A DNA stretch of 64,000 nucleotides, taken from the sequence record DRR723986_5625; one strand, given 5' to 3'. Numbering within the stretch: position 1 is the stretch's first letter; every line of letters begins with the position of its first letter. Below the pieces are notes generated by a model. That model saw only the letters and a program-made list of their open reading frames with translations, searched no databases and was not told the DNA's origin. Below are positions 1 to 64,000 of the stretch, piece by piece. The translations under genes were made by a program, and so were the position numbers.

Positions 1-1875
1 GATTTCAACATGGGCGCGATGGAAAACAAGAGCCTCAATATTTTCAATACCTCCTGTGTCCTGGCGTCACCGGATACCACCACCGACGCGGGTTTTCAGC
101 GCATCGAATCGATCGTGGCCCACGAGTACTTCCACAACTGGTCCGGCAACCGGGTGACTTGTCGCGACTGGTTTCAGTTGAGCCTGAAGGAAGGCTTTAC
201 CGTGTTTCGCGACGCGGAGTTTTCCTCTGACATGGGCTCGCGCACGGTAAAGCGCATTGAGGATGTCGCGGTGTTGCGCACCCAGCAGTTTGCCGAGGAC
301 GCGGGTCCGATGGCGCACCCGGTAAGGCCCGATTCCTTTATCGAGATTTCCAATTTCTATACGGTGACGGTGTACGAGAAGGGCGCCGAGGTGGTGCGGA
401 TGATCCATACCCTGTTGGGTGCGGAGGCATTCCGGCGCGGCAGTGACCTGTACTTTGAGCGCCACGACGGGCAGGCGGCAACCTGCGAGGATTTTGTGCG
501 GGCCATGGAAGAGGTCTCGGGCGTTGATCTCGTCCAGTTTCGCCGTTGGTACAGCCAGGCCGGCACGCCGGAGCTGACGGTAAGCGGCGCCTACGACGAG
601 GCTGCCGAGGTCTTCACCTTGCAGGTCAGGCAGCACTGTCCGCCAACGCCGGGCCAGACGGAAAAAGCGGCCTTTGTCATCCCGCTCGCCATGGGCCTGC
701 TGGGCGACGCGGGCAATCTGCCCTTGCGGCTTGACGGTGAAGTGCCGGATACCGAAACCGCCGACAATACACACCGGGTGCTGATCATCGATCAACCGCA
801 GCAGACCTTCCGTTTTGAACAGGTCAGGGAGCGACCGGTGCCCTCGCTGCTCCGGGGTTTCTCCGCGCCGGTGCGGCTGAACTACGACTACAGCCGTGAG
901 GATCTGTGCGCGCTGATGAGCCGTGATGCCGACGGCTTTGTGCGCTGGGATGCGGGTCAGCAGCTCGCGGTGCAGGTGATCCGCGAAGTGGAGCAGCAAC
1001 TGCTGGCCGGCGACGCGCCGACGGTGGATCCCCTGCTGATTGATGCGATGGCGGCGCTGTTGCGTGACACCACGCTGGATCCGGCAATGGTGGCTGAGAT
1101 GGTTTCGCTGCCGGGTGAAAACTATCTGGCGGAGCTGGCCAGCCATGACGGGCAGGCGGACGTGGACGCGATCCATGCGGCGCGCGCTGCGGTGCGCCAG
1201 GAACTGGCGAGTACCCTGGCGGCGTCGTGGCTGACAAGCTATGAGCGCCTGGCGACAGATCAGCCTTATCGGCCCGATGGGTCGCAGATCGCGGCGCGCA
1301 GCCTGCGCAATGCCAGCCTGGGCTACCTGGCGGTAGCCAACCCCTCAGGGGTGGAGCTTGCCCGGGCTCAGTATGCGGCAGCCAGCAATATGACCGACCG
1401 ACTCGCAGCTCTGCGTGCGGTGGCCTTCGAAGGCACCGAGCGGGAGCGCGAGGCAGTACTTGATGATTTTTACCAGCGCTTCCAGGATGACGCCCTGGTG
1501 ATGAACCAGTGGTTTCAGGTGCAGTCGTCGATTCCCGCCGGCGATGGCCTCGCCCGGGTCCGGCAATTGTTGGAACACCCCGCGTTTGACCTGCGCAATC
1601 CCAACAAGGTGCGCTCGCTGGTCGGTAATTTCTCGGCCAATAATCCGATCAACTTTCACCGCGTCGACGGTGAAGGTTATCGCTTCCTCGCGGGGATAGT
1701 CGGTGAACTGGATCGACTGAATCCCCAGATCGCTGCCCGCCTGCTGGCACCGCTGACCAAGTGGCGCAACTACCGCGGTCGCGGCGATTCCATGCGGGCC
1801 CAACTGGAGTGGCTGGCTGCCCGCTCCGGGCTGTCACGCGATGTGTTTGAGGTGGTGAGCCGCTCCCTGGATTGA
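1..1875 (+). CDS. pepN: Aminopeptidase N (M1 family), 5'-truncated by the window edge
   Basis: GAMEN motif, HEYFH...E zinc motif (HEYFHNWSGNRVTCRDWFQLSLKEG), YEKGAEV and C-terminal NPNKVRSL. The frame is open from base 1. Confidence 0.97.
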   Translation, partial: DFNMGAMENKSLNIFNTSCVLASPDTTTDAGFQRIESIVAHEYFHNWSGNRVTCRDWFQLSLKEGFTVFRDAEFSSDMGSRTVKRIEDVAVLRTQQFAEDAGPMAHPVRPDSFIEISNFYTVTVYEKGAEVVRMIHTLLGAEAFRRGSDLYFERHDGQAATCEDFVRAMEEVSGVDLVQFRRWYSQAGTPELTVSGAYDEAAEVFTLQVRQHCPPTPGQTEKAAFVIPLAMGLLGDAGNLPLRLDGEVPDTETADNTHRVLIIDQPQQTFRFEQVRERPVPSLLRGFSAPVRLNYDYSREDLCALMSRDADGFVRWDAGQQLAVQVIREVEQQLLAGDAPTVDPLLIDAMAALLRDTTLDPAMVAEMVSLPGENYLAELASHDGQADVDAIHAARAAVRQELASTLAASWLTSYERLATDQPYRPDGSQIAARSLRNASLGYLAVANPSGVELARAQYAAASNMTDRLAALRAVAFEGTEREREAVLDDFYQRFQDDALVMNQWFQVQSSIPAGDGLARVRQLLEHPAFDLRNPNKVRSLVGNFSANNPINFHRVDGEGYRFLAGIVGELDRLNPQIAARLLAPLTKWRNYRGRGDSMRAQLEWLAARSGLSRDVFEVVSRSLD

Positions 1876-1889
1876 CCCGGGAGGGCGGC

Positions 1890-3095
1890 TCAGAGCGCCA
1901 GGCTGGCGGACCGTCCGCGGCCGATCTGCTGGCGCAGGCGGAAAACCATGTCGTGAGTGGGCAAGTGCTGGCGGGCGTAGGTGGCCCCGCCTTCAGCCAG
2001 CGACCGCCAGCTCGACTTGTCGATCAACAGGCGGCGAATTTGCTGGGCCATATCCCGTGACGAATTCGCCACCGTAATGCCGTCTGGCGACGGACCCCGC
2101 AGCCGGGCGACACCGGCGCTGGTAGTTACGGTGGGAGTGCCGCGGGCGAGGGCATTAACCAGCTTGGTATCAACCCCTCGCTCATAGAGCAGCGGGTCAA
2201 TCGACACCCGGAACGACTCGCCGGCCATTTCCGCTTCCGCCAGGCTCCTGTGAAAGTGGATGTGTGGATCTGCCATCCCGATTGTCAGCAGGTCCAGGTC
2301 GGGATCGCGTCCCACCAGATGCAGCGCCAGCCCTGGAATGGTTGCGCGAAGCTGGGGCAGCACCTGGCGGATAAACCAGCGCAGGCTACGCACATTGTCC
2401 CTGTCGCCCAGGTAGCCCACGTAGACCAGCTGCGGCTTGGTGGAATTGAAATCGCTCGCCGGGCTCTTGTAGGTGCGAAAGCGGCTGTCAACCAGGGCGC
2501 ACTGGAGTTTGCCAAAGGGCACCCCGGCATCCGCCAGCCTGATCGCATCTTCCGGTGTGACGAAGACGTGGTCCACAGAGGCGCAGGCGTCGATTTCGCG
2601 CTTGCGCATGCCCTCGAGCGCGACCTTGTACTCGTTACTGGACCCAGCCTCCGCCCCGATGTCGGCGAAATGCGCCGCATGGGCGTGATAGATGGTTTGC
2701 CCTTCGTAGCCGGTAGGTTGGTAGTAGAAAGCGTAAAAGTGATCGAACACCAGCAGGTCAAAGTCCGGCGCGCGCTGCTGGATCTGCGCTTTGAGATCAT
2801 CACTGAACCGGGTTCGCTTGCCGGGCGAGAGGTAGTGGTTCATTTTCGCCGCCAGCGGATCCTGGACGCTGGCCGCAAGCATGGTGTCAATCATGCCGGT
2901 CATGACGCCATGCAAGCCCAGGGTTTCCCGGGTCGCCGGATCGAGCTTGGTGGCCGCTTCCGGGCAGGCCAGGGTGACGGCGTACTGGTCGCAGAGCAAG
3001 GCCAGTACTTCCATGGTCCTGCCGGCAGACGGGTTGTCCGCCGAGGGCAGCTGGGGGCTGATGAACAATAATGATTGCTTGCGTGCCAAGGGCAT
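1890..3095 (-). CDS. Glycosyltransferase, GT-B fold (GT4-like)
   Basis: C-terminal LVYVGYLG..DN..SLRWF..QVLP and PLLYERGVDTKLVNALARGTPTVTT resemble the GT4 signature. The true start may be TTG at 3089, 6 nt after AGGAG. Confidence 0.75.
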   Translation of the reverse strand: MPLARKQSLLFISPQLPSADNPSAGRTMEVLALLCDQYAVTLACPEAATKLDPATRETLGLHGVMTGMIDTMLAASVQDPLAAKMNHYLSPGKRTRFSDDLKAQIQQRAPDFDLLVFDHFYAFYYQPTGYEGQTIYHAHAAHFADIGAEAGSSNEYKVALEGMRKREIDACASVDHVFVTPEDAIRLADAGVPFGKLQCALVDSRFRTYKSPASDFNSTKPQLVYVGYLGDRDNVRSLRWFIRQVLPQLRATIPGLALHLVGRDPDLDLLTIGMADPHIHFHRSLAEAEMAGESFRVSIDPLLYERGVDTKLVNALARGTPTVTTSAGVARLRGPSPDGITVANSSRDMAQQIRRLLIDKSSWRSLAEGGATYARQHLPTHDMVFRLRQQIGRGRSASLAL

Positions 3096-3247
3096 CTCCT
3101 GGGGAGCAGCCTTCCTTGAAGTTTTACCTGCCGATCCGTCTGCAGGTTTGGACAGTGGCTGTGCAGGTTAATTCCCTGCCGGTTAGCACTTGCGGCTGGC
3201 AGCCACTGGCACGCGCGCTGCCGCTTGTCCGTTGTTGTTGTGTGGCC

Positions 3248-3276
3248 ATCCTACGCCTGACCGCGCATACCCGCAA
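3248..3276 (-). promoter_or_regulatory. Putative sigma70 promoter for the glycosyltransferase
   Basis: Minus strand TTGCGG-N17-TAGGAT, followed by CACACAACAACAAC. Confidence 0.45.
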
Positions 3277-3337
3277 GACAATACGCATTGTCCCCAGCGC
3301 CCGGATCAGTGTTCCCGGCTACTGACTCAGTGCCAGC

Positions 3338-5017
3338 CTAGGTCGGGTATAGCGCCAGCTCCCCTGAATCGGGTTTGCCTGCAGAGCCGGATTTGTTGCG
3401 GCGCGCGGCCTGCAGGAGCGGTTGCAGGCTTGCTGCTTGCCAGTCGTCACCGCCGTTGCCGTAGCTGGCGGTGTCGAGCTCGGTGAGCGCCTGCCGGATT
3501 TCGCCGCCCTCGTCCTCCAGTAGTCGGGCGGCCTGGGCCAGGGTAGTGATCCCCGGGTCAGCGTAGCGCTGCGCCACCCAGGCGATCAGCGCGCTGCGTA
3601 CCGCTCGCGGCTGGTTGGTTGCGCAGGCTGCCATCAGGGTCTTGTACAGCGCGGCTTCCCCGGGCGCCTCAGCGGTCGCTTCGGACGCTGGCCTGGCAGG
3701 GACGCGCCGCAAACGCAGCAGCAGGACCAGGGTTGCCAGCCATCCCGTTGTGCTGACGATCGCCAGCAGCATCCACAGGGAGTCCCCGCGCTCGGTTTCC
3801 CTGGACTGCTGCACGGGGGTTATTTCGATCGGGCCGGTATCCGCAGCCAGCGGCATTTGCCCTGCTGTGACCGGTGCACTGATTTCCAGGGTGCGCGCCG
3901 GCAGTACGGCGTACCTCACCTGTGCGGACTCCGTGTCCCACCAGGGAATGCGGATCTCCGGTATTTCCCAACGCCCGCCGCGGGTTGGCACCAGCGCTGC
4001 GCTGTCCAGCCGTTCGCCGATGATGCCGTTGCCATCTTCACTGTCCGCGATGGCTGGCTGGTCCGGATAGAATTTAAGGCCGTCTACCGGAGGCACCAGG
4101 ATGGGCGGCAGCTGTGCTCCCTGCAGGCCCTCGCCGCGGATACGGATACTGCGGGTGGCGGACTCACCCACCTGCAGCTGCTCCGGTGGTACTGACCAGG
4201 TCTCCTCCAGGGTGAGTTCCCTGGCCGGTAGCCAGGTCGAGCCCGGGAAGCTGGCGGGGCGGGGGAGTACCTCGATGCTGACGGCCTCCGAGCTGCGGCG
4301 AATGGGCCGGCCCGGATTTCCCAGGTCGAACAGACTGCGCCGCGGCTGGCTTTCCCGCGCGGTAAAGGTCTGCGCCGGGATCTGCAGGGTGCCGCTCTGT
4401 TCCGGGAAAATGGCGTAGCGTACCTCGTGTACCAGCCAGGGCCTGCCGTTGAGGGTACGCTGGAAGGAACGCTGCTCCAGCGGTTTAACGAAGGCATCGT
4501 CCAGTTGCAGTTCGGTGATGCTGCGGGCGTCCAGATTGACCGCCTGCTGTACCCGCAGGGTCAGTACCAGCTGGCCCTGAACATAGACCTGTTCCCGGTC
4601 GACTTCCGCTTCGAACAGCACCGTCTCGTTACCTGCCGCCATGCTCGGCGCGGGGCCCACAGAGACCAGGATCAGTGAAGTCCGCACACCGGCAGCAGCC
4701 AGCGGCGGAATCCGCAGGGTACCCTCGCGCCGGGGGCTGATTTCCAGGGTGACCGTGCGGCTGCGGGTGGCCCTGCCGTTGACGATGTTGGTGCTGCTGC
4801 TACTCGAGCGCTGCAGGATCTCCCAGTCCGCCAACAGTGGACGCGGGTCCAGGTCGCTGATGTCCTCGTCATCCGACGCGGTGACAACAAGGCGCAGGGT
4901 GTCACCGAGGGATACCCGGTCACGGTCGACGCTGGCGGTGACGGCGGCCTCTGCCACCGTCCCGGTCACTGCCAGAAGCAGCAGCAGGCAGCGGATCCAC
5001 TTACCAGTAGCTGTCAT
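3338..5017 (-). CDS. batD: BatD-family protein
   Basis: Start re-called at ATG 5017 (MTATGKWIRCLLLLLAVTGTVAEA signal peptide). It has the ASVDR, YAIFP, LKFYPDQP and IPWWDT motifs and a C-terminal TM helix, and is the last gene of the Bat operon. Confidence 0.88.
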   Translation of the reverse strand: MTATGKWIRCLLLLLAVTGTVAEAAVTASVDRDRVSLGDTLRLVVTASDDEDISDLDPRPLLADWEILQRSSSSSTNIVNGRATRSRTVTLEISPRREGTLRIPPLAAAGVRTSLILVSVGPAPSMAAGNETVLFEAEVDREQVYVQGQLVLTLRVQQAVNLDARSITELQLDDAFVKPLEQRSFQRTLNGRPWLVHEVRYAIFPEQSGTLQIPAQTFTARESQPRRSLFDLGNPGRPIRRSSEAVSIEVLPRPASFPGSTWLPARELTLEETWSVPPEQLQVGESATRSIRIRGEGLQGAQLPPILVPPVDGLKFYPDQPAIADSEDGNGIIGERLDSAALVPTRGGRWEIPEIRIPWWDTESAQVRYAVLPARTLEISAPVTAGQMPLAADTGPIEITPVQQSRETERGDSLWMLLAIVSTTGWLATLVLLLRLRRVPARPASEATAEAPGEAALYKTLMAACATNQPRAVRSALIAWVAQRYADPGITTLAQAARLLEDEGGEIRQALTELDTASYGNGGDDWQAASLQPLLQAARRNKSGSAGKPDSGELALYPT

Positions 5018-6815
5018 CGCGTTCGCTCTCTCCCTGTCGTTGCCGTTGCCGGCTTTCGTAGCGGAATTTTTCTCGTAGCAGGCCGGAGGGGTCATCGGGT
5101 ACCCGACGCAGCCACTGCTCCATCGCCTGGTCGCGCTCCAGGTCTTCGGCCAGTTCCGGTATCTCGATATCCGGATTCTGTTCGGGGGGCATCTGGTCAG
5201 CCTGCTCGCCGGACTCGGACGATTCATCGGCAGGTTCCTGTTCCCCGGGTTCGCCAGTCTGCTCGGGTTCCTGCTGTTCCCCGCTTTGCTGTTGGTTCTG
5301 CTGCTCGGAGGACTGCTGCTGGTCTGACTGTTCACCCTGCTGGTCCTGCGACTGCTGCTCGCCCTCGCCGGTGCTCTGCTGATCCTGCCGCTGTTCACCC
5401 GCTTGCTCACCGTCCTGTGAATCCTGTGCCTGCTGCTGGTCCTGCTGTTGCTTCATTTGCTCCAGCAGGGCGAGATTTTCCTCGGCATCCTGGCGCCCCG
5501 GCGCCAGCTCAAGGGATTGGCGGTAGGCATTGATGGCTTCCTCGAGGCGACCGGCGCGCGCCAGGGCATTGCCCTGGTTGTACCAGCCATCGGCGCTGGT
5601 ATTGCTGCCAAAGCGCGTTGCGGCGGTTTCGTAATCACCACCCTCGTAGGCAGCGGCGGCGGCCCAGTCCTGGTTGTCGAAAAGAGCGCTGGCTTGCTGT
5701 GGATCGCCTGACCGCAGTGCCCGCAGGCCCTGTTGGTCGGGAGTCAGCCACAGGTCGTCCCAGTCCTGGGCAGCGGCGGGCTCCGGCCTTGCCATCAGCA
5801 GCAGTGGCAGGGCGATGCTGACCAGCATCCCGCGGCGGAACAGGAGCAGGGCGCAGGGCAGCAGGGCAAGAATGAACCAGTATCCCTGGTCTTCCCAGGT
5901 GTCCGCGGTGCGATCCAGGGCCCGGGTTTCGCCGTCCCCGGGAAGCGGGCGATCGGCCAGCAGCTGATCGAGGTCGCGCTCATCGATCTGCATTGCCCGG
6001 TAGCGGCCGCCGGCGAGCGCGGCCAGGTCCTGCAGGACCTGTTCTTCCAGGCCCGGGATCACGATGGTGCCCTCGCTGTCCTTGAGAAAGCCTCCCCGGG
6101 GCAGGGGTATGGGGGCACCGGTTGCAGTACCAATGCCCAGCACCGACAGTTCGGCTCCGCTGCCCGCCAGCATACGGGTGATGCGGTCCAGCTGTGTGTC
6201 GCGCACCCCGTCGGTGAGCAGCAGGATGCGACCATCACGGATGCCAGCCGACTGCAGCAGTGACAGGGCCAGTTCAATCGCGGCGGCGGTATCGGAGCCT
6301 GGCAGCGGCATCATGTCGGGATGCAGGGCGGGGAGCAGGTTGGCGATGGTCGGATTGTCGTCAGTCAGCGGGGTGACGATGTGGGCGTCGCCGGCATAGG
6401 CGATGAGGCCGGTAACACCCTCGCGGCGTCGTTCCAGCAGGTCGAGTAATTTCTGCCGTGCCCGGTCGATGCGCGAGGGGGCGAGATCGGCTGCCTTCAT
6501 CGAGTAGCTCAAGTCCAGGACCAGCACCAGGGCGTCCTGCTTCTGGTGGATCGGTTGCGGTATCTGGCGCCAGCTCGGGCCGGTGGCGGCGAAGACCGCC
6601 AGCACCCAGGCCAGCAGTACGGGCAGCAGCTTGCCGCGCCGCGCCGTGTTCTGGTCACCCAGCAGGTAGGGCAGCAACTCCGGTGCAATTACCGTGCTCC
6701 AGCTGCCCGAGCGGCCGCGGGCGCGCCATAGCAGCAGGGTCAGCAGCAGCGCGGGCAGCAGGGCCCACAGCCATTCCGGCCGCAGCAGGTGAAAGCTGTT
6801 ATTGAACAGGCTCAC
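5001..6815 (-). CDS. VWA + TPR domain protein (BatB/BatC-like fusion)
   Basis: LRPEWLW N-terminus, MIDAS DLSYSM, PLTDD, LLTDG, TPR WYNQGNALA, a Q/E-rich linker and C-terminal QWLRRVPDDPSGLLREKF. Confidence 0.9.
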   Translation of the reverse strand: MSLFNNSFHLLRPEWLWALLPALLLTLLLWRARGRSGSWSTVIAPELLPYLLGDQNTARRGKLLPVLLAWVLAVFAATGPSWRQIPQPIHQKQDALVLVLDLSYSMKAADLAPSRIDRARQKLLDLLERRREGVTGLIAYAGDAHIVTPLTDDNPTIANLLPALHPDMMPLPGSDTAAAIELALSLLQSAGIRDGRILLLTDGVRDTQLDRITRMLAGSGAELSVLGIGTATGAPIPLPRGGFLKDSEGTIVIPGLEEQVLQDLAALAGGRYRAMQIDERDLDQLLADRPLPGDGETRALDRTADTWEDQGYWFILALLPCALLLFRRGMLVSIALPLLLMARPEPAAAQDWDDLWLTPDQQGLRALRSGDPQQASALFDNQDWAAAAAYEGGDYETAATRFGSNTSADGWYNQGNALARAGRLEEAINAYRQSLELAPGRQDAEENLALLEQMKQQQDQQQAQDSQDGEQAGEQRQDQQSTGEGEQQSQDQQGEQSDQQQSSEQQNQQQSGEQQEPEQTGEPGEQEPADESSESGEQADQMPPEQNPDIEIPELAEDLERDQAMEQWLRRVPDDPSGLLREKFRYESRQRQRQGESERDDSYW

Positions 6816-7861
6816 GTCCCGGGCTCCCGCTCAACCGACGGGCTGCCGGCCAGGTGCCAGCCGGCGGTGTGCACCGCCTGACGCAGGGCCAGCAGGAAGC
6901 TCAGCAGCAGGGCAGCCGCCAGCGGCCAGTAACCCAGCGCCTGGCGGGGCCGGTACACCGCGGCCTCCTGCTCAACCGGTTCCAGTTGGTCAAGGACCGC
7001 ATAGATATTGGCCAGCCCCTGGGGATTGCGGGCCCGGAAATAGCGGCCACCGGTGGTGCTTGCAATTTTTTGCAAACCCTCTTCATCCAGCTCCGCAGAG
7101 GGGTTTACCTGGCGGCTACCGAAGCTGGAGCCGAACAGTCCGGGCAAGGTCATCTCATCGGCGCCAATGCCAATGGTGTAGATGCGGATACCCAGGTCCC
7201 GGGCGAGACCCGCGGCCTCCAGCGGGGCCACGGTGCTTGCGGTGTCCTGGCCGTCGGTCAGCAAGACCAGCACTCGGCTGTCTGCAGGTCGCTCCCGCAG
7301 CCGTTTGACGGCCAGGCCAATGGCGTCGCCGATAGCCGTCTCCTGGCCGGCGAAGCCGATCTGGGCCTCGATCAGGAAGCGGCGCACTGTGCTGGTGTCA
7401 AAACTGAGCGGGGACTGCACATAAGCGTTGCTGCCAAACAGGATCAGCCCCAGCCGGTCGCCGGTGCGGCGCTGGATAAAGTCAGCACCGACCTGTTTCA
7501 CCGCGTCGATGCGGCGGGCCACCACGTTGCCCAGGGGCATATCCTCGATGCGCATGCTGCCCGAGATGTCGACTGCGAGCATGAGGTCACGGCCGCTGTT
7601 AGGCAGCTCGATCGGCTCGCCAATCCACACCGGTCGGGCCGCAGCCAGCAGCAGGCATACCCAGAGCAGCCACAGGCCCAGGCCGGCGAGCCAGCCTCCG
7701 GGCCGGCCTGAGCTCACCTGGCGCTGGCTGAGCTGCTGCCAGTCAGAAAAGAACGGGGCGTGCAGGGCGGCTTCCTCGCTGCCACGGGGGGGCAGCAGGC
7801 GGCGCACCAGCCACGGCAGGGGCAAGAGCAGCGGAACCCAGGGCCAGAGCCATTCGATCAT
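6812..7861 (-). CDS. batA: VWA domain protein (BatA-like)
   Basis: MIDAS DISGSM, GDRLGLILFG, TAIGDA, LLTDG, TGGRYFRA, with TM helices at both ends. Confidence 0.9.
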   Translation of the reverse strand: MIEWLWPWVPLLLPLPWLVRRLLPPRGSEEAALHAPFFSDWQQLSQRQVSSGRPGGWLAGLGLWLLWVCLLLAAARPVWIGEPIELPNSGRDLMLAVDISGSMRIEDMPLGNVVARRIDAVKQVGADFIQRRTGDRLGLILFGSNAYVQSPLSFDTSTVRRFLIEAQIGFAGQETAIGDAIGLAVKRLRERPADSRVLVLLTDGQDTASTVAPLEAAGLARDLGIRIYTIGIGADEMTLPGLFGSSFGSRQVNPSAELDEEGLQKIASTTGGRYFRARNPQGLANIYAVLDQLEPVEQEAAVYRPRQALGYWPLAAALLLSFLLALRQAVHTAGWHLAGSPSVEREPGT

Positions 7862-8349
7862 TTGACCAGCGCCTGTTGTGGCAGGGGGCGGTGGTGCTGG
7901 ATCCAGTGTGCCGCCGCCCGGTAAAGAGCATCGGCATCTATCGCCACCGATGCGCGGTAGGGACCGGCAGCGAGCTCCGCGGGCAGTGCCGGGCCCTCAC
8001 CGGCGGTCGCCGCCAGGAACGCGAGCCAGGGTTCGCCGCTGGTGGCCGCGATCTCCCGTCGGGGATAGGCCCTGAGCGCCACGCTCTTGAGCAAGGCGTT
8101 AACCGCCGCGGCAAAGCGACCACTGTCCTGGTCCGCCTGCAGACGCTGATGCAGTGCTGCCAGCTGGCGCAGGCCCTGGCGGCGGTAGGCCGCGCGCTGG
8201 TAACGGCGCCACAGCCACCAGAGGAGTACCAGCAGTACCAGCAGCAGTAGCGCCAGCAATAACCACCAGCCAGGCGCCGGCGGCCACCAGTGAATAGGTG
8301 CCGGCTCGCGCAGCGGGTGGAGGGCGGCGAGGGGGTCCTGCGGATTCAC
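7858..8349 (-). CDS. DUF4381 family membrane protein
   Basis: WWPPAPGWW motif, TM helix, YRR..L and LLKSVAL, in the typical position between DUF58 and BatA. Confidence 0.85.
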   Translation of the reverse strand: MNPQDPLAALHPLREPAPIHWWPPAPGWWLLLALLLLVLLVLLWWLWRRYQRAAYRRQGLRQLAALHQRLQADQDSGRFAAAVNALLKSVALRAYPRREIAATSGEPWLAFLAATAGEGPALPAELAAGPYRASVAIDADALYRAAAHWIQHHRPLPQQALVK

Positions 8350-9287
8350 CGGCGGCGCTCCCCGTAAAAATTCTGCAGCAGTGCGAAGGGCGGCTGGTCG
8401 GTAGCTGCCCGCAGCAGGGGAATGCCCAGTCGGCTGAGATCGCTCTCCAGCTGCGCGTCGCGAGCGGCCATGGTGGCGTGGAAGTCGGTCTGCAAGCGCC
8501 GATCACCGGTGCTCAGTTCGCTGCGTTCGCTGCCATCGGTCACCGCGTAGCGTCCGGCCCGAGGCAGCTGCAGTTCCAGTGGGTCGCGGCATACCAGCGC
8601 CGTGATCTCGGTGTGCTGGGCCAGTTGGTACATGTGCTCGCGGGCGCGGTCGCTGTTGGCGCCCTGGAAGTCGCTGATCAGGAACAGGCTGCTTCCCGGC
8701 CGCGCGATGCGCCGCAGATTGGCCAGCAGTTCTTCGAAGCGCTCCGCCTGTGGTGGCGTGGTCGATGGCAGGGCGTGGTTGTACTGCTCGAGCTCCGAGA
8801 GCAGGCCGAGAACGGTCTTGCGGCTGCGTCGGGGACGAATATCCCGATGCCCACTGTCGTTGAATACGAGACCGCCGACCCGCTCGCCGTTGTCGAGTGC
8901 GCTCCAGGCCAGCAGGCTGGCGAGTTGGGCCGCGAGTACCGACTTGAAGCAATGGCTGGACCCGAAAAACATACTGCCGCGCTGGTCGACCACCACCAGC
9001 ACCGGGCGCTCACGTTCCTCGCGAAACAGCTTGGTATGTGCCTGTCCGGTGCGCGCCGTCACCCGCCAGTCAATGGTGCGGATATCGTCGCCGGGCTGAT
9101 AGCTGCGGACTTCCTCGAAGTCGATACCGCGCGCCCTGAAATTGGACTTGTTGGGACCGGCCAGGGCGCTCAGGGCGCGGCTCTTGCGGGTGATCTTCAG
9201 CTTGCGCGCGGGAAAGCGCAGGGCGATCAGGTCCGTCAGGGCCGCATAGGCCCCGCGGGCCGGCAGCGAGATGTCCTGCAGCGGCAT
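8346..9287 (-). CDS. DUF58 domain protein
   Basis: GIDFEEVRSYQPGDDIRTIDWRVTAR, ERERP, DQRGSMFFGS and LISDF. Confidence 0.93.
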   Translation of the reverse strand: MPLQDISLPARGAYAALTDLIALRFPARKLKITRKSRALSALAGPNKSNFRARGIDFEEVRSYQPGDDIRTIDWRVTARTGQAHTKLFREERERPVLVVVDQRGSMFFGSSHCFKSVLAAQLASLLAWSALDNGERVGGLVFNDSGHRDIRPRRSRKTVLGLLSELEQYNHALPSTTPPQAERFEELLANLRRIARPGSSLFLISDFQGANSDRAREHMYQLAQHTEITALVCRDPLELQLPRAGRYAVTDGSERSELSTGDRRLQTDFHATMAARDAQLESDLSRLGIPLLRAATDQPPFALLQNFYGERRR

Positions 9288-9297
9288 GGCGACTCGA

Positions 9298-10254
9298 TCA
9301 GCCCACCGGTACCAGGGCCAGCAGCTCGCGGGTCACGTCATCCGGCGTGACGCCGTTGGCTTCGGCCTCGAAGCTGAGCAGCAGGCGATGGCGCAGCACG
9401 TCGCCGGCCACGGCCTGCACGTCATCCGGGCTGACGTAGTCGTGGCCCTGCAGCCAGGCGTGGGCGCGTGCGCAGCGATCCAGGGCGATGGTCGCCCGGG
9501 GACTGCCGCCATATTCGATCCAGCCGGCCAGTTGTTCGGAGTAGCTGCCGGGATTCCGGGTAGCCATGACCAGTTGCACGATGTACTGCTCCACGGGCTC
9601 CGCCATATGCATGGCCAGCACCTCGCGGCGGGCTTCGAACACGCGATCCTGGCTCAGCGGCTGGATCGCCGGCCCCGGCGCGCTGGACGCCTCGGCGCGG
9701 GTGAGCCGGAGGATTTCAGTTTCGGCGCTGGCATCCGGATAATCCACGTTAACGTGCAGCAGGAAGCGATCCAGCTGGGCCTCGGGCAGTGGATAGGTCC
9801 CTTCCTGTTCGATCGGGTTCTGGGTCGCCATGACCAGGAACAGCTCGGGCAGGTCGTAGGTCTGGCTGCCGACACTGACCTGGCGTTCGGCCATCGCTTC
9901 CAGCAGCGCGGACTGGACCTTGGCCGGTGCCCGGTTAACCTCATCGGCGAGCACGAGATTGTGAAAGATGGGACCTTTCTGGAAATGGAAGCTCGCTTCC
10001 TGGGGCCGGTAGATCTCGGTTCCTGTCACATCGCCCGGCAGCAGGTCGGGGGTGAACTGGACCCGGTGGAAGCTGCCCTCCAGGCCCTGGGCCAGGGACT
10101 TGATGGCGCGGGTCTTGGCCAGACCCGGTGCACCCTCGACCAGCAGGTGGCCATCCGCGAGCAGTGCAATGAGCAGTCGTTGCACGAGGTGAGCCTGGCC
10201 GATGATCTGCTGGCTCAGCCAGTTTTCCAATACTCTGAGGTCTGCGCTCGTCAC
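9298..10254 (-). CDS. moxR: MoxR family AAA+ ATPase (MRP subfamily)
   Basis: Walker A GAPGLAKT, RVQFTPDLLP, LADEVNRAPAKVQSALLEAM and ATQNPIEQEGTYPLPEAQLDRF. Start re-called at GTG 10254 after AGGAG. Confidence 0.93.
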   Translation of the reverse strand: MTSADLRVLENWLSQQIIGQAHLVQRLLIALLADGHLLVEGAPGLAKTRAIKSLAQGLEGSFHRVQFTPDLLPGDVTGTEIYRPQEASFHFQKGPIFHNLVLADEVNRAPAKVQSALLEAMAERQVSVGSQTYDLPELFLVMATQNPIEQEGTYPLPEAQLDRFLLHVNVDYPDASAETEILRLTRAEASSAPGPAIQPLSQDRVFEARREVLAMHMAEPVEQYIVQLVMATRNPGSYSEQLAGWIEYGGSPRATIALDRCARAHAWLQGHDYVSPDDVQAVAGDVLRHRLLLSFEAEANGVTPDDVTRELLALVPVG

Positions 10255-10515
10255 GCTCACTCCTGTAATCAGCTGGTTTATCAGATTGTCCGCGCCTGCT
10301 TTACATCGGCGTGGCCCCTTGGGAGCGCGCATTCTATAGCAGGTGCGCATGGCTTCCAAACCCGTGGTGTGGCTGGCAAGCGCGCTCAGTGTGACTTTTC
10401 ACCAACGTGAAAGTTCCCGCTTCGGGCTACATCGCCAGACTGATGAGCTAGACTAGGGCAGCATAAGAAAGTGACGTCACAAGGCGTCTGTCAGCCTGGA
10501 GATAGCCCGCACGCC

Positions 10516-13500
10516 ATGGCCTGGGAAGCACTCAAGAACAATCTGCTGGAGGAAGTCAGCCAGCGCATTGCACAGCGCGGCGACGCCGGGGATCGCGCGT
10601 CTCTGGATAATCTTGGACGGGTGTTCCTCAATCGTTTTCCCCCCGAGGACATGCGCGGCCGCTCCGCCGAGAACCTCTACGGCTGCCTCTACGGGCTGCT
10701 GCGTTTTATGCACAGCCGCGGTGGTGAGGGGGCCAAGGTCCGCATTCTCAACCCGGATATGGAAAGCCATGGCTGGGAGAGCAAGAACACCGTGGTGGCG
10801 GCACTGTGCCGTGACATGCCGTTCTGCACCGCGTCGGTGCGCGGGGAGATAAACCGGCGCAATATCGCCATTCATACCCTCACCAGCTGCAACCTGGCGA
10901 CGCGCCGGGATGAGCAGGGCAAATTGCTGGAAGTATTACCGGGCAATGGCCGGGGCGAGGAGGGTATCAGCCATGAGAGCCTGCTGTACTTCGAAATAGC
11001 GCGGCATTCAGATCCTGCAGACCTCGAGGATCTGCGGCTGACGCTGGTCGATATCCTCGGTGAAGTGGCTGTCGTGGTTGACGATTTCGACGCCATGCGC
11101 AGGAACCTGCATCTCGCCCAGCAGGTGGTGCGCGGTAGCGACAAGGTTGAACAGGATTATCGCGACGAGGCAGTCGCGTTTCTCGACTGGCTGGAACGCA
11201 ATCACATCACCTTTCTCGGTTACGAATATCTGGAAGTCGAGCGCGAAGGCGCGGGGTTCAGGATCGCCAGTGATCCTGCGCGCAGCCTCGGCACGCTGCT
11301 CAATCGCAGCACCCGCGGAGAGCAGGATCTGCGTCGTGACCTTGAACGTATGGACCGCAAGGAGTTGCTGCGGCGCCAGCTCAGCTTTGGTAAATCGCGG
11401 CAGCGTTCGCGGGTACATCGCCTGTCCTATCCCGATTACGTCGAGGTGAAGGTGTTCGATGATGCTGGCGATGTTATCGCCCAGCATCGCTTTATCGGCC
11501 TGTATACCTCGTCTGTGTACACGATGAACGCGGAGTTGATCCCGATTCTGCGGCGCAAGGTTCAGCGTGTGCTGGAGCGCTCGGGGCTGGATATGAGTGA
11601 GCACGATGGCCGGGAACTGGCCCGTGTGCTCGAACTGTTTCCGCGGGACGAACTGTTCCAGTCCAGTGTGGCCGATCTGTTCGAGACCGCGTCTGCGGTC
11701 AATCGGATCCAGGAGCGCCGACAGACCAGGCTGTTCGTGCGCAGGGATCCCCACGACAAGTTCGTTAACTGCCTGGTCTATATTCCGCGCGACCGCTACA
11801 CCACCGAGCAGCGGGAGAAGATCCAGCAAATCCTGACTCGTGCATTCAACGCCGAAGAGTCGGAATTCACTACCCAATTCTCGGAATCCATTCTGGTGCG
11901 GGTGCATTTTGTACTGCGCGTCGACCCGGCCAGGGAACTGGATTTTGATGCCACTGAAATCGAGGAACAAATCGTGCACGCGACACTAGCATGGGAAGAC
12001 CGGCTGCGCCTGCGCCTGCTGGAGGAGTTCGGCGAGGAGTTCGGCGAGCAGCTGATGCGCGAACTGGGAGTCGGCTTCCCACCGGGCTACCAGGACGACT
12101 TTGATCCGCGGGTCGCAGTGATGGACATCCGCAAGTTCCTGCCGCTCAAGCGCGGCGAACAGCTCACCATGAGCCTGTACCGGCTGCTGGAAGAGGGCAA
12201 TGAGCAACTGAAACTCCGCCTGTATCACACGCAGTCGCCGCTGCCACTGTCAGACATTCTGCCGATCCTGGAAAACCTCGGCCTGCGCGTGGTGTCCGAG
12301 CGACCCTACGGAGTGCGCAAGCCCGATGGCGAGCGTTACTGGGTGCAGGAGTTCAGCCTCATCTACTCCCTGGCCCAGGATATCGACCTGGACGCGGTAA
12401 AGGATGAGTTCGAGGACGCCTTCGCCCGCATCTGGTTTGGCGAGGCGGAAAGTGACTCCTTCAACCGCCTGCTGCTCGGCACGCGCCTGAGCTGGCGCGA
12501 GATCGCCCTGCTGCGTGCCTATTCCCGCTACCTGCGGCAGATACGCTTCCCTTACAGCGCGGAATACATCGCCGAGACCATGGCGAACCACATGCATATC
12601 ACCACCGGGATCGTGGAGCTGTTCCTGACCCGTCTGTCGCCCGTATTCGACGGTGACGAGGACTGGCGCGCCCAGCGCGAGCTGGCGGTGGAGGGGCGAA
12701 TCCTGGATTCGCTCGAGCAGGTGGAAAACCTCGGTGAAGACCGGATCATTCGCCAGTTCGTTACCCTCATCAAGGCGACCTTGCGCACCAACTTTTTCCA
12801 GGAGGGGGAGCCGGGCAAGTTCAAATCCTACTTCTCCTTCAAGCTGCAGCCTTCGGCTATTCCCGAGATGCCGCGCCCGGTACCCATGTTCGAAATTTTT
12901 GTCTACTCACCGCGGGTCGAGGGGGTGCACCTGCGGGGCGGCAAGGTTGCCCGTGGCGGCCTGCGCTGGTCAGACCGCTTTGAGGATTTCCGCACCGAGG
13001 TGCTGGGCCTGGTGAAGGCGCAGCAGGTCAAGAATGCGGTGATCGTGCCGGTGGGTGCGAAGGGCGGCTTTGTCGCCCGGCAGATAACTGCGGAGATGTC
13101 CCGCGACGAAATCCAGCAGGAGGGCGTGGAGTGCTACAAGCTGTTCATTCGCGGCCTGCTCGATATCACTGACAACCGGACCGAGTCGGGGGTTGTGCGG
13201 CCGCAGCATGTCGTCGCCAAGGACGACGAGGATCCGTACCTGGTGGTCGCGGCCGACAAGGGCACCGCGACCTTTTCCGACATCGCCAACGCCATCTCCG
13301 CCGAGTACGACTTCTGGCTGGGGGATGCCTTCGCATCCGGTGGCAGCGCCGGTTATGACCATAAGGAAATGGCGATTACCGCTCGCGGTGCCTGGGTCTC
13401 GGTGCAGCGGCACTTCCGTGAAATGGGCATTGATGTGCAGTCCACGGATTTCACCGTCGTCGGTGTCGGGGATATGGCGGGAGACGTATTCGGAAACGGC

Positions 13501-15387
13501 ATGCTGCTGTCCCAGCATATTCGCCTGCAGGCGGCATTCAACCACACGCACATCTTCATCGACCCGAACCCGGATGCCGCGAGCAGTTACGCCGAGCGCA
13601 AGCGCCTGTTTGATCTGCCGCGCTCTTCCTGGTCGGACTATGATACTGCCCTGATATCGGCAGGTGGCGGCGTCTTCAACCGCGCCGCGAAGTCGATCCT
13701 TATCTCACCGGAGATGAAAGCTGCCTTCGATATCCCGGTCGATCACCTGACCCCGAACGAGTTGATTTCCTACCTGCTGCGCGCGGAGGTCGACCTGCTG
13801 TGGAACGGCGGTATCGGCACCTACGTCAAGTCCACCCTCGAAGACCACACCGATGTTGGCGACAAGGCCAACGACAGTCTTCGCGTCGATGCCACCCAGT
13901 TGCGTTGCAAGGTGGTGGGCGAGGGCGGCAACCTGGGGATGACCCAACTCGGGCGAATGGAATTCGGGCTCCAGGGCGGGCGCTCGAATACCGATTTCAT
14001 CGACAACGCCGGCGGCGTTGATTGCTCTGACCACGAGGTCAATATCAAGATCCTGCTCAACGCGGTGGTGGCCCGTGGCGACCTTACCGTCAAGCACCGC
14101 AATGCCCTGTTGGAGGAGATGACCGAGAGCGTTGCCCGACTGGTACTGCAGAACAACTATCGCCAGGTGCAGGCGATCAGTCTCGCCGAATTCCAGGGCC
14201 AGGAGCGCAGTGGTGAGTACCGCCGCTTTATTTCCACGATGGTTGCGTCCGGTCGTCTGGATCGCGACCTGGAGTACATTCCCTCGGATGAGGAACTTGC
14301 CGACCGCCGGGTTCAGGGCAAGGGGCTCACCCGGCCAGAACTGGCGGTGCTGGTGTCCTACAGCAAGGCGCTGCTGAAGGAGCAATTACTGGCCTCGGAC
14401 CTGGGCAAGGACCCGCACCTGGCCAATGCGGTGCAGACCGCGTTCCCCGAGCGCCTGGTGTCCCAGTATCCCGAGGAAATCCGCGAGCACCGGTTGCACC
14501 GGGAAATCATGTGCACCCAGATTGCCAACGATATCGTCAACCGCATGGGTCTCAATTTTATCCAGCGGCAGCAGAAGGCGACTGGCGCCACTGTGGCCGA
14601 TGTCGCCCGTGCCTATACCGCGGTGATGGAAATTTTCGGCGTCGCCGACGTCTGGAGCCAACTCGAACTGCTGGATTACAAGGTTGAAGCGCGGGTCCAG
14701 ATGGAGATGATGCTGAACCTGATCCGGCTGGTGAAGCGCACCACGCGCTGGCTGTTGCGCAACCGGCGCCACGAGATGCTGCCGAGCCGGATCATCGAGG
14801 AATTCAGCTCCGGGGTGAAGGAATTACGCGATGCCCTGCCGTCCATGCTGCGCGGCCGCGGACGTGCTGCACAACAGTATAAGAACCAGTACGAGTATTA
14901 CATCGCCCAGGGCGTTGAGGAGGCGCTGGCGGCGAGTGTCGCTGCCAGCCTGCAAGCCTACACTGCCCTCGGGATTATTGAGGCGACACGCGAGACTCAC
15001 GCGCCCCTGTTGGAAGTGGCCCAGCTGTACTACGTGATGGGCGATCGCCTTGAGCTGGACTGGTTCACCAGCCAGATCCTGGCGAGCAAGGTGGACAACG
15101 AGTGGCAGGCGATGGCCCGTGATACCTACCTGGAAGACCTGGAGTGGCAGCAGCGCACCCTGGCGGTTGGCGTGCTGCGCCATATGTCCGAAGACCGCGA
15201 CCTGACCCGCTGTCTGCGCTCCTGGGAGGAGCACGAGGCGCCGCTAATCAAGCGCTGGCAGGAAATGCTTACCGAGCTGCATGCAACCGATGCCCCGGAT
15301 TTCGCGATGTTTGCCGTTGCCAACCGGGAGTTGCTGGATCTGGCGCAGAGCAGTATCCGCGAGGAGCACATCCCGCAGAACCGTTAG
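10516..15387 (+). CDS. gdhB: Large NAD-specific glutamate dehydrogenase (~1620 aa)
   Basis: GVHLRGGKVARGGLRWSDR, KAQQVKNAVIVPVGAKGGF, DPYLVVAADKGTATFSD, GDAFASGGS and NTDFIDNAGGVDCSDHEVNIKI. Start taken at ATG 10516 (MAWEAL). Confidence 0.96.
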   Translation: MAWEALKNNLLEEVSQRIAQRGDAGDRASLDNLGRVFLNRFPPEDMRGRSAENLYGCLYGLLRFMHSRGGEGAKVRILNPDMESHGWESKNTVVAALCRDMPFCTASVRGEINRRNIAIHTLTSCNLATRRDEQGKLLEVLPGNGRGEEGISHESLLYFEIARHSDPADLEDLRLTLVDILGEVAVVVDDFDAMRRNLHLAQQVVRGSDKVEQDYRDEAVAFLDWLERNHITFLGYEYLEVEREGAGFRIASDPARSLGTLLNRSTRGEQDLRRDLERMDRKELLRRQLSFGKSRQRSRVHRLSYPDYVEVKVFDDAGDVIAQHRFIGLYTSSVYTMNAELIPILRRKVQRVLERSGLDMSEHDGRELARVLELFPRDELFQSSVADLFETASAVNRIQERRQTRLFVRRDPHDKFVNCLVYIPRDRYTTEQREKIQQILTRAFNAEESEFTTQFSESILVRVHFVLRVDPARELDFDATEIEEQIVHATLAWEDRLRLRLLEEFGEEFGEQLMRELGVGFPPGYQDDFDPRVAVMDIRKFLPLKRGEQLTMSLYRLLEEGNEQLKLRLYHTQSPLPLSDILPILENLGLRVVSERPYGVRKPDGERYWVQEFSLIYSLAQDIDLDAVKDEFEDAFARIWFGEAESDSFNRLLLGTRLSWREIALLRAYSRYLRQIRFPYSAEYIAETMANHMHITTGIVELFLTRLSPVFDGDEDWRAQRELAVEGRILDSLEQVENLGEDRIIRQFVTLIKATLRTNFFQEGEPGKFKSYFSFKLQPSAIPEMPRPVPMFEIFVYSPRVEGVHLRGGKVARGGLRWSDRFEDFRTEVLGLVKAQQVKNAVIVPVGAKGGFVARQITAEMSRDEIQQEGVECYKLFIRGLLDITDNRTESGVVRPQHVVAKDDEDPYLVVAADKGTATFSDIANAISAEYDFWLGDAFASGGSAGYDHKEMAITARGAWVSVQRHFREMGIDVQSTDFTVVGVGDMAGDVFGNGMLLSQHIRLQAAFNHTHIFIDPNPDAASSYAERKRLFDLPRSSWSDYDTALISAGGGVFNRAAKSILISPEMKAAFDIPVDHLTPNELISYLLRAEVDLLWNGGIGTYVKSTLEDHTDVGDKANDSLRVDATQLRCKVVGEGGNLGMTQLGRMEFGLQGGRSNTDFIDNAGGVDCSDHEVNIKILLNAVVARGDLTVKHRNALLEEMTESVARLVLQNNYRQVQAISLAEFQGQERSGEYRRFISTMVASGRLDRDLEYIPSDEELADRRVQGKGLTRPELAVLVSYSKALLKEQLLASDLGKDPHLANAVQTAFPERLVSQYPEEIREHRLHREIMCTQIANDIVNRMGLNFIQRQQKATGATVADVARAYTAVMEIFGVADVWSQLELLDYKVEARVQMEMMLNLIRLVKRTTRWLLRNRRHEMLPSRIIEEFSSGVKELRDALPSMLRGRGRAAQQYKNQYEYYIAQGVEEALAASVAASLQAYTALGIIEATRETHAPLLEVAQLYYVMGDRLELDWFTSQILASKVDNEWQAMARDTYLEDLEWQQRTLAVGVLRHMSEDRDLTRCLRSWEEHEAPLIKRWQEMLTELHATDAPDFAMFAVANRELLDLAQSSIREEHIPQNR

Positions 15388-15454
15388 CGTGTCGGCGGTG
15401 CCCGGTCCGCGGCCCGGAGGCCGCTACCGTGCGATGGGCGTCAACTCTCCAGAG

Positions 15455-15658
15455 TCACAGCGTGCGCGTCTTGTGCACACCGGAGACACCGATCAGACCG
15501 TCCCATTGGTCACAGCGCCCCTCGCGCCACCCGGATAGCCATGCCTGTCGTTGCTCGATATTGGCATGCGGGCAGAACTCGCTGCTGCGTCCGGTAACAC
15601 CGGCCTGGTAACCGCGATCGAATGCTCTGGTGCTCATGTCGCGCTTCTGTCTTCTCAT
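15455..15658 (-). CDS. rmf: Ribosome modulation factor
   Basis: MRRQKRD...RAFDRGYQAGVTGRS...CP......RQAWLSGWREG matches the RMF consensus, with GGAGG upstream of ATG 15658. Confidence 0.95.
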   Translation of the reverse strand: MRRQKRDMSTRAFDRGYQAGVTGRSSEFCPHANIEQRQAWLSGWREGRCDQWDGLIGVSGVHKTRTL

Positions 15659-15940
15659 AGAGATTGCCTCCGTAGGGTTCCGGTACCGCCCGCGCCAGCG
15701 CGGGTCAGGCAGCGCATCGCAGTGATGCGGCAGCGGATCAGGGTGGATTGCCTGCGTGTATCGGGCTTGTGAACGTGCAAGCCATACCGCGGGGAGTGCC
15801 CAGGGCACAGGCTCATGAAACCAAAGCGGGGCGGCCATCGCTACTATCGTTTTGTTCTGAGCAGCGCTCTCGATATAACAAAATGGTAATATTTCACAAA
15901 TTTCGGGTCGCAATGGCCGGGTGAGCAGGCTCGTCGAGAC

Positions 15941-17158
15941 TTATTCCTGCGCCTGGGGATCCAGCAGTTCGATCCAGTGCCTGACCGGCAGCGCTGTCGC
16001 CTCCTGCAGGTGCAACTGGCAGCCGACATTCGCGGTGGCGATCAGCTCGGGCTTGGCCCCGGTCAGAGCCGCCAGCTTGCGCTCGCGCAGGCGCAGGCTG
16101 GTCGGGCGCTGGAGGATCGAATAGGTCCCTGCCGAGCCGCAGCAGAGATGGTCATCACGGGTTGGTGCAAATTCGATTCCGACCCGTTGCAGCACCGTCC
16201 TCACGGCGCTATCCGCTCCCAGCGCGTGCTGCAGGGAGCAGGGGATGTGCAGGGCGACCCGGCCAGCACGCGGGACAGCCAGCGGTGCCAGGTCTTCTGC
16301 CGCCAGTACCTGGCCGATGTCCCGGGCCAGGCTGGCAACCCGCTGTGCCCGTTCAGCGTAAGCGGGATCGTCGGCCAGTAATTCACCGTAGTCCGCCACC
16401 AGCGCGCCGCAACCGGACGCACTGGTAATGATGGCCTCGGCGCCGTTGGCAACGGCCGGCCACCAGGCATCGATATTGCGCCGCATGTCGTCAAGCCCGT
16501 CGCGGTGCGCACCCAGATGGTAGTTCACTGCGCCACAGCAGCCTGAGCCGGGTGCGACGAGCGGATCAATTCCCAGGCGGTCCAGTACCCGGTGCAGGGC
16601 GTCGTTGGTGGTAGGCGTCGCGGCGGACTGTACGCAGCCCGCCAGCAGCAGCATCTGTCGCTTGTGGCGTGAGGGCGGGACCGCACCGCGCGGACGACGC
16701 ACTGGCACCCGGACCTGCAGCGCCGACGGCAGCATGGGGCGCAGCCACTGGCCCAGACGCAGCAATCCGCCAAACAGGGTCGGGCGGGTCAGGATGCGGC
16801 GCAACAGCCAGCGATACAGCCGTTGCAGGGGTGGCCTGGGAGCGGTTTCTTCCACCAGCCCCCGACCCAGGTCCGCCAGGGCACCGTAGCGCATGCCTGA
16901 GGGGCACGTGGTTTCGCAGCTGCGACAGGATAGGCAGCGGTCCAGGTGGGTGCGCGCCTGTTCTGCCGCCTCGCCGGTTTCCAACAACGCTTTTACCAGG
17001 TAGATGCGTCCGCGCGGGCTGTCCCGCTCGTCCTTGCTGTCCAGGTAGGTGGGGCAGGTGGCCAGGCAGAAGCCACAGTGGACGCAGGCACTGATCAGGT
17101 CTGCCGCGTGTTCGCCGTCCCGGGTATTGCGGAATCTCGGGTGTAAGTCCACGTGCAT
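15941..17158 (-). CDS. glcF: Glycolate oxidase iron-sulfur subunit
   Basis: CVHCGFCLATCP and CLSCRSCETTCP 4Fe-4S motifs, DSPRGRI, two CCG domains and TANVGC. Confidence 0.95.
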   Translation of the reverse strand: MHVDLHPRFRNTRDGEHAADLISACVHCGFCLATCPTYLDSKDERDSPRGRIYLVKALLETGEAAEQARTHLDRCLSCRSCETTCPSGMRYGALADLGRGLVEETAPRPPLQRLYRWLLRRILTRPTLFGGLLRLGQWLRPMLPSALQVRVPVRRPRGAVPPSRHKRQMLLLAGCVQSAATPTTNDALHRVLDRLGIDPLVAPGSGCCGAVNYHLGAHRDGLDDMRRNIDAWWPAVANGAEAIITSASGCGALVADYGELLADDPAYAERAQRVASLARDIGQVLAAEDLAPLAVPRAGRVALHIPCSLQHALGADSAVRTVLQRVGIEFAPTRDDHLCCGSAGTYSILQRPTSLRLRERKLAALTGAKPELIATANVGCQLHLQEATALPVRHWIELLDPQAQE

Positions 17159-17167
17159 CGAAAACTC

Positions 17168-18226
17168 CTACAGCCAGCTGTACAGGCGGCCGGGATTCAG
17201 CACGGCAGCCGGGTCCAGCGCCTGTTTCACCCGTTGGTGCAAGGCCTGCAGGGCGGGTGCCAGGGCCGGGGCCGTCTCTGCGCTGCGGTCACCACCGCGG
17301 TAGAGCCAGGCATGGCCGCCGGCCGCGGTGGCCGCCATCGCCAGTTCCGCACCGCCATTCTCCGCCGGCACCCAGCGCTGGGCACCACCCCAGTCCAGCA
17401 TTAGCCCGTCGGCCTCCAGCCCCAGTTCGCTGTGCGGCGCCAGCGAGATACGGTAGAGCGGGGCGTCACCGTCGAACAGCGACACAGCGGTTTCGCGCAG
17501 GGCGTTCCAGGGCGTGTCACCGGGGAGTTGTTCTCCGCCCCAATGCTGCGCGGTATGTGCTACCGCCGCCCTCGCGCCCGCCAGACGCAGGTAGAGTCGA
17601 CCATCGAACCAGCAGGCGCCGGTCAGGGGCCGCGGCTCCGCAGCGTGACGGAGCATCCGTGCCAGCGCTTCCCGGACGGGCATCTCGTAGGCCAGGGTCA
17701 GGCAGTGCTCGGGTTGCGGCATGACCTTGAGGCTGACTTCGGTAATCACGCCCAGGGTGCCCAGGGCGCCGGCCTGCAGCCGGGAGACGTCGTAGCCGGC
17801 GACGTTTTTCATGACCTGGCCGCCGAAACGCAGTTGCTCACCCTTGCCGTTGATCAGGCGCACGCCCAGGACCAGGTCGCGCAGCGCGCCTGACCATGGG
17901 CGCGCCGGGCCCGACAGGTTGCAGGCAAGACTGCCGCCGAGGGTGGCGCGCCCGGCAAAATCCGGTGTTTCGCAGGACAGGCACTGGCCCTCGGCGGCCA
18001 GCAGTGCGTTGAGTTCCGCGATCGGGGTGCCTGCGCGAGCGGTCAGCACCAGTTCACCGGGATGGTAGTCGACGACGCCGGTATGCCCAGCCACTGAGAG
18101 GGTATCGGCATCACAGCGTCGGCCCAGCAATCCGGACTTGCTGTTGCCGCCGGTAATATACAGCTGCCGGCCGGTGGCGCAGGCCTGCGCCACGGTTTCC
18201 GCCAGTGCCGTGCTTTGGTCAGGCAT
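17168..18226 (-). CDS. glcE: Glycolate oxidase FAD-binding subunit
   Basis: ELVLTARAGTP, FGGQVMKNVAGYDVSRL, DWGGAQRW and LDP..VLNPGR. Confidence 0.95.
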   Translation of the reverse strand: MPDQSTALAETVAQACATGRQLYITGGNSKSGLLGRRCDADTLSVAGHTGVVDYHPGELVLTARAGTPIAELNALLAAEGQCLSCETPDFAGRATLGGSLACNLSGPARPWSGALRDLVLGVRLINGKGEQLRFGGQVMKNVAGYDVSRLQAGALGTLGVITEVSLKVMPQPEHCLTLAYEMPVREALARMLRHAAEPRPLTGACWFDGRLYLRLAGARAAVAHTAQHWGGEQLPGDTPWNALRETAVSLFDGDAPLYRISLAPHSELGLEADGLMLDWGGAQRWVPAENGGAELAMAATAAGGHAWLYRGGDRSAETAPALAPALQALHQRVKQALDPAAVLNPGRLYSWL

Positions 18227-19679
18227 GTGTCTGCCTTGCGGGCAGCGCGCGGTATTCCTGGCAGCGCCGCAGTATCGGAATACCTTTGCCGGGGTTGAGG
18301 ATCAGCAGGGGATCGAAGGCAGCCTTGAGCTCCTCGAACTGCAGCAGCTCCGCCTCCGAAAACTGTTCGGCCATCTGGGCCAGCTTTTCCACACCTACCC
18401 CGTGTTCGCCGGTAATCGAACCCCCGACCGCCACGCTCAGTGCCAGAATGTCAGCCCCCAGCTGTTCTGCGCGCTCGATTTCCTGCGGGTTGCTGGCATC
18501 GAACAGGATCAGCGGGTGCAGGTTGCCGTCGCCGGCATGGAACACATTGGCCACCTGCAGGCCGTAAGCGCCGGCCATGCGGCTGATCTCCTCAAGCACC
18601 CGGGATACCTGGCCGCGGGGTATTGTGCCGTCCATGCAGTAATAATCCGGCGCAATGCGGCCCACCGCGGGGAAAGCCGATTTGCGGCCCTTCCAGAGCA
18701 GCTCTCGCTCTGCCTCGTCCTGCGAGCAGCGCACGGAGCTGGCGCCCAGTTCGGTGAACAGTGCACTGATGCGCTCGGTGTGGCTGGCGACCTCTTCGGT
18801 GGTGCCGTCCACCTCGCACAGCAGCAGGGCTTCCGCATCGGGCGGATAACCCGCAGCGGCAAACGCCTCTGCGGCCTGAATAGCCAGGCGGTCCATCATT
18901 TCAAGCCCGGCAGGTACGATACCGGCGGCAATGATCGCGCCCACGGCATCACCGGCCGCGCGCACACTGGCAAAGCCTGCCATTATCACCCGGGCCTGCT
19001 CAGGTAGCGGCAACAAGCGCACGGTAACCGATACCACCACACCCAGCAGACCTTCCGAGCCGGTGACCAGCGCCAGCAGATCGTAGCCGGGGCTGTCCAG
19101 GCCCTGGCTGCCCAGGGTTACTCGCTCCCCTTCGGCAGTAATCAGGTCAACGGCAAGCAGGTTGTGCACGGTGAGGCCGTACTTGAGGCAGTGCACCCCG
19201 CCGGAATTCTCCGCGACATTGCCGCCGATACTGCAGGCGATCTGCGAGGAGGGGTCCGGCGCATAGTAGAGCCCGTGCGGCGCTGCCGCGGCCGAGATGC
19301 CCAGGTTGGTAACCCCGGGTTCCAGGGTTGCCGTGCGCGCGACCGGATCGATCGCCAGGATCCGGTCCAGTTTGCCGAGGTTCAGCAGCACGCCCTCAGG
19401 GTGCGGCATCGCTCCGCCGCAGAGGCCGGTACCGGAACCGCGGGCGACCACCGGAATCCTGAATTGGTGACACAGGCGGACGATGGCCTGCACCTGCTCC
19501 ACCGTGTCCGGCAGTACCGCCACCAGAGGGAGTTGCCGGTGCAGGGTCAGGCCGTCGCACTCGAAGGGGGTGAGCGACGCTCGTTCCACAATGATCGCTG
19601 CAGCGGGCAGCAGTCGCTGGAATTCGGCCAACAGGGCGGGCAGGTCGGGTGCTGTCAGCTGATTGGCAGTGCTGCCCAT
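18219..19679 (-). CDS. glcD: Glycolate oxidase subunit GlcD
   Basis: ARGSGTGL, YYAPDPSSQIACSIGGNVAENSGGVHCLKYG, HAGDGNLHP and GEHGVG. Confidence 0.96.
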   Translation of the reverse strand: MGSTANQLTAPDLPALLAEFQRLLPAAAIIVERASLTPFECDGLTLHRQLPLVAVLPDTVEQVQAIVRLCHQFRIPVVARGSGTGLCGGAMPHPEGVLLNLGKLDRILAIDPVARTATLEPGVTNLGISAAAAPHGLYYAPDPSSQIACSIGGNVAENSGGVHCLKYGLTVHNLLAVDLITAEGERVTLGSQGLDSPGYDLLALVTGSEGLLGVVVSVTVRLLPLPEQARVIMAGFASVRAAGDAVGAIIAAGIVPAGLEMMDRLAIQAAEAFAAAGYPPDAEALLLCEVDGTTEEVASHTERISALFTELGASSVRCSQDEAERELLWKGRKSAFPAVGRIAPDYYCMDGTIPRGQVSRVLEEISRMAGAYGLQVANVFHAGDGNLHPLILFDASNPQEIERAEQLGADILALSVAVGGSITGEHGVGVEKLAQMAEQFSEAELLQFEELKAAFDPLLILNPGKGIPILRRCQEYRALPARQTHA

Positions 19680-19764
19680 GGCGTGCGTTCCGGTAAGTGG
19701 TACGGCGGGTTAAGCCATCATCCTAAGCGATTGCAGCCCCGCTTCAAATACCGTGGCGGCGTGA

Positions 19765-19793
19765 TTGACTCACCCTGAGGGCCCACTTAAGGT
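19765..19793 (+). promoter_or_regulatory. Putative sigma70 promoter for the Rieske oxygenase
   Basis: TTGACT-N17-TAAGGT. Confidence 0.5.
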
Positions 19794-19914
19794 GCAGATC
19801 ACGGTAATACCGGGGCCCGAAGTGTGAGCAACGACCAACTGATCTACTGCGCAAGTCCCTCCCGGCCGGATGCTGCTGGCGGCATCCGGCAATACAGCTG
19901 GGGGGTGTGGTGAC

Positions 19915-21174
19915 ATGCTGCCTATTCCCGATGACAGCCGCGCCCTGCTGGCGCACAAGCTGGCCCAGCAGCGGGCGCGTCCGGGTACTGCATTGGACGC
20001 CTACTTCTATCGCTCACCCGTGGCCTGGGACCTGGAACTGCGCGAGCTTGCCCTGCGCAGCTGGATTTACGCGGCCCACGTCTCGGAACTGCCTGCCCCG
20101 GGGGACTACCGCCTGCTGCAGATTGGCAGCGACTCGATCATCATCGCCCGCGGCGATGATGGCGCGCTCCGCGCCTTCGCCAACAGCTGTCGCCATCGCG
20201 GCGCCCGGGTTTGTGAAAGCCCCGCCGGTAATACCCGGACCTTTGTTTGCCCCTATCATGGCTGGGTGTACGGCAATGATGGCGGTTTGCGGGGCGCCCG
20301 GGAGATGGCGGGAGCCGCTGGCTTCGACCAGCAGGCCCTGGGTCTGCTGCCGCTGCGGCTGGTGGAATTCGAGGGCCTGGTATTCATTAACGCCGACCCC
20401 GATGCCGTTGATTTCAGCGCCGCCCTCGAGCGGGTGCGTGCCCCGCTGGCCGCCTATGAACTGCCGCGCGCGCAGATCGCACATCAGCACCAGTACCGGG
20501 TCAGGGCGAACTGGAAGCTGTGCCTGGAAAATTACCTGGAGTGCTATCACTGCGCCACCTCGCACCGAGCCTATGCGCGGCTGCATACCCTGAAGGATCC
20601 GCAGAGCAAGGTGCAGCCGGTGCTGGAGGCAATGTGGGCGCGGGCAGAGCAGGTAACGGGGGTGCCGGATATCACCCGTGAATGGCGCAGGATCTACGAC
20701 GGTGCTGAGGGCTTTGGTGCCTGTGTTTCACATCATCGTTACGGCCTGTTCGATGGCTATCTCACCGGTAGCCGGGATGGCCAGCCGGTCGCGCCACTGA
20801 TGGGAAGGATGCAGGGCTACGATGGGGGGGCCGGAGATTTCCAGTTCGGCCCGCTGACTTTCATGCTCAATTACCCCGATCACTGTGTGTTGTACCGCTT
20901 TCTGCCCCTGGGTCCGGATGAAACCGATATGACCGTGGTCTGGCTGGTCGACGGCGACGCCCGGGAGGGAGTCGACTACGACCGGGAGCGGCTCACCTGG
21001 CTGTGGCACCATACGACCCTTGAGGACGAGTACATTATTGGCCGTAACCGGGAGGGTGTGCTGTCTGAGCTGTTTCGCCCGGGGCCGCTGCAGCCCGAGT
21101 TCGAACAAACCCTGATGGGATTTCACCGTTGGTATCTGGCTAGCCTGGCTGCAAGGGTTGAATCTGGCGCCTGA
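19915..21174 (+). CDS. Rieske non-heme iron oxygenase alpha subunit (GbcA/choline monooxygenase-like)
   Basis: Rieske CRHRG...CPYHGW and mononuclear iron region NWK...ENYLECYHCATSH. Start taken at ATG 19915. Confidence 0.88.
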   Translation: MLPIPDDSRALLAHKLAQQRARPGTALDAYFYRSPVAWDLELRELALRSWIYAAHVSELPAPGDYRLLQIGSDSIIIARGDDGALRAFANSCRHRGARVCESPAGNTRTFVCPYHGWVYGNDGGLRGAREMAGAAGFDQQALGLLPLRLVEFEGLVFINADPDAVDFSAALERVRAPLAAYELPRAQIAHQHQYRVRANWKLCLENYLECYHCATSHRAYARLHTLKDPQSKVQPVLEAMWARAEQVTGVPDITREWRRIYDGAEGFGACVSHHRYGLFDGYLTGSRDGQPVAPLMGRMQGYDGGAGDFQFGPLTFMLNYPDHCVLYRFLPLGPDETDMTVVWLVDGDAREGVDYDRERLTWLWHHTTLEDEYIIGRNREGVLSELFRPGPLQPEFEQTLMGFHRWYLASLAARVESGA

Positions 21175-21300
21175 GGCGGAGGTCCCCCAAACCGGCCGGC
21201 GAATCCGGGCTGATTCCGGGGGGGCGCTTGCCCTTGGCCGCGTAGTCGGCAACTATAGCCGACCGCGCGTGACGGGCGCGGACGACAGGGAGAGAACCTT

Positions 21301-22413
21301 ATGGAGAGCCCAGCAGAAAGCCTGACCCTGGAAGTGCGCCGGGATGACTGGGCCACTGCCCGCGTTCTGCACCAGCCGCTGGCGGCCGATCTGGGTGAGG
21401 ACGAGGTGCTGCTGCGCGTCGAACGGTTTGCCCTCACTGCCAATAATATTTCCTACTGTTTCAGTGGTGACCTGCTGGGGTACTGGGGTTTTTTCCCAGC
21501 AGAGGAGGGTTGGGGCCGAATCCCGGTCATGGGTTACGCCCGGGTACTGGCGTCGGCGAATTCGCTGGTGGCTGTCGGTGAACGGGTGTGGGGGTTTTTC
21601 CCCATGTCTACCCACTTGCGGGTCAAGGCCGGCAAGGTCAATCCGCACAGTTTCGTGGATGTGTCGCCCCACCGGGCGGCCTTTGCTCCGGTGTACGCAC
21701 AGTACCAGCGCGCCGCAGGGAACCCGATTTATGAACCGGCCCGGGAGGATCAGGACAGCTTGCTGCGCGGCCTGTTCCTGACGTCCTGGCTGTGTGAGGA
21801 TTTCCTGCATGACAACGGTGGCTTCGGAGCCGGTGCCTGCCTGATCACCAGCGCCTCCAGCAAGACCAGTATCGCCCTGGCCCACACCCTGGCCGCGCGC
21901 GGCGAGCTGCGCACGGTCGGTATCACTTCCAGCGGCAACCTCGACTTCTGCCGTGAGCTTGGCTGCTACGCCGATGTACTCAGCTACGACCAGATCGAAG
22001 ACCTTAACAGCAGCGAAGCCGTGGTCCTGGTGGACATGGCCGGCAGCGCCGACATTACTGGTCGGGTGCATCGGCATTTTGCTGAACAGCTGCGTTACTC
22101 CTGCATGATCGGTGCAACCCACTACCAGGAAGCCGGCACCACCGAGGGACTTCCGGGGGCCACACCGGCGTTCTTCTTTGCCCCGACCCAGGCCCAGAAG
22201 CGCACCGCCGAGTGGGGCCCCGGGGAGATCGAACGCCGTATGGGTCAAAGCTTTGTTGCCTTCAGGCGGTTCTGCGACGGCTGGCTCAAGGTGGTGCGCC
22301 ACTGGGGCCCCGAGGCGTCCCAGGCCGCCTATCAGCAGGTGCTGGATGGCAGGCAATCGCCCCGGGAAGGTTGTATCGTCTCCCTGTGGGACGCCCACCA
22401 GGGTATCGGATGA
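21301..22413 (+). CDS. DUF2855 family protein
   Basis: FALTANNISY..GD.LGYWGFFP, GRIPVMG, GFFPMS, LFLTS, SASSKT and FFFAP. Confidence 0.85.
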   Translation: MESPAESLTLEVRRDDWATARVLHQPLAADLGEDEVLLRVERFALTANNISYCFSGDLLGYWGFFPAEEGWGRIPVMGYARVLASANSLVAVGERVWGFFPMSTHLRVKAGKVNPHSFVDVSPHRAAFAPVYAQYQRAAGNPIYEPAREDQDSLLRGLFLTSWLCEDFLHDNGGFGAGACLITSASSKTSIALAHTLAARGELRTVGITSSGNLDFCRELGCYADVLSYDQIEDLNSSEAVVLVDMAGSADITGRVHRHFAEQLRYSCMIGATHYQEAGTTEGLPGATPAFFFAPTQAQKRTAEWGPGEIERRMGQSFVAFRRFCDGWLKVVRHWGPEASQAAYQQVLDGRQSPREGCIVSLWDAHQGIG

Positions 22414-23801
22414 CTAAATCACGCGGGGAACAGGCGCCAATGGCCGAGCAATTTCAGGAGCAGGGCGGTACTGCAACGATGGACCCGTCGCGATTCAGGC
22501 GCTGGATGGCTTCCCGCATCCTGTCGCGTCTGATCCGGCCGCAGGTCGCGGAGAAACAGCATCGCAAGGCTGAAGAACGGCGCCAGCGAGAGGGTCTCCC
22601 GCACCGGGTTGAGTACTTCCACCAGGTAGATGATGCCTACAGCGCCCTGGCGGCGCAGACCCTTGCACCGCTGCTGGCTCGCTACGATGTCGAGCTTGTC
22701 GTCCATCTTGTCACCGGTCCCCATGGCCGGAACCTGCCGGACCCGGAGCGTCTGTTACCCCTGGCCCGTTACGATTCCGGCATGGTGGCTGCGCATTACG
22801 GGCTGGAGTTCCCGCGCCACCCGGTAGCACCGGAGCATGAGCAGGTGGATCTGGTAACCCGGATGCTGGTGGCCGCGCCGCTCACCGCGTTCCCCGACCT
22901 TGCAAGCCGCGCGGGCAAGGCCCTGTTTACCCCGGGGGGTGACCTCGCCAGCATACTGGACAAGCACCCTGTGGCGTCGGAGGAGGTCGCGCAGCAGAGA
23001 CTGGCGGAGGGCGATGCGCGCCTTGCCGAGTTGCAGCACTACTCGGGCGCGATGTTTTTCTACGGTGATGAATGGTACTGGGGTGTCGACCGACTGTATC
23101 ACCTGGAGGCGCGTTGGCGTTCGCTGGGGCTGGGCCAGACCGGTGACCCGCTGTTCCCGCGCCCGCAGATTGAACCCGGCAGCTACCGCGCCAATGGCAG
23201 TCTCACCCTGGAGCTTTACGCCTCGCTGCGCAGCCCCTATACCGCGATTGTGTTTGATCGCGCGGTGGAGCTTGCCGAGCGCACCGGGGTCCGGCTGGAG
23301 TTGCGCCCGGTGCTGCCGATGGTCATGCGCGGCGTATCGCTTACCCGGCAGAAGGGGCTGTATATTTTTCGCGATGCCGCGCGCGAGGCCCGTGCCCAGG
23401 GCGGTGACCTGGGCCCGTTCTACGACCCGATCGGTGAACCGGTGCGCCGGGCGTATTCGCTGGTTCCCTGGGCCCGAGAGCAGGGCAAGCATGTTGCCCT
23501 GATGAGCGCTTTCCTCCAGGCCGCCTTTCACCAGGGAATCAACACCAATACGGATCGCGGCCTGCGCAAGGTAGTGGAATCGGCCGGTTTGTCATGGGAG
23601 GCGGCGCAGGCGGTAATCGACAACGAGGACTGGCAGCAGGAACTGGAAGCCAACCGACAGCAGATGCTGGCTTCCGGCGCCTGGGGTGTTCCAAGTTTTC
23701 GCCTGCTCGACAGCGAGGGAGAAGAGGTCTGCTGGGCCTGGGGCCAGGATCGCCTGTGGCTGATGGCAAGGGAAATACAACGCTTGCTGGTGCAGGCCTG
23801 A
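22410..23801 (+). CDS. Tandem DsbA-like / 2-hydroxychromene-2-carboxylate isomerase (GST-kappa) domain protein
   Basis: Two kappa-GST-like halves: YFHQVDDAYS...YWGVDRL and YASLRSPYT...WGVPSF...WGQDRL. ATGA overlap with the upstream stop; alternative start at 22440. Confidence 0.8.
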   Translation: MTKSRGEQAPMAEQFQEQGGTATMDPSRFRRWMASRILSRLIRPQVAEKQHRKAEERRQREGLPHRVEYFHQVDDAYSALAAQTLAPLLARYDVELVVHLVTGPHGRNLPDPERLLPLARYDSGMVAAHYGLEFPRHPVAPEHEQVDLVTRMLVAAPLTAFPDLASRAGKALFTPGGDLASILDKHPVASEEVAQQRLAEGDARLAELQHYSGAMFFYGDEWYWGVDRLYHLEARWRSLGLGQTGDPLFPRPQIEPGSYRANGSLTLELYASLRSPYTAIVFDRAVELAERTGVRLELRPVLPMVMRGVSLTRQKGLYIFRDAAREARAQGGDLGPFYDPIGEPVRRAYSLVPWAREQGKHVALMSAFLQAAFHQGINTNTDRGLRKVVESAGLSWEAAQAVIDNEDWQQELEANRQQMLASGAWGVPSFRLLDSEGEEVCWAWGQDRLWLMAREIQRLLVQA

Positions 23802-23818
23802 GTGAACGGGGATCGCTG

Positions 23819-24925
23819 ATGGCGGACTATGTGCTCTACGGTGGTGACCTGTCTTATTACACGGGCAAGGCATTGGCTTACCTGCGCTTCAAGGCCTTGG
23901 ACTTTGACTATCGGCCGGCGACGCGGGAGGTGTACCGCGAACTGATTGTGCCCCGGGTTGGGGCGCCCATTGTCCCGGTGCTGCAGACCAGCACCGGGGA
24001 GGTGGTGCAGGACACCACGGACATCATCGACTTTCTCGAGGTCCGGCACCCGGAGGTGTCCGTCTATCCGGAGGGTCCGGTCCAGCGCCTGGTTGCTCTG
24101 CTACTGGAACTCTACGGCGACGAATGGCTGATCATACCGGCCATGCACTATCGCTGGAGCGTATTGGACCAGCAATACGACTTCATCATGTCTGAATTCG
24201 GTCGGCTCAGTGCGCCGGACGCCAGTCGCGAAGAGCAGATCGCTATCGGGGAGAAAACGTCCCGGCCGTTTCGTGGCTCCATCGGCGCCCTGGGCATCAG
24301 CGAGGCAACGGTCCCCGCCATCGAGGCGGGCTATCGCCAGTTGCTGGCGCAATTGAATGGCCATTTCTCGGAATTTGATTTCCTGCTCGGCAGCCGGCCC
24401 TCGATCGGCGACTTCGGTCTGATCGGGCCCTTGTACGCCCACCTGGGTCGCGACCCGGTGCCGCGCGCGCTGATGGAGGAGACGGCGCCCCAGGTCTATG
24501 CCTGGGTGCAGCGGATGATGCATCCGGCAGCGCTGGCGGGTGAGTTCCTCGCAGGCGACCGGGTGCCGGATTCGCTGCTGCCGGTACTGCGGACCCAGAG
24601 TGCTGAGCAGTTGCCCGATGTACTGGACGTGATTGCCCACAATGAGGCCTGGCTGGCGGCGAATCCCGGTGGCAGTATTCCCCGGGTGCTGGGCATGCAT
24701 GCCTTCACAACCGGTGGCTGCGAGGGGCAGCGCTATATCCACAGTTATGCGCAGTGGCTGTTCCAACGGGCGCTGGACCACTACCGTGGCCTGGCCGGCG
24801 ATGACAAGTCCCGTGCTGATGCACTGCTGCAGGCCGTCGGCGCGTATGATGCTTTTCAGGTGCAGCTGACCTACCGTGTCGCGCGCAAGCCGGGACAACT
24901 GGAGCTGGTTGCTGCCGGCACATGA
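23819..24925 (+). CDS. Glutathione S-transferase family protein
   Basis: SYYTGKALAYL, VPVL, QDTTDII, ELYGDEW, FLLGSRPSIGDFGL and YAHLGRDP. Start at ATG 23819. Confidence 0.85.
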   Translation: MADYVLYGGDLSYYTGKALAYLRFKALDFDYRPATREVYRELIVPRVGAPIVPVLQTSTGEVVQDTTDIIDFLEVRHPEVSVYPEGPVQRLVALLLELYGDEWLIIPAMHYRWSVLDQQYDFIMSEFGRLSAPDASREEQIAIGEKTSRPFRGSIGALGISEATVPAIEAGYRQLLAQLNGHFSEFDFLLGSRPSIGDFGLIGPLYAHLGRDPVPRALMEETAPQVYAWVQRMMHPAALAGEFLAGDRVPDSLLPVLRTQSAEQLPDVLDVIAHNEAWLAANPGGSIPRVLGMHAFTTGGCEGQRYIHSYAQWLFQRALDHYRGLAGDDKSRADALLQAVGAYDAFQVQLTYRVARKPGQLELVAAGT

Positions 24926-24961
24926 TTAACGTTTAACAATAAACCACAGGAGTGATAAGGA

Positions 24962-25837
24962 ATGGATAATTTTTCAGGAAAAGTGGCCGTAGTAACCGGC
25001 GGAGCCAGCGGTATTGGCCGTTCGCTGGTGCTCGAATTGCTCAATGCCGGCGCCAAGGTAGTCATTGGCGACGTGGAGCAGTCGGCGCTTGACCGCGTAC
25101 TCGGCGAGCTCGGCGAGCTGGGTGAGGTCACGGGTAAGGTGACCGATGTATCCAGCCTCGAGTCGGTGACCGCCCTGGCGGACTTTGTTTACGAGCAGCA
25201 TGGGGCTTGCCATTTGCTGTTCAATAACGCCGGTGTCGCAGCGCCCTCTGCCAATGTCTGGGAGACGACGCCCAATGACTGGAAGTGGGTCCACGGGGTC
25301 AACGTGCTTGGCGTGGTCTATGGTATTCAGGCCTTTGTACCGCGGATGATTGCCGGAGGCGAGGAGGGGCATGTGATCAATACCTCGTCCGGAGATGGCG
25401 GCATTTCCCCGCTTCCCTACCAGTCGGTCTACGCCTCCAGCAAAGCGGCGGTGTCCTGTATCACCGAGTGCCTGTCAGCACAGCTGCAGACGGAAGAAAC
25501 CCGTCTGGGTGCATCGATCTTCTATCCCTCCGGCGGCCTGCTGGATACCGGTATCTGGACCACCGATCGCAACCGGCCGAGTGACCTGGCCCGGGAAAAG
25601 CCCACCGATCCGGTGCCAACGGTAGCGGACTTCAAGGTGGCGGCCGAGGCGGCCGGGATGACGCTGGAGTTCCAGGACCTGGACGAGCTGGCCCGGTTCT
25701 GCCTCGATGGCGTGCTTGCCCGCCGCTTTGTCATCATGATCGGCGTCGAGGAAGCCGAGGCCACATTGCAGAATCGTGCCTCTCGCATCGGTCGCGCTGA
25801 ACTGCCTATCGATCTCGCCGAAGTGCCCCAGCTGTAA
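24962..25837 (+). CDS. Short-chain dehydrogenase/reductase
   Basis: TGGASGIG, NNAG, NTSS and YASSK (YxxxK). Confidence 0.92.
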   Translation: MDNFSGKVAVVTGGASGIGRSLVLELLNAGAKVVIGDVEQSALDRVLGELGELGEVTGKVTDVSSLESVTALADFVYEQHGACHLLFNNAGVAAPSANVWETTPNDWKWVHGVNVLGVVYGIQAFVPRMIAGGEEGHVINTSSGDGGISPLPYQSVYASSKAAVSCITECLSAQLQTEETRLGASIFYPSGGLLDTGIWTTDRNRPSDLAREKPTDPVPTVADFKVAAEAAGMTLEFQDLDELARFCLDGVLARRFVIMIGVEEAEATLQNRASRIGRAELPIDLAEVPQL

Positions 25838-25842
25838 GGGGG

Positions 25843-25874
25843 TGCCTGCCTTCGCCATACGGCGAGGGCAGGCA
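25843..25874. terminator. Strong hairpin between convergent SDR and plcP genes
   Basis: TGCCTGCCTTCGCC-ATAC-GGCGAGGGCAGGCA, a 14-bp stem with one G-U pair and no U-tract. Confidence 0.5.
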
Positions 25875-25900
25875 GCTCAGCCAGTGATTCCCCTTCCGGC

Positions 25901-26716
25901 TCAGGCCGAGCTAGACTCGGCCGCAGTCTCGGCAATCACCAGCTGTGACGGATCGCCCGGGGCATGGAGCCCCCGGATCAGGTGGAGCTGGCCACTGAAA
26001 TCTTCTACCAGAGCGGTACAGTTTTCCACCCAGTCACCGTCATTGCAGTAGAGTATGTCGTCGAACTTCCTGACCACGGGATAGTGCAGGTGGCCGCAGA
26101 TAATACCGTCGAAACCGCGATCGCGGGTCATGATGACCGCCGCTTCCTGATAGGCCCTGATGGCTCTCTCGGCCTGGGACACATTTACCTTGACCCATTT
26201 TGCCAATGACCAGTAGGGCTTCCCCATGTGCTCACGCACGTGGTTTACCCAGCGGTTCACCCACATCAGGAAATCGTAGCCAAAATCGCCGATAGCCCGA
26301 TTGAGGCGACTGTAGCGCACCGCGTAGTCCAGTTCATCGCCGTGGGTGACCAGCATGCGCTTGCCCTCTGCGGTGACGTGAACGACTTGCTCCCGGATTT
26401 TCACGTTGCCGAACTCATTGCCGCACAACTCACGGAAGTTCTGGTCGTGGTTGCCGGGGATGTAAATCACCTCGACATTGTGGCGGGACATCTTGAGGAT
26501 CTTCCGCAAGACTTTGTTGTGGGTCTCGGGCCAGTAAACCCGACGGTGCATCGCCCAGACGTCGACGATATCCCCTACCAGGTAGAGTCGTTCACAGTGG
26601 ACACGATCTAGCAGCTGGATCAGTTGTTCCGCTTTGCTGTGGATGCTGCCCAGATGAACATCAGAAATCCACAGTGTCTTGCAATCAATCCTGCCGTCAG
26701 GCCTCACTGCCTCCAT
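25901..26716 (-). CDS. plcP: Metallophosphoesterase, PlcP-type phospholipase C (lipid remodelling)
   Basis: SDVHLG, GDIVD, GNHD (His, where LpxH has Arg), HGD, CGHLH and NDGDWVE. Overlaps the olsF-like gene by 20 bp under a Pho box. Confidence 0.78.
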   Translation of the reverse strand: MEAVRPDGRIDCKTLWISDVHLGSIHSKAEQLIQLLDRVHCERLYLVGDIVDVWAMHRRVYWPETHNKVLRKILKMSRHNVEVIYIPGNHDQNFRELCGNEFGNVKIREQVVHVTAEGKRMLVTHGDELDYAVRYSRLNRAIGDFGYDFLMWVNRWVNHVREHMGKPYWSLAKWVKVNVSQAERAIRAYQEAAVIMTRDRGFDGIICGHLHYPVVRKFDDILYCNDGDWVENCTALVEDFSGQLHLIRGLHAPGDPSQLVIAETAAESSSA

Positions 26717-28439
26717 CGTCGCTTCCCTCCCCTCCGAGATAGCGTTTACGTTTGCGTGGTTTCAACTGCTCGAGGTCTGCGAGCACGAAACCGTCAACAC
26801 AGTCACCAAATTCACGGTCGACGTTGAATGCGGTGAATGTCACTCCTTCCGGCGTGGTCGCCTGGGAATAATGTTTGTACAGGGTAGGCACTGGCAGACC
26901 CCGCTCAGCGAGTGTGTCACGCAAGGCCTTGAAATCCTCTTCCGCATCGCAGCCGCCGAACTCTGTTGCAAATTTGCGCAGCAGGTCCGGCTTTATGACA
27001 AATGGGTCGCGTGGGGTGACGTCAATAGGGCGGTGGTTGTAATGGCTACCGTAATAGTAGGCCAGTCGGGCAATGCCTTCTTCGCCGTAATAGCGACTGA
27101 TCGAGGCCGGACCATAGAGGTAGCGATAGCCTGGGTACTTGCGCACAAATGCTCCGATACCACACCACAGATAATCCAGGCTGTGGCGAGTCTGGTAGCG
27201 TGCCTGGACGAAGCTGCGCCCCAGTTCGAGGCCCTGCCGCAGGGCTGGCAGCATCGAGTCGCCGAACTTGAACAGGGTGTTGGTATACAGACCCTCCAGT
27301 CCCCGTTTATCGAGCAGCGCCCGGCTGTCGCCGATACGGTATGCGCCAACGATTTCCAGGTCATCTGTATCCCAGAGCACAAGCTGCAGGTAATCCCTGT
27401 CGAAGCGATCGATGTCTCGCGGCAGGCCCGAGCCCTCGCCCACGGCGCGAAATGTCAGTTCTCGCAGCCTGCCGATTTCCCTCATGACGCAGGGCGCCTG
27501 CTCCATGCGGCACAGGTAGATGCGCTTGCCGTCAGTTGTCTCGCCGAGGATTTCGTTTTGCGCCAGCTCACGTTTCAGCAGGTGGCGGTTTTCAGGCGGT
27601 GCAACGGTTTCAACCGAGCGGAAAATCGGTTTGCCACCCTTGGCCAGGCGATAGACATGCTTGCGGAACATCCGCGAAATCTGGCGGGCCGAAAAATCGT
27701 TGGCAGTGTAGATATCGTGCGGCACCGGTCGGCCGACCCGTGCATCCACGGTGTTGTGGCTTTGCTTGAACATCTCGCGAACGAGCCAGGCCGTCGACAG
27801 TGGCTTGGCCAGGAACGATAGGCTGTAGAAAAACAGCGAGTTACGGCCAGCCACGAACACCGGCAGGATAGGAGAACGGGTAGCCGCCGCAATCTTTACG
27901 AAACCACTCTGCCACTCGCCGTCCTTGACGCCGCGGGCCCCGAATCGGGATACCTCACCTGCGGGGAAGATGATCAGGGCGCCTTCCTGTTCGAGATGGG
28001 CGCGTATATTCCTGAGATTGGTGCGCGCGGTATTGCCACCCATGTTGTTTACCGGCAGTAGTACCGGGTCAAGCGGGGCAATGTTGGTCAACAGGTCGTT
28101 GGCGACAACTTTTACGTCCGCGCGCACCTGCCGAACGAGGTTCAGCAGGGCCAGTCCGTCCAGCGAGCCGATCGGGTGGTTCGCCGCAATGACGACCCGG
28201 CCGCTCGCAGGGATGCGCGCTCGCTCGCCTTCGCGCAGGCGCAGGTTGAAATCGAAGTAGCGCAGGGTTTCTTCGACAAAGTCAAAACCTTCGAGGTGGG
28301 GGTAGTCGCGTTCGAACTGTTGGAAGCGCGAGGCGTGGAATAGATAACTCAGAAAGCGCCCCAGGGTCTGGGCCGTTTTTTGATGGCGTTTGACGAACTT
28401 CGGGTAGCGTGTTTCCAGAACATGCTGGATGTCAAACAT
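26697..28439 (-). CDS. olsF: Bifunctional acyltransferase, OlsF-like ornithine lipid synthase
   Basis: N-terminal PlsC-type domain (NHPIGSLDG, IFPAGEVS) plus C-terminal GNAT/OlsB-like domain (EIGRLRELTFRAVGEG, EIVGAYR, LELGRSFV, LDYLWCGIG, PTLYKHY). Start at ATG 28439. Confidence 0.82.
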   Translation of the reverse strand: MFDIQHVLETRYPKFVKRHQKTAQTLGRFLSYLFHASRFQQFERDYPHLEGFDFVEETLRYFDFNLRLREGERARIPASGRVVIAANHPIGSLDGLALLNLVRQVRADVKVVANDLLTNIAPLDPVLLPVNNMGGNTARTNLRNIRAHLEQEGALIIFPAGEVSRFGARGVKDGEWQSGFVKIAAATRSPILPVFVAGRNSLFFYSLSFLAKPLSTAWLVREMFKQSHNTVDARVGRPVPHDIYTANDFSARQISRMFRKHVYRLAKGGKPIFRSVETVAPPENRHLLKRELAQNEILGETTDGKRIYLCRMEQAPCVMREIGRLRELTFRAVGEGSGLPRDIDRFDRDYLQLVLWDTDDLEIVGAYRIGDSRALLDKRGLEGLYTNTLFKFGDSMLPALRQGLELGRSFVQARYQTRHSLDYLWCGIGAFVRKYPGYRYLYGPASISRYYGEEGIARLAYYYGSHYNHRPIDVTPRDPFVIKPDLLRKFATEFGGCDAEEDFKALRDTLAERGLPVPTLYKHYSQATTPEGVTFTAFNVDREFGDCVDGFVLADLEQLKPRKRKRYLGGEGSDDGGSEA

Positions 28440-28449
28440 GATGGTCCCT

Positions 28450-28644
28450 CTATTCTTCAATAAAATTGCGTAGCTCATTCTGGCTATGCCAGACCGAGCC
28501 GCGCTCGCACGCAGCCTGAACCGGCTGCTTTCCCAGTACATGTATCTCACCGCCCTTGTTGAGGAATTCCTCAACCTGGCTGCTGATCTCGTTGCGGATT
28601 TTTTCTTTTTGATAGTCGACGACTGAATTGACGTGGCTGGACAT
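28450..28644 (-). CDS. 64-aa protein resembling the RNAP-binding core of SutA
   Basis: QKEKIRNEISSQVEEFLNKGGEI resembles the SutA helix/EEFLxxGGxV motif. AAGGG upstream; 10 bp from the olsF start. Confidence 0.65.
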   Translation of the reverse strand: MSSHVNSVVDYQKEKIRNEISSQVEEFLNKGGEIHVLGKQPVQAACERGSVWHSQNELRNFIEE

Positions 28645-28703
28645 TTGCTGACCCTTCTGACGTGCAATTGCTGCGAAGAATGCGGTCTTCAAGTTGCAGA
28701 AAA

Positions 28704-28732
28704 AATACAAAACGATGAATGATTTATGACCG
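28704..28732 (-). promoter_or_regulatory. Pho box (PhoB site) upstream of the SutA-like-olsF-plcP operon
   Basis: Minus strand CGGTCAT-AAAT-CATTCAT-CGTT-TTGTATT, an 11-bp periodicity matching CTGTCAT-N4 repeats. Confidence 0.65.
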
Positions 28733-28940
28733 AAGCGGGGAGGGCATCAGGGCCTCTTCGCGTGCGTCATCGAGATGGACGCTCCGCAAAAATCCGTTTC
28801 AGCGCCGCCGAGATATTGGTTGCTTGGTTCGAGCGGCTCAACCCGGCTCGGCTCGAAGCCGCGTAAGACATTGATTTGGATGAAGTAAATTTTCGGGTGT
28901 TGGCTGACGGCCTGGTCAGTCTGTCAGCCAGACCATGGTT

Positions 28941-28996
28941 TTGTCACAGAACTGCAACATTTGAATAACAATTTTGTCATTTTTCCAGTCTAGGAT
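28941..28996 (+). promoter_or_regulatory. Four-unit Pho box array plus -10 element upstream of the TonB-dependent receptor
   Basis: TTGTCAC-AGAA-CTGCAAC-ATTT-GAATAAC-AATT-TTGTCAT, then 10 nt, then TAGGAT. Confidence 0.78.
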
Positions 28997-29111
28997 GCGC
29001 CCAAATCAGGCCTTCGCACTGTTGGCGGCTCGTAAGGATTTGGCAGTGCGACGCTTGTTCAGGGAATACGAAATGCATCGTTTCAGCACCCAGGCATAAG
29101 GCGCCCGTTAT

Positions 29112-32100
29112 ATGAAGAGCATTCCATTCTACGCCGGGATACTCCTGTCCCTCGTTTCACTTCAGTCGTTTGCGGCGAGCTTGCACCTCCAGGTGTTTCT
29201 TGACGAGGCGCCGCTGAAAGGCGTAACCGTCTCGCTGGATGATTCGCCGTTAGGGCGCACAGACGAGCGCGGTGGCGCCTCTGCAAGTATTACCGCAGGC
29301 AGCCATGTACTTACTCTTACTGACGATGACGTCGCTTTTCCGGTTACGTTTGATAGCGCTGTAGACGAAGACGTAGAGATCAGCGTGACCTTCACCTCGC
29401 GAGACGGCGTCGAGCCAGTGGTCAGCGTGGGTAAATTCGCTGCAGGTGATGACAGCGCTACCGGCTATATCACGGGCCAGGTAAGCAACACCCTGGGAGC
29501 GCCGATCGCCGGTGCAAAGGTAATCGTCGATGACGTCGGCCTGTCGACTCTGACGGATGCGGATGGTGTGTTTGTCCTGGAGGTTCCGCGCGGCTTGCAC
29601 AATGTGAAGGTGGTGGTGACGGGCTATAACAGCGTGGTTCTCAGTGAGATCCGTGTGCTGGCTGGTCTTGGTGTCTCCACGGCGGTGAAACTGTACCCCG
29701 CTGACAGCGGTCCGGAGACAGTCGCCCTGCCATCGACCCAGATCGAGGAAGTCGTGGTGCTGGGGGTGTTCAAAGCGACCGAAGATGCGGCGGGAATGGA
29801 ACGCTTCGCCACCTCGATCACCAACGCGATCGACATCGAGATGCTGGAACGATTCGGTGACAGCGATGTCGCCGCAGCCCTTAACCGGGTGGTTGGCGTG
29901 GCGGTTACAGACAGCAAGTATGCAACGGTTCGCGGCCTCGACGGGCGGTATATCTCCGCCACCCTGAACGGCTTGCTGATGCCCAGCACCGACCCGCAGC
30001 GGCGGGATGTGCAGCTTGACCTGTTCCCAACCAATATTCTCGGTGGTATCGAGATCCAGAAGTCCTACAGTCCGGATCAGCTGGCAACGACGACCGGTGG
30101 CTCGATCAAGATTCTCACCAAGGGGCTGCCGGACGAGCGCATTCACAAGCTGTCCGCCTCAACTGGCTACAATTTCGATTTCACCGGTGATGATGTCATC
30201 AGCCACCGCAGCAGCAACACGGAATGGCTCGGTTTTGACGCCGGCCTGCGCCAGCTGCCCAACTCGGTTGTTAACGCCACTAACGGCGGCACCTCGCTGA
30301 CGGTCTGCGACCCGGCGATCGACCCGGTGCGCTGTACCTCTCAGCTCGATGCCGCAGCGCTGGCAGTGCAGTTTCAGGATGATTACAACGTCGGTGACAA
30401 GACCGCTCTGCCTCCGGTAGGCCTGTCATGGGCCTTCGGTGACCGCCTGCCCGCAGGTGACGGCGAGTGGGGTTACTACGCCGCCCTGGATTACGACTAC
30501 GACTGGTCCGACCGCGGTCAGGCCGAGCTGAGCAATCCGCTGGAAACCAGCGGAACCTACCAGCGTTCAGAGGAAACCGTATCGATCAACGGTTACTTTG
30601 TGGCGGGTTACGAGTACGGCGTGGCCAACGAAGTGCTGAGCAAAACCAGCATCCTGCGCGCCTCCGCCGACACGACTCGTCTCGAGGAGGGCATCGAGCA
30701 GCGGGAAGACAGCGCTATCACCTCGGCCATCCTGCAATACGTGGAGCGCCAGTTCTTCGCCCAGGCCTTCACCGGGCATAATGAGTTCGAGTTCGAAAAC
30801 TCCACCCATGAACTGGACTGGCGCCTGGCCTATTCCCGGACCGACCGCGAGGAACCCGACCGTCGCCAGTACACCTACTTCAACAACAACCTCTCGACGT
30901 CAGCCTTTGAGCGCCGCTGGTCAGACCTGACCGAAGACAGCTACGACATCGTGGTCGACTATGCGATCCCGCTGCAGTGGGGCGAATACAACACCACCGA
31001 GTTCAAGGCCGGAGTGCTGTGGTCTGACAAGGAGCGTGAAGTTGAGCTGTTCCGCTTCGGTATCCGCCAGGGTGATTTCCGCGATGTCTCGCTCGGTATC
31101 GACCAGGATCTGGAGAAAGACATTCTGCCGTACCAGAACTTCGTGGTGGATCGTTTCCGCCTGGCGGCAAACACAACCGATACTGATTCCTATAACTCGA
31201 CCGAGGAAATCCAGGCCTATTACCTGAACACCAATACGGACCTGGGTGATGCCTGGACCTTCGGGCTGGGCGCACGCTTCGAGGACTTTTCCCAGGTGTT
31301 GGAATATCCGAACGAGGCTTCGGCTTCCAACCAGCTGGATTTCGATGACTGGTACCCCGCGGCCAGCGTCACCTGGCGGCCCGCCGAAGCTTGGCAGATT
31401 CGCGCCGGCTACAGTGAGACAGTCTCCTATCCCGGCCTGATCGAGCGCTCCGAATCCTTATCCTATGACCCGGATACCGATGACCCGATCTTCGGTAACC
31501 CCGACCTTGTTCCATCGACGATAGATAATATCGATGCCCGGGTTGAATACTATTTCAGCGATACTGAAAGCGTTTCGCTGGCGTTCTTTGCCAAGGACAT
31601 CACCAATCCGGTAGAGCGCGCGATTCCTGATGCCTCGGGCTCGGCCGCTCGCGGTATCACTTTCCGTAACCAGGACTCCGCCGACCTGTTTGGTGTCGAA
31701 CTGGATGCCAATATTAACGTTCTCGATGAGGCGGACTACCTGTTGTTCGTCGCCGGTAACGTGTCCTATATCGACTCTGAGGTCGAACTCTCCGAGGATT
31801 CCATCCGCCTGGAAGGAGAGGCTGCCAACGGACGTCAGCTGCAGGGTCAGTCCGAGTGGCTGGCCAACCTGCAGGTCGGCTTCGACCACTATCCGTCGGA
31901 GCAGAAGTTCACGTTCCTGGTCAACTGGTTCGATGATCGCATCTTCCGGATTGCCCGCGGTGCCCAGACTGGTCCGGAGATCGAGTCCGGTCGCATCATC
32001 ATCGACCTGACCTATGAAAAACGCTTCTCAGATTCCCTCACGCTTGAAATGCAGGTTAAGAACCTGCTCAACGAGGAAGTGGAATATGAGCAGAACAGCG

Positions 32101-32165
32101 GGGTTATTGAAAGCTACCAGACGGGCACCGAGTTCGGTATCAGTCTCAACTATGAGTTCCTCTGA
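29112..32165 (+). CDS. TonB-dependent receptor with N-terminal carboxypeptidase-regulatory-like extension
   Basis: Signal peptide, N-terminal ITGQV...PIAGAKV...TDADGVF domain, EEVVVLG TonB-box-like segment, plug VRGLDGRY and LDLFP, GNPDL, KNLLN and terminal LNYEFL. Confidence 0.93.
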   Translation: MKSIPFYAGILLSLVSLQSFAASLHLQVFLDEAPLKGVTVSLDDSPLGRTDERGGASASITAGSHVLTLTDDDVAFPVTFDSAVDEDVEISVTFTSRDGVEPVVSVGKFAAGDDSATGYITGQVSNTLGAPIAGAKVIVDDVGLSTLTDADGVFVLEVPRGLHNVKVVVTGYNSVVLSEIRVLAGLGVSTAVKLYPADSGPETVALPSTQIEEVVVLGVFKATEDAAGMERFATSITNAIDIEMLERFGDSDVAAALNRVVGVAVTDSKYATVRGLDGRYISATLNGLLMPSTDPQRRDVQLDLFPTNILGGIEIQKSYSPDQLATTTGGSIKILTKGLPDERIHKLSASTGYNFDFTGDDVISHRSSNTEWLGFDAGLRQLPNSVVNATNGGTSLTVCDPAIDPVRCTSQLDAAALAVQFQDDYNVGDKTALPPVGLSWAFGDRLPAGDGEWGYYAALDYDYDWSDRGQAELSNPLETSGTYQRSEETVSINGYFVAGYEYGVANEVLSKTSILRASADTTRLEEGIEQREDSAITSAILQYVERQFFAQAFTGHNEFEFENSTHELDWRLAYSRTDREEPDRRQYTYFNNNLSTSAFERRWSDLTEDSYDIVVDYAIPLQWGEYNTTEFKAGVLWSDKEREVELFRFGIRQGDFRDVSLGIDQDLEKDILPYQNFVVDRFRLAANTTDTDSYNSTEEIQAYYLNTNTDLGDAWTFGLGARFEDFSQVLEYPNEASASNQLDFDDWYPAASVTWRPAEAWQIRAGYSETVSYPGLIERSESLSYDPDTDDPIFGNPDLVPSTIDNIDARVEYYFSDTESVSLAFFAKDITNPVERAIPDASGSAARGITFRNQDSADLFGVELDANINVLDEADYLLFVAGNVSYIDSEVELSEDSIRLEGEAANGRQLQGQSEWLANLQVGFDHYPSEQKFTFLVNWFDDRIFRIARGAQTGPEIESGRIIIDLTYEKRFSDSLTLEMQVKNLLNEEVEYEQNSGVIESYQTGTEFGISLNYEFL

Positions 32166-32197
32166 TGCAGATGGAAGCTTGTGCAGTGCGGTGGGTG

Positions 32198-32231
32198 GTG
32201 TAACTCAATTGCAATATTTTGTCGGTAAAAG
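32198..32231 (+). promoter_or_regulatory. Possible second Pho box/promoter before the lipoprotein
   Basis: GTGTAAC-TCAA-TTGCAAT, then 10 nt, then TAAAAG. Confidence 0.4.
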
Positions 32232-32276
32232 CAGCGGTGAGATCGCTATTTTCTTTCAACTGGTAAGGGATGAATC

Positions 32277-35123
32277 ATGTTACATAAAGAGCTCTTGATA
32301 GCATTCCTCCTCGTCTTTACCACCCTGGTGGGTTGTAGCGGCGATGAGGGTGACGACGTAACTATCATCGTGCCTCCGCCTGATGGTGGCGACGGCGACG
32401 GCGATGGTGGTGACGGTAGCGGAGACGGCGACGGCGGTGATGGAAGCGACGGTGACTGTGCTTCCGTTGTTGAGGCCTCGTTCGTCGCCTTCAATGACGA
32501 TTGCTCCGTCGGGACCCTGTCCGGACAGGTCGATCAGGACTACACCCTGACCAGCAACGTTGAATGGCGTCTGGACGGCACTGTTCAGGTCGGTGACGGC
32601 AACCGGACAGTTGCCGATGATGCAGACGTACAGGCTATCCGCGATGCGGGTGTTGTGCTGACCGTCGAAGCGGGCACTGATGTCCGTGCTTTCGACACCG
32701 GTACCCTGCTGGTAACCCGGGGTTCGAAGCTGATCGCTGATGGCTCCGCCTCATCACCGATTACTTTCAGTAGCCTCGATGATAACTACGATGGCCTCGG
32801 CGAGTGGGGCGGCCTGGTAATCCAGGGCTTTGCTCCCCAGTACGGCCAGGGCGGCACCGGCGCATGCTTCGGTAGCGGCACCGTGTGTAACGTGGAAGGC
32901 GAGGGCGGCACTGACGTCTCGGTATACGGTGGTAATGATCCGGCCGACAACAGCGGTGTGCTGCGCTACGTTCGTGTGGCTGAGGGCGGCCTGGTGGCTG
33001 GCCCGAACAACGAGATTAATGGCGTAACCCTGCAAGGGGTTGGCCATGCTACGACCATCGAGTACGTGCAGGTGCACAACAACCTGGATGACGGGGTCGA
33101 GTGGTTTGGCGGTACCGTGGACGCGAAGTACCTGGTACTGACCGGCAACGATGATGATGACATCGACTACGATGAGGGCTACCAGGGTAATATCCAGTAC
33201 GCCATCATCCAGAAGGCCAAGGACAAGGACACCCCGACGGGCTCCAACGATCCGCGCGCTATTGAGGCAAACTCCTCCGATGACGAGTATGTGCCGGAAA
33301 CCGAGGCGGTCATCGCCAACGTGACCATCATCGGCAGCGCGATCAACAACAACCCAGACTCTGATGCCGGCGCCCAGCCGGGCATGCGCCTGCGCGGTGC
33401 TCTGACCACCAGCATCTACAACACGTCGGTGGCTGAGTTTGATGTGGGTTGTATCCGTATCGATGATGCAGATATCAATGGCGACGGCAGCGTTATCGAG
33501 CAGTCCAATGTCACCCTGGTCAATGTGTTGAATGACTGCCAGGAAGGGATCTACAACAAGCGTGAGGCAGATTCAGCCGACAACGTCCAGTTGCTGACCC
33601 TGACCTACAGCAACACGCTGGCGATCAACGAGTCCGAGGCGGTGCTGTCGGCTGCGCCGACCATCGAAGCCGTCAATAATGGTTCCGGTTTCGTTTTCGA
33701 CCAGACGGCCTATGTCGGTGCGGTTGATCCCGCCGCGGCCAGCGGCTGGTGGGAAGGCTGGACCCTGCCTGACACCGTGGGCTCGTCCGAGGAAGTCAAG
33801 CCGGCTGATTTTGTCAGCTGTAATGCGGACGACAGCGTCTGCACCATCACTGGCACCATTGACGAGGACTATACCCTGATTCCTGGCGTTGAATGGCGTC
33901 TGTCAGGTGAGGTGCTGGTTGGTGCCGGCAACCGCACCGTGGCGGATGATGCTGACGTGCAGCTGATCCGTGACGAAGGCGTGACCCTGACGGTCCGTGC
34001 CGGCGTCAGCGTGAAGGCCTTTGACGACGGATCCCTGCTGGTGACCCGTGGCTCCAAGCTGATGGCGGTGGGTTCACCGGCCAGCCCGATCACCTTCTCC
34101 AGCCTCGATGACAACTTCGACGGTGAAGGCGAGTGGGGCGGTCTGGTGATCCAGGGCTTTGCGCCCCAGTACGGCCAGGGCGGAACCGGCCCATGCTTCG
34201 GCAGCGGCACTGTCTGTAACGTGGTGGGCGAGGGCGGTACTGTCGTGGGCAACTACGGTGGTAATGATCCTGCGGACAACAGCGGCATGCTGCGCTACGT
34301 TCGCATCGCTGAAGGCGGCCTGGTGGCCGGCCCGAACAACGAGATCAACGGTCTTACCCTGCAGGGCGTCGGCCATGGCACCCTGATCGAGTACATCCAG
34401 GTTCACGGTAACCTCGATGACGGGATCGAGTGGTTCGGCGGCACGGTCAACGTACGTTACGCGGTTCTGACCAGTAACGACGATGACGACATCGATTACG
34501 ATGAAGGCTACAAGGGCAATGTCCAGTACGCCATCATTCGTAAGAACCCGAACAAGGATGCACCTACCGGCTCCAACGACCCACGCGGCATCGAGGCGAA
34601 CTCCTCAGATGACGACTTCGTCCCGGAGACCGATGCTGTACTGGCCAACATCCTGGTCCTGGGTAGTGCGGTCAATAACAACCCGGATTCGGATGCCGGC
34701 GCCCAGCCGGGCATGCGTCTGCGCGGTGCCCTCACCACCACTGTTTACAACAGTGCGGTGAAGGACTTTGACACCGGTTGTATCCGCATCGACGACGCCG
34801 ATATCAATGGTGACGGTTCCGAGATTGTGGAATCCGACGTCGGTCTGGTGAACGTCCTCGGTGAGTGTACCGATGGCTTCTATGACAAGCGTGCGGCTGA
34901 CCTCGAAGACAATGCCGGTGAGGACACTAACACGGGTGTCACCATTGACGATGCCTACGCCCTGACGAATGCTGAAGCTTCCGTCGCGGCACCTGGTATT
35001 GAAGCTGTCGATAACGGTTCTGGCTTTACCTTCGACGACACCGACTTTATCGGCGCGGTAGAGCCCGGTACGTCGGCTGGCGACGCCTGGTGGGCTGACT
35101 GGACGATTCCGGGCACGCTCTGA
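32277..35123 (+). CDS. Large acidic lipoprotein made of two tandem ~443-aa beta-helix-like units
   Basis: Lipobox LVGC and a D/G-rich linker. Each unit has GEWGGLVI, DNSG.LRYVR, NEING.TLQGVG, DDG.EWFGGTV and DDDDIDYDEGY.G. Confidence 0.85.
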   Translation: MLHKELLIAFLLVFTTLVGCSGDEGDDVTIIVPPPDGGDGDGDGGDGSGDGDGGDGSDGDCASVVEASFVAFNDDCSVGTLSGQVDQDYTLTSNVEWRLDGTVQVGDGNRTVADDADVQAIRDAGVVLTVEAGTDVRAFDTGTLLVTRGSKLIADGSASSPITFSSLDDNYDGLGEWGGLVIQGFAPQYGQGGTGACFGSGTVCNVEGEGGTDVSVYGGNDPADNSGVLRYVRVAEGGLVAGPNNEINGVTLQGVGHATTIEYVQVHNNLDDGVEWFGGTVDAKYLVLTGNDDDDIDYDEGYQGNIQYAIIQKAKDKDTPTGSNDPRAIEANSSDDEYVPETEAVIANVTIIGSAINNNPDSDAGAQPGMRLRGALTTSIYNTSVAEFDVGCIRIDDADINGDGSVIEQSNVTLVNVLNDCQEGIYNKREADSADNVQLLTLTYSNTLAINESEAVLSAAPTIEAVNNGSGFVFDQTAYVGAVDPAAASGWWEGWTLPDTVGSSEEVKPADFVSCNADDSVCTITGTIDEDYTLIPGVEWRLSGEVLVGAGNRTVADDADVQLIRDEGVTLTVRAGVSVKAFDDGSLLVTRGSKLMAVGSPASPITFSSLDDNFDGEGEWGGLVIQGFAPQYGQGGTGPCFGSGTVCNVVGEGGTVVGNYGGNDPADNSGMLRYVRIAEGGLVAGPNNEINGLTLQGVGHGTLIEYIQVHGNLDDGIEWFGGTVNVRYAVLTSNDDDDIDYDEGYKGNVQYAIIRKNPNKDAPTGSNDPRGIEANSSDDDFVPETDAVLANILVLGSAVNNNPDSDAGAQPGMRLRGALTTTVYNSAVKDFDTGCIRIDDADINGDGSEIVESDVGLVNVLGECTDGFYDKRAADLEDNAGEDTNTGVTIDDAYALTNAEASVAAPGIEAVDNGSGFTFDDTDFIGAVEPGTSAGDAWWADWTIPGTL
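32475..35120 (+). repeat. Intragenic tandem duplication, period about 1329 bp
   Basis: Unit 1 starts ASFV at 32475 and unit 2 starts ADFV at 33804. Long identical peptide blocks are shared, e.g. NNNPDSDAGAQPGMRLRGALTT. Confidence 0.93.
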
Positions 35124-35145
35124 TTACCCGGATACTGATCTGATG

Positions 35146-35173
35146 GCCGCGCCTTCGGGCGCGGCTTTTTTTT
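35146..35173 (+). terminator. Rho-independent terminator
   Basis: GCCGCGCC-TTCG-GGCGCGGC followed by T8. Confidence 0.92.
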
Positions 35174-35279
35174 GTCTGGTGCTTTCCCCGGTTGCGCTCG
35201 AGGCCGCAGTGTCGGCTACGCTTGCACCTTTGCGCGGTGCGGCTAGACTGCTGGCATACTTTCAGGCGGAGACTGACAC

Positions 35280-35942
35280 ATGGTGATCCTGCACGGCTTT
35301 TCTTTCAGTAACTACTACAACATGGTCAAGCACGCCCTGCTGTATAAGGGTATCGACTTCGAGGAACACAAGGTCTATCCCGGTGATCCGCAATTGATAG
35401 AGATCAGCCCGGTGGGCAAGATCCCCGCACTCACCACGGCGGACGGCCGGCACCTGTCGGAGAGCACGGTCTTGCTCGATTTTTTGGAGGATGCCTATCC
35501 CCAGAACCCGCTCTACCCGGCTGACCCCACAGAGCGCGCTCGGGTCCGGCAGCTGGTAAAGATCTCGGAACTTTACCTGGAACTGCCGGCACGCCGGCTG
35601 ATTGGCACCGTGTTCAGCAAGGCGCGGGCCCCCGCTGAACTGCGGGACGAGGTGCGCGCTTCGCTGGAGCGCGGTGTCAGCGGTATCAATGCCCTGGCCG
35701 ATTTCGACCCCTACGTCGCCGGCGACCAGCTTACTGTCGCGGACATCTACCTGCGTTATGCGCTGGCGATTCCGAAAACGGTTGCGCCGGCACAACTGGA
35801 CTGGGATATCTGCGCCAGTATTGACGGCCTGGCGGCCTGGGATGCGATGATGGCGGAGACAGAAATAGCCCGCAGGATCGACGCCGACCAGGCGGAGAAT
35901 GCGCCGGAGTTCATGGCACGCGTCGTCCAGGCGGCGCAGTAA
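35280..35942 (+). CDS. Glutathione S-transferase
   Basis: SNYYNMVK, SPVGKIPAL, LSESTVL and YVAGDQLTVADI. Confidence 0.9.
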   Translation: MVILHGFSFSNYYNMVKHALLYKGIDFEEHKVYPGDPQLIEISPVGKIPALTTADGRHLSESTVLLDFLEDAYPQNPLYPADPTERARVRQLVKISELYLELPARRLIGTVFSKARAPAELRDEVRASLERGVSGINALADFDPYVAGDQLTVADIYLRYALAIPKTVAPAQLDWDICASIDGLAAWDAMMAETEIARRIDADQAENAPEFMARVVQAAQ

Positions 35943-35997
35943 GCAGGAAGGATCGGGCCAAACAGGCCGGGAACGCGTTTTTTCGGAGGATGATGGA

Positions 35998-37023
35998 ATG
36001 AACTACACCAATCACATTGTGCAGCGCCTGGCCCTGCTGGTTCTGCTGCTTTGCCCGGGTTCACTGCTGCTCTCAGCGCAGGCCCAGACCGCAGCCGAGT
36101 TCCAGGCGGTTGTCGACAAGGCCCACGCCGCCTATCGCTCGCTGGATGATGGCAAGAACGCAGATTACATCCCCATTCTCACGGAAACCCCAAGCGACCT
36201 GTTCGGTGTGCTTATCGTGACCCGCGAAGGCAAGGTTTATGCGGCCGGTGATGTCGACTATGTGTTCTCCATCCAGTCAGTCTCCAAGCCGTTTACTGCC
36301 GGGCTGATCATGGCGCAGCAGGGTCCGGAGGTGCTGCGTGAGAAGATCGGCGTGGAGCCCACCGGCCTGCCGTTTAATTCCAAGATGGCATTGGAGATTT
36401 ACCAGGACCGCTCGGTCAACCCGCTGGTGAACGCCGGGGCGATCGCCGCGGTCAGCCTGGTGCAGGCTGACTCGGAGGCGCAGCGCTGGCAGCTGGTATC
36501 GCAAAATCTCAATGACTTTGCCGGGCGTGAGCTCAGCGTGCTGGAAAAGGTTTATGACTCTGAATACAGCACGGCTTTCGGCAACCGGGCAATAGCCAAC
36601 CTGCTGTATAACTATGATCGCCTGTACAGTGACCCGGAAGAGGCGATGCGGGTTTATACCCGTCAGTGTTCAGTCGGGGTCAGCGCCAGGGACCTGGGCA
36701 TGATGGGGGCAACCCTGGCCAATCTCGGGGTCAACCCGCTTACCGGCAAGCGGGTTATGCCGGCGAGGGATGTTCCGGAGCTGTTGGCGGTTATGGCGAC
36801 CGCGGGTTTTTACGACGAATCGGGTGACTGGATGTATGAAGCCGGCTTGCCCGCCAAGACGGGTGTCGGTGGCGGTATCGTTGCTGTGGTGCCGGGTAAG
36901 TTTGCCATTGCCGCATTTTCACCGCGACTGAACGAGGCCGGTAACAGCGTCCGTTCGCTGCGGGCGATCCGCGACATTGCCGGCGAACTTGGCGTGGGTA
37001 TTTACGGACCCAACCCGAAATAG
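35998..37023 (+). CDS. glsA: Glutaminase A with an N-terminal signal peptide
   Basis: ADYIP, FSIQSVSK (catalytic SxxK), NPLVNAGAI, YTRQCS, GLPAKTGVGGG and SPRL..AGNS. Start at ATG 35998 after GGAGG. Confidence 0.92.
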   Translation: MNYTNHIVQRLALLVLLLCPGSLLLSAQAQTAAEFQAVVDKAHAAYRSLDDGKNADYIPILTETPSDLFGVLIVTREGKVYAAGDVDYVFSIQSVSKPFTAGLIMAQQGPEVLREKIGVEPTGLPFNSKMALEIYQDRSVNPLVNAGAIAAVSLVQADSEAQRWQLVSQNLNDFAGRELSVLEKVYDSEYSTAFGNRAIANLLYNYDRLYSDPEEAMRVYTRQCSVGVSARDLGMMGATLANLGVNPLTGKRVMPARDVPELLAVMATAGFYDESGDWMYEAGLPAKTGVGGGIVAVVPGKFAIAAFSPRLNEAGNSVRSLRAIRDIAGELGVGIYGPNPK

Positions 37024-37051
37024 CAGCCGGATTCGCGTTCGTGAGTCGGCG

Positions 37052-37531
37052 CTAAAACCGGTAGCCCACCCACAGGCCGACGCCGTGAGACAGGCCAATG
37101 ACAATTGTGCCGACCAGCAGGTGCTCCGCCACCACCGGCAGCGCAGGAACATCCTGCAGGGTGGCCAGGCGCCAGCTCAGCAGTACCAGTAGCAGGGCGC
37201 CCCAGGCCAGGGCGGCAACTGTCGCCGTTTGCAGGGGCAGGAACCAGAAGGGCAGGGCGAAGGACGCCGCCACGATGAGCTTGGCAAGGAAGGTGGCAAT
37301 CGTCGCCGTCCATACGCGCTCGGTTGTTGCATCTGGCGAAGACTCTTCAGAGACGTGAATCCCCAGCGCGTCGGACATTGAATCGGCAACGGCTATAACC
37401 AGAATGCCGCCCATCACGGCCTCTAACGAACCGGTACCCGCCGCCAGCCCAACCAGCAACCCGCAGGTGGTGATGACCCCTGACGTGGTACCGAAAAACA
37501 GGCCTACCCTGATTCCGTCTGCGCTTGCCAT
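37052..37531 (-). CDS. VIT1/CCC1-like membrane protein
   Basis: FG..SGVITT.GL..G and IAVADSMSDALGIHVSEES, with about five TM segments. Confidence 0.7.
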   Translation of the reverse strand: MASADGIRVGLFFGTTSGVITTCGLLVGLAAGTGSLEAVMGGILVIAVADSMSDALGIHVSEESSPDATTERVWTATIATFLAKLIVAASFALPFWFLPLQTATVAALAWGALLLVLLSWRLATLQDVPALPVVAEHLLVGTIVIGLSHGVGLWVGYRF

Positions 37532-37550
37532 TATCTTTTCTCCTGTTGTC

Positions 37551-38648
37551 TCAGCCCCGGTAAACCCGCTGCCAGTTCGCGTGGATCCGGCGCCAGATAT
37601 CGCCGTCCTTGCGGCTTATCTCGGTCTCGAAATAGTGGTTCAGTCGCTTCAGGTCTGACAGCTTGTCTTTGACCGCAGCGCCGATGAGGAAGTCTATGAG
37701 GTCCTCGGAGGACATCGCGCCGGCGCGATAGTAGTAGGCGAAAACACCCATCGCGTGGGCCACTGACACCGCCTCAGCGGTGGACATCACCGCGCCGGCC
37801 AGTCGGTCTGTGCTTCGGCCGTCCAGGGTCTGGCCGTTGCGCAGCTCGTGGAAGATCGTGGTCAGAGCGCTGATGATGGTGGGATCCGGCGCCACATCAA
37901 CGCCCGCCGCCTGCAGCAGCCTGGCCGACTCGCGCATGACGACGGCAATTTCGTCTTCCACAGCGCTGATCGGGCGGATGGTTTCGAAATTCATTCGCCG
38001 CTTGAGTGCCGCGCTCATCACGTTCACACCTTCATCGTAAGTGTTCGAGGTGCCGATGATGTTGAAGCCGTCGCGGGCAAACAGGGTGGAGTCCTCCGGC
38101 GGTAACTCCGGGACCGAAGCTGCCCGCTCCGACAGCAGCGACAGCAGGGCGTCCTGCAGGGCCGGCGCGGTGCGGGCAATCTCCTCGAAGCGGACCAGCT
38201 TGCCATCCCGCATGGCGCGGTAGATGGGGCCGGGTATCAAGGCGTCCAGGCAGGGGCCGCGTTGTTCCAGCAGCGCCCGATTCCAGCTGTACACCAGTTG
38301 TTGTACGGTCTCGATCGCGCCACCCTGCACAACCAGCGTGGAGTCACCGCAGATCGCCGCGGCCAGTAGTTCCGACAGCCAGGATTTCGCCGTACCGGGC
38401 TCACCGACCAGCATCGCACCGCGCTGGGTTGCCAGGGATATGATTACCCGGGTCACAATCTGGCGCGGGGCGACAAACTTGGGTTCCAGGTCCAGCTCCG
38501 GGTCGCCGAGGACAAATTTTTCTACTGCCAGCGGGGATAGCAGCCAGCCGGGGGGGCGGGCTGCGGTATCCGTCTCCTGCAAGCGCGCCAGTTCATCGGC
38601 AAACACCATTTCTGCCGGAAGTCGCTGGCGGTGGGTTAGGTCGTTCAT
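37551..38648 (-). CDS. AAA+ ATPase, MoxR YehL-like subfamily
   Basis: PAE...ADEL..L, PPGW.LSP, Walker A GEPGTAKSWLSE.LAAAI.GDS, Walker B VRFEEI, MSAALKRRMNF and VMSTAEAV. Confidence 0.85.
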   Translation of the reverse strand: MNDLTHRQRLPAEMVFADELARLQETDTAARPPGWLLSPLAVEKFVLGDPELDLEPKFVAPRQIVTRVIISLATQRGAMLVGEPGTAKSWLSELLAAAICGDSTLVVQGGAIETVQQLVYSWNRALLEQRGPCLDALIPGPIYRAMRDGKLVRFEEIARTAPALQDALLSLLSERAASVPELPPEDSTLFARDGFNIIGTSNTYDEGVNVMSAALKRRMNFETIRPISAVEDEIAVVMRESARLLQAAGVDVAPDPTIISALTTIFHELRNGQTLDGRSTDRLAGAVMSTAEAVSVAHAMGVFAYYYRAGAMSSEDLIDFLIGAAVKDKLSDLKRLNHYFETEISRKDGDIWRRIHANWQRVYRG

Positions 38649-40943
38649 CTACCGGCCCCCTCGTTTTTCCGGCGCCATGCGCTCGACCGGCAATACCCGG
38701 GGCAGTTCGGACAGGGGGATGGCTCCGCTGATGACATGGTTCAAGGCGCTGTCGCGCATGGTAACCAGGCCGGAGTCCAGGGCGATGGCGCGCAGTCTGG
38801 CGATGGGCAACTGCTCGGCGATCGCATCGCGGATCTCGGCGTTCACCTGCATGAATTCCACCACCGCAACCCGACCGCGGGTACCCCGGCCGCCGCAATC
38901 CTCGCAGCCACTGCCCTCATAGCAGCGGAAGTTGTCGGGTACGCCATCGGGGAACAGCTCGGCGGTAATGCGCTCGTCCGCCAGCGCCGGCTTTCGACAT
39001 TGCTCGCAGATGCGTTTGGCCAGCTTCTGGGCAATCACCCCGCTCAGTTCGCTGGCGATGGAGTTGGGGTGGACGCCGAGGTCAAAGATGCGCTGCAGTG
39101 CATCGACTGCGTCGTTGCTGTGCAGCGTGGACAGCACCACGTGCCCGGTCTGGGAGGCGCGAATAGCCTCCTGCGCGGTTTCCTGGTCGCGGATCTCCCC
39201 GACCAGGATCACGTCCGGGTCCTGACGGACGAAAGAGCGCATACCGTCGGCAAAATTAAAGCCGATCTCCGGTCGGGTCCGGGTTTGCTGGATGCCCTCC
39301 ATGGAATACTCGATCGGATCCTCGATGGTAATGACCTTGCGCCGGCCGTCCTCGGCAAGGCCTGCCAGGCCAGCGTACAAGGTGGTGGTTTTACCGGAAC
39401 CCGTGGGTCCGACGACCAGTACCAGCCCGGATGGATTGTCCAGCAGGCGCCGGTAATGCCGGGCGACGGCCACGTCCATGCCCAGGTCCTCGATTGCCAC
39501 CACATTACCGCTTTGCGGCAGCAGGCGAATCACCACGGCCTCGCCATGCAGGGAGGGCTGGATCTGGATACGCAGGTCATAGCCCGCGCCTCCGGCCCGA
39601 AGCTGGGAGCGCCCGCCCTGCGGCAGTCGCTTTTCCGCGATATCCATATCGCCGCGGATCTTGATCACATTGACCAGGCCGCGAGCCTCCCTCGGGGTCA
39701 GGTTGTAGTGATTCAGATCGTGCAGGTCACCGTCCACGCGCAGGCGGATCCGGGTGCGATCCTGGTAGGCCTCAATATGCAGGTCACTTGCGCCCTCGCT
39801 GATCGCATCAAGCAGCAGCGCATCAAGCAGGGTGATGAGGTGTGCCTCGATCCGGGTTCTCTCGCGGGACAGCAGGTCAGGGCGATGATCTTCCGTCGGT
39901 TCCGATTGCTTGGCCAACAGGTGCGCGTCACCCTGCAATGACAGCTCCACAGTGGTCCACAGGCGCTTGAAGTCGTTTGGCGTGACCAGAATCTTCTGCA
40001 CCCTGTCGTAGGGATACATGTGATAGATATCGTCCACCTTGCTGTCGGGATCATCGGTGGCGATATTCAGGCAGTGGCCTTTAACCTCCAGAGGCACCAG
40101 GTGGTTGCTGTCGAGAAAGCTGCGGGAAAACCCCTCCATCAGCTGCGGTTGCACAGTGGTCAACAGGTCATCCACCGGTGCGAAGGGCATCCCGTTTTCC
40201 TCCGCGAGACGCCGGTAGAGGGTGGTGTCTTCCAGGTTTAGCTTGTCGCGCAGGATCTTGATCACCGGCTGGTGCTGCTGGCGCGCCTTGGCCCGCGCTT
40301 CTTCCAGCATGACCCGATCGACCATCCCCATGTCCAGCAGGGTCATGCCGGTATCCCGGGAGAAGTCCACCAGGGCCAGTTCCCGGCGCAGGGGCGCGCC
40401 CAGCTCACTCAGCTGGTAGCGGGTCAGCAGGTGTGTTTCATTTTCGCCCTGCTCCAGGGCGAGCAGTACCCCCTCTGGCGCAAGTTGCTCCAATAGCTCG
40501 GTCTTGTTGACCAGCCGCGGGCTGGATACCAGGATGCGATCAAAGGGCCCCATGTCCGGTGCCCCGTGGATGCCGTCCTGCTCGCGCAGGACCAGGTTGG
40601 CCAGGCCGAGCTTGTTGAACCGGTCCATGGCGCAGCTGGCGATGGCAGGGTTCTTCTCAATGGTGATGACCTGGCTGGCCAGTTTGCTCAGCAGTGCCGC
40701 CAGGTAACCGGCGCCGGTGCCGACCTGGAGCACGCGATGCTGCGGGTGCACGTCGGCGTGCCGGAGGATTTCCGAGACCGCGTTGGTCGGGGGGATGCTG
40801 CGACCGACGACCCGGGAGGGGTCGCCCATTTCGATAAAATGATCCCGGGGCAGGGACCGCATGACCTCGGTAATGCGCGCGGTATCTGGCACCGGTAATC
40901 CTGCCGCGCGATCGGTGCTGTCCTGTGTCCTGCCGTTGCTCAT
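38649..40943 (-). CDS. Fusion of PIMT-like methyltransferase, MshEN/T2SSE_N and PilB/GspE-family ATPase
   Basis: aa ~25-195: MRSLPRDHF, VLQVGTGAGYLAALLS, TIEK, DG..G, GPFDRI, LEQL..EG. C-terminus: ASDLHIE, RLRVDG, DIAEKRLPQGG, GPTGSGKTTTLY, TIEDPIE, RQDPDVILVGEIRD, TGHVVLSTLH and CEQC...CEDC. Confidence 0.9.
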   Translation of the reverse strand: MSNGRTQDSTDRAAGLPVPDTARITEVMRSLPRDHFIEMGDPSRVVGRSIPPTNAVSEILRHADVHPQHRVLQVGTGAGYLAALLSKLASQVITIEKNPAIASCAMDRFNKLGLANLVLREQDGIHGAPDMGPFDRILVSSPRLVNKTELLEQLAPEGVLLALEQGENETHLLTRYQLSELGAPLRRELALVDFSRDTGMTLLDMGMVDRVMLEEARAKARQQHQPVIKILRDKLNLEDTTLYRRLAEENGMPFAPVDDLLTTVQPQLMEGFSRSFLDSNHLVPLEVKGHCLNIATDDPDSKVDDIYHMYPYDRVQKILVTPNDFKRLWTTVELSLQGDAHLLAKQSEPTEDHRPDLLSRERTRIEAHLITLLDALLLDAISEGASDLHIEAYQDRTRIRLRVDGDLHDLNHYNLTPREARGLVNVIKIRGDMDIAEKRLPQGGRSQLRAGGAGYDLRIQIQPSLHGEAVVIRLLPQSGNVVAIEDLGMDVAVARHYRRLLDNPSGLVLVVGPTGSGKTTTLYAGLAGLAEDGRRKVITIEDPIEYSMEGIQQTRTRPEIGFNFADGMRSFVRQDPDVILVGEIRDQETAQEAIRASQTGHVVLSTLHSNDAVDALQRIFDLGVHPNSIASELSGVIAQKLAKRICEQCRKPALADERITAELFPDGVPDNFRCYEGSGCEDCGGRGTRGRVAVVEFMQVNAEIRDAIAEQLPIARLRAIALDSGLVTMRDSALNHVISGAIPLSELPRVLPVERMAPEKRGGR

Positions 40944-40949
40944 AAGTTA

Positions 40950-40993
40950 AGACTATCCCGCGATCACGAACCGGGGCTCTTGACCTGTCTCAA
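40950..40993 (-). promoter_or_regulatory. FNR/ANR-like box with -10 element upstream of the fusion gene
   Basis: TTGAC-CTGT-CTCAA at 40980-40993 (8/10 match to TTGAT-N4-ATCAA). Minus-strand -10 TAGTCT at 40955-40950. Confidence 0.6.
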
Positions 40994-41011
40994 CAAAACA
41001 ACGGGTGAGAC

Positions 41012-42292
41012 TCAGCTTTTGGGATGCACAATCACCGGTAGTCGCGTATAGCCATTGACGAAGCTGGACGGCGCGCGCTGCGGTTCGCCTATTACCTCGA
41101 TGCGGTCGAAGCGGGCCAGGACTTCCTCCCACAGCACGCGCAATTGCAGCTCGGCAAGCCGGTTGCCCATGCAGCGATGGATGCCAAACCCGAAGGACAG
41201 ATGGCGCCGCACGTTCTCCCGGTCGATGATGTAATCATCCGGGCGCTCGAAGACAGAATCATCCCGGTTACCCGAGGCGTACCACATCAGGACCTTGTCG
41301 CCGGCTTTGATCTTTTTGCCGCGCAATTCTGTGTCCACTTTCGCGGTGCGTCGCATATAGGCCAGGGGCGTTTGCCAGCGAATAGTCTCCGACACCATGC
41401 TCGGGATCAGTTCGGGCTTGGCCTTGAGCTTGGCGAATTCTGCGGGATTCTGGTGCAGGGCCAGGACACTGGCGGACATGGTATTGCGGGTGGTGTCATT
41501 GCCGCCGACGATCAGCAGGATCAGATTGCCGAGGTATTCGAACGGCTCCATTTCCTGGGTGGCCGAGCCGTGGGCCAGCATGGAGACAAAGTCCGTGCTT
41601 GGCGGTGCCTCGATCTTCTGGTTCCACAAAGTGGTGAAATATTGCAGGCATTCGATCAGCTCGGTGCGACGCTGCTCTTCAGAGTCGATGATGCCCATGC
41701 CGGGGATTGCGGTCGAAACATCCGACCAGCGAGTCAGCTTGCGCCGGTCCTCGTAGGGGAAATCAAACAAGGTGGCGAGCATTCGGGTGGTCAGCTCGAT
41801 CGACACGGTGTCGACCCAGTCGAATTCCTGCCCCAGCGGAAGACTGTCGAGGATATCTGCCGTGCGTTCGCGGATCAGCGGTTCAAAGTTCTTCAGGCTG
41901 GCGGGGCCGACAGCCGGGTTGACCACCTTGCGTTGCTCATCATGCTTGGGCGGGTCCATGGCGATGAACATGGGCAGGGTGAAATCGTCGTCCGGGTTGC
42001 GGATGGTGATTGCCGGCTCGGAGGAGTAGAGGTCCGGGCGGGTATCCACCGCCATGATGTCCTCGTAGCGGGTAACTGACCAGTAGGGCCCCAGTTGGTG
42101 CTCGGTGCAGTAATGCACAGGGTCCTCTTCACGCAGGCGTTTGAACCATAAATACTGCTTGCCAGCCTCGAACAGCAGGGGGTTGGCTACGTCGTAGGTT
42201 GCCAGCGGCTCCTGGTAGGGATCGCGGTTCACCTGATCGTAGTCAAGGATGATCTCGTCCAGGGAGGCTTGATTTTGGCTGATCGAAGTCAT
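41012..42292 (-). CDS. Cytochrome P450, CYP153-like
   Basis: MFIAMDPPKHD, LLIVGGNDTTRN, ETIRWQTPLAYMRR and heme motif HLSFGFGIHRCMG. Start at ATG 42292. Confidence 0.93.
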   Translation of the reverse strand: MTSISQNQASLDEIILDYDQVNRDPYQEPLATYDVANPLLFEAGKQYLWFKRLREEDPVHYCTEHQLGPYWSVTRYEDIMAVDTRPDLYSSEPAITIRNPDDDFTLPMFIAMDPPKHDEQRKVVNPAVGPASLKNFEPLIRERTADILDSLPLGQEFDWVDTVSIELTTRMLATLFDFPYEDRRKLTRWSDVSTAIPGMGIIDSEEQRRTELIECLQYFTTLWNQKIEAPPSTDFVSMLAHGSATQEMEPFEYLGNLILLIVGGNDTTRNTMSASVLALHQNPAEFAKLKAKPELIPSMVSETIRWQTPLAYMRRTAKVDTELRGKKIKAGDKVLMWYASGNRDDSVFERPDDYIIDRENVRRHLSFGFGIHRCMGNRLAELQLRVLWEEVLARFDRIEVIGEPQRAPSSFVNGYTRLPVIVHPKS

Positions 42293-42371
42293 GGCAGGGC
42301 CTTGTTTGCCTGATATTGTCATCAGTTTAGGAGAAACTGCGCTGTCACACCACTTACCGGATGCATTGTCC

Positions 42372-43976
42372 ATGCTGCTGATGATCGGCATCGGTCTGGC
42401 GTTGTTCCTTTTTGGCATGGCCCAGCTCGAAGCCGGTATCCGGGCGCTGGGCCTGCGTACCTTCCAGCGCTGGCTGTCCCGGTCTACCGCGTCCCCGATC
42501 GCCAGTGCCGGTACCGGGATCGCCGTCACCGCCCTGCTGCAGAGCAGTTCCCTGGTCAGTCTGCTGGTCCTGGCGTTCGCCAGTGCCGGCGTGTTGCCCC
42601 TGTACAACGCGATCGGCATCCTGCTGGGTGCGAACCTGGGCACCACCTTCACCGGCTGGGTGGTCGCCACCATCGGCTTCAAGCTTTCGCTGCAGGACCT
42701 GGCGCTGCCGGCCCTGGGCCTTGGCGCCTTGCTCCAGCTCATCCATTGGCAGGGCGAGCGTCTCGCGGCGCTGGGCAGGATCCTGTTCGGCCTTGGGCTG
42801 ATTGTTTTTGGCCTCGATATCATGAAAGAGACCATGGCTGGGGTAGCGGGTGGCTGGGACCTGGGCGCGCTGTCGGGCTATGGTGTGTGGGTGTACTTTT
42901 TGGCCGGGACGGCGATCGCGGCCCTGATCCAGTCCAGCTCTGCGACCATGATGCTGACCCTTGCCGCCCTGAACAGCGGCCTGCTGACCCTGCCGGCAGC
43001 GGCGGCCATCGTTATTGGTGCGGACCTGGGAACCACCAGTACCACGGTGCTCGCCAGCATCGGCGGCAGCGTGGTGAAGCGCCAGCTGGCCCTGGCGCAC
43101 CTGGTATTCAACCTGCTCGTCGACATAGCGGCCCTGCTGGTGCTGTTGCCGCTGCTGCCGCAACTGCAGGCTGCGCTGGGCCTTGCCGACCCGCTGTATA
43201 TGCTGGTGGTGTTCCACAGCCTGTTCAACCTGCTGGGACTGGCGGTGTTCCTGCCCCTGCTGAAGCCCTTTGCGGGCTGGATAGCGGGGCGCTTCGCCGC
43301 GCCGCCGTCTGCCGCTGTGGCCCTTGCTGGTCAGCCAACGGCGGTTCCGTCCGCTGCCCTGGTTGCCATTGGCCGTGCGCTTACCGAGCTGCGTGCCGAT
43401 ACGCTGGCGCTGGTGCTGCACTATTTTCACCTGCAACCGGACCAGCTCTCGCTGGCCCCGGCTACGGCAGCACCGCTGCTGGCTGCGGCGGCTGAGCGGC
43501 TCAGTCCCGAGGAGCGCTATAGCCGGATCAAGGCAACGGAGTCGGCGCTGTTTGCCTACTCCTTCGACCTGCAGGCGGAGAAGCTCGACAAGGGGCAGGT
43601 GGATAGTCTCGCCATCGTGTCCCGGGAAGCGCGGGCACTCGCCTACAGTGCGAAGACACTCAAGGATATTCGCCGGGATATCGTCACCATGCGACACAGT
43701 GAGCTCGCGCCGGTTAAGGCCCTGTATGAATCGCACCGGGACTTTTTGCGCGACGTCCTCGCACGTTACCTGGACGGGTCGGGTCGGGCAGGCGCGATAC
43801 AGACGCCGTCAGTTGAGCTGCTGGCGGATAACGAATCACATTACCGCGAGGTCAACGCGGTGGTAAGCGAGCTGGCGGCAGCGGATACCGTTTCGGGAAC
43901 GGAACTGTCCACCCTGTTGAACGTCAATCGGGACATTCACCACGCGGTGAAAGATCTGTTGATCGCCCTCGGGTGA
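42372..43976 (+). CDS. Na/Pi cotransporter family protein
   Basis: Duplicated QSSS motifs (TALLQSSS, ALIQSSSA) and GANLGTT/GADLGTT, plus a soluble helical C-terminus. Start uncertain (ATG 42372 or CTG 42342). Confidence 0.88.
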   Translation: MLLMIGIGLALFLFGMAQLEAGIRALGLRTFQRWLSRSTASPIASAGTGIAVTALLQSSSLVSLLVLAFASAGVLPLYNAIGILLGANLGTTFTGWVVATIGFKLSLQDLALPALGLGALLQLIHWQGERLAALGRILFGLGLIVFGLDIMKETMAGVAGGWDLGALSGYGVWVYFLAGTAIAALIQSSSATMMLTLAALNSGLLTLPAAAAIVIGADLGTTSTTVLASIGGSVVKRQLALAHLVFNLLVDIAALLVLLPLLPQLQAALGLADPLYMLVVFHSLFNLLGLAVFLPLLKPFAGWIAGRFAAPPSAAVALAGQPTAVPSAALVAIGRALTELRADTLALVLHYFHLQPDQLSLAPATAAPLLAAAAERLSPEERYSRIKATESALFAYSFDLQAEKLDKGQVDSLAIVSREARALAYSAKTLKDIRRDIVTMRHSELAPVKALYESHRDFLRDVLARYLDGSGRAGAIQTPSVELLADNESHYREVNAVVSELAAADTVSGTELSTLLNVNRDIHHAVKDLLIALG

Positions 43977-44084
43977 TCTGCGGGCCCTGGAGGCTGGTGC
44001 TGCCCGGTGCAGACCTTGGTCGCATTGCGTCCTGTGCGTGGAGCGGGTAGCGTTTGGAAATATCGGTGTAAGGAGAGGACATAG

Positions 44085-45965
44085 ATGTCAAACCTGGAGA
44101 TGTGGCGCGAGGCGGCAAAGGATATTCACTGGTTCGAGCCGCCCACGGAACTGCTGGATTCCAGCCGGCCACCGTTTTATCGCTGGTTTCCGGATGGTGT
44201 GACCAATGCCTGCTTCAACGCCCTGGACCTGCATGTAGCCAATGGTCGCGGGGAGCAGGCAGCGCTGATCTACGACAGCCCGGTTACCGGCAGCAAACGC
44301 CAGTACAGCTATGCGCAGCTGCTGGATGAGGTGGCGCGGTTTGCCGGGGTGCTGGTGGGCGCAGGCGTGGGTAAAGGCGACCGGGTGATTGTGTACATGC
44401 CGATGGTCCCCGAGGCGGTGATTGCCATGCTGGCCTGTGCCCGTCTCGGCGCGGTGCACTCGGTTGTGTTTGGTGGCTTCGCCAGTAACGAACTGGCCGT
44501 ACGTATCGACGATGCGGAGCCGACGGTGATCGTCTCTGCCTCCTGCGGGATTGAGCCCGGTCGCGTGGTGCCTTATAAACCGCTGCTGGATGGTGCAATC
44601 GAACTGGCCCGGCACAAACCGGCGCACTGTATCATTCTCCAGCGTTCGCGCCTCACGGCGGAGCTGGTGCCCGGTCGCGACCTGGACTGGGCTGCTGCTA
44701 TGCGGGACGCGACGCCGGCAGACTGTGTTCCGGTCGCCGCCAATGACCCGCTGTATATCCTTTACACCTCCGGCACTACCGGTCAGCCCAAGGGCGTGGT
44801 CCGGGACACCGGCGGCAGCATCGTCGCGCTCAAGTGGAGTATGGACAAGATCTACGCCGTGCAGCCCGGTGAAGTCTACTGGGCAGCCTCGGATGTCGGC
44901 TGGGTGGTCGGCCACTCCTATATCGTCTACGGCCCGCTGTTCAATGGCAGTACTACCTTGATGTACGAGGGCAAGCCCGTGGGCACCCCGGATCCGGGCG
45001 CTTTCTGGCGGGTCATCGAGGAGTACGACGTCAAGGTGCTGTTTACCGCACCTACCGCTTTCCGGGCGATCAAGAAGGAGGACCCGGAGGGAGCCCACGT
45101 CAAACGCTATGGCCTGGATGGTCTGCGCGCCCTGTTTCTTGCCGGCGAGCGCTGTGACCCCGACACCCTGGCCTGGGCGGAGGAGAAGCTGCAGGTCCCG
45201 GTCATCGACCACTGGTGGCAAACGGAGACCGGCTGGCCGATCTGTTCCAACTGCCTCGGCATTGAACAGCTGCCGGTCAAGCCTGGTTCGCCTACCCGTG
45301 CGGTGCCTGGCTATGACGTCCAGGTGCTGGACCACGATGGGAAGGAGAAACCCCGGGGTGAAATGGGGGCGCTGGCGATCAGGCTGCCGCTGCCGCCGGG
45401 CAATTTCATCAACCTGTGGAATGCGGATGACCGCTTTGAGCAGGCCTATTTCCGTCGTTTCCCGGGTTACTACGAAACCGGGGATGCCGGTTATATCGAC
45501 GAGGACGGCTACGTGTTCGTCATGGCCCGCACCGACGATGTCATCAACGTCGCCGGCCACCGCCTGTCCACCGGCGGTATGGAAGAGGTGCTGGCGTCCC
45601 ATCCCGATGTTGCGGAGTGCGCGGTGATCGGCGTGGCAGATGCACTGAAGGGGCAGTTACCCCTGGGCTTGCTGGTACTGAACTCCGGTGTGGCACACAC
45701 GCCGGAGACAATCGTGGCGGAAGTGATTGCGCTGGTAAGGGAGAAGATCGGGCCGGTGGCGGCATTCAAGCTGTGCACAGTGGTGGATCGGCTGCCCAAG
45801 ACCCGTTCCGGCAAGATCCTGCGTGGCACCATGCATGCCATCGCAGACGGCACCCCGTGGAAGATGCCGGCTACTATTGACGATCCCGCCATCATTAGCG
45901 AGATCAGCGACGCCCTGGCTACCCTGGGTTATCCCCAGGCGCAGGCCACAGGGCGCTCCGGCTGA
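44085..45965 (+). CDS. prpE: Propionyl-CoA synthetase / acyl-CoA ligase
   Basis: HSVVFGGF, YILYTSGTTGQPKG, SDVGWVVGHSY, DHWWQTETG, DDVINVAGHRL and LPKTRSGKILR. Confidence 0.85.
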   Translation: MSNLEMWREAAKDIHWFEPPTELLDSSRPPFYRWFPDGVTNACFNALDLHVANGRGEQAALIYDSPVTGSKRQYSYAQLLDEVARFAGVLVGAGVGKGDRVIVYMPMVPEAVIAMLACARLGAVHSVVFGGFASNELAVRIDDAEPTVIVSASCGIEPGRVVPYKPLLDGAIELARHKPAHCIILQRSRLTAELVPGRDLDWAAAMRDATPADCVPVAANDPLYILYTSGTTGQPKGVVRDTGGSIVALKWSMDKIYAVQPGEVYWAASDVGWVVGHSYIVYGPLFNGSTTLMYEGKPVGTPDPGAFWRVIEEYDVKVLFTAPTAFRAIKKEDPEGAHVKRYGLDGLRALFLAGERCDPDTLAWAEEKLQVPVIDHWWQTETGWPICSNCLGIEQLPVKPGSPTRAVPGYDVQVLDHDGKEKPRGEMGALAIRLPLPPGNFINLWNADDRFEQAYFRRFPGYYETGDAGYIDEDGYVFVMARTDDVINVAGHRLSTGGMEEVLASHPDVAECAVIGVADALKGQLPLGLLVLNSGVAHTPETIVAEVIALVREKIGPVAAFKLCTVVDRLPKTRSGKILRGTMHAIADGTPWKMPATIDDPAIISEISDALATLGYPQAQATGRSG

Positions 45966-45981
45966 CAGTGCGCCGCGGCGC

Positions 45982-47010
45982 TCAGGCCAGGCCGCGTTCC
46001 CGGGCCATGGTCAGGGCGAGATCCTCGATCATGTCTTCCTGGCCGCCGACCGTGCCGCGTTTGCCGAGTTCTACCAGGATGTCACGGGCGGGCACACCGT
46101 AGGCTTTCTCCGCGCGCTGGGCGAACAGCAGGAAGGAAGAGTAGACCCCGGCGTAGCCCAGGGTGAGCGCGTCGCGGTCGACCCGAATCTGTTGTTCCAT
46201 TACCGGGACCACGCGATCTTCGGCAACGTCCATGATCTTGAATACGTCCACGCCGTGGTCGGCGCCCATGCGGTCGAGGACCGCTACGAATACCTCCAGC
46301 GGCGTATTGCCGGCACCCGCACCCAGTCCGGCGGCAGAGCCGTCAATGCGCGCTGCACCGGCCTCCATGGCCGCCAGGGAATTGGCGATCCCCATGGCGA
46401 GGTTGTGGTGGCCGTGGAAACCGATTTCTGTCTCCGGTTTCAGTTCGGCGCGCAACAGGCCAATTTTCTCCGTGACCTCGTCCGGCAGCATATAGCCCGC
46501 AGAGTCGGTGGCGTAGATGCAGTTGGCTCCGTAGCTCTCCATCAGTCTCGCCTGCGCCAGCAGTGCTTCCGGCGGTGTCATATGAGCCATCATCAGGAAG
46601 CCGACTGTGTCCAGGCCCATCTCGGCCGCCAGCGCAATGTGCTGCTGCGACACGTCCGCCTCGGTGCAGTGGGTCGCCACCCGAATGGTGGTGACGCCCA
46701 GATCATGTGCCATGCGCAGGTGGTCCACCGTGCCGATTCCAGGCAGCAGCAGGGCAGATACCTTTGCCTGTTTCAGTTTCGGGATCACCGCGCCGAGATA
46801 TTCCTCGTCACTGTGGGCGGGGAAGCCGTAGTTGACAGAGGCTCCACCGAGGCCGTCGCCGTGACTGATTTCAATCAGCGGGATTCCCGCATCATCAAGC
46901 CCCGTGGCGATATTGACCATATCCTCCAGGCTGAACTGGTGGCGCTTGGCATGCATACCATCGCGCAGGCTCATGTCGTGGAGGGTAACTTTCTGTCCTT
47001 TCAGGTTCAT
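45982..47010 (-). CDS. mhpE: 4-hydroxy-2-oxovalerate aldolase (DmpG/MhpE)
   Basis: [41 protein letters not shown] and VGGQEDMI. Confidence 0.94.
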
Positions 47011-47086
47011 TGCCTTGTCTCTCGCGTTAATGCTCGCATTACAGGGGCTGTCTGTGCGCCAGCGGCGCAGCGGCAGCGGGTTCGGT

Positions 47087-47995
47087 TCAGCGCGCCGGCA
47101 GGGTGATCGTGCCGTTGGCGACTTCCTCGGCGAACAGCTCCGCCGTGCGCAGGCCTGCCGCCGTCATGATGTCGAGGTTGCCGGCGTATTTCGGTAGAAA
47201 ATCGCCGAGACCTTCCACTTCCATATAGATTGATACCCGCTTGCCATCGAATACCGGACCGTTGACCAGCTTGTAACCCGGGACGTACTTCTGCACCTCG
47301 GTGATCATCTGCTGCACCGATTCGCGGATCGCCGCCTGGTCGGGTTCCTCTGCACACAGGCAGTGAATGGTGTCGCGCATGATCAGCGGCGGTTCGGCCG
47401 GATTGATCACGATGATGGCCTTGCCTTTTGCGGCTCCGCCGACCACCTCGACCCCGCGGGCCGTGGTGCGGGTGAATTCATCAATATTCTGGCGGGTGCC
47501 GGGGCCGACCGATTTCGAACCGACCGTGGCGACGATCTCGCCGTAATCCACCGTCTGCACCCTGGACACCGCGGCGACCATGGGAATAGTGGCCTGTCCG
47601 CCGCAGGTGACCATGTTGACGTTCATCTCCAGTTTCTCTGCGTGCTCCTTGAGATTCACCGGCGGCACGCAGAACGGGCCGATGGCGGCCGGGGTGAGGT
47701 CGATCATGATCACGCCCAGCTCATTCACCTTGCGGCTGTTTTCGGCGTGGGCGTAGGCGGACGTGGCGTCAAAGGCGATGCGAATGTCGTCATCCAGAAT
47801 ATGCGGCACCAGGCCGTCGACCCCGTTGGTGGAGACTTTCAGGCCCATGGCTTCGGCGCGTTTCAGGCCCTCTGATTCCGGGTCGATACCGACCATCCAG
47901 GCCGGCTCAATCCAGCTGGAGCGCTGCATTTTGATCAACAAATCGGTGCCGATATTACCGGGCCCGATAATCGCGGCTTTCAGTTTCTGGCTCAT
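47087..47995 (-). CDS. mhpF: Acetaldehyde dehydrogenase (acylating; DmpF/MhpF)
   Basis: [49 protein letters not shown] and YAGNLDIMT. Confidence 0.95.
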
Positions 47996-48194
47996 ACAAG
48001 TCCCTGGTTGCGGGTTGGTCTGGGGGTGTTCAGGAGCGGCGCAGTATACCGTGCACCGGTTCGTCAGTGGCGCTTACCGCCCGGCCGCCCGGGGCGACGC
48101 CGCTGTTCAGTCGGATGGTGCCTAATATTCTGAACCGTAACCGCCACCAGAGCAGGCGCTGCCTGAGCCCGGGCCCCCGATAAAAGTCCCCGGA

Positions 48195-48228
48195 TTGTCA
48201 TATTAGTGTCATCAAACTGGGGTATTTT
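48195..48228 (+). promoter_or_regulatory. Near-consensus Pho box plus -10 element
   Basis: TTGTCAT-ATTA-GTGTCAT, then 10 nt, then TATTTT. Confidence 0.78.
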
Positions 48229-48257
48229 TCGCGCAAATGACAGAATCCTTGCAGATT

Positions 48258-48614
48258 ATGAAAGCTCCAGCCTTACTTTTGGCCTCAGCCATCCTGGCGT
48301 CGGCCAGCCAGATCGCCAGCGCCCTGTCCCTCGGGCCCGACGAATTTGCTGCTGCACAGCAACTAACCTGCGTGCTGGCTCAGGACTCCCTGGGCTACCT
48401 CAGCGAGACCGAGTACGAGGACATGATGGACGAGGTTCTGGGCGGCTACGAAGCCGGTGATGGCGATGTGATTTACGCCAAAGCACTGGGGTATTTCGAC
48501 GGCCTGATGTTCGGTATCTCCGAGCGCGATTCGGGCCAGATCAATGAGCGCCTGCGTAGTTTTGTGCAGAGCCAGTCCTGTACCCGGGTGGTCGGGGTCA
48601 GCTACTCCCTGTAG
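48258..48614 (+). CDS. Small secreted protein of unknown function (118 aa)
   Basis: Sec-like signal MKAPALLLASAILASASQIASA, acidic mature part with two Cys, and its own promoter and terminator. Confidence 0.75.
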   Translation: MKAPALLLASAILASASQIASALSLGPDEFAAAQQLTCVLAQDSLGYLSETEYEDMMDEVLGGYEAGDGDVIYAKALGYFDGLMFGISERDSGQINERLRSFVQSQSCTRVVGVSYSL

Positions 48615-48632
48615 CGTCGTCACCGGGCTTGG

Positions 48633-48657
48633 AAAGGGGGCCAGGGCCCCTTTTTTT
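48633..48657 (+). terminator. Rho-independent terminator
   Basis: AAAG-GGGGC-CAGG-GCCCC followed by T7. Confidence 0.75.
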
Positions 48658-48808
48658 GTGTCCGCAGATCGGCAATGGCCCGGGTAACTCATGCCATGCT
48701 GGACAAAAAGTGAACAAACGGCCTTCCGCGGCCCTGCTCACCCAAATAAGGGATGTGGCTACTCACGGCCCTGTTGAGACTGCAGCCTCCAGTCATTGGA
48801 GGTGAGCC

Positions 48809-49990
48809 ATGAACGCACCCGCACAAGTACTTGAAAAACACGCCATCGCCGGAGCCATGCTCCAGGCGATAACCGATTTACAGGACCTGTTTCGCAAAAA
48901 CGCCGCGCTAGCCCGCAGTGAACGCCGGGTGCCGCAGGAAAACATCGATGCCCTGCAGGAAGCGGGTTTCTTTCTTGCCCTGCAGCCGAAGGAATGGGGC
49001 GGCTATGAGCTGGATCCCCAGGACTTCTTCCGCATGCAGACAGCGATTGCGGAGGCCTGTATGTCCACCGCCTGGGCATCGGGTATTGTCTCGGTCCATG
49101 CCTTCCAGCTCGCCCTGATGGACCCGCGCGCCCAGCGCGACGTGTGGGGTGAGGACATTCACACCCGGGTGTCGTCATCCTATGCCCCGATGGGTAAGGT
49201 CGAGCCCGTTGAGGGTGGGTTCCGGTTCAGTGGTCGCTGGGGCTGGAGCAGCGGCAGTGAGCACTGCAGCTGGGTCCTGCTGGGCGGTGTTTGCCCCGAC
49301 GGGGCTTACCGCAGCTTCCTGGTGCCGCGCAGCGACTACGAGATCGTCGATACCTGGCATTCCATGGGCCTGCAGGGCACCGGTTCACAGGATATCGTGG
49401 TCAAGGACGCATTCGTGCCCGAGTATCGCACCCACCGTGCGGAAGACGGCTACCTGGGCACCAACCCCGGGATCAGCGCCGAGAGCGCCAATCTGTATCG
49501 CCTGCCCTGGGCCCAGCTGTTCATCCGTGTGGTTTCGACCCCCGCGATCGGCGCCTGCAAGGCGGCCCTGGAACTGTATCAGGGGCTGGTCCTGGGCAAG
49601 GCCAGCGGCGATGTCACCAAGCTGGCGGGTGACACTGGCACCCAGGAGCGTATTGCCGCGGCGGCCAACAGCATCGATGAGATGGAAACCATCATGTACC
49701 GCAATTTCGATCGCATGGTCGACCAGGTCAACCGCGGTGATCCAGTGCCGGTGAGCGACCGTATCAGGTATCGATATCAGGCGTCACTGGTGATCGAGAA
49801 GAGCATGGCTGTTGTGGACAGCCTGTTTTCCTCCGCAGGAGGAAGCTCTGTCTTTGTCGGCAGCGACATCCAGCAACGGTTCCTGGATATCCACACCGCG
49901 CGCGCGCACGTGGCGAATAACCCCACCGGCTTCGCCCGCAACCTCGGTGCAACCTTGCTGGGTGTCGAAAACAGCGACTTTTTCGTCTGA
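48809..49990 (+). CDS. Flavin-dependent monooxygenase, oxygenase component (HsaA-like, acyl-CoA dehydrogenase fold)
   Basis: LQPKEWGG, CMSTAW, SSSYAP, GRWGWSSG, W..MGLQGTGS and QRFLDIHTARAH. Confidence 0.85.
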   Translation: MNAPAQVLEKHAIAGAMLQAITDLQDLFRKNAALARSERRVPQENIDALQEAGFFLALQPKEWGGYELDPQDFFRMQTAIAEACMSTAWASGIVSVHAFQLALMDPRAQRDVWGEDIHTRVSSSYAPMGKVEPVEGGFRFSGRWGWSSGSEHCSWVLLGGVCPDGAYRSFLVPRSDYEIVDTWHSMGLQGTGSQDIVVKDAFVPEYRTHRAEDGYLGTNPGISAESANLYRLPWAQLFIRVVSTPAIGACKAALELYQGLVLGKASGDVTKLAGDTGTQERIAAAANSIDEMETIMYRNFDRMVDQVNRGDPVPVSDRIRYRYQASLVIEKSMAVVDSLFSSAGGSSVFVGSDIQQRFLDIHTARAHVANNPTGFARNLGATLLGVENSDFFV

Positions 49991-50036
49991 CCATCCAGGT
50001 TCCAAAGACCATCTCTTCCCCCAGATGGTTATCCTT

Positions 50037-50067
50037 CCCCGGCGGTTTCCCCGCCGGGGTTTTTTTT
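50037..50067 (+). terminator. Rho-independent terminator
   Basis: CCCCGGCGG-TTTCC-CCGCCGGGG followed by T8. Confidence 0.9.
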
Positions 50068-50157
50068 GCCTGTAGTTTGCGCGCCGCGGTCGGTGATCGG
50101 TCGTGACGGTCCCGTCGTATCATGAACACGGTTTGTAGAGAACAGGGTGGCTTGTTC

Positions 50158-50709
50158 ATGCGCAATAGCATCTGGAAAAGTGCTGGCCTGCTGCTGGCGC
50201 TAATGGTCGCCGGCTGCGGTTCGGTAACGGTGCAGGACTATGCCGGGCAGCAGCCGCTGCTCGTCCCGGAAACCTTTTTTGACGGTAGGCTGAGCGCTCA
50301 CGGTGTGGTCAAAAACCGCGCTGGCCGGGTGATTCGCCACTTCAATGCCGACATTCTCGCCTACTGGAAGGATGGGATAGGTACCCTGGAGGAAGATTTC
50401 GTTTTCGATGACGGGGAGCAGCAGCGCCGGGTGTGGACGCTGACCCCGGACGGGGCTGGCCGCTATCGTGGTACTGCCGGCGATGTGATAGGCGAGGGCG
50501 CAGTGACCGTGGCCGGCAACAGCATGTTCCTCGATTATGTTTTGCGCATTCCCTACGGCGACGGCACTCTGGATCTGCGGATCGACGACCGCATGTACCT
50601 GGTCAATCCCAATACCCTGATCAACGAGTCGGCGATGAAGAAATTCGGTTTCGGGGTAGGGCAAATCCTGCTGGTGATTGAGAAACGCGACCCGCTCGCC
50701 GCCCCGTGA
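50158..50709 (+). CDS. DUF3833 family lipoprotein
   Basis: Lipobox VAGC, FFDGRL.AHG, L.EDF.FDDGE...RVW, GTAGDV.G and DDRMY. Confidence 0.85.
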   Translation: MRNSIWKSAGLLLALMVAGCGSVTVQDYAGQQPLLVPETFFDGRLSAHGVVKNRAGRVIRHFNADILAYWKDGIGTLEEDFVFDDGEQQRRVWTLTPDGAGRYRGTAGDVIGEGAVTVAGNSMFLDYVLRIPYGDGTLDLRIDDRMYLVNPNTLINESAMKKFGFGVGQILLVIEKRDPLAAP

Positions 50710-51146
50710 CTTCCCGCCAACTGATGCACCTGCTGGGCTACGCCGGATTGGTGCCTTTCGCCGGGTTCGCCGCAGGCGTCTGTTTACTGGAGGATTATCC
50801 CCTGAGCTTGTCCCGCCAGGGCTTTGTAATCTACTCCCTCGTGATCCTCTGCTTCCTCGCCGGTTCCCTCTGGGGTTCGGCCATTGATTTTCCCGAACCG
50901 GCCAAGCGCCTGCGGCTGGTGGTCAGCAATGGCCTGGTGGTGTTTGCAGCCCTCGGCGTGCTCACCGCCCAGTTGCTGGTGGCGTCGCTGCTGCTCCTGC
51001 TGGGCCATCTCGCGGTACTCTGGTATGAGCGCAATACCAGCCCGGTGTGGGGCTGGTACGGTCGTCTGCGCAGTCGGCTCACCGGTGCGGCAGTGGTACT
51101 GCACCTGGTTTACGCGGCTGGTTTGATCCTGCGTAACAACGCCTGA
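50706..51146 (+). CDS. DUF3429 family membrane protein
   Basis: LGYAGLVPF, YS.VIL.FLAG..WG and WY..LR.RLT. Confidence 0.8.
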   Translation: MTSRQLMHLLGYAGLVPFAGFAAGVCLLEDYPLSLSRQGFVIYSLVILCFLAGSLWGSAIDFPEPAKRLRLVVSNGLVVFAALGVLTAQLLVASLLLLLGHLAVLWYERNTSPVWGWYGRLRSRLTGAAVVLHLVYAAGLILRNNA

Positions 51147-51158
51147 GCTGACCCGCAA

Positions 51159-51186
51159 TTGCATGGTATTGCCGGGCGCCTATAAT
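51159..51186 (+). promoter_or_regulatory. Putative sigma70 promoter
   Basis: TTGCAT-N16-TATAAT upstream of the MDR gene. Confidence 0.5.
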
Positions 51187-51244
51187 GCCTGTCTCTCTGG
51201 CTCAAGCCGGTCACAATTACCTCACCAAGCAAGGAGAATAACGA

Positions 51245-52249
51245 ATGAAGGCAATGAAACTGGCGGCGCCCGGTGGCCTCGATAATCTGCAACTTACCGA
51301 TATTGCGGCGCGGGATCCCGGGCCGGGGGAGGTGCAGGTGGAAATCAAGGCCAGCTCCCTGAACTTCCACGACTACGCCGTGGTGGTTGGCCTGCTGCCG
51401 GTTGACGATGGCCGTATCCCAATGTCCGACGGCGCCGGCGTGGTGACCGCGGTGGGCGAGGGTGTTGCTGACTTCGCAGTGGGCGATCGGGTGCTGAGCT
51501 ATTTCTTCCCCCATTGGGTCGACGGCGGGGCCAGCTTCCAGAAAGTTATGGGGGTGCCGGGGGATAACGTGGATGGCTTTGCCGCACAGACGGTCACCAT
51601 GCCGGCCGGCGCTTTCAGCCGCATGCCGACGAACCTCGACTTTGCGGCTGCTTCCACCCTGACCTGCGCCGGACTCACCGCCTGGCGTGCGCTGATGGTG
51701 GAAACCAAGCTGGTACCCGGCGATTGGGTTCTGGTGCAGGGCAGTGGCGGAGTCTCGGTGTTCGCACTGCAGTTTGCGAAGATGATCGGTTGCCGGGTTA
51801 TTGCCACATCCTCCTCGGATGCCAAGCTGGAAAAACTGAAAGCCCTGGGTGCGGAACACCTGATCAACTACCGGGAGACACCCGACTGGGGCGACAAGGC
51901 CCTGGAACTGACTGGTGGCAAGGGGGTGGATCTGGTCGTTGAAGTCGGTGGCCCGGGTACGGTTCCCCAGTCGATCCGCGCGGTTAGTTTCGGCGGCTGC
52001 ATCAGCATGATCGGGGTATTGACCGGTTTTGCCGGTGAGGTGCCGACCACAGAATTGTTCCAGAAGAATGCCCGCATCAGTGGTATTACCGTCGGCAGCC
52101 AGGCCCACCAGGCAGATATGATCGCCGCAGTGGAAGCCAACGGGCTGGCGCCGGTAATCGACAGCACCTTCGAACTGGCCGCGCTGGCTGACGCATTCCG
52201 CCACCAGGAGTCGCAGCAGCACTTCGGCAAAATCTGCGTCTCAGTCTGA
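51245..52249 (+). CDS. NAD(P)-dependent medium-chain dehydrogenase/reductase (alcohol dehydrogenase-like)
   Basis: SSLNFHD, PMSDGAG, CAGLTAW, QGSGGVS..ALQ and HFGKI. Confidence 0.9.
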   Translation: MKAMKLAAPGGLDNLQLTDIAARDPGPGEVQVEIKASSLNFHDYAVVVGLLPVDDGRIPMSDGAGVVTAVGEGVADFAVGDRVLSYFFPHWVDGGASFQKVMGVPGDNVDGFAAQTVTMPAGAFSRMPTNLDFAAASTLTCAGLTAWRALMVETKLVPGDWVLVQGSGGVSVFALQFAKMIGCRVIATSSSDAKLEKLKALGAEHLINYRETPDWGDKALELTGGKGVDLVVEVGGPGTVPQSIRAVSFGGCISMIGVLTGFAGEVPTTELFQKNARISGITVGSQAHQADMIAAVEANGLAPVIDSTFELAALADAFRHQESQQHFGKICVSV

Positions 52250-52284
52250 GTGCGGGGGACCGCAGGGGGTGACAGCAAGGGCTG

Positions 52285-53319
52285 TTACCCCGGTCGGTCT
52301 TCCCCGGGGAACCAGTGGCGGGTGCGGTTGGCGAATGCCACCAGTGACAGCATGACCGGCACTTCTACCAGCACGCCGACCACCGTCGCCAGGGCGGCCC
52401 CGGAGTTGAGGCCGAAAAGGGAAATGGCGACTGCTACCGCCAGCTCAAAGAAATTCGAGGTGCCGATCAGGCAGGCCGGTGCGGCGATACTGTGCTCCAG
52501 ACGCATCGTCCTGGCAGCGCCATAGGCGATAAAGAAAATGCTGTAGGTCTGAATCAGCAAGGGTATGGCGATCAGGCCGATGACCAGTGGCTGGCTGACG
52601 ATCTTCTGCGCCTGGAAGCCGAACAGCAGAACGACGGTGGTCAGCAGGCCGACAATGGACCAGGGCTTAAGCCGGGTTACCAGGTCGTCTACCCGGTGCT
52701 GGTCAGTACCATTTTCCAGCCGATGCCGGGTCCACGCGCCCGCCACCAGGGGCAGTACCACGTACAGCACCACGGACAGGAGCAAGGTCTCCCAGGGCAC
52801 GCTGATATCGCTGACGCCCAGCAGGAAGGCGGCGATCGGCGCAAAGGCAAAAATCATGATGATGTCGTTGACCGATACCTGGACCAGGGTGTAATTGGGG
52901 TCGCCCCTGGTCAGCTGGCTCCAGACAAACACCATCGCGGTACAGGGTGCAACGCCCAGCAGGATCATACCGGCGATGTACTCATTCGCCGACTGCGGAT
53001 CGACCAGGTCCGCGAATATCACGCGGAAAAACAGCCAGCCCAGCGCCGCCATGGTGAATGGCTTGATCAGCCAGTTGACGACGATGGTGAGCACGAGTCC
53101 CCGGGGCCTTTCGCCGACCTGGCGGATGGCGGAAAAATCGATCTGTACCATCATCGGGTAGATCATTACCCAGATGAGCACCGCGACGACCAGGTTGACG
53201 TGGTACAGCTCCAGCCGGGCTACGGTGGCGAACAGGCCCGGTGCGACATTACCCAGGGCGATGCCGGCGAGGATGCACAGGCCGACCCACAGGCTCAGGT
53301 AGCGTTCGAACAGTCCCAT
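52285..53319 (-). CDS. acr3: ACR3 family arsenite efflux transporter
   Basis: [43 protein letters not shown] and [10 protein letters not shown]. Confidence 0.96.
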
Positions 53320-53795
53320 CAGTGCAGCTCCGCCAGTTCGTTGAGGAGAATTGCCGCCTCGGCCACGCTTGCCCCGGGCTGCAGCCGCTCCTGCAGGGCC
53401 TTGGCACGCCGCTCCAGGGTCTGCATCACCCGGTCGAATGCCGCGCTTCGATCGGTGTCGCTACCCAACAGGTGCGAAGGGTCAGCCAGTCCCCAGTGCA
53501 CCCGGGGCGTGTTCCCCAGCCACAGCGGGCAGGCCTCACCGGCGGCGCGGTCGCAGACAGTCACCACCAGGTCCGGCTCGAAGTCAGCGAGCTCGTCATA
53601 GCCTTTGCTGGTCAGGCCCTCGGTGGCGTAGCCCGCCTGCTGCAGGTGGCTCAGGGTCAGCGGATGAATACGACCCGATGGCGCACTGCCGGCACTGGCG
53701 GTGGTCACCCGTTGGCCGGCGCGGTCGCGCAGGATCACTTCGGCGAGGATGCTGCGACAGGCGTTGTGGGTGCAGACAAATAACAGCTTGAGCAT
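53319..53795 (-). CDS. arsC: Arsenate reductase, LMW-PTP (thioredoxin-coupled) type
   Basis: [10 protein letters not shown] (CX5R), SAGS.P, VCD.AAGEACP and HWGLADP; overlaps the acr3 start. Confidence 0.92.
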
Positions 53796-53807
53796 GTGGG
53801 TTTTCCG

Positions 53808-55625
53808 TCAGGGCATGTCAAACAGGCACAGGGTACACATCACCGTCGCCTGCGGTTGCCGCAGGCCCTCCAGCGATTGCAGCGATTGCATCGCCTGCTC
53901 GGCAAAACTTCCCAGGCCCTGATCGACACGCAGTCCGAAGTCGAACTGGCGCAGCAGGGCGTAGGCCGGTGAAACCGGCTTCACCACGTAGTCGACGCGC
54001 CAGTTGTCCAGCCCGGCTGCACCCGCGGCGTAGGCGATGGCGTCGTCCAGGGAACCCAATTCATCGATCAGGCCGAGTTCCAGCGCCATGGGTGCCAGCC
54101 ACACCCGGCCGCCGGCGATCGAGCGGATATAGTCGGAGTCGCGCTCGCGGCTGACAGCAACCGTGTCGACAAAGCGCTGGTAGGCGGCACTGGCCCAGCG
54201 GGCGAACAGGGCATCGAGTTTTTCGTTGACCGGCCGATTGATGCTCCACCCGGCGTGCTCGCTGGTGGTGACCCCGTCGGAGTGAACGCCGATGTAGTCG
54301 AACAGGTTTTCCAGGGTCGGGAAGGCGACCGCCACCCCGATCGAGCCGGTGATCGTGGTCGGCTCGGCGAAGATCCGGTCTGCCGGGGTGCTGACCCAGA
54401 CCCCGCCTGAGGCCGCCACATCGCCCATGGAGACCACGGTGGGGATGCCCTTGCTCGCCGCCGCCGCGAATTCGTCGCGGATGAAATCGCTGCCGATAAT
54501 GGATCCGCCAGGGCTGTTCACCCGCAGGACTACGGCCCGTGTGTTCGGGTTTTCATGCGCCCTGCGCAGCAGTGGCGCGATGTCCTCGGCGCCCGCCACA
54601 CCGGGACCCATCTCGCCGTCCTGTATTGTCCCCTGGACAAAGACCACCGCCACCGCATCCTTGGTATCGGCGACATTCGCCGCCAGTTGCGAGCGATAGG
54701 CCTGCCAACTGATGTGCGGATAGGTTTCGCGATCGCTGTCTTCATTCTGGGCGCGGCCGAATCGCTCGATCATGTAGGCGCGTAGCTCGGCGTGAGTCTT
54801 GGTGCCGTCTATCAGGCCTGCCGCCTGCGCGAATGCCAGGTTGTCATAGGCGGCCTCCGTCAGCAGGGGAATAGTGTGCTCATCGGCCATGGTCTGGAAC
54901 ACCGCCGGATCGAGGCCCCTCGGGGCCGCCATTTCATCTTTCAGTCGCTGCCAGATTGGATCGTACAGGGCCTTGCGCTGCTCGCGGTCCGACTCGGACA
55001 TGTCGTTACGGGTTAGGCCCTCGACGGCGGACTTGTAATCGCCCTGGCTGTAGTTGTGGATGGTTATCTTGAGTTTTTCAGTCAGTTCCCGGGTGTAATC
55101 CCGGTATCCGCCGAGACCGGTGATAGCGACCGCGCCAGATGGATGGACGAAGATCTCGTCGCTGCGGGCTGCCAGCAGGTAGGAGCCGGTCGACAGGGCA
55201 TCGCTGTAGGCGATTACGGGCTTGCCCGATTCTCGCAGGGCCGACAGCTCCGCGGCGACCTGCAGCAAGGTGCTGGGGCCGGCGAAACCGGTGTTGGAGA
55301 AGTCGACCAGCACCCCAGCCAGTGACTCATCCTGTGCCGCTGCGCGCAACAGCGCGATGAGATCACGGGTCTGGATCTGGTCTTCTTCGGGGATGGCAAA
55401 GGGGAAAACGAACTCCGAAGGGTAGACTTCCTGGTCCTGCACCACGCCCTCCGGGCTCAGGATCAGCACTTTGCCGCTGGGGTCTACATCGGCCGGCATC
55501 TGTCGCATCACGAACACCACGCTGCTCACCACGTAGACCAGCACCAGCAGGGTGAGCAGATTGATTGTCCAGACCCGGATGCCGGTTAGTAACGCGCCAA
55601 GTCGGCTGAAGAATTTTTTCACCAC
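53808..55625 (-). CDS. sppA: Signal peptide peptidase SppA (67-kDa type)
   Basis: G.YKSAVE, LRVNSPGGS, VSMGDVAASGG.W, TITGSIG and GRVW....A.ELGLID. Confidence 0.92.
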   Translation of the reverse strand: MVKKFFSRLGALLTGIRVWTINLLTLLVLVYVVSSVVFVMRQMPADVDPSGKVLILSPEGVVQDQEVYPSEFVFPFAIPEEDQIQTRDLIALLRAAAQDESLAGVLVDFSNTGFAGPSTLLQVAAELSALRESGKPVIAYSDALSTGSYLLAARSDEIFVHPSGAVAITGLGGYRDYTRELTEKLKITIHNYSQGDYKSAVEGLTRNDMSESDREQRKALYDPIWQRLKDEMAAPRGLDPAVFQTMADEHTIPLLTEAAYDNLAFAQAAGLIDGTKTHAELRAYMIERFGRAQNEDSDRETYPHISWQAYRSQLAANVADTKDAVAVVFVQGTIQDGEMGPGVAGAEDIAPLLRRAHENPNTRAVVLRVNSPGGSIIGSDFIRDEFAAAASKGIPTVVSMGDVAASGGVWVSTPADRIFAEPTTITGSIGVAVAFPTLENLFDYIGVHSDGVTTSEHAGWSINRPVNEKLDALFARWASAAYQRFVDTVAVSRERDSDYIRSIAGGRVWLAPMALELGLIDELGSLDDAIAYAAGAAGLDNWRVDYVVKPVSPAYALLRQFDFGLRVDQGLGSFAEQAMQSLQSLEGLRQPQATVMCTLCLFDMP

Positions 55626-55845
55626 AAACTCCGGTACCGAGGAAATGAGGCGAGATTATAGCTGGAAAGGCTGCCCGACGACGAACGCGGCAGCGCGCGC
55701 CGGTCAACCGTGTCGAGCGGCGCGTGATGGGTTAAGCTTGGCAGGGATTTATGACACTTTGAGGAAAGCGGATGGAAGCTGGCCAGGGCACGATGAGCGG
55801 TGTCGCACCGGGGAAAGGCGTGGCAATAACAGGAGGGTCTGCAGG

Positions 55846-56256
55846 ATGAAAGAAACCGGTTCCTGTCTTTGCGGCCAGCTGCACTACAGTTTCGACCGTT
55901 CGGCGGTGCTGTCGTCGCATCATTGCCACTGCCGGGATTGCCAGAAGGTGACCGGCAGTGGCAAGGCCACCATTGTCATGGTTGCGACACCGGCGCTGAG
56001 CTATGCCGGTGAGATGCACAGCCACACGGTGGTCGGTACCGATGGCAGCCATGTGTGCCGCGGGTTTTGCCCCAAGTGTGGTTCCCAGATACTGAGTTTT
56101 GTTGAGGAAATGCCGGACATCCGCTTCGTCAAGGCCGGCTCCCTGGATGACAGCAGCTGGGTAACGATCAGTTCCAATTTCTGGAGTGAGTCAGCCCAGC
56201 CCTGGTCACCGATTGATCCCGGGGTGAGTACCTTCGAGCGCAATCCCCAAATGTGA
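55846..56256 (+). CDS. GFA (glutathione-dependent formaldehyde-activating) family Zn protein
   Basis: GSCLCG, CHCRDCQK and FCPKCGS; GGAGG upstream of ATG 55846. Confidence 0.9.
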   Translation: MKETGSCLCGQLHYSFDRSAVLSSHHCHCRDCQKVTGSGKATIVMVATPALSYAGEMHSHTVVGTDGSHVCRGFCPKCGSQILSFVEEMPDIRFVKAGSLDDSSWVTISSNFWSESAQPWSPIDPGVSTFERNPQM

Positions 56257-56308
56257 CCCGCGCCGCCCGGCCTGTTAGCCGGGCGCTGCTGCAGGTAGTT
56301 GGCAGCGG

Positions 56309-57124
56309 CTACCTGGCGGATTGGTAGGCCGCGGCGTAGGCGAGGGTATCGCCATTGTCGATCAGGGTGCCGTTGGGCAGCTCTGTGCTGCGTGCGCTGA
56401 TTTCCAGCATGGCCTGGCCGAGTTCGGTTCCAGTGACCACCAGCTTGCCGGGGCGCAATAGCCAGTCCAGCAGATGGTGGCCGATATTGGCCTGTTCGCT
56501 GGTGGGCCGCACAAAGGCGGAACGGTAGCTGAAGGTCCTCAGCCCGGTGCCCTCGGCGGCGGCTGCCATTTCGTGTTCGGTCCGACCTTTCTCCCTGGCC
56601 CAGTGCTGGCTGCCTTCCGGGTCCGTCCCCATCCCGGTGACAAAATGAAACGCCATCGGCGCCTCCTGCCGTGCCGCAAGCCACTCGCTGATAAATGCCA
56701 TCGGGAAATCAACGTGGATGCGGGTGTAGGTGGCGTCGTCCATGCCGATGGAGGTCGTACCCAGCCCCCAGAGCACCGTGTTGGTTTGCGCCAGTAGTTC
56801 GCGGTGCTGTGAATAGTCGGTGAAGTCCTCGTGCAGCAACATGGTCAGCTTGCCGGATGCGACCCCGGCATCAATACGCGGCGAGGAGCGGCGGGTGAAG
56901 ACCACCACCCGGTTGACGTCGGGATCGGCCAGTGCCGCTTTCAGCAAACCATCGCCCACCGAGCCGGTCGCGCCCATGACCACAACGACCTGATTGGCAT
57001 AGGGGTTACGTGCCGGGTCGGATTCCGGGTTGTGCTTGCCCAGGGTGAGGTAGCCCCAGGTATCGAAGCCGATCACCAGCAACAGCAGCAGGAACAGAGG
57101 ATAGAGCAGTATTTTGCGTAACAT
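56309..57124 (-). CDS. NAD(P)-binding Rossmann-fold protein with N-terminal anchor
   Basis: VMGATGSVG, WGLG, WAREKG.TE and a hydrophobic N-terminus. Confidence 0.75.
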   Translation of the reverse strand: MLRKILLYPLFLLLLLVIGFDTWGYLTLGKHNPESDPARNPYANQVVVVMGATGSVGDGLLKAALADPDVNRVVVFTRRSSPRIDAGVASGKLTMLLHEDFTDYSQHRELLAQTNTVLWGLGTTSIGMDDATYTRIHVDFPMAFISEWLAARQEAPMAFHFVTGMGTDPEGSQHWAREKGRTEHEMAAAAEGTGLRTFSYRSAFVRPTSEQANIGHHLLDWLLRPGKLVVTGTELGQAMLEISARSTELPNGTLIDNGDTLAYAAAYQSAR

Positions 57125-57277
57125 GGCTGTCGAACCGCGCAGGGAAAAGGAGGTCCAGTATACAACGATGCCCGCTTGCCGCAGGGCGGTGGCCCTTGTC
57201 AGCCGGATAATTCACCGCCTACACTGTCGCAGCGTCAGCACCGAACAAGGCGCTGTAATTAACCGGGGAACAGGCCG

Positions 57278-57712
57278 ATGAATACAAACCGGAAACCCGT
57301 GCCACGCTGGTACATGATCTCAGCCGTGCTGGCGATCCTGTGGAACCTGTTGGGGGTGGCTGCCTTTGCCATGCAAATGATGATGACGCCGGAGATGCTT
57401 GCTGAGATGTCCGCTGCCGAGCGCGACTTGTATGAGTCGACGCCGGTCTGGGCGACAGCGGCCTTTGCGCTCGCTGTCATTGGTGGCTTGCTGGGGAGTC
57501 TCGGGCTGGTCCTGCGCAAGCTGTGGGCACTGCTGTTTCTGTGGTTGTCGCTGCTGGGTATCCTGGTCCAGAACGCGCATGGCTTCCTCATGAGCGATGC
57601 CCTGGCGGTCTATGGCCCGCAGGCGGCGGCAATGCCTGCCATGGTGCTGCTGATCGCTGTACTGCTTATCCTGATGGCGCGCAACGCCAATACCCGGCAC
57701 TGGCTCGACTGA
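57278..57712 (+). CDS. Four-TM membrane protein of unknown function
   Basis: P.WY...VLAILWNLLG and P.WATAAFA; four hydrophobic segments. Confidence 0.7.
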   Translation: MNTNRKPVPRWYMISAVLAILWNLLGVAAFAMQMMMTPEMLAEMSAAERDLYESTPVWATAAFALAVIGGLLGSLGLVLRKLWALLFLWLSLLGILVQNAHGFLMSDALAVYGPQAAAMPAMVLLIAVLLILMARNANTRHWLD

Positions 57713-58584
57713 TGCTGGCCCCCGAGCTTCTGTCGCAGCCGCAGGCCTACATCGAATCCAGCCCGGATGAAGCGCCGGAGCGTCTGCGTGAGCGCTTCCA
57801 GGAGCAGGGCTACCTGCTGCTGAAGCGTGCGGTAGCGGCTACCGACTGCCAGGCGCTGCTTGAGCAAATCGTCGCCGAGTTGCATCCCCACGTGCAGTTT
57901 GCTCCGGGCACCACCCGACCGGTGCTCTGCGGAGAGCCGTTTTTCGAGTCGGATGCGGTGTGGGACGAGTTGTATCCCCGGGTACAGGCACTGGAGGGTT
58001 TTCACTGGTTCTTTCACAGTCCCCGCTTGCTGGAGCTGATGTCCCTGGTCGTGGGCGAGGACGTATTCGTTTACCCGATGAAGATGGCGCGCATCGCTAC
58101 GCCGCGCAAGATTGGCTTTGAGACACCGCCGCACCAGGATGCCTACTCGCACCATGCCGGGCCTACCATGGCGGGCATCTGGGTTGCCCTGCACGACGTC
58201 GATGACTCCATGGGCCGGGTAACGGTGCTGGCGGGCTCGCACAAGGGCGGGGTCCGCCGGGTGTTCGAGGCTGAGGGCGTGGGCGGCATCCAGTGCGAGG
58301 TGGGCGACGATGAAACCGGCTGGCACGTATCAGACTTCGAACAGGGCGATGTACTGATTTTTCACTCCGCAACGGTGCACAAGGCGGAACCGAACACAGC
58401 CGTCGACAGGGCGCGTATCAGCGTCGATACCCGGTTCTGCGATTACGGCGCGCCGGTGTTTTCGACCAACCTGGATCCGCATCACGGCTGGCGCATTCCC
58501 GGACTTGATTGGGACGCCATCTATCGCGGCTGGCACCATCCTGAGCTGCAGTATTACTGGCGGGATTACCCGAACCTGTTCTGA
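57712..58584 (+). CDS. Phytanoyl-CoA dioxygenase (PhyH) family Fe(II)/2OG dioxygenase
   Basis: F.EQGY, TPPHQD (HxD), WVAL, GSHK, GDVLIFHS.TVH and RISVDTR; TGATG overlap with the upstream gene. Confidence 0.88.
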   Translation: MLAPELLSQPQAYIESSPDEAPERLRERFQEQGYLLLKRAVAATDCQALLEQIVAELHPHVQFAPGTTRPVLCGEPFFESDAVWDELYPRVQALEGFHWFFHSPRLLELMSLVVGEDVFVYPMKMARIATPRKIGFETPPHQDAYSHHAGPTMAGIWVALHDVDDSMGRVTVLAGSHKGGVRRVFEAEGVGGIQCEVGDDETGWHVSDFEQGDVLIFHSATVHKAEPNTAVDRARISVDTRFCDYGAPVFSTNLDPHHGWRIPGLDWDAIYRGWHHPELQYYWRDYPNLF

Positions 58585-58595
58585 GCGCGCGGCGT

Positions 58596-59645
58596 TCAGC
58601 TCGCCGCGAGCGCCTCGCCCAGTTGCGAGAACAGCACGCGCTCGCTGTCACAGACTTCATCGACCCGGACGAACAGCTCGCGCCATGCTTCGGCGTCGCC
58701 GGTATTGCCTGCCAGCGCCTGGAGGCCTGGCGACAGGGCGTTCCACTGGCTAGCCAGCTCATGTCCCCGGGTGACGGTTTGCGCGCTGACCAGGTCGGGG
58801 CGCTGCTCGCTGGACCACTGCAGGAAGTTCGCGAAGTGGTTGCGGAAAAAACCGCCGCCGGTGCCGAACTTGACGATCGCGTTGTCGAAGTAGCTTAGAT
58901 ACGGGGCTGGGTCGTCGAGGGTGGGCCAGGCCTGCAGGGCGTCGCGGAACAGGTACAAGCCTTCCAGGCCCGCGGCGCAGACCGGAGAGTTGCCGGAGAA
59001 GGCCGCCATCAGCTCCGCCTGCGACAGGTCCATGCCGAGCATGCGTCGGGTGGTGATGCCCAGGGCGATACCGCAGGCTTCCGGCAGTGAATGACGTACC
59101 TGCCCGGAGTGGAATTTGCCCCAGAGGTTATAGGTGCTCAGGGCATTATCCGGATTGCGACTCTGGTGCACTGCTCCGAGACTGCAGGTTTCCGGGTAGG
59201 GATTGATGCGGTCCGCAATATAGGCCTCACCCCGGTCCTCATCGAATCCCAGCAGGATGAAGCGGTGGGCAGGGAAGTGCACCTTGTATTCCCGGTAATC
59301 GAGATAGTAGATGTCCCCGGACAGCATGGTGGGCCTGCCGGCGGCAATCTCCGCCTTGACCTCCTCCCAGGCCAGGGCGTTGTCAGGCTGGACCTGCTCG
59401 GTGTAATCGATGCCCAGGGTCGTGGCGAGGTCCGCCTCCATGGTGGATCCCCGGCCGAAGAGCATATAGGGCGGTTCACTGCCCGCGTAGGTAAAGTACA
59501 CGCTGTCCAGCCCGGCACCGAGCCCGAACACCACGCCTTCCTCCAGTTCCAGCTTGCAGTAGTGGCGCAGCAGGTTACGCATCGCACCGCTGCCGCAATG
59601 TCCCGCGGGGTCAATGCGAAAGTTCTCAATCATCGCCGCTGTCAC
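58596..59645 (-). CDS. BtrH N-terminal / DUF4872 domain protein (papain-like fold)
   Basis: GHCGSGAMRNLL, E..VFGLG.GL, DIYYLDY, HF..H...L.GFD, ADR and GTGGGFFR. Confidence 0.75.
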   Translation of the reverse strand: MTAAMIENFRIDPAGHCGSGAMRNLLRHYCKLELEEGVVFGLGAGLDSVYFTYAGSEPPYMLFGRGSTMEADLATTLGIDYTEQVQPDNALAWEEVKAEIAAGRPTMLSGDIYYLDYREYKVHFPAHRFILLGFDEDRGEAYIADRINPYPETCSLGAVHQSRNPDNALSTYNLWGKFHSGQVRHSLPEACGIALGITTRRMLGMDLSQAELMAAFSGNSPVCAAGLEGLYLFRDALQAWPTLDDPAPYLSYFDNAIVKFGTGGGFFRNHFANFLQWSSEQRPDLVSAQTVTRGHELASQWNALSPGLQALAGNTGDAEAWRELFVRVDEVCDSERVLFSQLGEALAAS

Positions 59646-59725
59646 AGCCGTTCCTCCTGAAGCCCGTCACCCTTGGTGCGCCCGGGCAGTCTAGCATTGC
59701 TTGCGGCGCCAGTTGCCGCTCGACC

Positions 59726-60487
59726 TCAGACGCCCAGGGTATAACCCCCGTCGACTACCAGCGTCTGCCCGGTGATGAACGCCGCCTGTTCGCTGCACAG
59801 GAACAGCACGGCGCCGGCGATATCTTCCGGTGTGCCCCAGCGCTGCAACGGCGTGCGCTGGAGGATGGGCTCGTTCATTTCAGGTATGTCCTGCATGGCG
59901 GCGGTCATACGGGTGAGAGTGAGCCCGGCCGCCACGTTATTGGCCCGGATGCCGTGGCGGGCCCAGCTGAGTCCCAGGGTTTTCGCCAGCTGTGCCAGCG
60001 CCGCTTTGGCTGCGCCATACCCGGGCACCATTTCGTTGGCAAAAAAAGAGGTCAGGGATGCGATGCCTACCACGCAGGCGCCGCCGGGCAGGGAACTGGC
60101 CTGCAGGTGCTCAAGACAGGCGTGACTCATACGGTAGGCCGAGAGCAGGTTGACCTCGACTGCCGCCGCAAACCCTTCCGGGTCCCATTCGTCGCCCGCG
60201 GGCATGCTGGCACCGGCGTTATTGATGAGGATGTCGAGTCGGTCCAGGGAAGCGCCCAACGCTTTGATCGCGTCGGCATCCCGCACCTGCAGGGGGCGAT
60301 AGTGGAGACCGCTGAGATCGATGTCAGGGTAGTGCTCCGGGCCTGCCCGGGTACCGGTCACGGTCACCGTGGCGCCGGCGCTTGCGAACTGCCGGGCGAT
60401 CCCGTGACCGATCCCGCTGGTACCACCGGTTACCAAAACATGGGCGCCGGCAAAGTCGAAGCGGCTGGTATTGTGCATTCTCGTCAC
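59726..60487 (-). CDS. Short-chain dehydrogenase/reductase
   Basis: TGGTSGIG, NNAG, YGAAK, RTPLQRWG.PED and VDGG. Confidence 0.92.
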   Translation of the reverse strand: MTRMHNTSRFDFAGAHVLVTGGTSGIGHGIARQFASAGATVTVTGTRAGPEHYPDIDLSGLHYRPLQVRDADAIKALGASLDRLDILINNAGASMPAGDEWDPEGFAAAVEVNLLSAYRMSHACLEHLQASSLPGGACVVGIASLTSFFANEMVPGYGAAKAALAQLAKTLGLSWARHGIRANNVAAGLTLTRMTAAMQDIPEMNEPILQRTPLQRWGTPEDIAGAVLFLCSEQAAFITGQTLVVDGGYTLGV

Positions 60488-60494
60488 CTGTTAT

Positions 60495-61760
60495 TCAGGG
60501 TTTGCCCGCAATTTCCGGGAAAGCCTCAAAGTAGAAATCAAATCGCTCGCGGATGCTCTCGGGCGACACGTCGAACTGGCCCTGCAGATCGTAGACTACC
60601 CGGCCGTAGTCGTCCCGGTGCTGCTCGGAAAACTGGCGTAGCTCTGTCTCGGTAGCCGGACCGAGCTCGAGATCAGCAAGCCGGTAGATGCTGGCTACCG
60701 CCGCCAGATCGTCACCGATCAGGGAATGAAACGGCAGGTCGATACTCTGGTCCGCCGGCAGGCAGTGGCGATCACGCACACAGGCCCGCAGTAAATGCTC
60801 TACCCGGTCCGTCCAGTAGGCCAGTAGTTCCTGCAAGCCTACCTGGCGCCGGTTCATGCGCTGCCCGTAGGCCAGCATGGTGATCGCTGACTGGATCACC
60901 GCTACCGGGTCACGGTGGGTGACCACGAAAGTGGCATCGGGGAAGGTGTCGCGCAGCACGGGTAACTGCTCCAGGTGTTGGGGGCATTTCAATACCCAGC
61001 GTCGGGGACGGTCAGCGTCCCGCTGTTGCCACAGCAACAGCCGCAGTACGTCTTTCATATATGCGTACTGGTCGTGCTGGTCTTCGGCATAGTAGTGGTC
61101 GCGCCAGCGAGGCGAGGGAGCCAGCCACTCGTAATTATAGGAACCGAAGTTGGGCCCCATGAGTTCCAGCTCTTCGTGGATATGGTCCGGGTTCATGGGG
61201 TGCATGGCGGCGAGATGCGGGGTCATCGCCTGCATCGTGCTCCAGGCGTCGGCGCAGCGCTGGTAACGGGGGTCGGTGCCGGATTCGTCCACCTGCTCCC
61301 CGGGCATGGGTACCGGTTCGTAGGATTCCCACAGCGGCAGGGCGCGCAGTCGTGAGTCCGCTGCCATCAGGTTCAACAGGTGGGTAGTGCCGGAGCGTGG
61401 TAGCCCCGCCACGATGATCGGTCGCTCGATCTGAATCTCGCGAATCTCCGGATGCAGTTTGAACTGCTGCTGAATCAACAGTCGGCTGCAGGCATGCTGG
61501 AGCAACTTGTTGCGCAGGCTCAGGCGACCGATACCGGTGAGCCCGGTATCGGCGTTCCACTCAGTGCACAGCAGGTCAAGTCGGGTGATGAAGTCCCGCT
61601 CCCCCCAATCCGACAGGCCGGTAGTCCGCTCCGCCTCAGCCATGATGCTGGCACGCTGCAGCTCAATGTCCAGGGTCTCGCCGTAGTCCAGGGCGGCGCG
61701 CTGGGTCTCGCTGTACACCGGCTGTGCGAGGTCGTCGATGATGATGTCGGCCAGGGCCAT
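60495..61760 (-). CDS. PAPS-dependent sulfotransferase family protein
   Basis: 5'-PSB GLPRSGTT, WVLKCPQH and 3'-PB THRDP...S. Confidence 0.88.
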   Translation of the reverse strand: MALADIIIDDLAQPVYSETQRAALDYGETLDIELQRASIMAEAERTTGLSDWGERDFITRLDLLCTEWNADTGLTGIGRLSLRNKLLQHACSRLLIQQQFKLHPEIREIQIERPIIVAGLPRSGTTHLLNLMAADSRLRALPLWESYEPVPMPGEQVDESGTDPRYQRCADAWSTMQAMTPHLAAMHPMNPDHIHEELELMGPNFGSYNYEWLAPSPRWRDHYYAEDQHDQYAYMKDVLRLLLWQQRDADRPRRWVLKCPQHLEQLPVLRDTFPDATFVVTHRDPVAVIQSAITMLAYGQRMNRRQVGLQELLAYWTDRVEHLLRACVRDRHCLPADQSIDLPFHSLIGDDLAAVASIYRLADLELGPATETELRQFSEQHRDDYGRVVYDLQGQFDVSPESIRERFDFYFEAFPEIAGKP

Positions 61761-61776
61761 CGTAAACTCCCTTCGC

Positions 61777-63054
61777 TCAGCTGATCGACAGGGGGAGGGT
61801 CTCCCCGTCGCGTAGCAGTTTCACCTGGTTTTCCAGCCAGCCGCTGAGCCAGAAATTGTCGCTGCGCTGCAATAGCTGCTCGTGCACGCTGATAGCCAGC
61901 GCCCGGGCCTCGGCTTGATCCGGCGTCGTATCCAGCACCAGGTCGAGCAAGTGCAGGGCCTGCTCACAGGCGCCGGCATCGGCATGCTGGCGGGCGCGTT
62001 CGAGCAGGGCATCAGTGCCGGCAAGCTCCACGAGGTCGGCGTGAACGCTGCGCTGTGGCACGCTGTAAAGTTCGGTGGTGGACTGGTGATGAAACCAGCC
62101 GGCGTAGTACTCCCAGATCGAGCGAACGCCCCAGGATACCTTGCCGTAGCCCTCGCCGACGGCCAGGTGTGGCGGCAGGTCGATAGTCTGCATCAGCTCG
62201 TGCAGGTCGTCGCCCCGGTTCATTCCTGCGACGGTGGCATCGTGCACATGCATGATCGCGCCGTGCAGGGCAGTCAGTTCCTCTTCGATCAGCGCTTGCC
62301 CTTCAATGGGGGCGTGATGACCGTAGAGGATGGTCGTCGGTTGTAGATCCCGAACCCGCTGCACCGCGTCCGCGCAGACCAGGGCGTCACGATAGCGGTC
62401 GCCGCGAACGGTAGACAGGTTGGGGAAGTGGCCGAACGGGCAGCCGAACAGGTTCCCGGTGAGGCAGATACGGTGCTGCGGTAACCAGATGATCAGGGAG
62501 TCGTTGGTTTCCGCGCCGGGGACCGCAATCAGTTCCAATTCCAGCCCGCCGAGGGACAGGCTGTGCCGGTCGCTGAAAGTCAGGTCGGGCGATGGCGTGT
62601 CCTGGGAGTTGATGTCGCTATAACCCTGCTCTGCGTAATAGGCGAAATCCCGGGCGAAGGCGTCGGTGAAGCGGAAGGCGGAGCGACGTGCGCGGAAGCT
62701 GGCGAGCCTGGCATCATAGGCCTGGTGTTCAGCGTTGCCGGCCTGAGCGATGTAGCGCAGGCCGGGGTTGCGATCGCGGAAATATTGCACGCCGCCGACG
62801 TGATCCACGTGCCCCTGGGTTGTGACCAGGTAGCGGATGCAATCGCTGGCGCTGGACAAGGCCTGGTAGTTGCTGAAATGCACCGGGGCCTCGAAGCCCA
62901 TGCCGCTGTTAACCAGGATATTGCCCTCGTCGGTTTCCAGCAGATAGGTGTTGGAGCAGCCTTCCGACATCACGATAAAGTCGTTCAGTCGTTCGCCGCC
63001 AAAGCGCGCCGCCGCGGGCGCGACGGGACGGGATGTGTAAAGCGGAGTGCGCAT
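61777..63054 (-). CDS. MBL-fold hydrolase with alkyl sulfatase dimerisation domain
   Basis: QGHVDH..G, PG.ET.D, FPNL.T.RG.RYRD, GHH, YGKVSW.VRSIW..YAGWF. Start at ATG 63054. Confidence 0.82.
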   Translation of the reverse strand: MRTPLYTSRPVAPAAARFGGERLNDFIVMSEGCSNTYLLETDEGNILVNSGMGFEAPVHFSNYQALSSASDCIRYLVTTQGHVDHVGGVQYFRDRNPGLRYIAQAGNAEHQAYDARLASFRARRSAFRFTDAFARDFAYYAEQGYSDINSQDTPSPDLTFSDRHSLSLGGLELELIAVPGAETNDSLIIWLPQHRICLTGNLFGCPFGHFPNLSTVRGDRYRDALVCADAVQRVRDLQPTTILYGHHAPIEGQALIEEELTALHGAIMHVHDATVAGMNRGDDLHELMQTIDLPPHLAVGEGYGKVSWGVRSIWEYYAGWFHHQSTTELYSVPQRSVHADLVELAGTDALLERARQHADAGACEQALHLLDLVLDTTPDQAEARALAISVHEQLLQRSDNFWLSGWLENQVKLLRDGETLPLSIS

Positions 63055-63172
63055 CGATCGATCTCCCAGGGTAAAAACGGCTGCGGGCCTGCGTGTGCTC
63101 CGGCTCGCGTCCACTGCCACTGTCTGCCGGCATGATAAGCTGCCAGCCTGAATGAGGCTCAGGTTACTGTTA

Positions 63173-64000
63173 ATGGCGTTTTCGGCCAAATTCCACGGTG
63201 CTGCGACCGTGCCAAAGCTGCTGGCAGTGCTGCTGCTGTTCCTGTTGTCGGTTGTGGTGTTGCTGATCCTGCGCAGCCAGCCAGCGGCGGTTGATCGCCA
63301 GGCCCTGCTGGCCGCTGCGGCGGACTTCGACGTGCGCATCTACCGCGATGACTTTGGTGTGCCCCACGTCTATGGGCAAACTGATGCCGACACAGCGTTT
63401 GGCCTGGCTTATGCGCATGCCGAGGACGATTTCCTCACCATCCAGGAAGTGCTGTTGGCTACCCGCGGTTCGCTGGCGGCGGTGAAAGGCGCTGCCGCGG
63501 CGAAAACAGATTACCTGGTGGGCCTGATGGGGGTGTGGGATGCGGTCAACGCCGGCTATGACAGTTTGCTGTCGCAGCACAGCCGCGATGTGGCAGAGGC
63601 CTACGCCCAGGGATTGAACGTTTATGCCGCGCAGCATCCGGAAGCGACCCTGCCCTATGTCCTGCCGGTGACCGGGAAAGACATTGTCGCCGGTTTCACC
63701 TTCAAGACGCCTTTGTTCTATGGCTTCGACGAGATTATCGGCGAACTGTTTGCCGGCGATGGGGGGCGCGGGCTGGCGCGCCAGGGAGAGCAGGCCCTGC
63801 TGTTCAGTCGCGAGCCACAGCCGGAAATCGGCAGTCAGGGCGTTGCGGTAGCCCCCGGGCGGTCGGCAGATGGTATGACCCGGCTGCTGGTCAATTCACA
63901 CCAGCCGCTGACCGGGCCGGTGGCCTGGTATGAGGCCCGACTGCACTCCGGGGAGGGTTGGGATATGGTTGGCGGCACCTTCCCTGGCAGTCCGCTGATT
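63173..64000 (+). CDS. Penicillin acylase (Ntn hydrolase, S45) family protein, 3'-truncated by the window edge
   Basis: Absent from the ORF track because it has no stop in the window. My translation gives an N-terminal TM, IYRDDFGVPHVYG, FGLAYAHAEDDF, EIGSQGVAVAPGRS, LLVNSHQP and WYEARL. Confidence 0.88.
   Translation, partial: MAFSAKFHGAATVPKLLAVLLLFLLSVVVLLILRSQPAAVDRQALLAAAADFDVRIYRDDFGVPHVYGQTDADTAFGLAYAHAEDDFLTIQEVLLATRGSLAAVKGAAAAKTDYLVGLMGVWDAVNAGYDSLLSQHSRDVAEAYAQGLNVYAAQHPEATLPYVLPVTGKDIVAGFTFKTPLFYGFDEIIGELFAGDGGRGLARQGEQALLFSREPQPEIGSQGVAVAPGRSADGMTRLLVNSHQPLTGPVAWYEARLHSGEGWDMVGGTFPGSPLI

Follow-up and report, generated by a model that had tools for sequence, protein, structure and literature searches.

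A PIMT-derived domain fused to a PilB/GspE-type ATPase and paired with a MoxR-class AAA+ gene: a widely conserved, unstudied two-ATPase module of bacteria

PilB/GspE-type ATPases are understood almost exclusively as motors that drive type IV filament machines. Their N1 domain, which has the MshEN fold, docks partners of the PilM/GspL type. MoxR-type ATPases are understood as chaperones dependent on a VWA adaptor. Three further points of reference come from the literature. For MshEN domains that serve as c-di-GMP receptors, PMC5013675 describes a tandem 24-residue motif of the form RLGxx..Q. In human PIMT the substrate site comprises residues 57-59 and 212-216, according to PMC8275801. Finally PCMTD1 – as PMC12590147 has it – binds AdoMet via motif I and post-I, shows no methyltransferase activity, and binds its clients only when AdoMet is bound.

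Here we describe a gene that unites a PIMT-derived domain with a PilB/GspE-type ATPase. It lies in a window of 64,000 nucleotides (the whole stretch of DNA analysed, from sequence record DRR723986_5625). A preliminary description, made from the letters of the window, had reported one uninterrupted 764-aa open reading frame; this is confirmed, the frame running from an ATG start to a TAG stop, on a strand that the description had not given (Table 1). Pfam places all three of the proposed domains on the one chain: PCMT at residues 21-162 (E 3.4e-20, 73.2 bits against a cut-off of 20.3), MshEN at 251-329 (E 2.3e-11) and T2SSE (PF00437) at 367-747 (E 2.1e-108, 362.7 bits against 24.9). The first of these answers the question, set beforehand, whether the N-terminus would match PCMT at all. 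The PIMT-derived Rossmann domain is joined to the N1 domain without a linker, N1 being attached directly to the last PCMT strand; residues 1-19 are not conserved and of low fold confidence, and the start codon is uncertain.

Table 1. Positions of the fusion, its parts and the partner gene in the window.
Feature	Coordinates	Strand	Basis
Fusion ORF, 764 aa	38649..40943 (incl. stop)	minus	PCMT-like + MshEN/N1 + N2 + CTD + tail
PIMT-derived Rossmann domain, residues 21-195	40359..40883	minus	Pfam PCMT; alignments with PDB PIMTs
Family-specific loop GRSIPPT, residues 47-53	40785..40805	minus	replaces canonical PIMT GQTISQP
N1 / MshEN-fold domain, residues 196-345	39909..40358	minus	Pfam MshEN 251-329; PilB model aligns from 202
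Low-confidence linker, residues 346-365	39849..39908	minus	pLDDT < 50 at 338-365; poor conservation
PilB/GspE-type ATPase core, N2 366-495 + CTD 496-750	38694..39848	minus	Pfam T2SSE, Foldseek, motifs
Walker A, residues 512-519	39387-39410	minus	GPTGSGK(T/S)
Tetra-Cys site, C646, C649, C680, C683	38895-39008	minus	zinc-type
Clade-specific tail LPVERMAPEKRGGR, residues 751-764	38652..38693	minus	ERMAPExRG pattern
Partner gene, 365-aa MoxR-class AAA+ ATPase	37551..38648	minus	Pfam AAA_5

The architecture is shared by more than 240 protein clusters from Halieaceae, Marinobacter and Myxococcota/Bradymonadales. Among the matches listed, PF01135 and PF00437 occur together in 120/120 relatives at 67-82% identity, and in 120/120 again with a profile of distant members, the sources of which include Polyangiaceae, Nannocystaceae, Bradymonadaceae, Persicimonas, Marinobacter and Elongatibacter. 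The single-ORF form is present in 13 further genomes, plus one that lacks the partner gene. Short metagenome contigs bridge both the PCMT/MshEN junction at ~40361 (X1 record 6, 40174-40421; X2 record 15, 40304-40490) and the stop/ATG junction with the partner gene (X1 record 3, 38442-39442); no indels or joints were seen in these contigs, whose runs may include the source sample. In a class-level sample of 400 Gammaproteobacteria the fusion appeared only in relative G001, among the best 150 matches listed, and the other 320 sampled Gammaproteobacteria with a match gave, among the matches listed, shorter hits (best E 2.7e-21) as strong as an ordinary Pcm would give. On plasmids (PLSDB) 0/282 matching records spanned 80% or more of the first 350 aa, and no fusion was found there; the ESM Atlas returned generic AAA_5 and PCMT clusters only. 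The preliminary description knew of no characterised fusion of the two domains. We found none either, and nothing relevant to the fusion–partner pair, in the literature searched, which did not extend to subscription journals and supplements. The fusion is a widely conserved bacterial gene, and the pair that it forms with the AAA_5 gene an unstudied two-ATPase module.

The ATPase had been described as a complete extension ATPase, and so it is: Walker A, the Asp box (E541, D542), Walker B (D575, D577, E583), the His box (T599-H601, H608) and the tetra-Cys site are all in place, and all motifs are invariant or at least 90% conserved across 47 aligned family members. In Foldseek comparisons the predicted core superimposes on the cores of PilB, PilF and GspE with TM 0.86-0.91 and rmsd 2.4-3.1 Å, at 39-41% identity. 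Yet the fusion stays below the cut-offs of both the PilB model TIGR02538 (442.1 bits, cut-off 675.65) and the GspE model TIGR02533 (423.6 bits, cut-off 630.25). In relative G001 the PilB (843.7 bits) and the GspE (675.8 bits, with GspF and GspD alongside) each exceed theirs, and a TfpB in a relative's genome passes at 924 bits. The phylogeny that the preliminary description had called for gives the ATPase a clade of its own: FastTree (105 rows) sets 11 fusions together with L100 apart from PilB, GspE and TfpB at SH 100, and IQ-TREE in quick mode (68 rows) does the same for 24 fusions and L100 at SH-aLRT 100, the separating branch being long and fully supported. The fusion belongs to a clade of PilB/GspE-type hexameric ATPases that is distinct and uncharacterised. 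As to its N1 domain, a scan run without a positive control, for the c-di-GMP motif of PMC5013675, found two tandem motifs, even relaxed, in 0/24 fusions and one motif in 1/24.

The N-terminal domain derives from PIMT. Its best PDB sequence matches are PIMTs throughout (E 5e-16 to 6e-5), its model reaches pLDDT ~80-90 across residues 60-195, and it carries motif I (VGTGAGY, 74-80), post-I (TIEK), motif II (DG) and motif III (PFDRI). Among 253 fusion proteins the motif I glycines are conserved in at least 251 and the post-I acidic residue in 252; the retention of AdoMet motifs, as first described, extends to the family. The motif II Asp is conserved in just 194/253 and is eroded in some lineages – L101, P0159 and L220 have lost it along with other motif residues, their genes still intact – and AdoMet binding may therefore not be universal. 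Values of dN/dS between 0.05 and 0.20 place the domain under purifying selection; it evolves much more rapidly than the ATPase core, with 29% as against 75% identity to L101.

A different picture emerges at the substrate site. Compared with nine canonical Pcm sequences, the family has G(R/H)SIPPT where Pcm has GQTISQP, and an AYxDxALPI loop some nine residues shorter; the shortened isoAsp-recognition segment noted in the preliminary description is real. The canonical Ser of T-I-S aligns with P51, the family reading S-I-P: in this column 228/253 fusion proteins have Pro, and Ser does not rank among the five most frequent residues. The loop that replaces the canonical one, G(R/H)SIPP, is conserved in its own right, 203 of the 253 having its S, 158 its I and 228 its P. 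At the C-terminal substrate-site segment an L-INS-i alignment places VDFSRD in the position of bacterial VRFVPL, a replacement that is alignment-dependent, these columns being unstable in a larger alignment. With replacements in both of the segments that make up the PIMT substrate site, the canonical isoAsp-repair reading is weakened. The domain also falls below the NCBIfam equivalog cut-offs (PRK00312, 107.1 against 188 bits; TIGR00080, 68.7 against 159 bits), and there are weak matches to the PCMT-family ATP-grasp peptide maturase (66 bits) and FxLD (50 bits) families. The conserved S-I-P-P loop fits a working active site equally well as a regulatory surface.

The fusion does not stand alone. 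The ATG of the partner gene follows immediately upon its stop codon (TAG-ATG), and a Shine-Dalgarno-like run, GAGGGGG, lies inside the 3' end of the fusion ahead of the partner; the arrangement shows that fusion and MoxR-class AAA+ ATPase form a two-gene module with translational coupling. The partner matches AAA_5 (PF07728; E 6e-28, 98 bits against 22) and keeps intact Walker A, Walker B (FEEI), sensor and Arg residues. Its predicted structure (pLDDT 84.7) most resembles NorQ (E 2e-8) and CbbQ2 in Foldseek, and its NCBIfam matches are to MadB/GvpN only, weak and far below cut-offs. The nearest relatives outside the module, 35-47% identical along the whole chain, N-terminal extension included, sit in SWIM-DUF5691-AAA_5-DUF5682-VWA_CoxE operons; a full-text search found no paper on DUF5682. 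Neither the window nor any related locus examined has a VWA-domain gene adjoining the partner.

The association is a consistent one. An AAA_5 gene lies directly downstream of the fusion in 22/25 Halieaceae loci, the remaining three ending without downstream DNA (22/22 of those with room); it is the sole conserved neighbour of the fusion (19 loci), and it recurs in two metagenome loci where the PCMT part is just 32% identical. Across 301 genomes of the order, 15 carry the ATPase clade and 14 of these 15 have AAA_5 adjacent. In G528/L220 the fusion has no AAA_5 neighbour, and the ATPase can therefore exist without the partner. The C-terminal tail follows the same division, being present in 36/36 loci where an AAA_5 gene adjoins and missing from 2/2 clade members that lack one; it was not seen in canonical PilB, GspE, GspE2 or TfpB of a relative. 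A complex prediction with the PCMT part, ATPase core and AAA_5, run without controls, scored 0.00 and is counted neither way. The term orphan, applied to the ATPase in the preliminary description, is apt in that its immediate neighbours include no pilus or T2SS gene; it misses the conserved MoxR-class gene coupled to the fusion.

Pilin, platform and secretin genes had been reported missing, and this holds for open reading frames of at least 150 aa between 25 and 55 kb and, by Pfam, for the eight flanking genes. Nor does a T2SSF gene adjoin the fusion in the window or in related loci. Counts of paralogues and platform genes were drawn from relatives G001-G003: their platform genes (3, 4 and 3) all adjoin canonical ATPases and none adjoins the fusion. 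The earlier suggestion of control over an alternative pilus/T2SS motor thus finds no support in gene context, the platform genes of three relatives being paired with canonical ATPases; since N1 has been kept, it is still conceivable that the module uses an existing pilus/T2SS platform. The flanks of the pair vary between lineages. In one gammaproteobacterial lineage the pair comes directly after a CheW-DUF2802 or ParA-like gene at the end of a flagellar/chemotaxis cluster, and the module abuts such a cluster in 7 loci, a neighbourhood that may hint at a machine of the envelope or the cell pole. Two neighbours were rejected as parts of the module: the VIT1-like gene downstream (37052-37531), with no VIT match in 25 loci, and the upstream P450 gene, present in 11/25 loci and not conserved with the pair. 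Assignment to a defence system was also set aside, PADLOC giving weak generic matches only (mad2 at 49 bits, to the Rossmann part; mad3/mad8, to the P-loops).

What, then, might the module do? The reading that we favour, and which we think could with equal justice be right or wrong, is of a cytoplasmic two-ATPase module in which the PIMT-derived domain is an AdoMet-dependent regulatory or client-binding part, and neither a repair enzyme nor part of a dedicated pilus motor. The pair would form a cytoplasmic machine rather than a dedicated pilus or T2SS motor, with the ERMAPExRG tail as its putative point of contact with the MoxR-type protein. The PIMT-like domain, to judge by its motifs, probably still binds AdoMet/AdoHcy and no longer recognises isoaspartate in the canonical manner; by analogy with PCMTD1 it may regulate the machine or bind its clients, with no part in repair. 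A more specific version – a PilB-type hexamer, tail-docked to a MoxR-type hexamer and gated by AdoMet/AdoHcy, that remodels or modifies a client and has no role in pilus, secretion or DNA uptake – we put forward only tentatively, as something that would more probably prove wrong than right.

Other readings deserve weight. The domain could be an active, re-targeted methyltransferase, transferring methyl to a new carboxyl or other acceptor – the MoxR-type partner, the fusion's own tail and a client of the ATPases being candidates – in a manner coupled to ATP-driven remodelling. The near-invariance of motif I and post-I (at least 251/253), the conservation of the G(R/H)SIPP loop itself, purifying selection and the existence of non-repair members of the PCMT family (the ATP-grasp peptide maturase and FxLD NCBIfam families) all speak in its favour; with the motif II Asp held in 194/253 proteins and lost from the intact genes of L101, P0159 and L220, and with the PCMT part evolving much faster than the core, we nevertheless regard this as doubtful. 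A role as alternative or auxiliary motor for an existing type IV pilus, MSHA or T2SS, sharing its platform protein, with PCMT as metabolic input and AAA_5 as assembly chaperone, would make sense of a full PilB-type core, complete in its catalytic motifs and 39-41% identical to the solved cores of PilB, PilF and GspE, of the retained N1 domain, of relatives that possess several pilus/T2SS systems, and of the seven loci that abut flagellar/chemotaxis clusters. It sits poorly with the absence of any adjacent pilin, platform, secretin or prepilin peptidase gene from every locus examined, with the pairing of platform genes and canonical ATPases in three relatives, with the long, fully supported branch apart from PilB, GspE and TfpB and with the differing flanks, and we judge it improbable.

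Damage recognition, by a PCMT-like domain that binds isoAsp proteins without methylating them and passes them to the two ATPases for remodelling or disposal, seems very improbable: both segments of the PIMT isoAsp site are replaced, the pre-motif loop is ~9 residues shorter, a relative's genome has a separate canonical Pcm (263 bits against a cut-off of 188), and no unfoldase role is known for PilB-type ATPases. Its appeal lies in the AdoMet motifs kept by the fusion family and in the precedent of PCMTD1, which PMC12590147 presents as an isoAsp receptor that depends on AdoMet, lacks catalytic activity and is fused to a machine. That the fusion is an assembly chimera, or the product of a stop lost only in the source genome – one of the possibilities by which the preliminary description would have stood or fallen – is scarcely credible: the architecture recurs in at least 120 + 120 protein clusters, in 13 further genomes and in one without the partner, contigs from other runs span the junction without indels, the junction is conserved across two phyla, and the PCMT-like domain is under purifying selection.

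The pairing matters: a PilB-type ATPase without filament genes and a MoxR-type ATPase without a VWA gene are coupled across Gammaproteobacteria, and the fusion itself is found in Myxococcota and Bradymonadales as well. Its methyltransferase-derived domain appears to conserve the cofactor site and not the repair site. Were AdoMet/AdoHcy to gate the motor, the status of the methyl cycle would be tied to an ATP-driven process; were the tail-docked, AdoMet-gated machine to prove true, it would be the first bacterial motor of the PilB/GspE family to work outside a type IV filament machine, and would give the PCMTD1 design a counterpart among bacteria. The public names of these proteins, 'PilB' and 'protein-L-isoaspartate O-methyltransferase', both fail equivalog tests. 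The questions are directly testable because cultured hosts can be named: Halioglobus, Seongchinamella, Pseudohalioglobus, Marinobacter and Persicimonas.

Set beside the systems with which it can be compared, the module is like each in part. With PilB, GspE and MshE the fusion shares N1 (the MshEN fold), N2 and CTD, the ATPase motifs and the tetra-Cys site; it differs in forming its own clade below every equivalog cut-off, in carrying a PCMT-like domain at its N-terminus and a tail peculiar to the clade at its C-terminus, and in having as neighbour a MoxR-class ATPase instead of a platform, pilin or secretin gene. Like the MshEN c-di-GMP receptors it has a Pfam MshEN match and, by eye, a preserved hydrophobic pattern in both helical hairpins, whereas its N1 appears to hold no recognisable c-di-GMP motif. 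The partner shares the AAA_5 domain and a predicted NorQ/CbbQ2-like fold with the MoxR-class AAA+ proteins of NorQ-NorD and CbbQ-CbbO, which work with VWA proteins, whereas it adjoins a PCMT-PilB-like fusion and no VWA gene. Its closest relatives outside the module belong to the uncharacterised SWIM-DUF5691-AAA_5-DUF5682-VWA_CoxE operons, a gene set without T2SSE or PCMT. Compared to PIMT/Pcm (PF01135, TIGR00080, PRK00312) the Rossmann fold, motif I GxGxG, post-I acid, DG and PFDxI are common to both, and in the fusion the Ser of T-I-S is Pro, the loop is ~9 residues shorter, VRFVPL is replaced and an ATPase is attached. Akin in design is human PCMTD1: a PCMT-like domain with a SOCS box, the substrate receptor of a cullin-RING ligase, in which, as in the fusion, AdoMet motifs are kept and a recruiting module is fused. 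PCMTD1 belongs to another kingdom, carries a SOCS box where the fusion has an ATPase, and keeps the isoAsp recognition whose segments the fusion has replaced; the likeness is an analogy of design, homology being evident only for the PCMT fold.

That the fusion – a PCMT-like domain joined to an MshEN (N1) and a T2SSE ATPase domain – is an artefact can be rejected given its wide spread, the contigs that bridge it without indels and the purifying selection on its PCMT part. PF01135 and PF00437 occur together on 120 of 120 relatives among the matches listed (67–82% identity; Halioglobus, Seongchinamella, Pseudohalioglobus and Halieaceae), and a search of 1.8 billion representatives with the first 250 residues recovered remoter full-length fusions. 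A profile built from four remoter fusions matched 398 proteins at E <= 1e-50, with names including Polyangiaceae, Polyangiales, Nannocystaceae, Bradymonadaceae, Persicimonas caeni, Marinobacter and Elongatibacter; the two-domain make-up was present in all 120 of those listed. Contigs from other metagenome runs span both junctions without indels: the chimera or stop loss unique to this genome that the preliminary description had envisaged is contradicted by junctions that are bridged and shared across relatives. The PCMT part, with dN/dS of 0.05–0.20 versus 0.03–0.09 for the ATPase C-terminal domain (four pairs, each with dS < 1), is under purifying selection. We regard it as settled that the fusion is real and widespread, that it belongs to a distinct clade of PilB/GspE type, and that it is coupled to a MoxR-class ATPase with no filament genes alongside. 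No description of the fusion or the pair was found in the literature outside subscription journals and supplements.

Features of the window and of related loci (L-numbers denote loci with relatives of the fusion, its clade or its partner)
Feature	Position	Strand	Remarks
Fusion ORF	38649-40943	-	Single uninterrupted ORF, 764 aa
PCMT domain of fusion	residues 21-162		Pfam, E 3.4e-20
MshEN domain of fusion	residues 251-329		Pfam, E 2.3e-11
T2SSE domain of fusion	residues 367-747		Pfam, E 2.1e-108
Partner ORF	37551-38648	-	365 aa, AAA_5 (MoxR-class) ATPase
Cytochrome P450 gene	41012-42835	-	Upstream of pair, same strand
VIT1-like membrane protein gene (weak)	37052-37531	-	Downstream of pair, same strand
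948-aa ORF	32277-35123	+	N-terminal hydrophobic stretch, Gly/Asp-rich run (read by eye)
TonB-dependent receptor gene	29112-32165		Directly followed by 948-aa ORF
PCMT-less clade locus	L100:6888-9185		~584 aa type
PCMT-less clade locus	L102:2-1568		~584 aa type
PCMT-less clade locus	L104:2-2381		~584 aa type
CheW gene	L099:5935-6423		Upstream of pair
CheW + DUF2802 gene	L211:6435-7433		Upstream of pair
CheW + DUF2802 gene	L214:1154-2196		Upstream of pair
CheW + DUF2802 gene	L215:6381-7331		Upstream of pair
ParA/MinD-like gene	L210:6421-7227		Upstream of pair
ParA/MinD-like gene	L212:6372-7187		Upstream of pair
ParA/MinD-like gene	L213:1361-2167		Upstream of pair
Split or broken fusion	L099:6910-9191		
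GGDEF gene	L220:732-1880	-	Divergently upstream of partner-less fusion
NIT-HAMP-PAS-GGDEF-EAL gene	L206:5719-8436	-	Next to pair
Five-gene operon	L219:395-7883		With remoter AAA_5 homologue

Pfam recognises on the one chain all three domains that had been proposed by eye. Since the NCBIfam PilB model covers residues 202 to 750, the fusion is a complete PilB-like ATPase carrying ~200 additional N-terminal residues. The claim of a full set of extension ATPase motifs with a tetra-Cys site likewise held: across 47 aligned relatives the motifs and C646, C649, C680 and C683 are all invariant or nearly so. An AlphaFold model has a mean pLDDT of 73.6, with low values at residues 1-19, 38-49, 338-365 and 542-561.

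The fusion falls under the cut-off of both the PilB (442 bits) and the GspE (424 bits) models. G001, the genome of locus L006 titled Pseudohalioglobus sediminis, encodes PilB (844 bits) with PilC and GspE (676 bits) with GspF plus GspD. It also carries TfpB (924 bits), a canonical Pcm (263 bits) and another GspE-like ATPase accompanied by a GspF-like gene. In phylogenies built on the ATPase core the clade stands apart from the PilB, GspE and TfpB families, both with FastTree (11 fusions plus L100; 105 rows, support 100, stem 0.82) and with IQ-TREE in quick mode (24 fusions plus L100; 68 rows, every second generic row and 11 rows with many gaps or unusual composition having been left out; SH-aLRT 100). 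The clade includes members without a PCMT domain (L100, 584 aa, and L102-L105 of the same type). A receiver-domain gene precedes L100 and MerR-type (MerR_2) ORFs precede those of L102 and L104, so that the N-terminal input is not the same in all clade members. Where readable, none of L100, L102 and L104 has an AAA_5 neighbour or ERMAPE tail.

The label 'orphan' given to this ATPase in the preliminary description stands insofar as no filament genes lie alongside, but a conserved, coupled AAA_5 partner was overlooked. The partner ATG immediately follows the TAG stop of the fusion, with a GAGGGGG run shortly 5' of it. Its Walker A and Walker B (FEEI) motifs, together with the sensor and Arg residues, are conserved across 36 sequences; the model (pLDDT 84.7) is closest in fold to NorQ and CbbQ2. 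The partner directly follows the fusion in 22 of 25 Halieaceae-type loci (in the other three the contigs stop at, or at most 82 bases from, the fusion end), is the sole conserved neighbour in 19 loci with varying flanks, and is kept in two metagenome loci despite a PCMT identity of only 32%, in one with a 4-base overlap. Of 301 genomes sampled in the order to which G001 belongs, 19 encode an AAA_5 homologue at E <= 1e-40, and every one of the 14 homologues reaching 58% identity or more lies directly 3' of a PCMT-MshEN-T2SSE fusion of 751-802 aa. The reverse search found the clade ATPase in 15 of the 301, the extra genome being G528, whose fusion (L220) has no AAA_5 neighbour. GGDEF-type genes adjoin the L220 fusion and one pair (L206) – two loci only, which set no pattern.

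None of the five remoter AAA_5 homologues (35-47% identity), the closest kin of the partner outside the module, has a T2SSE neighbour. The four examined (L216-L219) reside in SWIM - DUF5691 - AAA_5 - DUF5682 - VWA_CoxE operons, the first gene encoding a SWIM zinc finger; in L217 the first two genes give way to one for a DUF4132/HEAT protein. No paper on DUF5682 emerged from a full-text literature search. The partner thus stems from a MoxR lineage normally found with a VWA protein, and in the module the fusion occupies the place of that lineage's usual partner set.

All partner-linked fusions end in LPxxERMAPExRG, a tail absent from the canonical PilB, GspE, GspE2 and TfpB of G001. Among 42 loci, all 36 that could be scored for both features have the tail together with an adjacent AAA_5 gene, and the two partner-less clade members, L100 and L220, have neither; the assemblies of the other four are truncated or have a broken frame. 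Given this co-occurrence, we infer that the tail is a putative contact to the partner. In L099, L024 and L025 the fusion appears as two overlapping ORFs or with its frame broken, probably through frameshift errors.

Surroundings of the pair vary. In one gammaproteobacterial lineage it sits on the same strand as, and immediately 3' of, other genes (the gap in L211 is 27 bases): CheW and a DUF2802 gene with FliK on the far side (L211, L214 and L215), CheW (L099), or a ParA/MinD-like gene (L210, L212 and L213); ccmA- or ccmB-type genes lie downstream in L213 and L212. Such positions may mean that the pair is functionally tied to polar, flagellar or chemosensory machinery, or may simply mark an insertion site. 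The P450 gene is upstream in 11 of 25 Halieaceae-type loci, and the true start of its long ORF is probably well within the listed frame, since relatives match only ~405-460 of the 607 residues; the VIT1-like gene matched in none of the 25. The 948-aa ORF has no Pfam match and is internally duplicated (three collinear repeat blocks, 1329 bases apart, 71-80% identity).

The best PDB sequence matches of the PCMT-like domain are PIMTs without exception, and its last strand passes directly into the first MshEN helix. The isoAsp-recognition segment is, as noticed at the outset, altered: compared to canonical Pcm the family lacks ~9 residues in the AYxDxALPI loop, and has G(R/H)SIPPT in place of GQTISQP and VDFSRD in place of VRFVPL. 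The isoAsp site of human PIMT comprises residues 57-59 (T-I-S) and 212-216, according to PMC8275801. Pro occupies the canonical Ser column in 228 of 253 fusion N-termini (rows <700 aa removed). Of the same 253, the glycines of motif I are conserved in 251, 252 and 253, the post-I acid in 252, the motif III Asp in 239 and the motif II Asp in 194; retention of the AdoMet motifs, claimed earlier, is thereby confirmed for motif I and post-I and is less complete for motif II. Conservation thus extends to the cofactor site, and a different loop, itself conserved, has taken the place of the repair site.

To the possibility that the fusion is an isoAsp-damage receptor we accord very little probability, since the repair site has been replaced. 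An active methyltransferase re-targeted elsewhere, for which conserved cofactor site and conserved loop could both be cited, is conceivable though doubtful. That the fusion serves an existing pilus or T2SS as an auxiliary motor is unlikely. The modelled ATPase core superposes on solved PilB, PilF and GspE cores with TM 0.86-0.91; the platform (T2SSF) genes of three relatives (three in G001, four in G002, three in G003) all adjoin canonical ATPases.

The reading we favour, at about even odds, is that fusion and partner would act as one cytoplasmic two-ATPase module, of which the PCMT-like domain would be an AdoMet-dependent regulatory or client-binding part. Counting against this cytoplasmic module are the retained N1 domain, the position of the pair in one lineage at the end of the flagellar/chemotaxis cluster, and the one fusion without partner. 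The tandem c-di-GMP motif of MshEN (PMC5013675) was not found in the fusions by a motif scan of a set without positive control. A precedent for a non-methylating PCMT-like domain is PCMTD1 (PMC12590147), which binds AdoMet via motif I and post-I, has no methylating activity and takes up clients only when AdoMet is bound.
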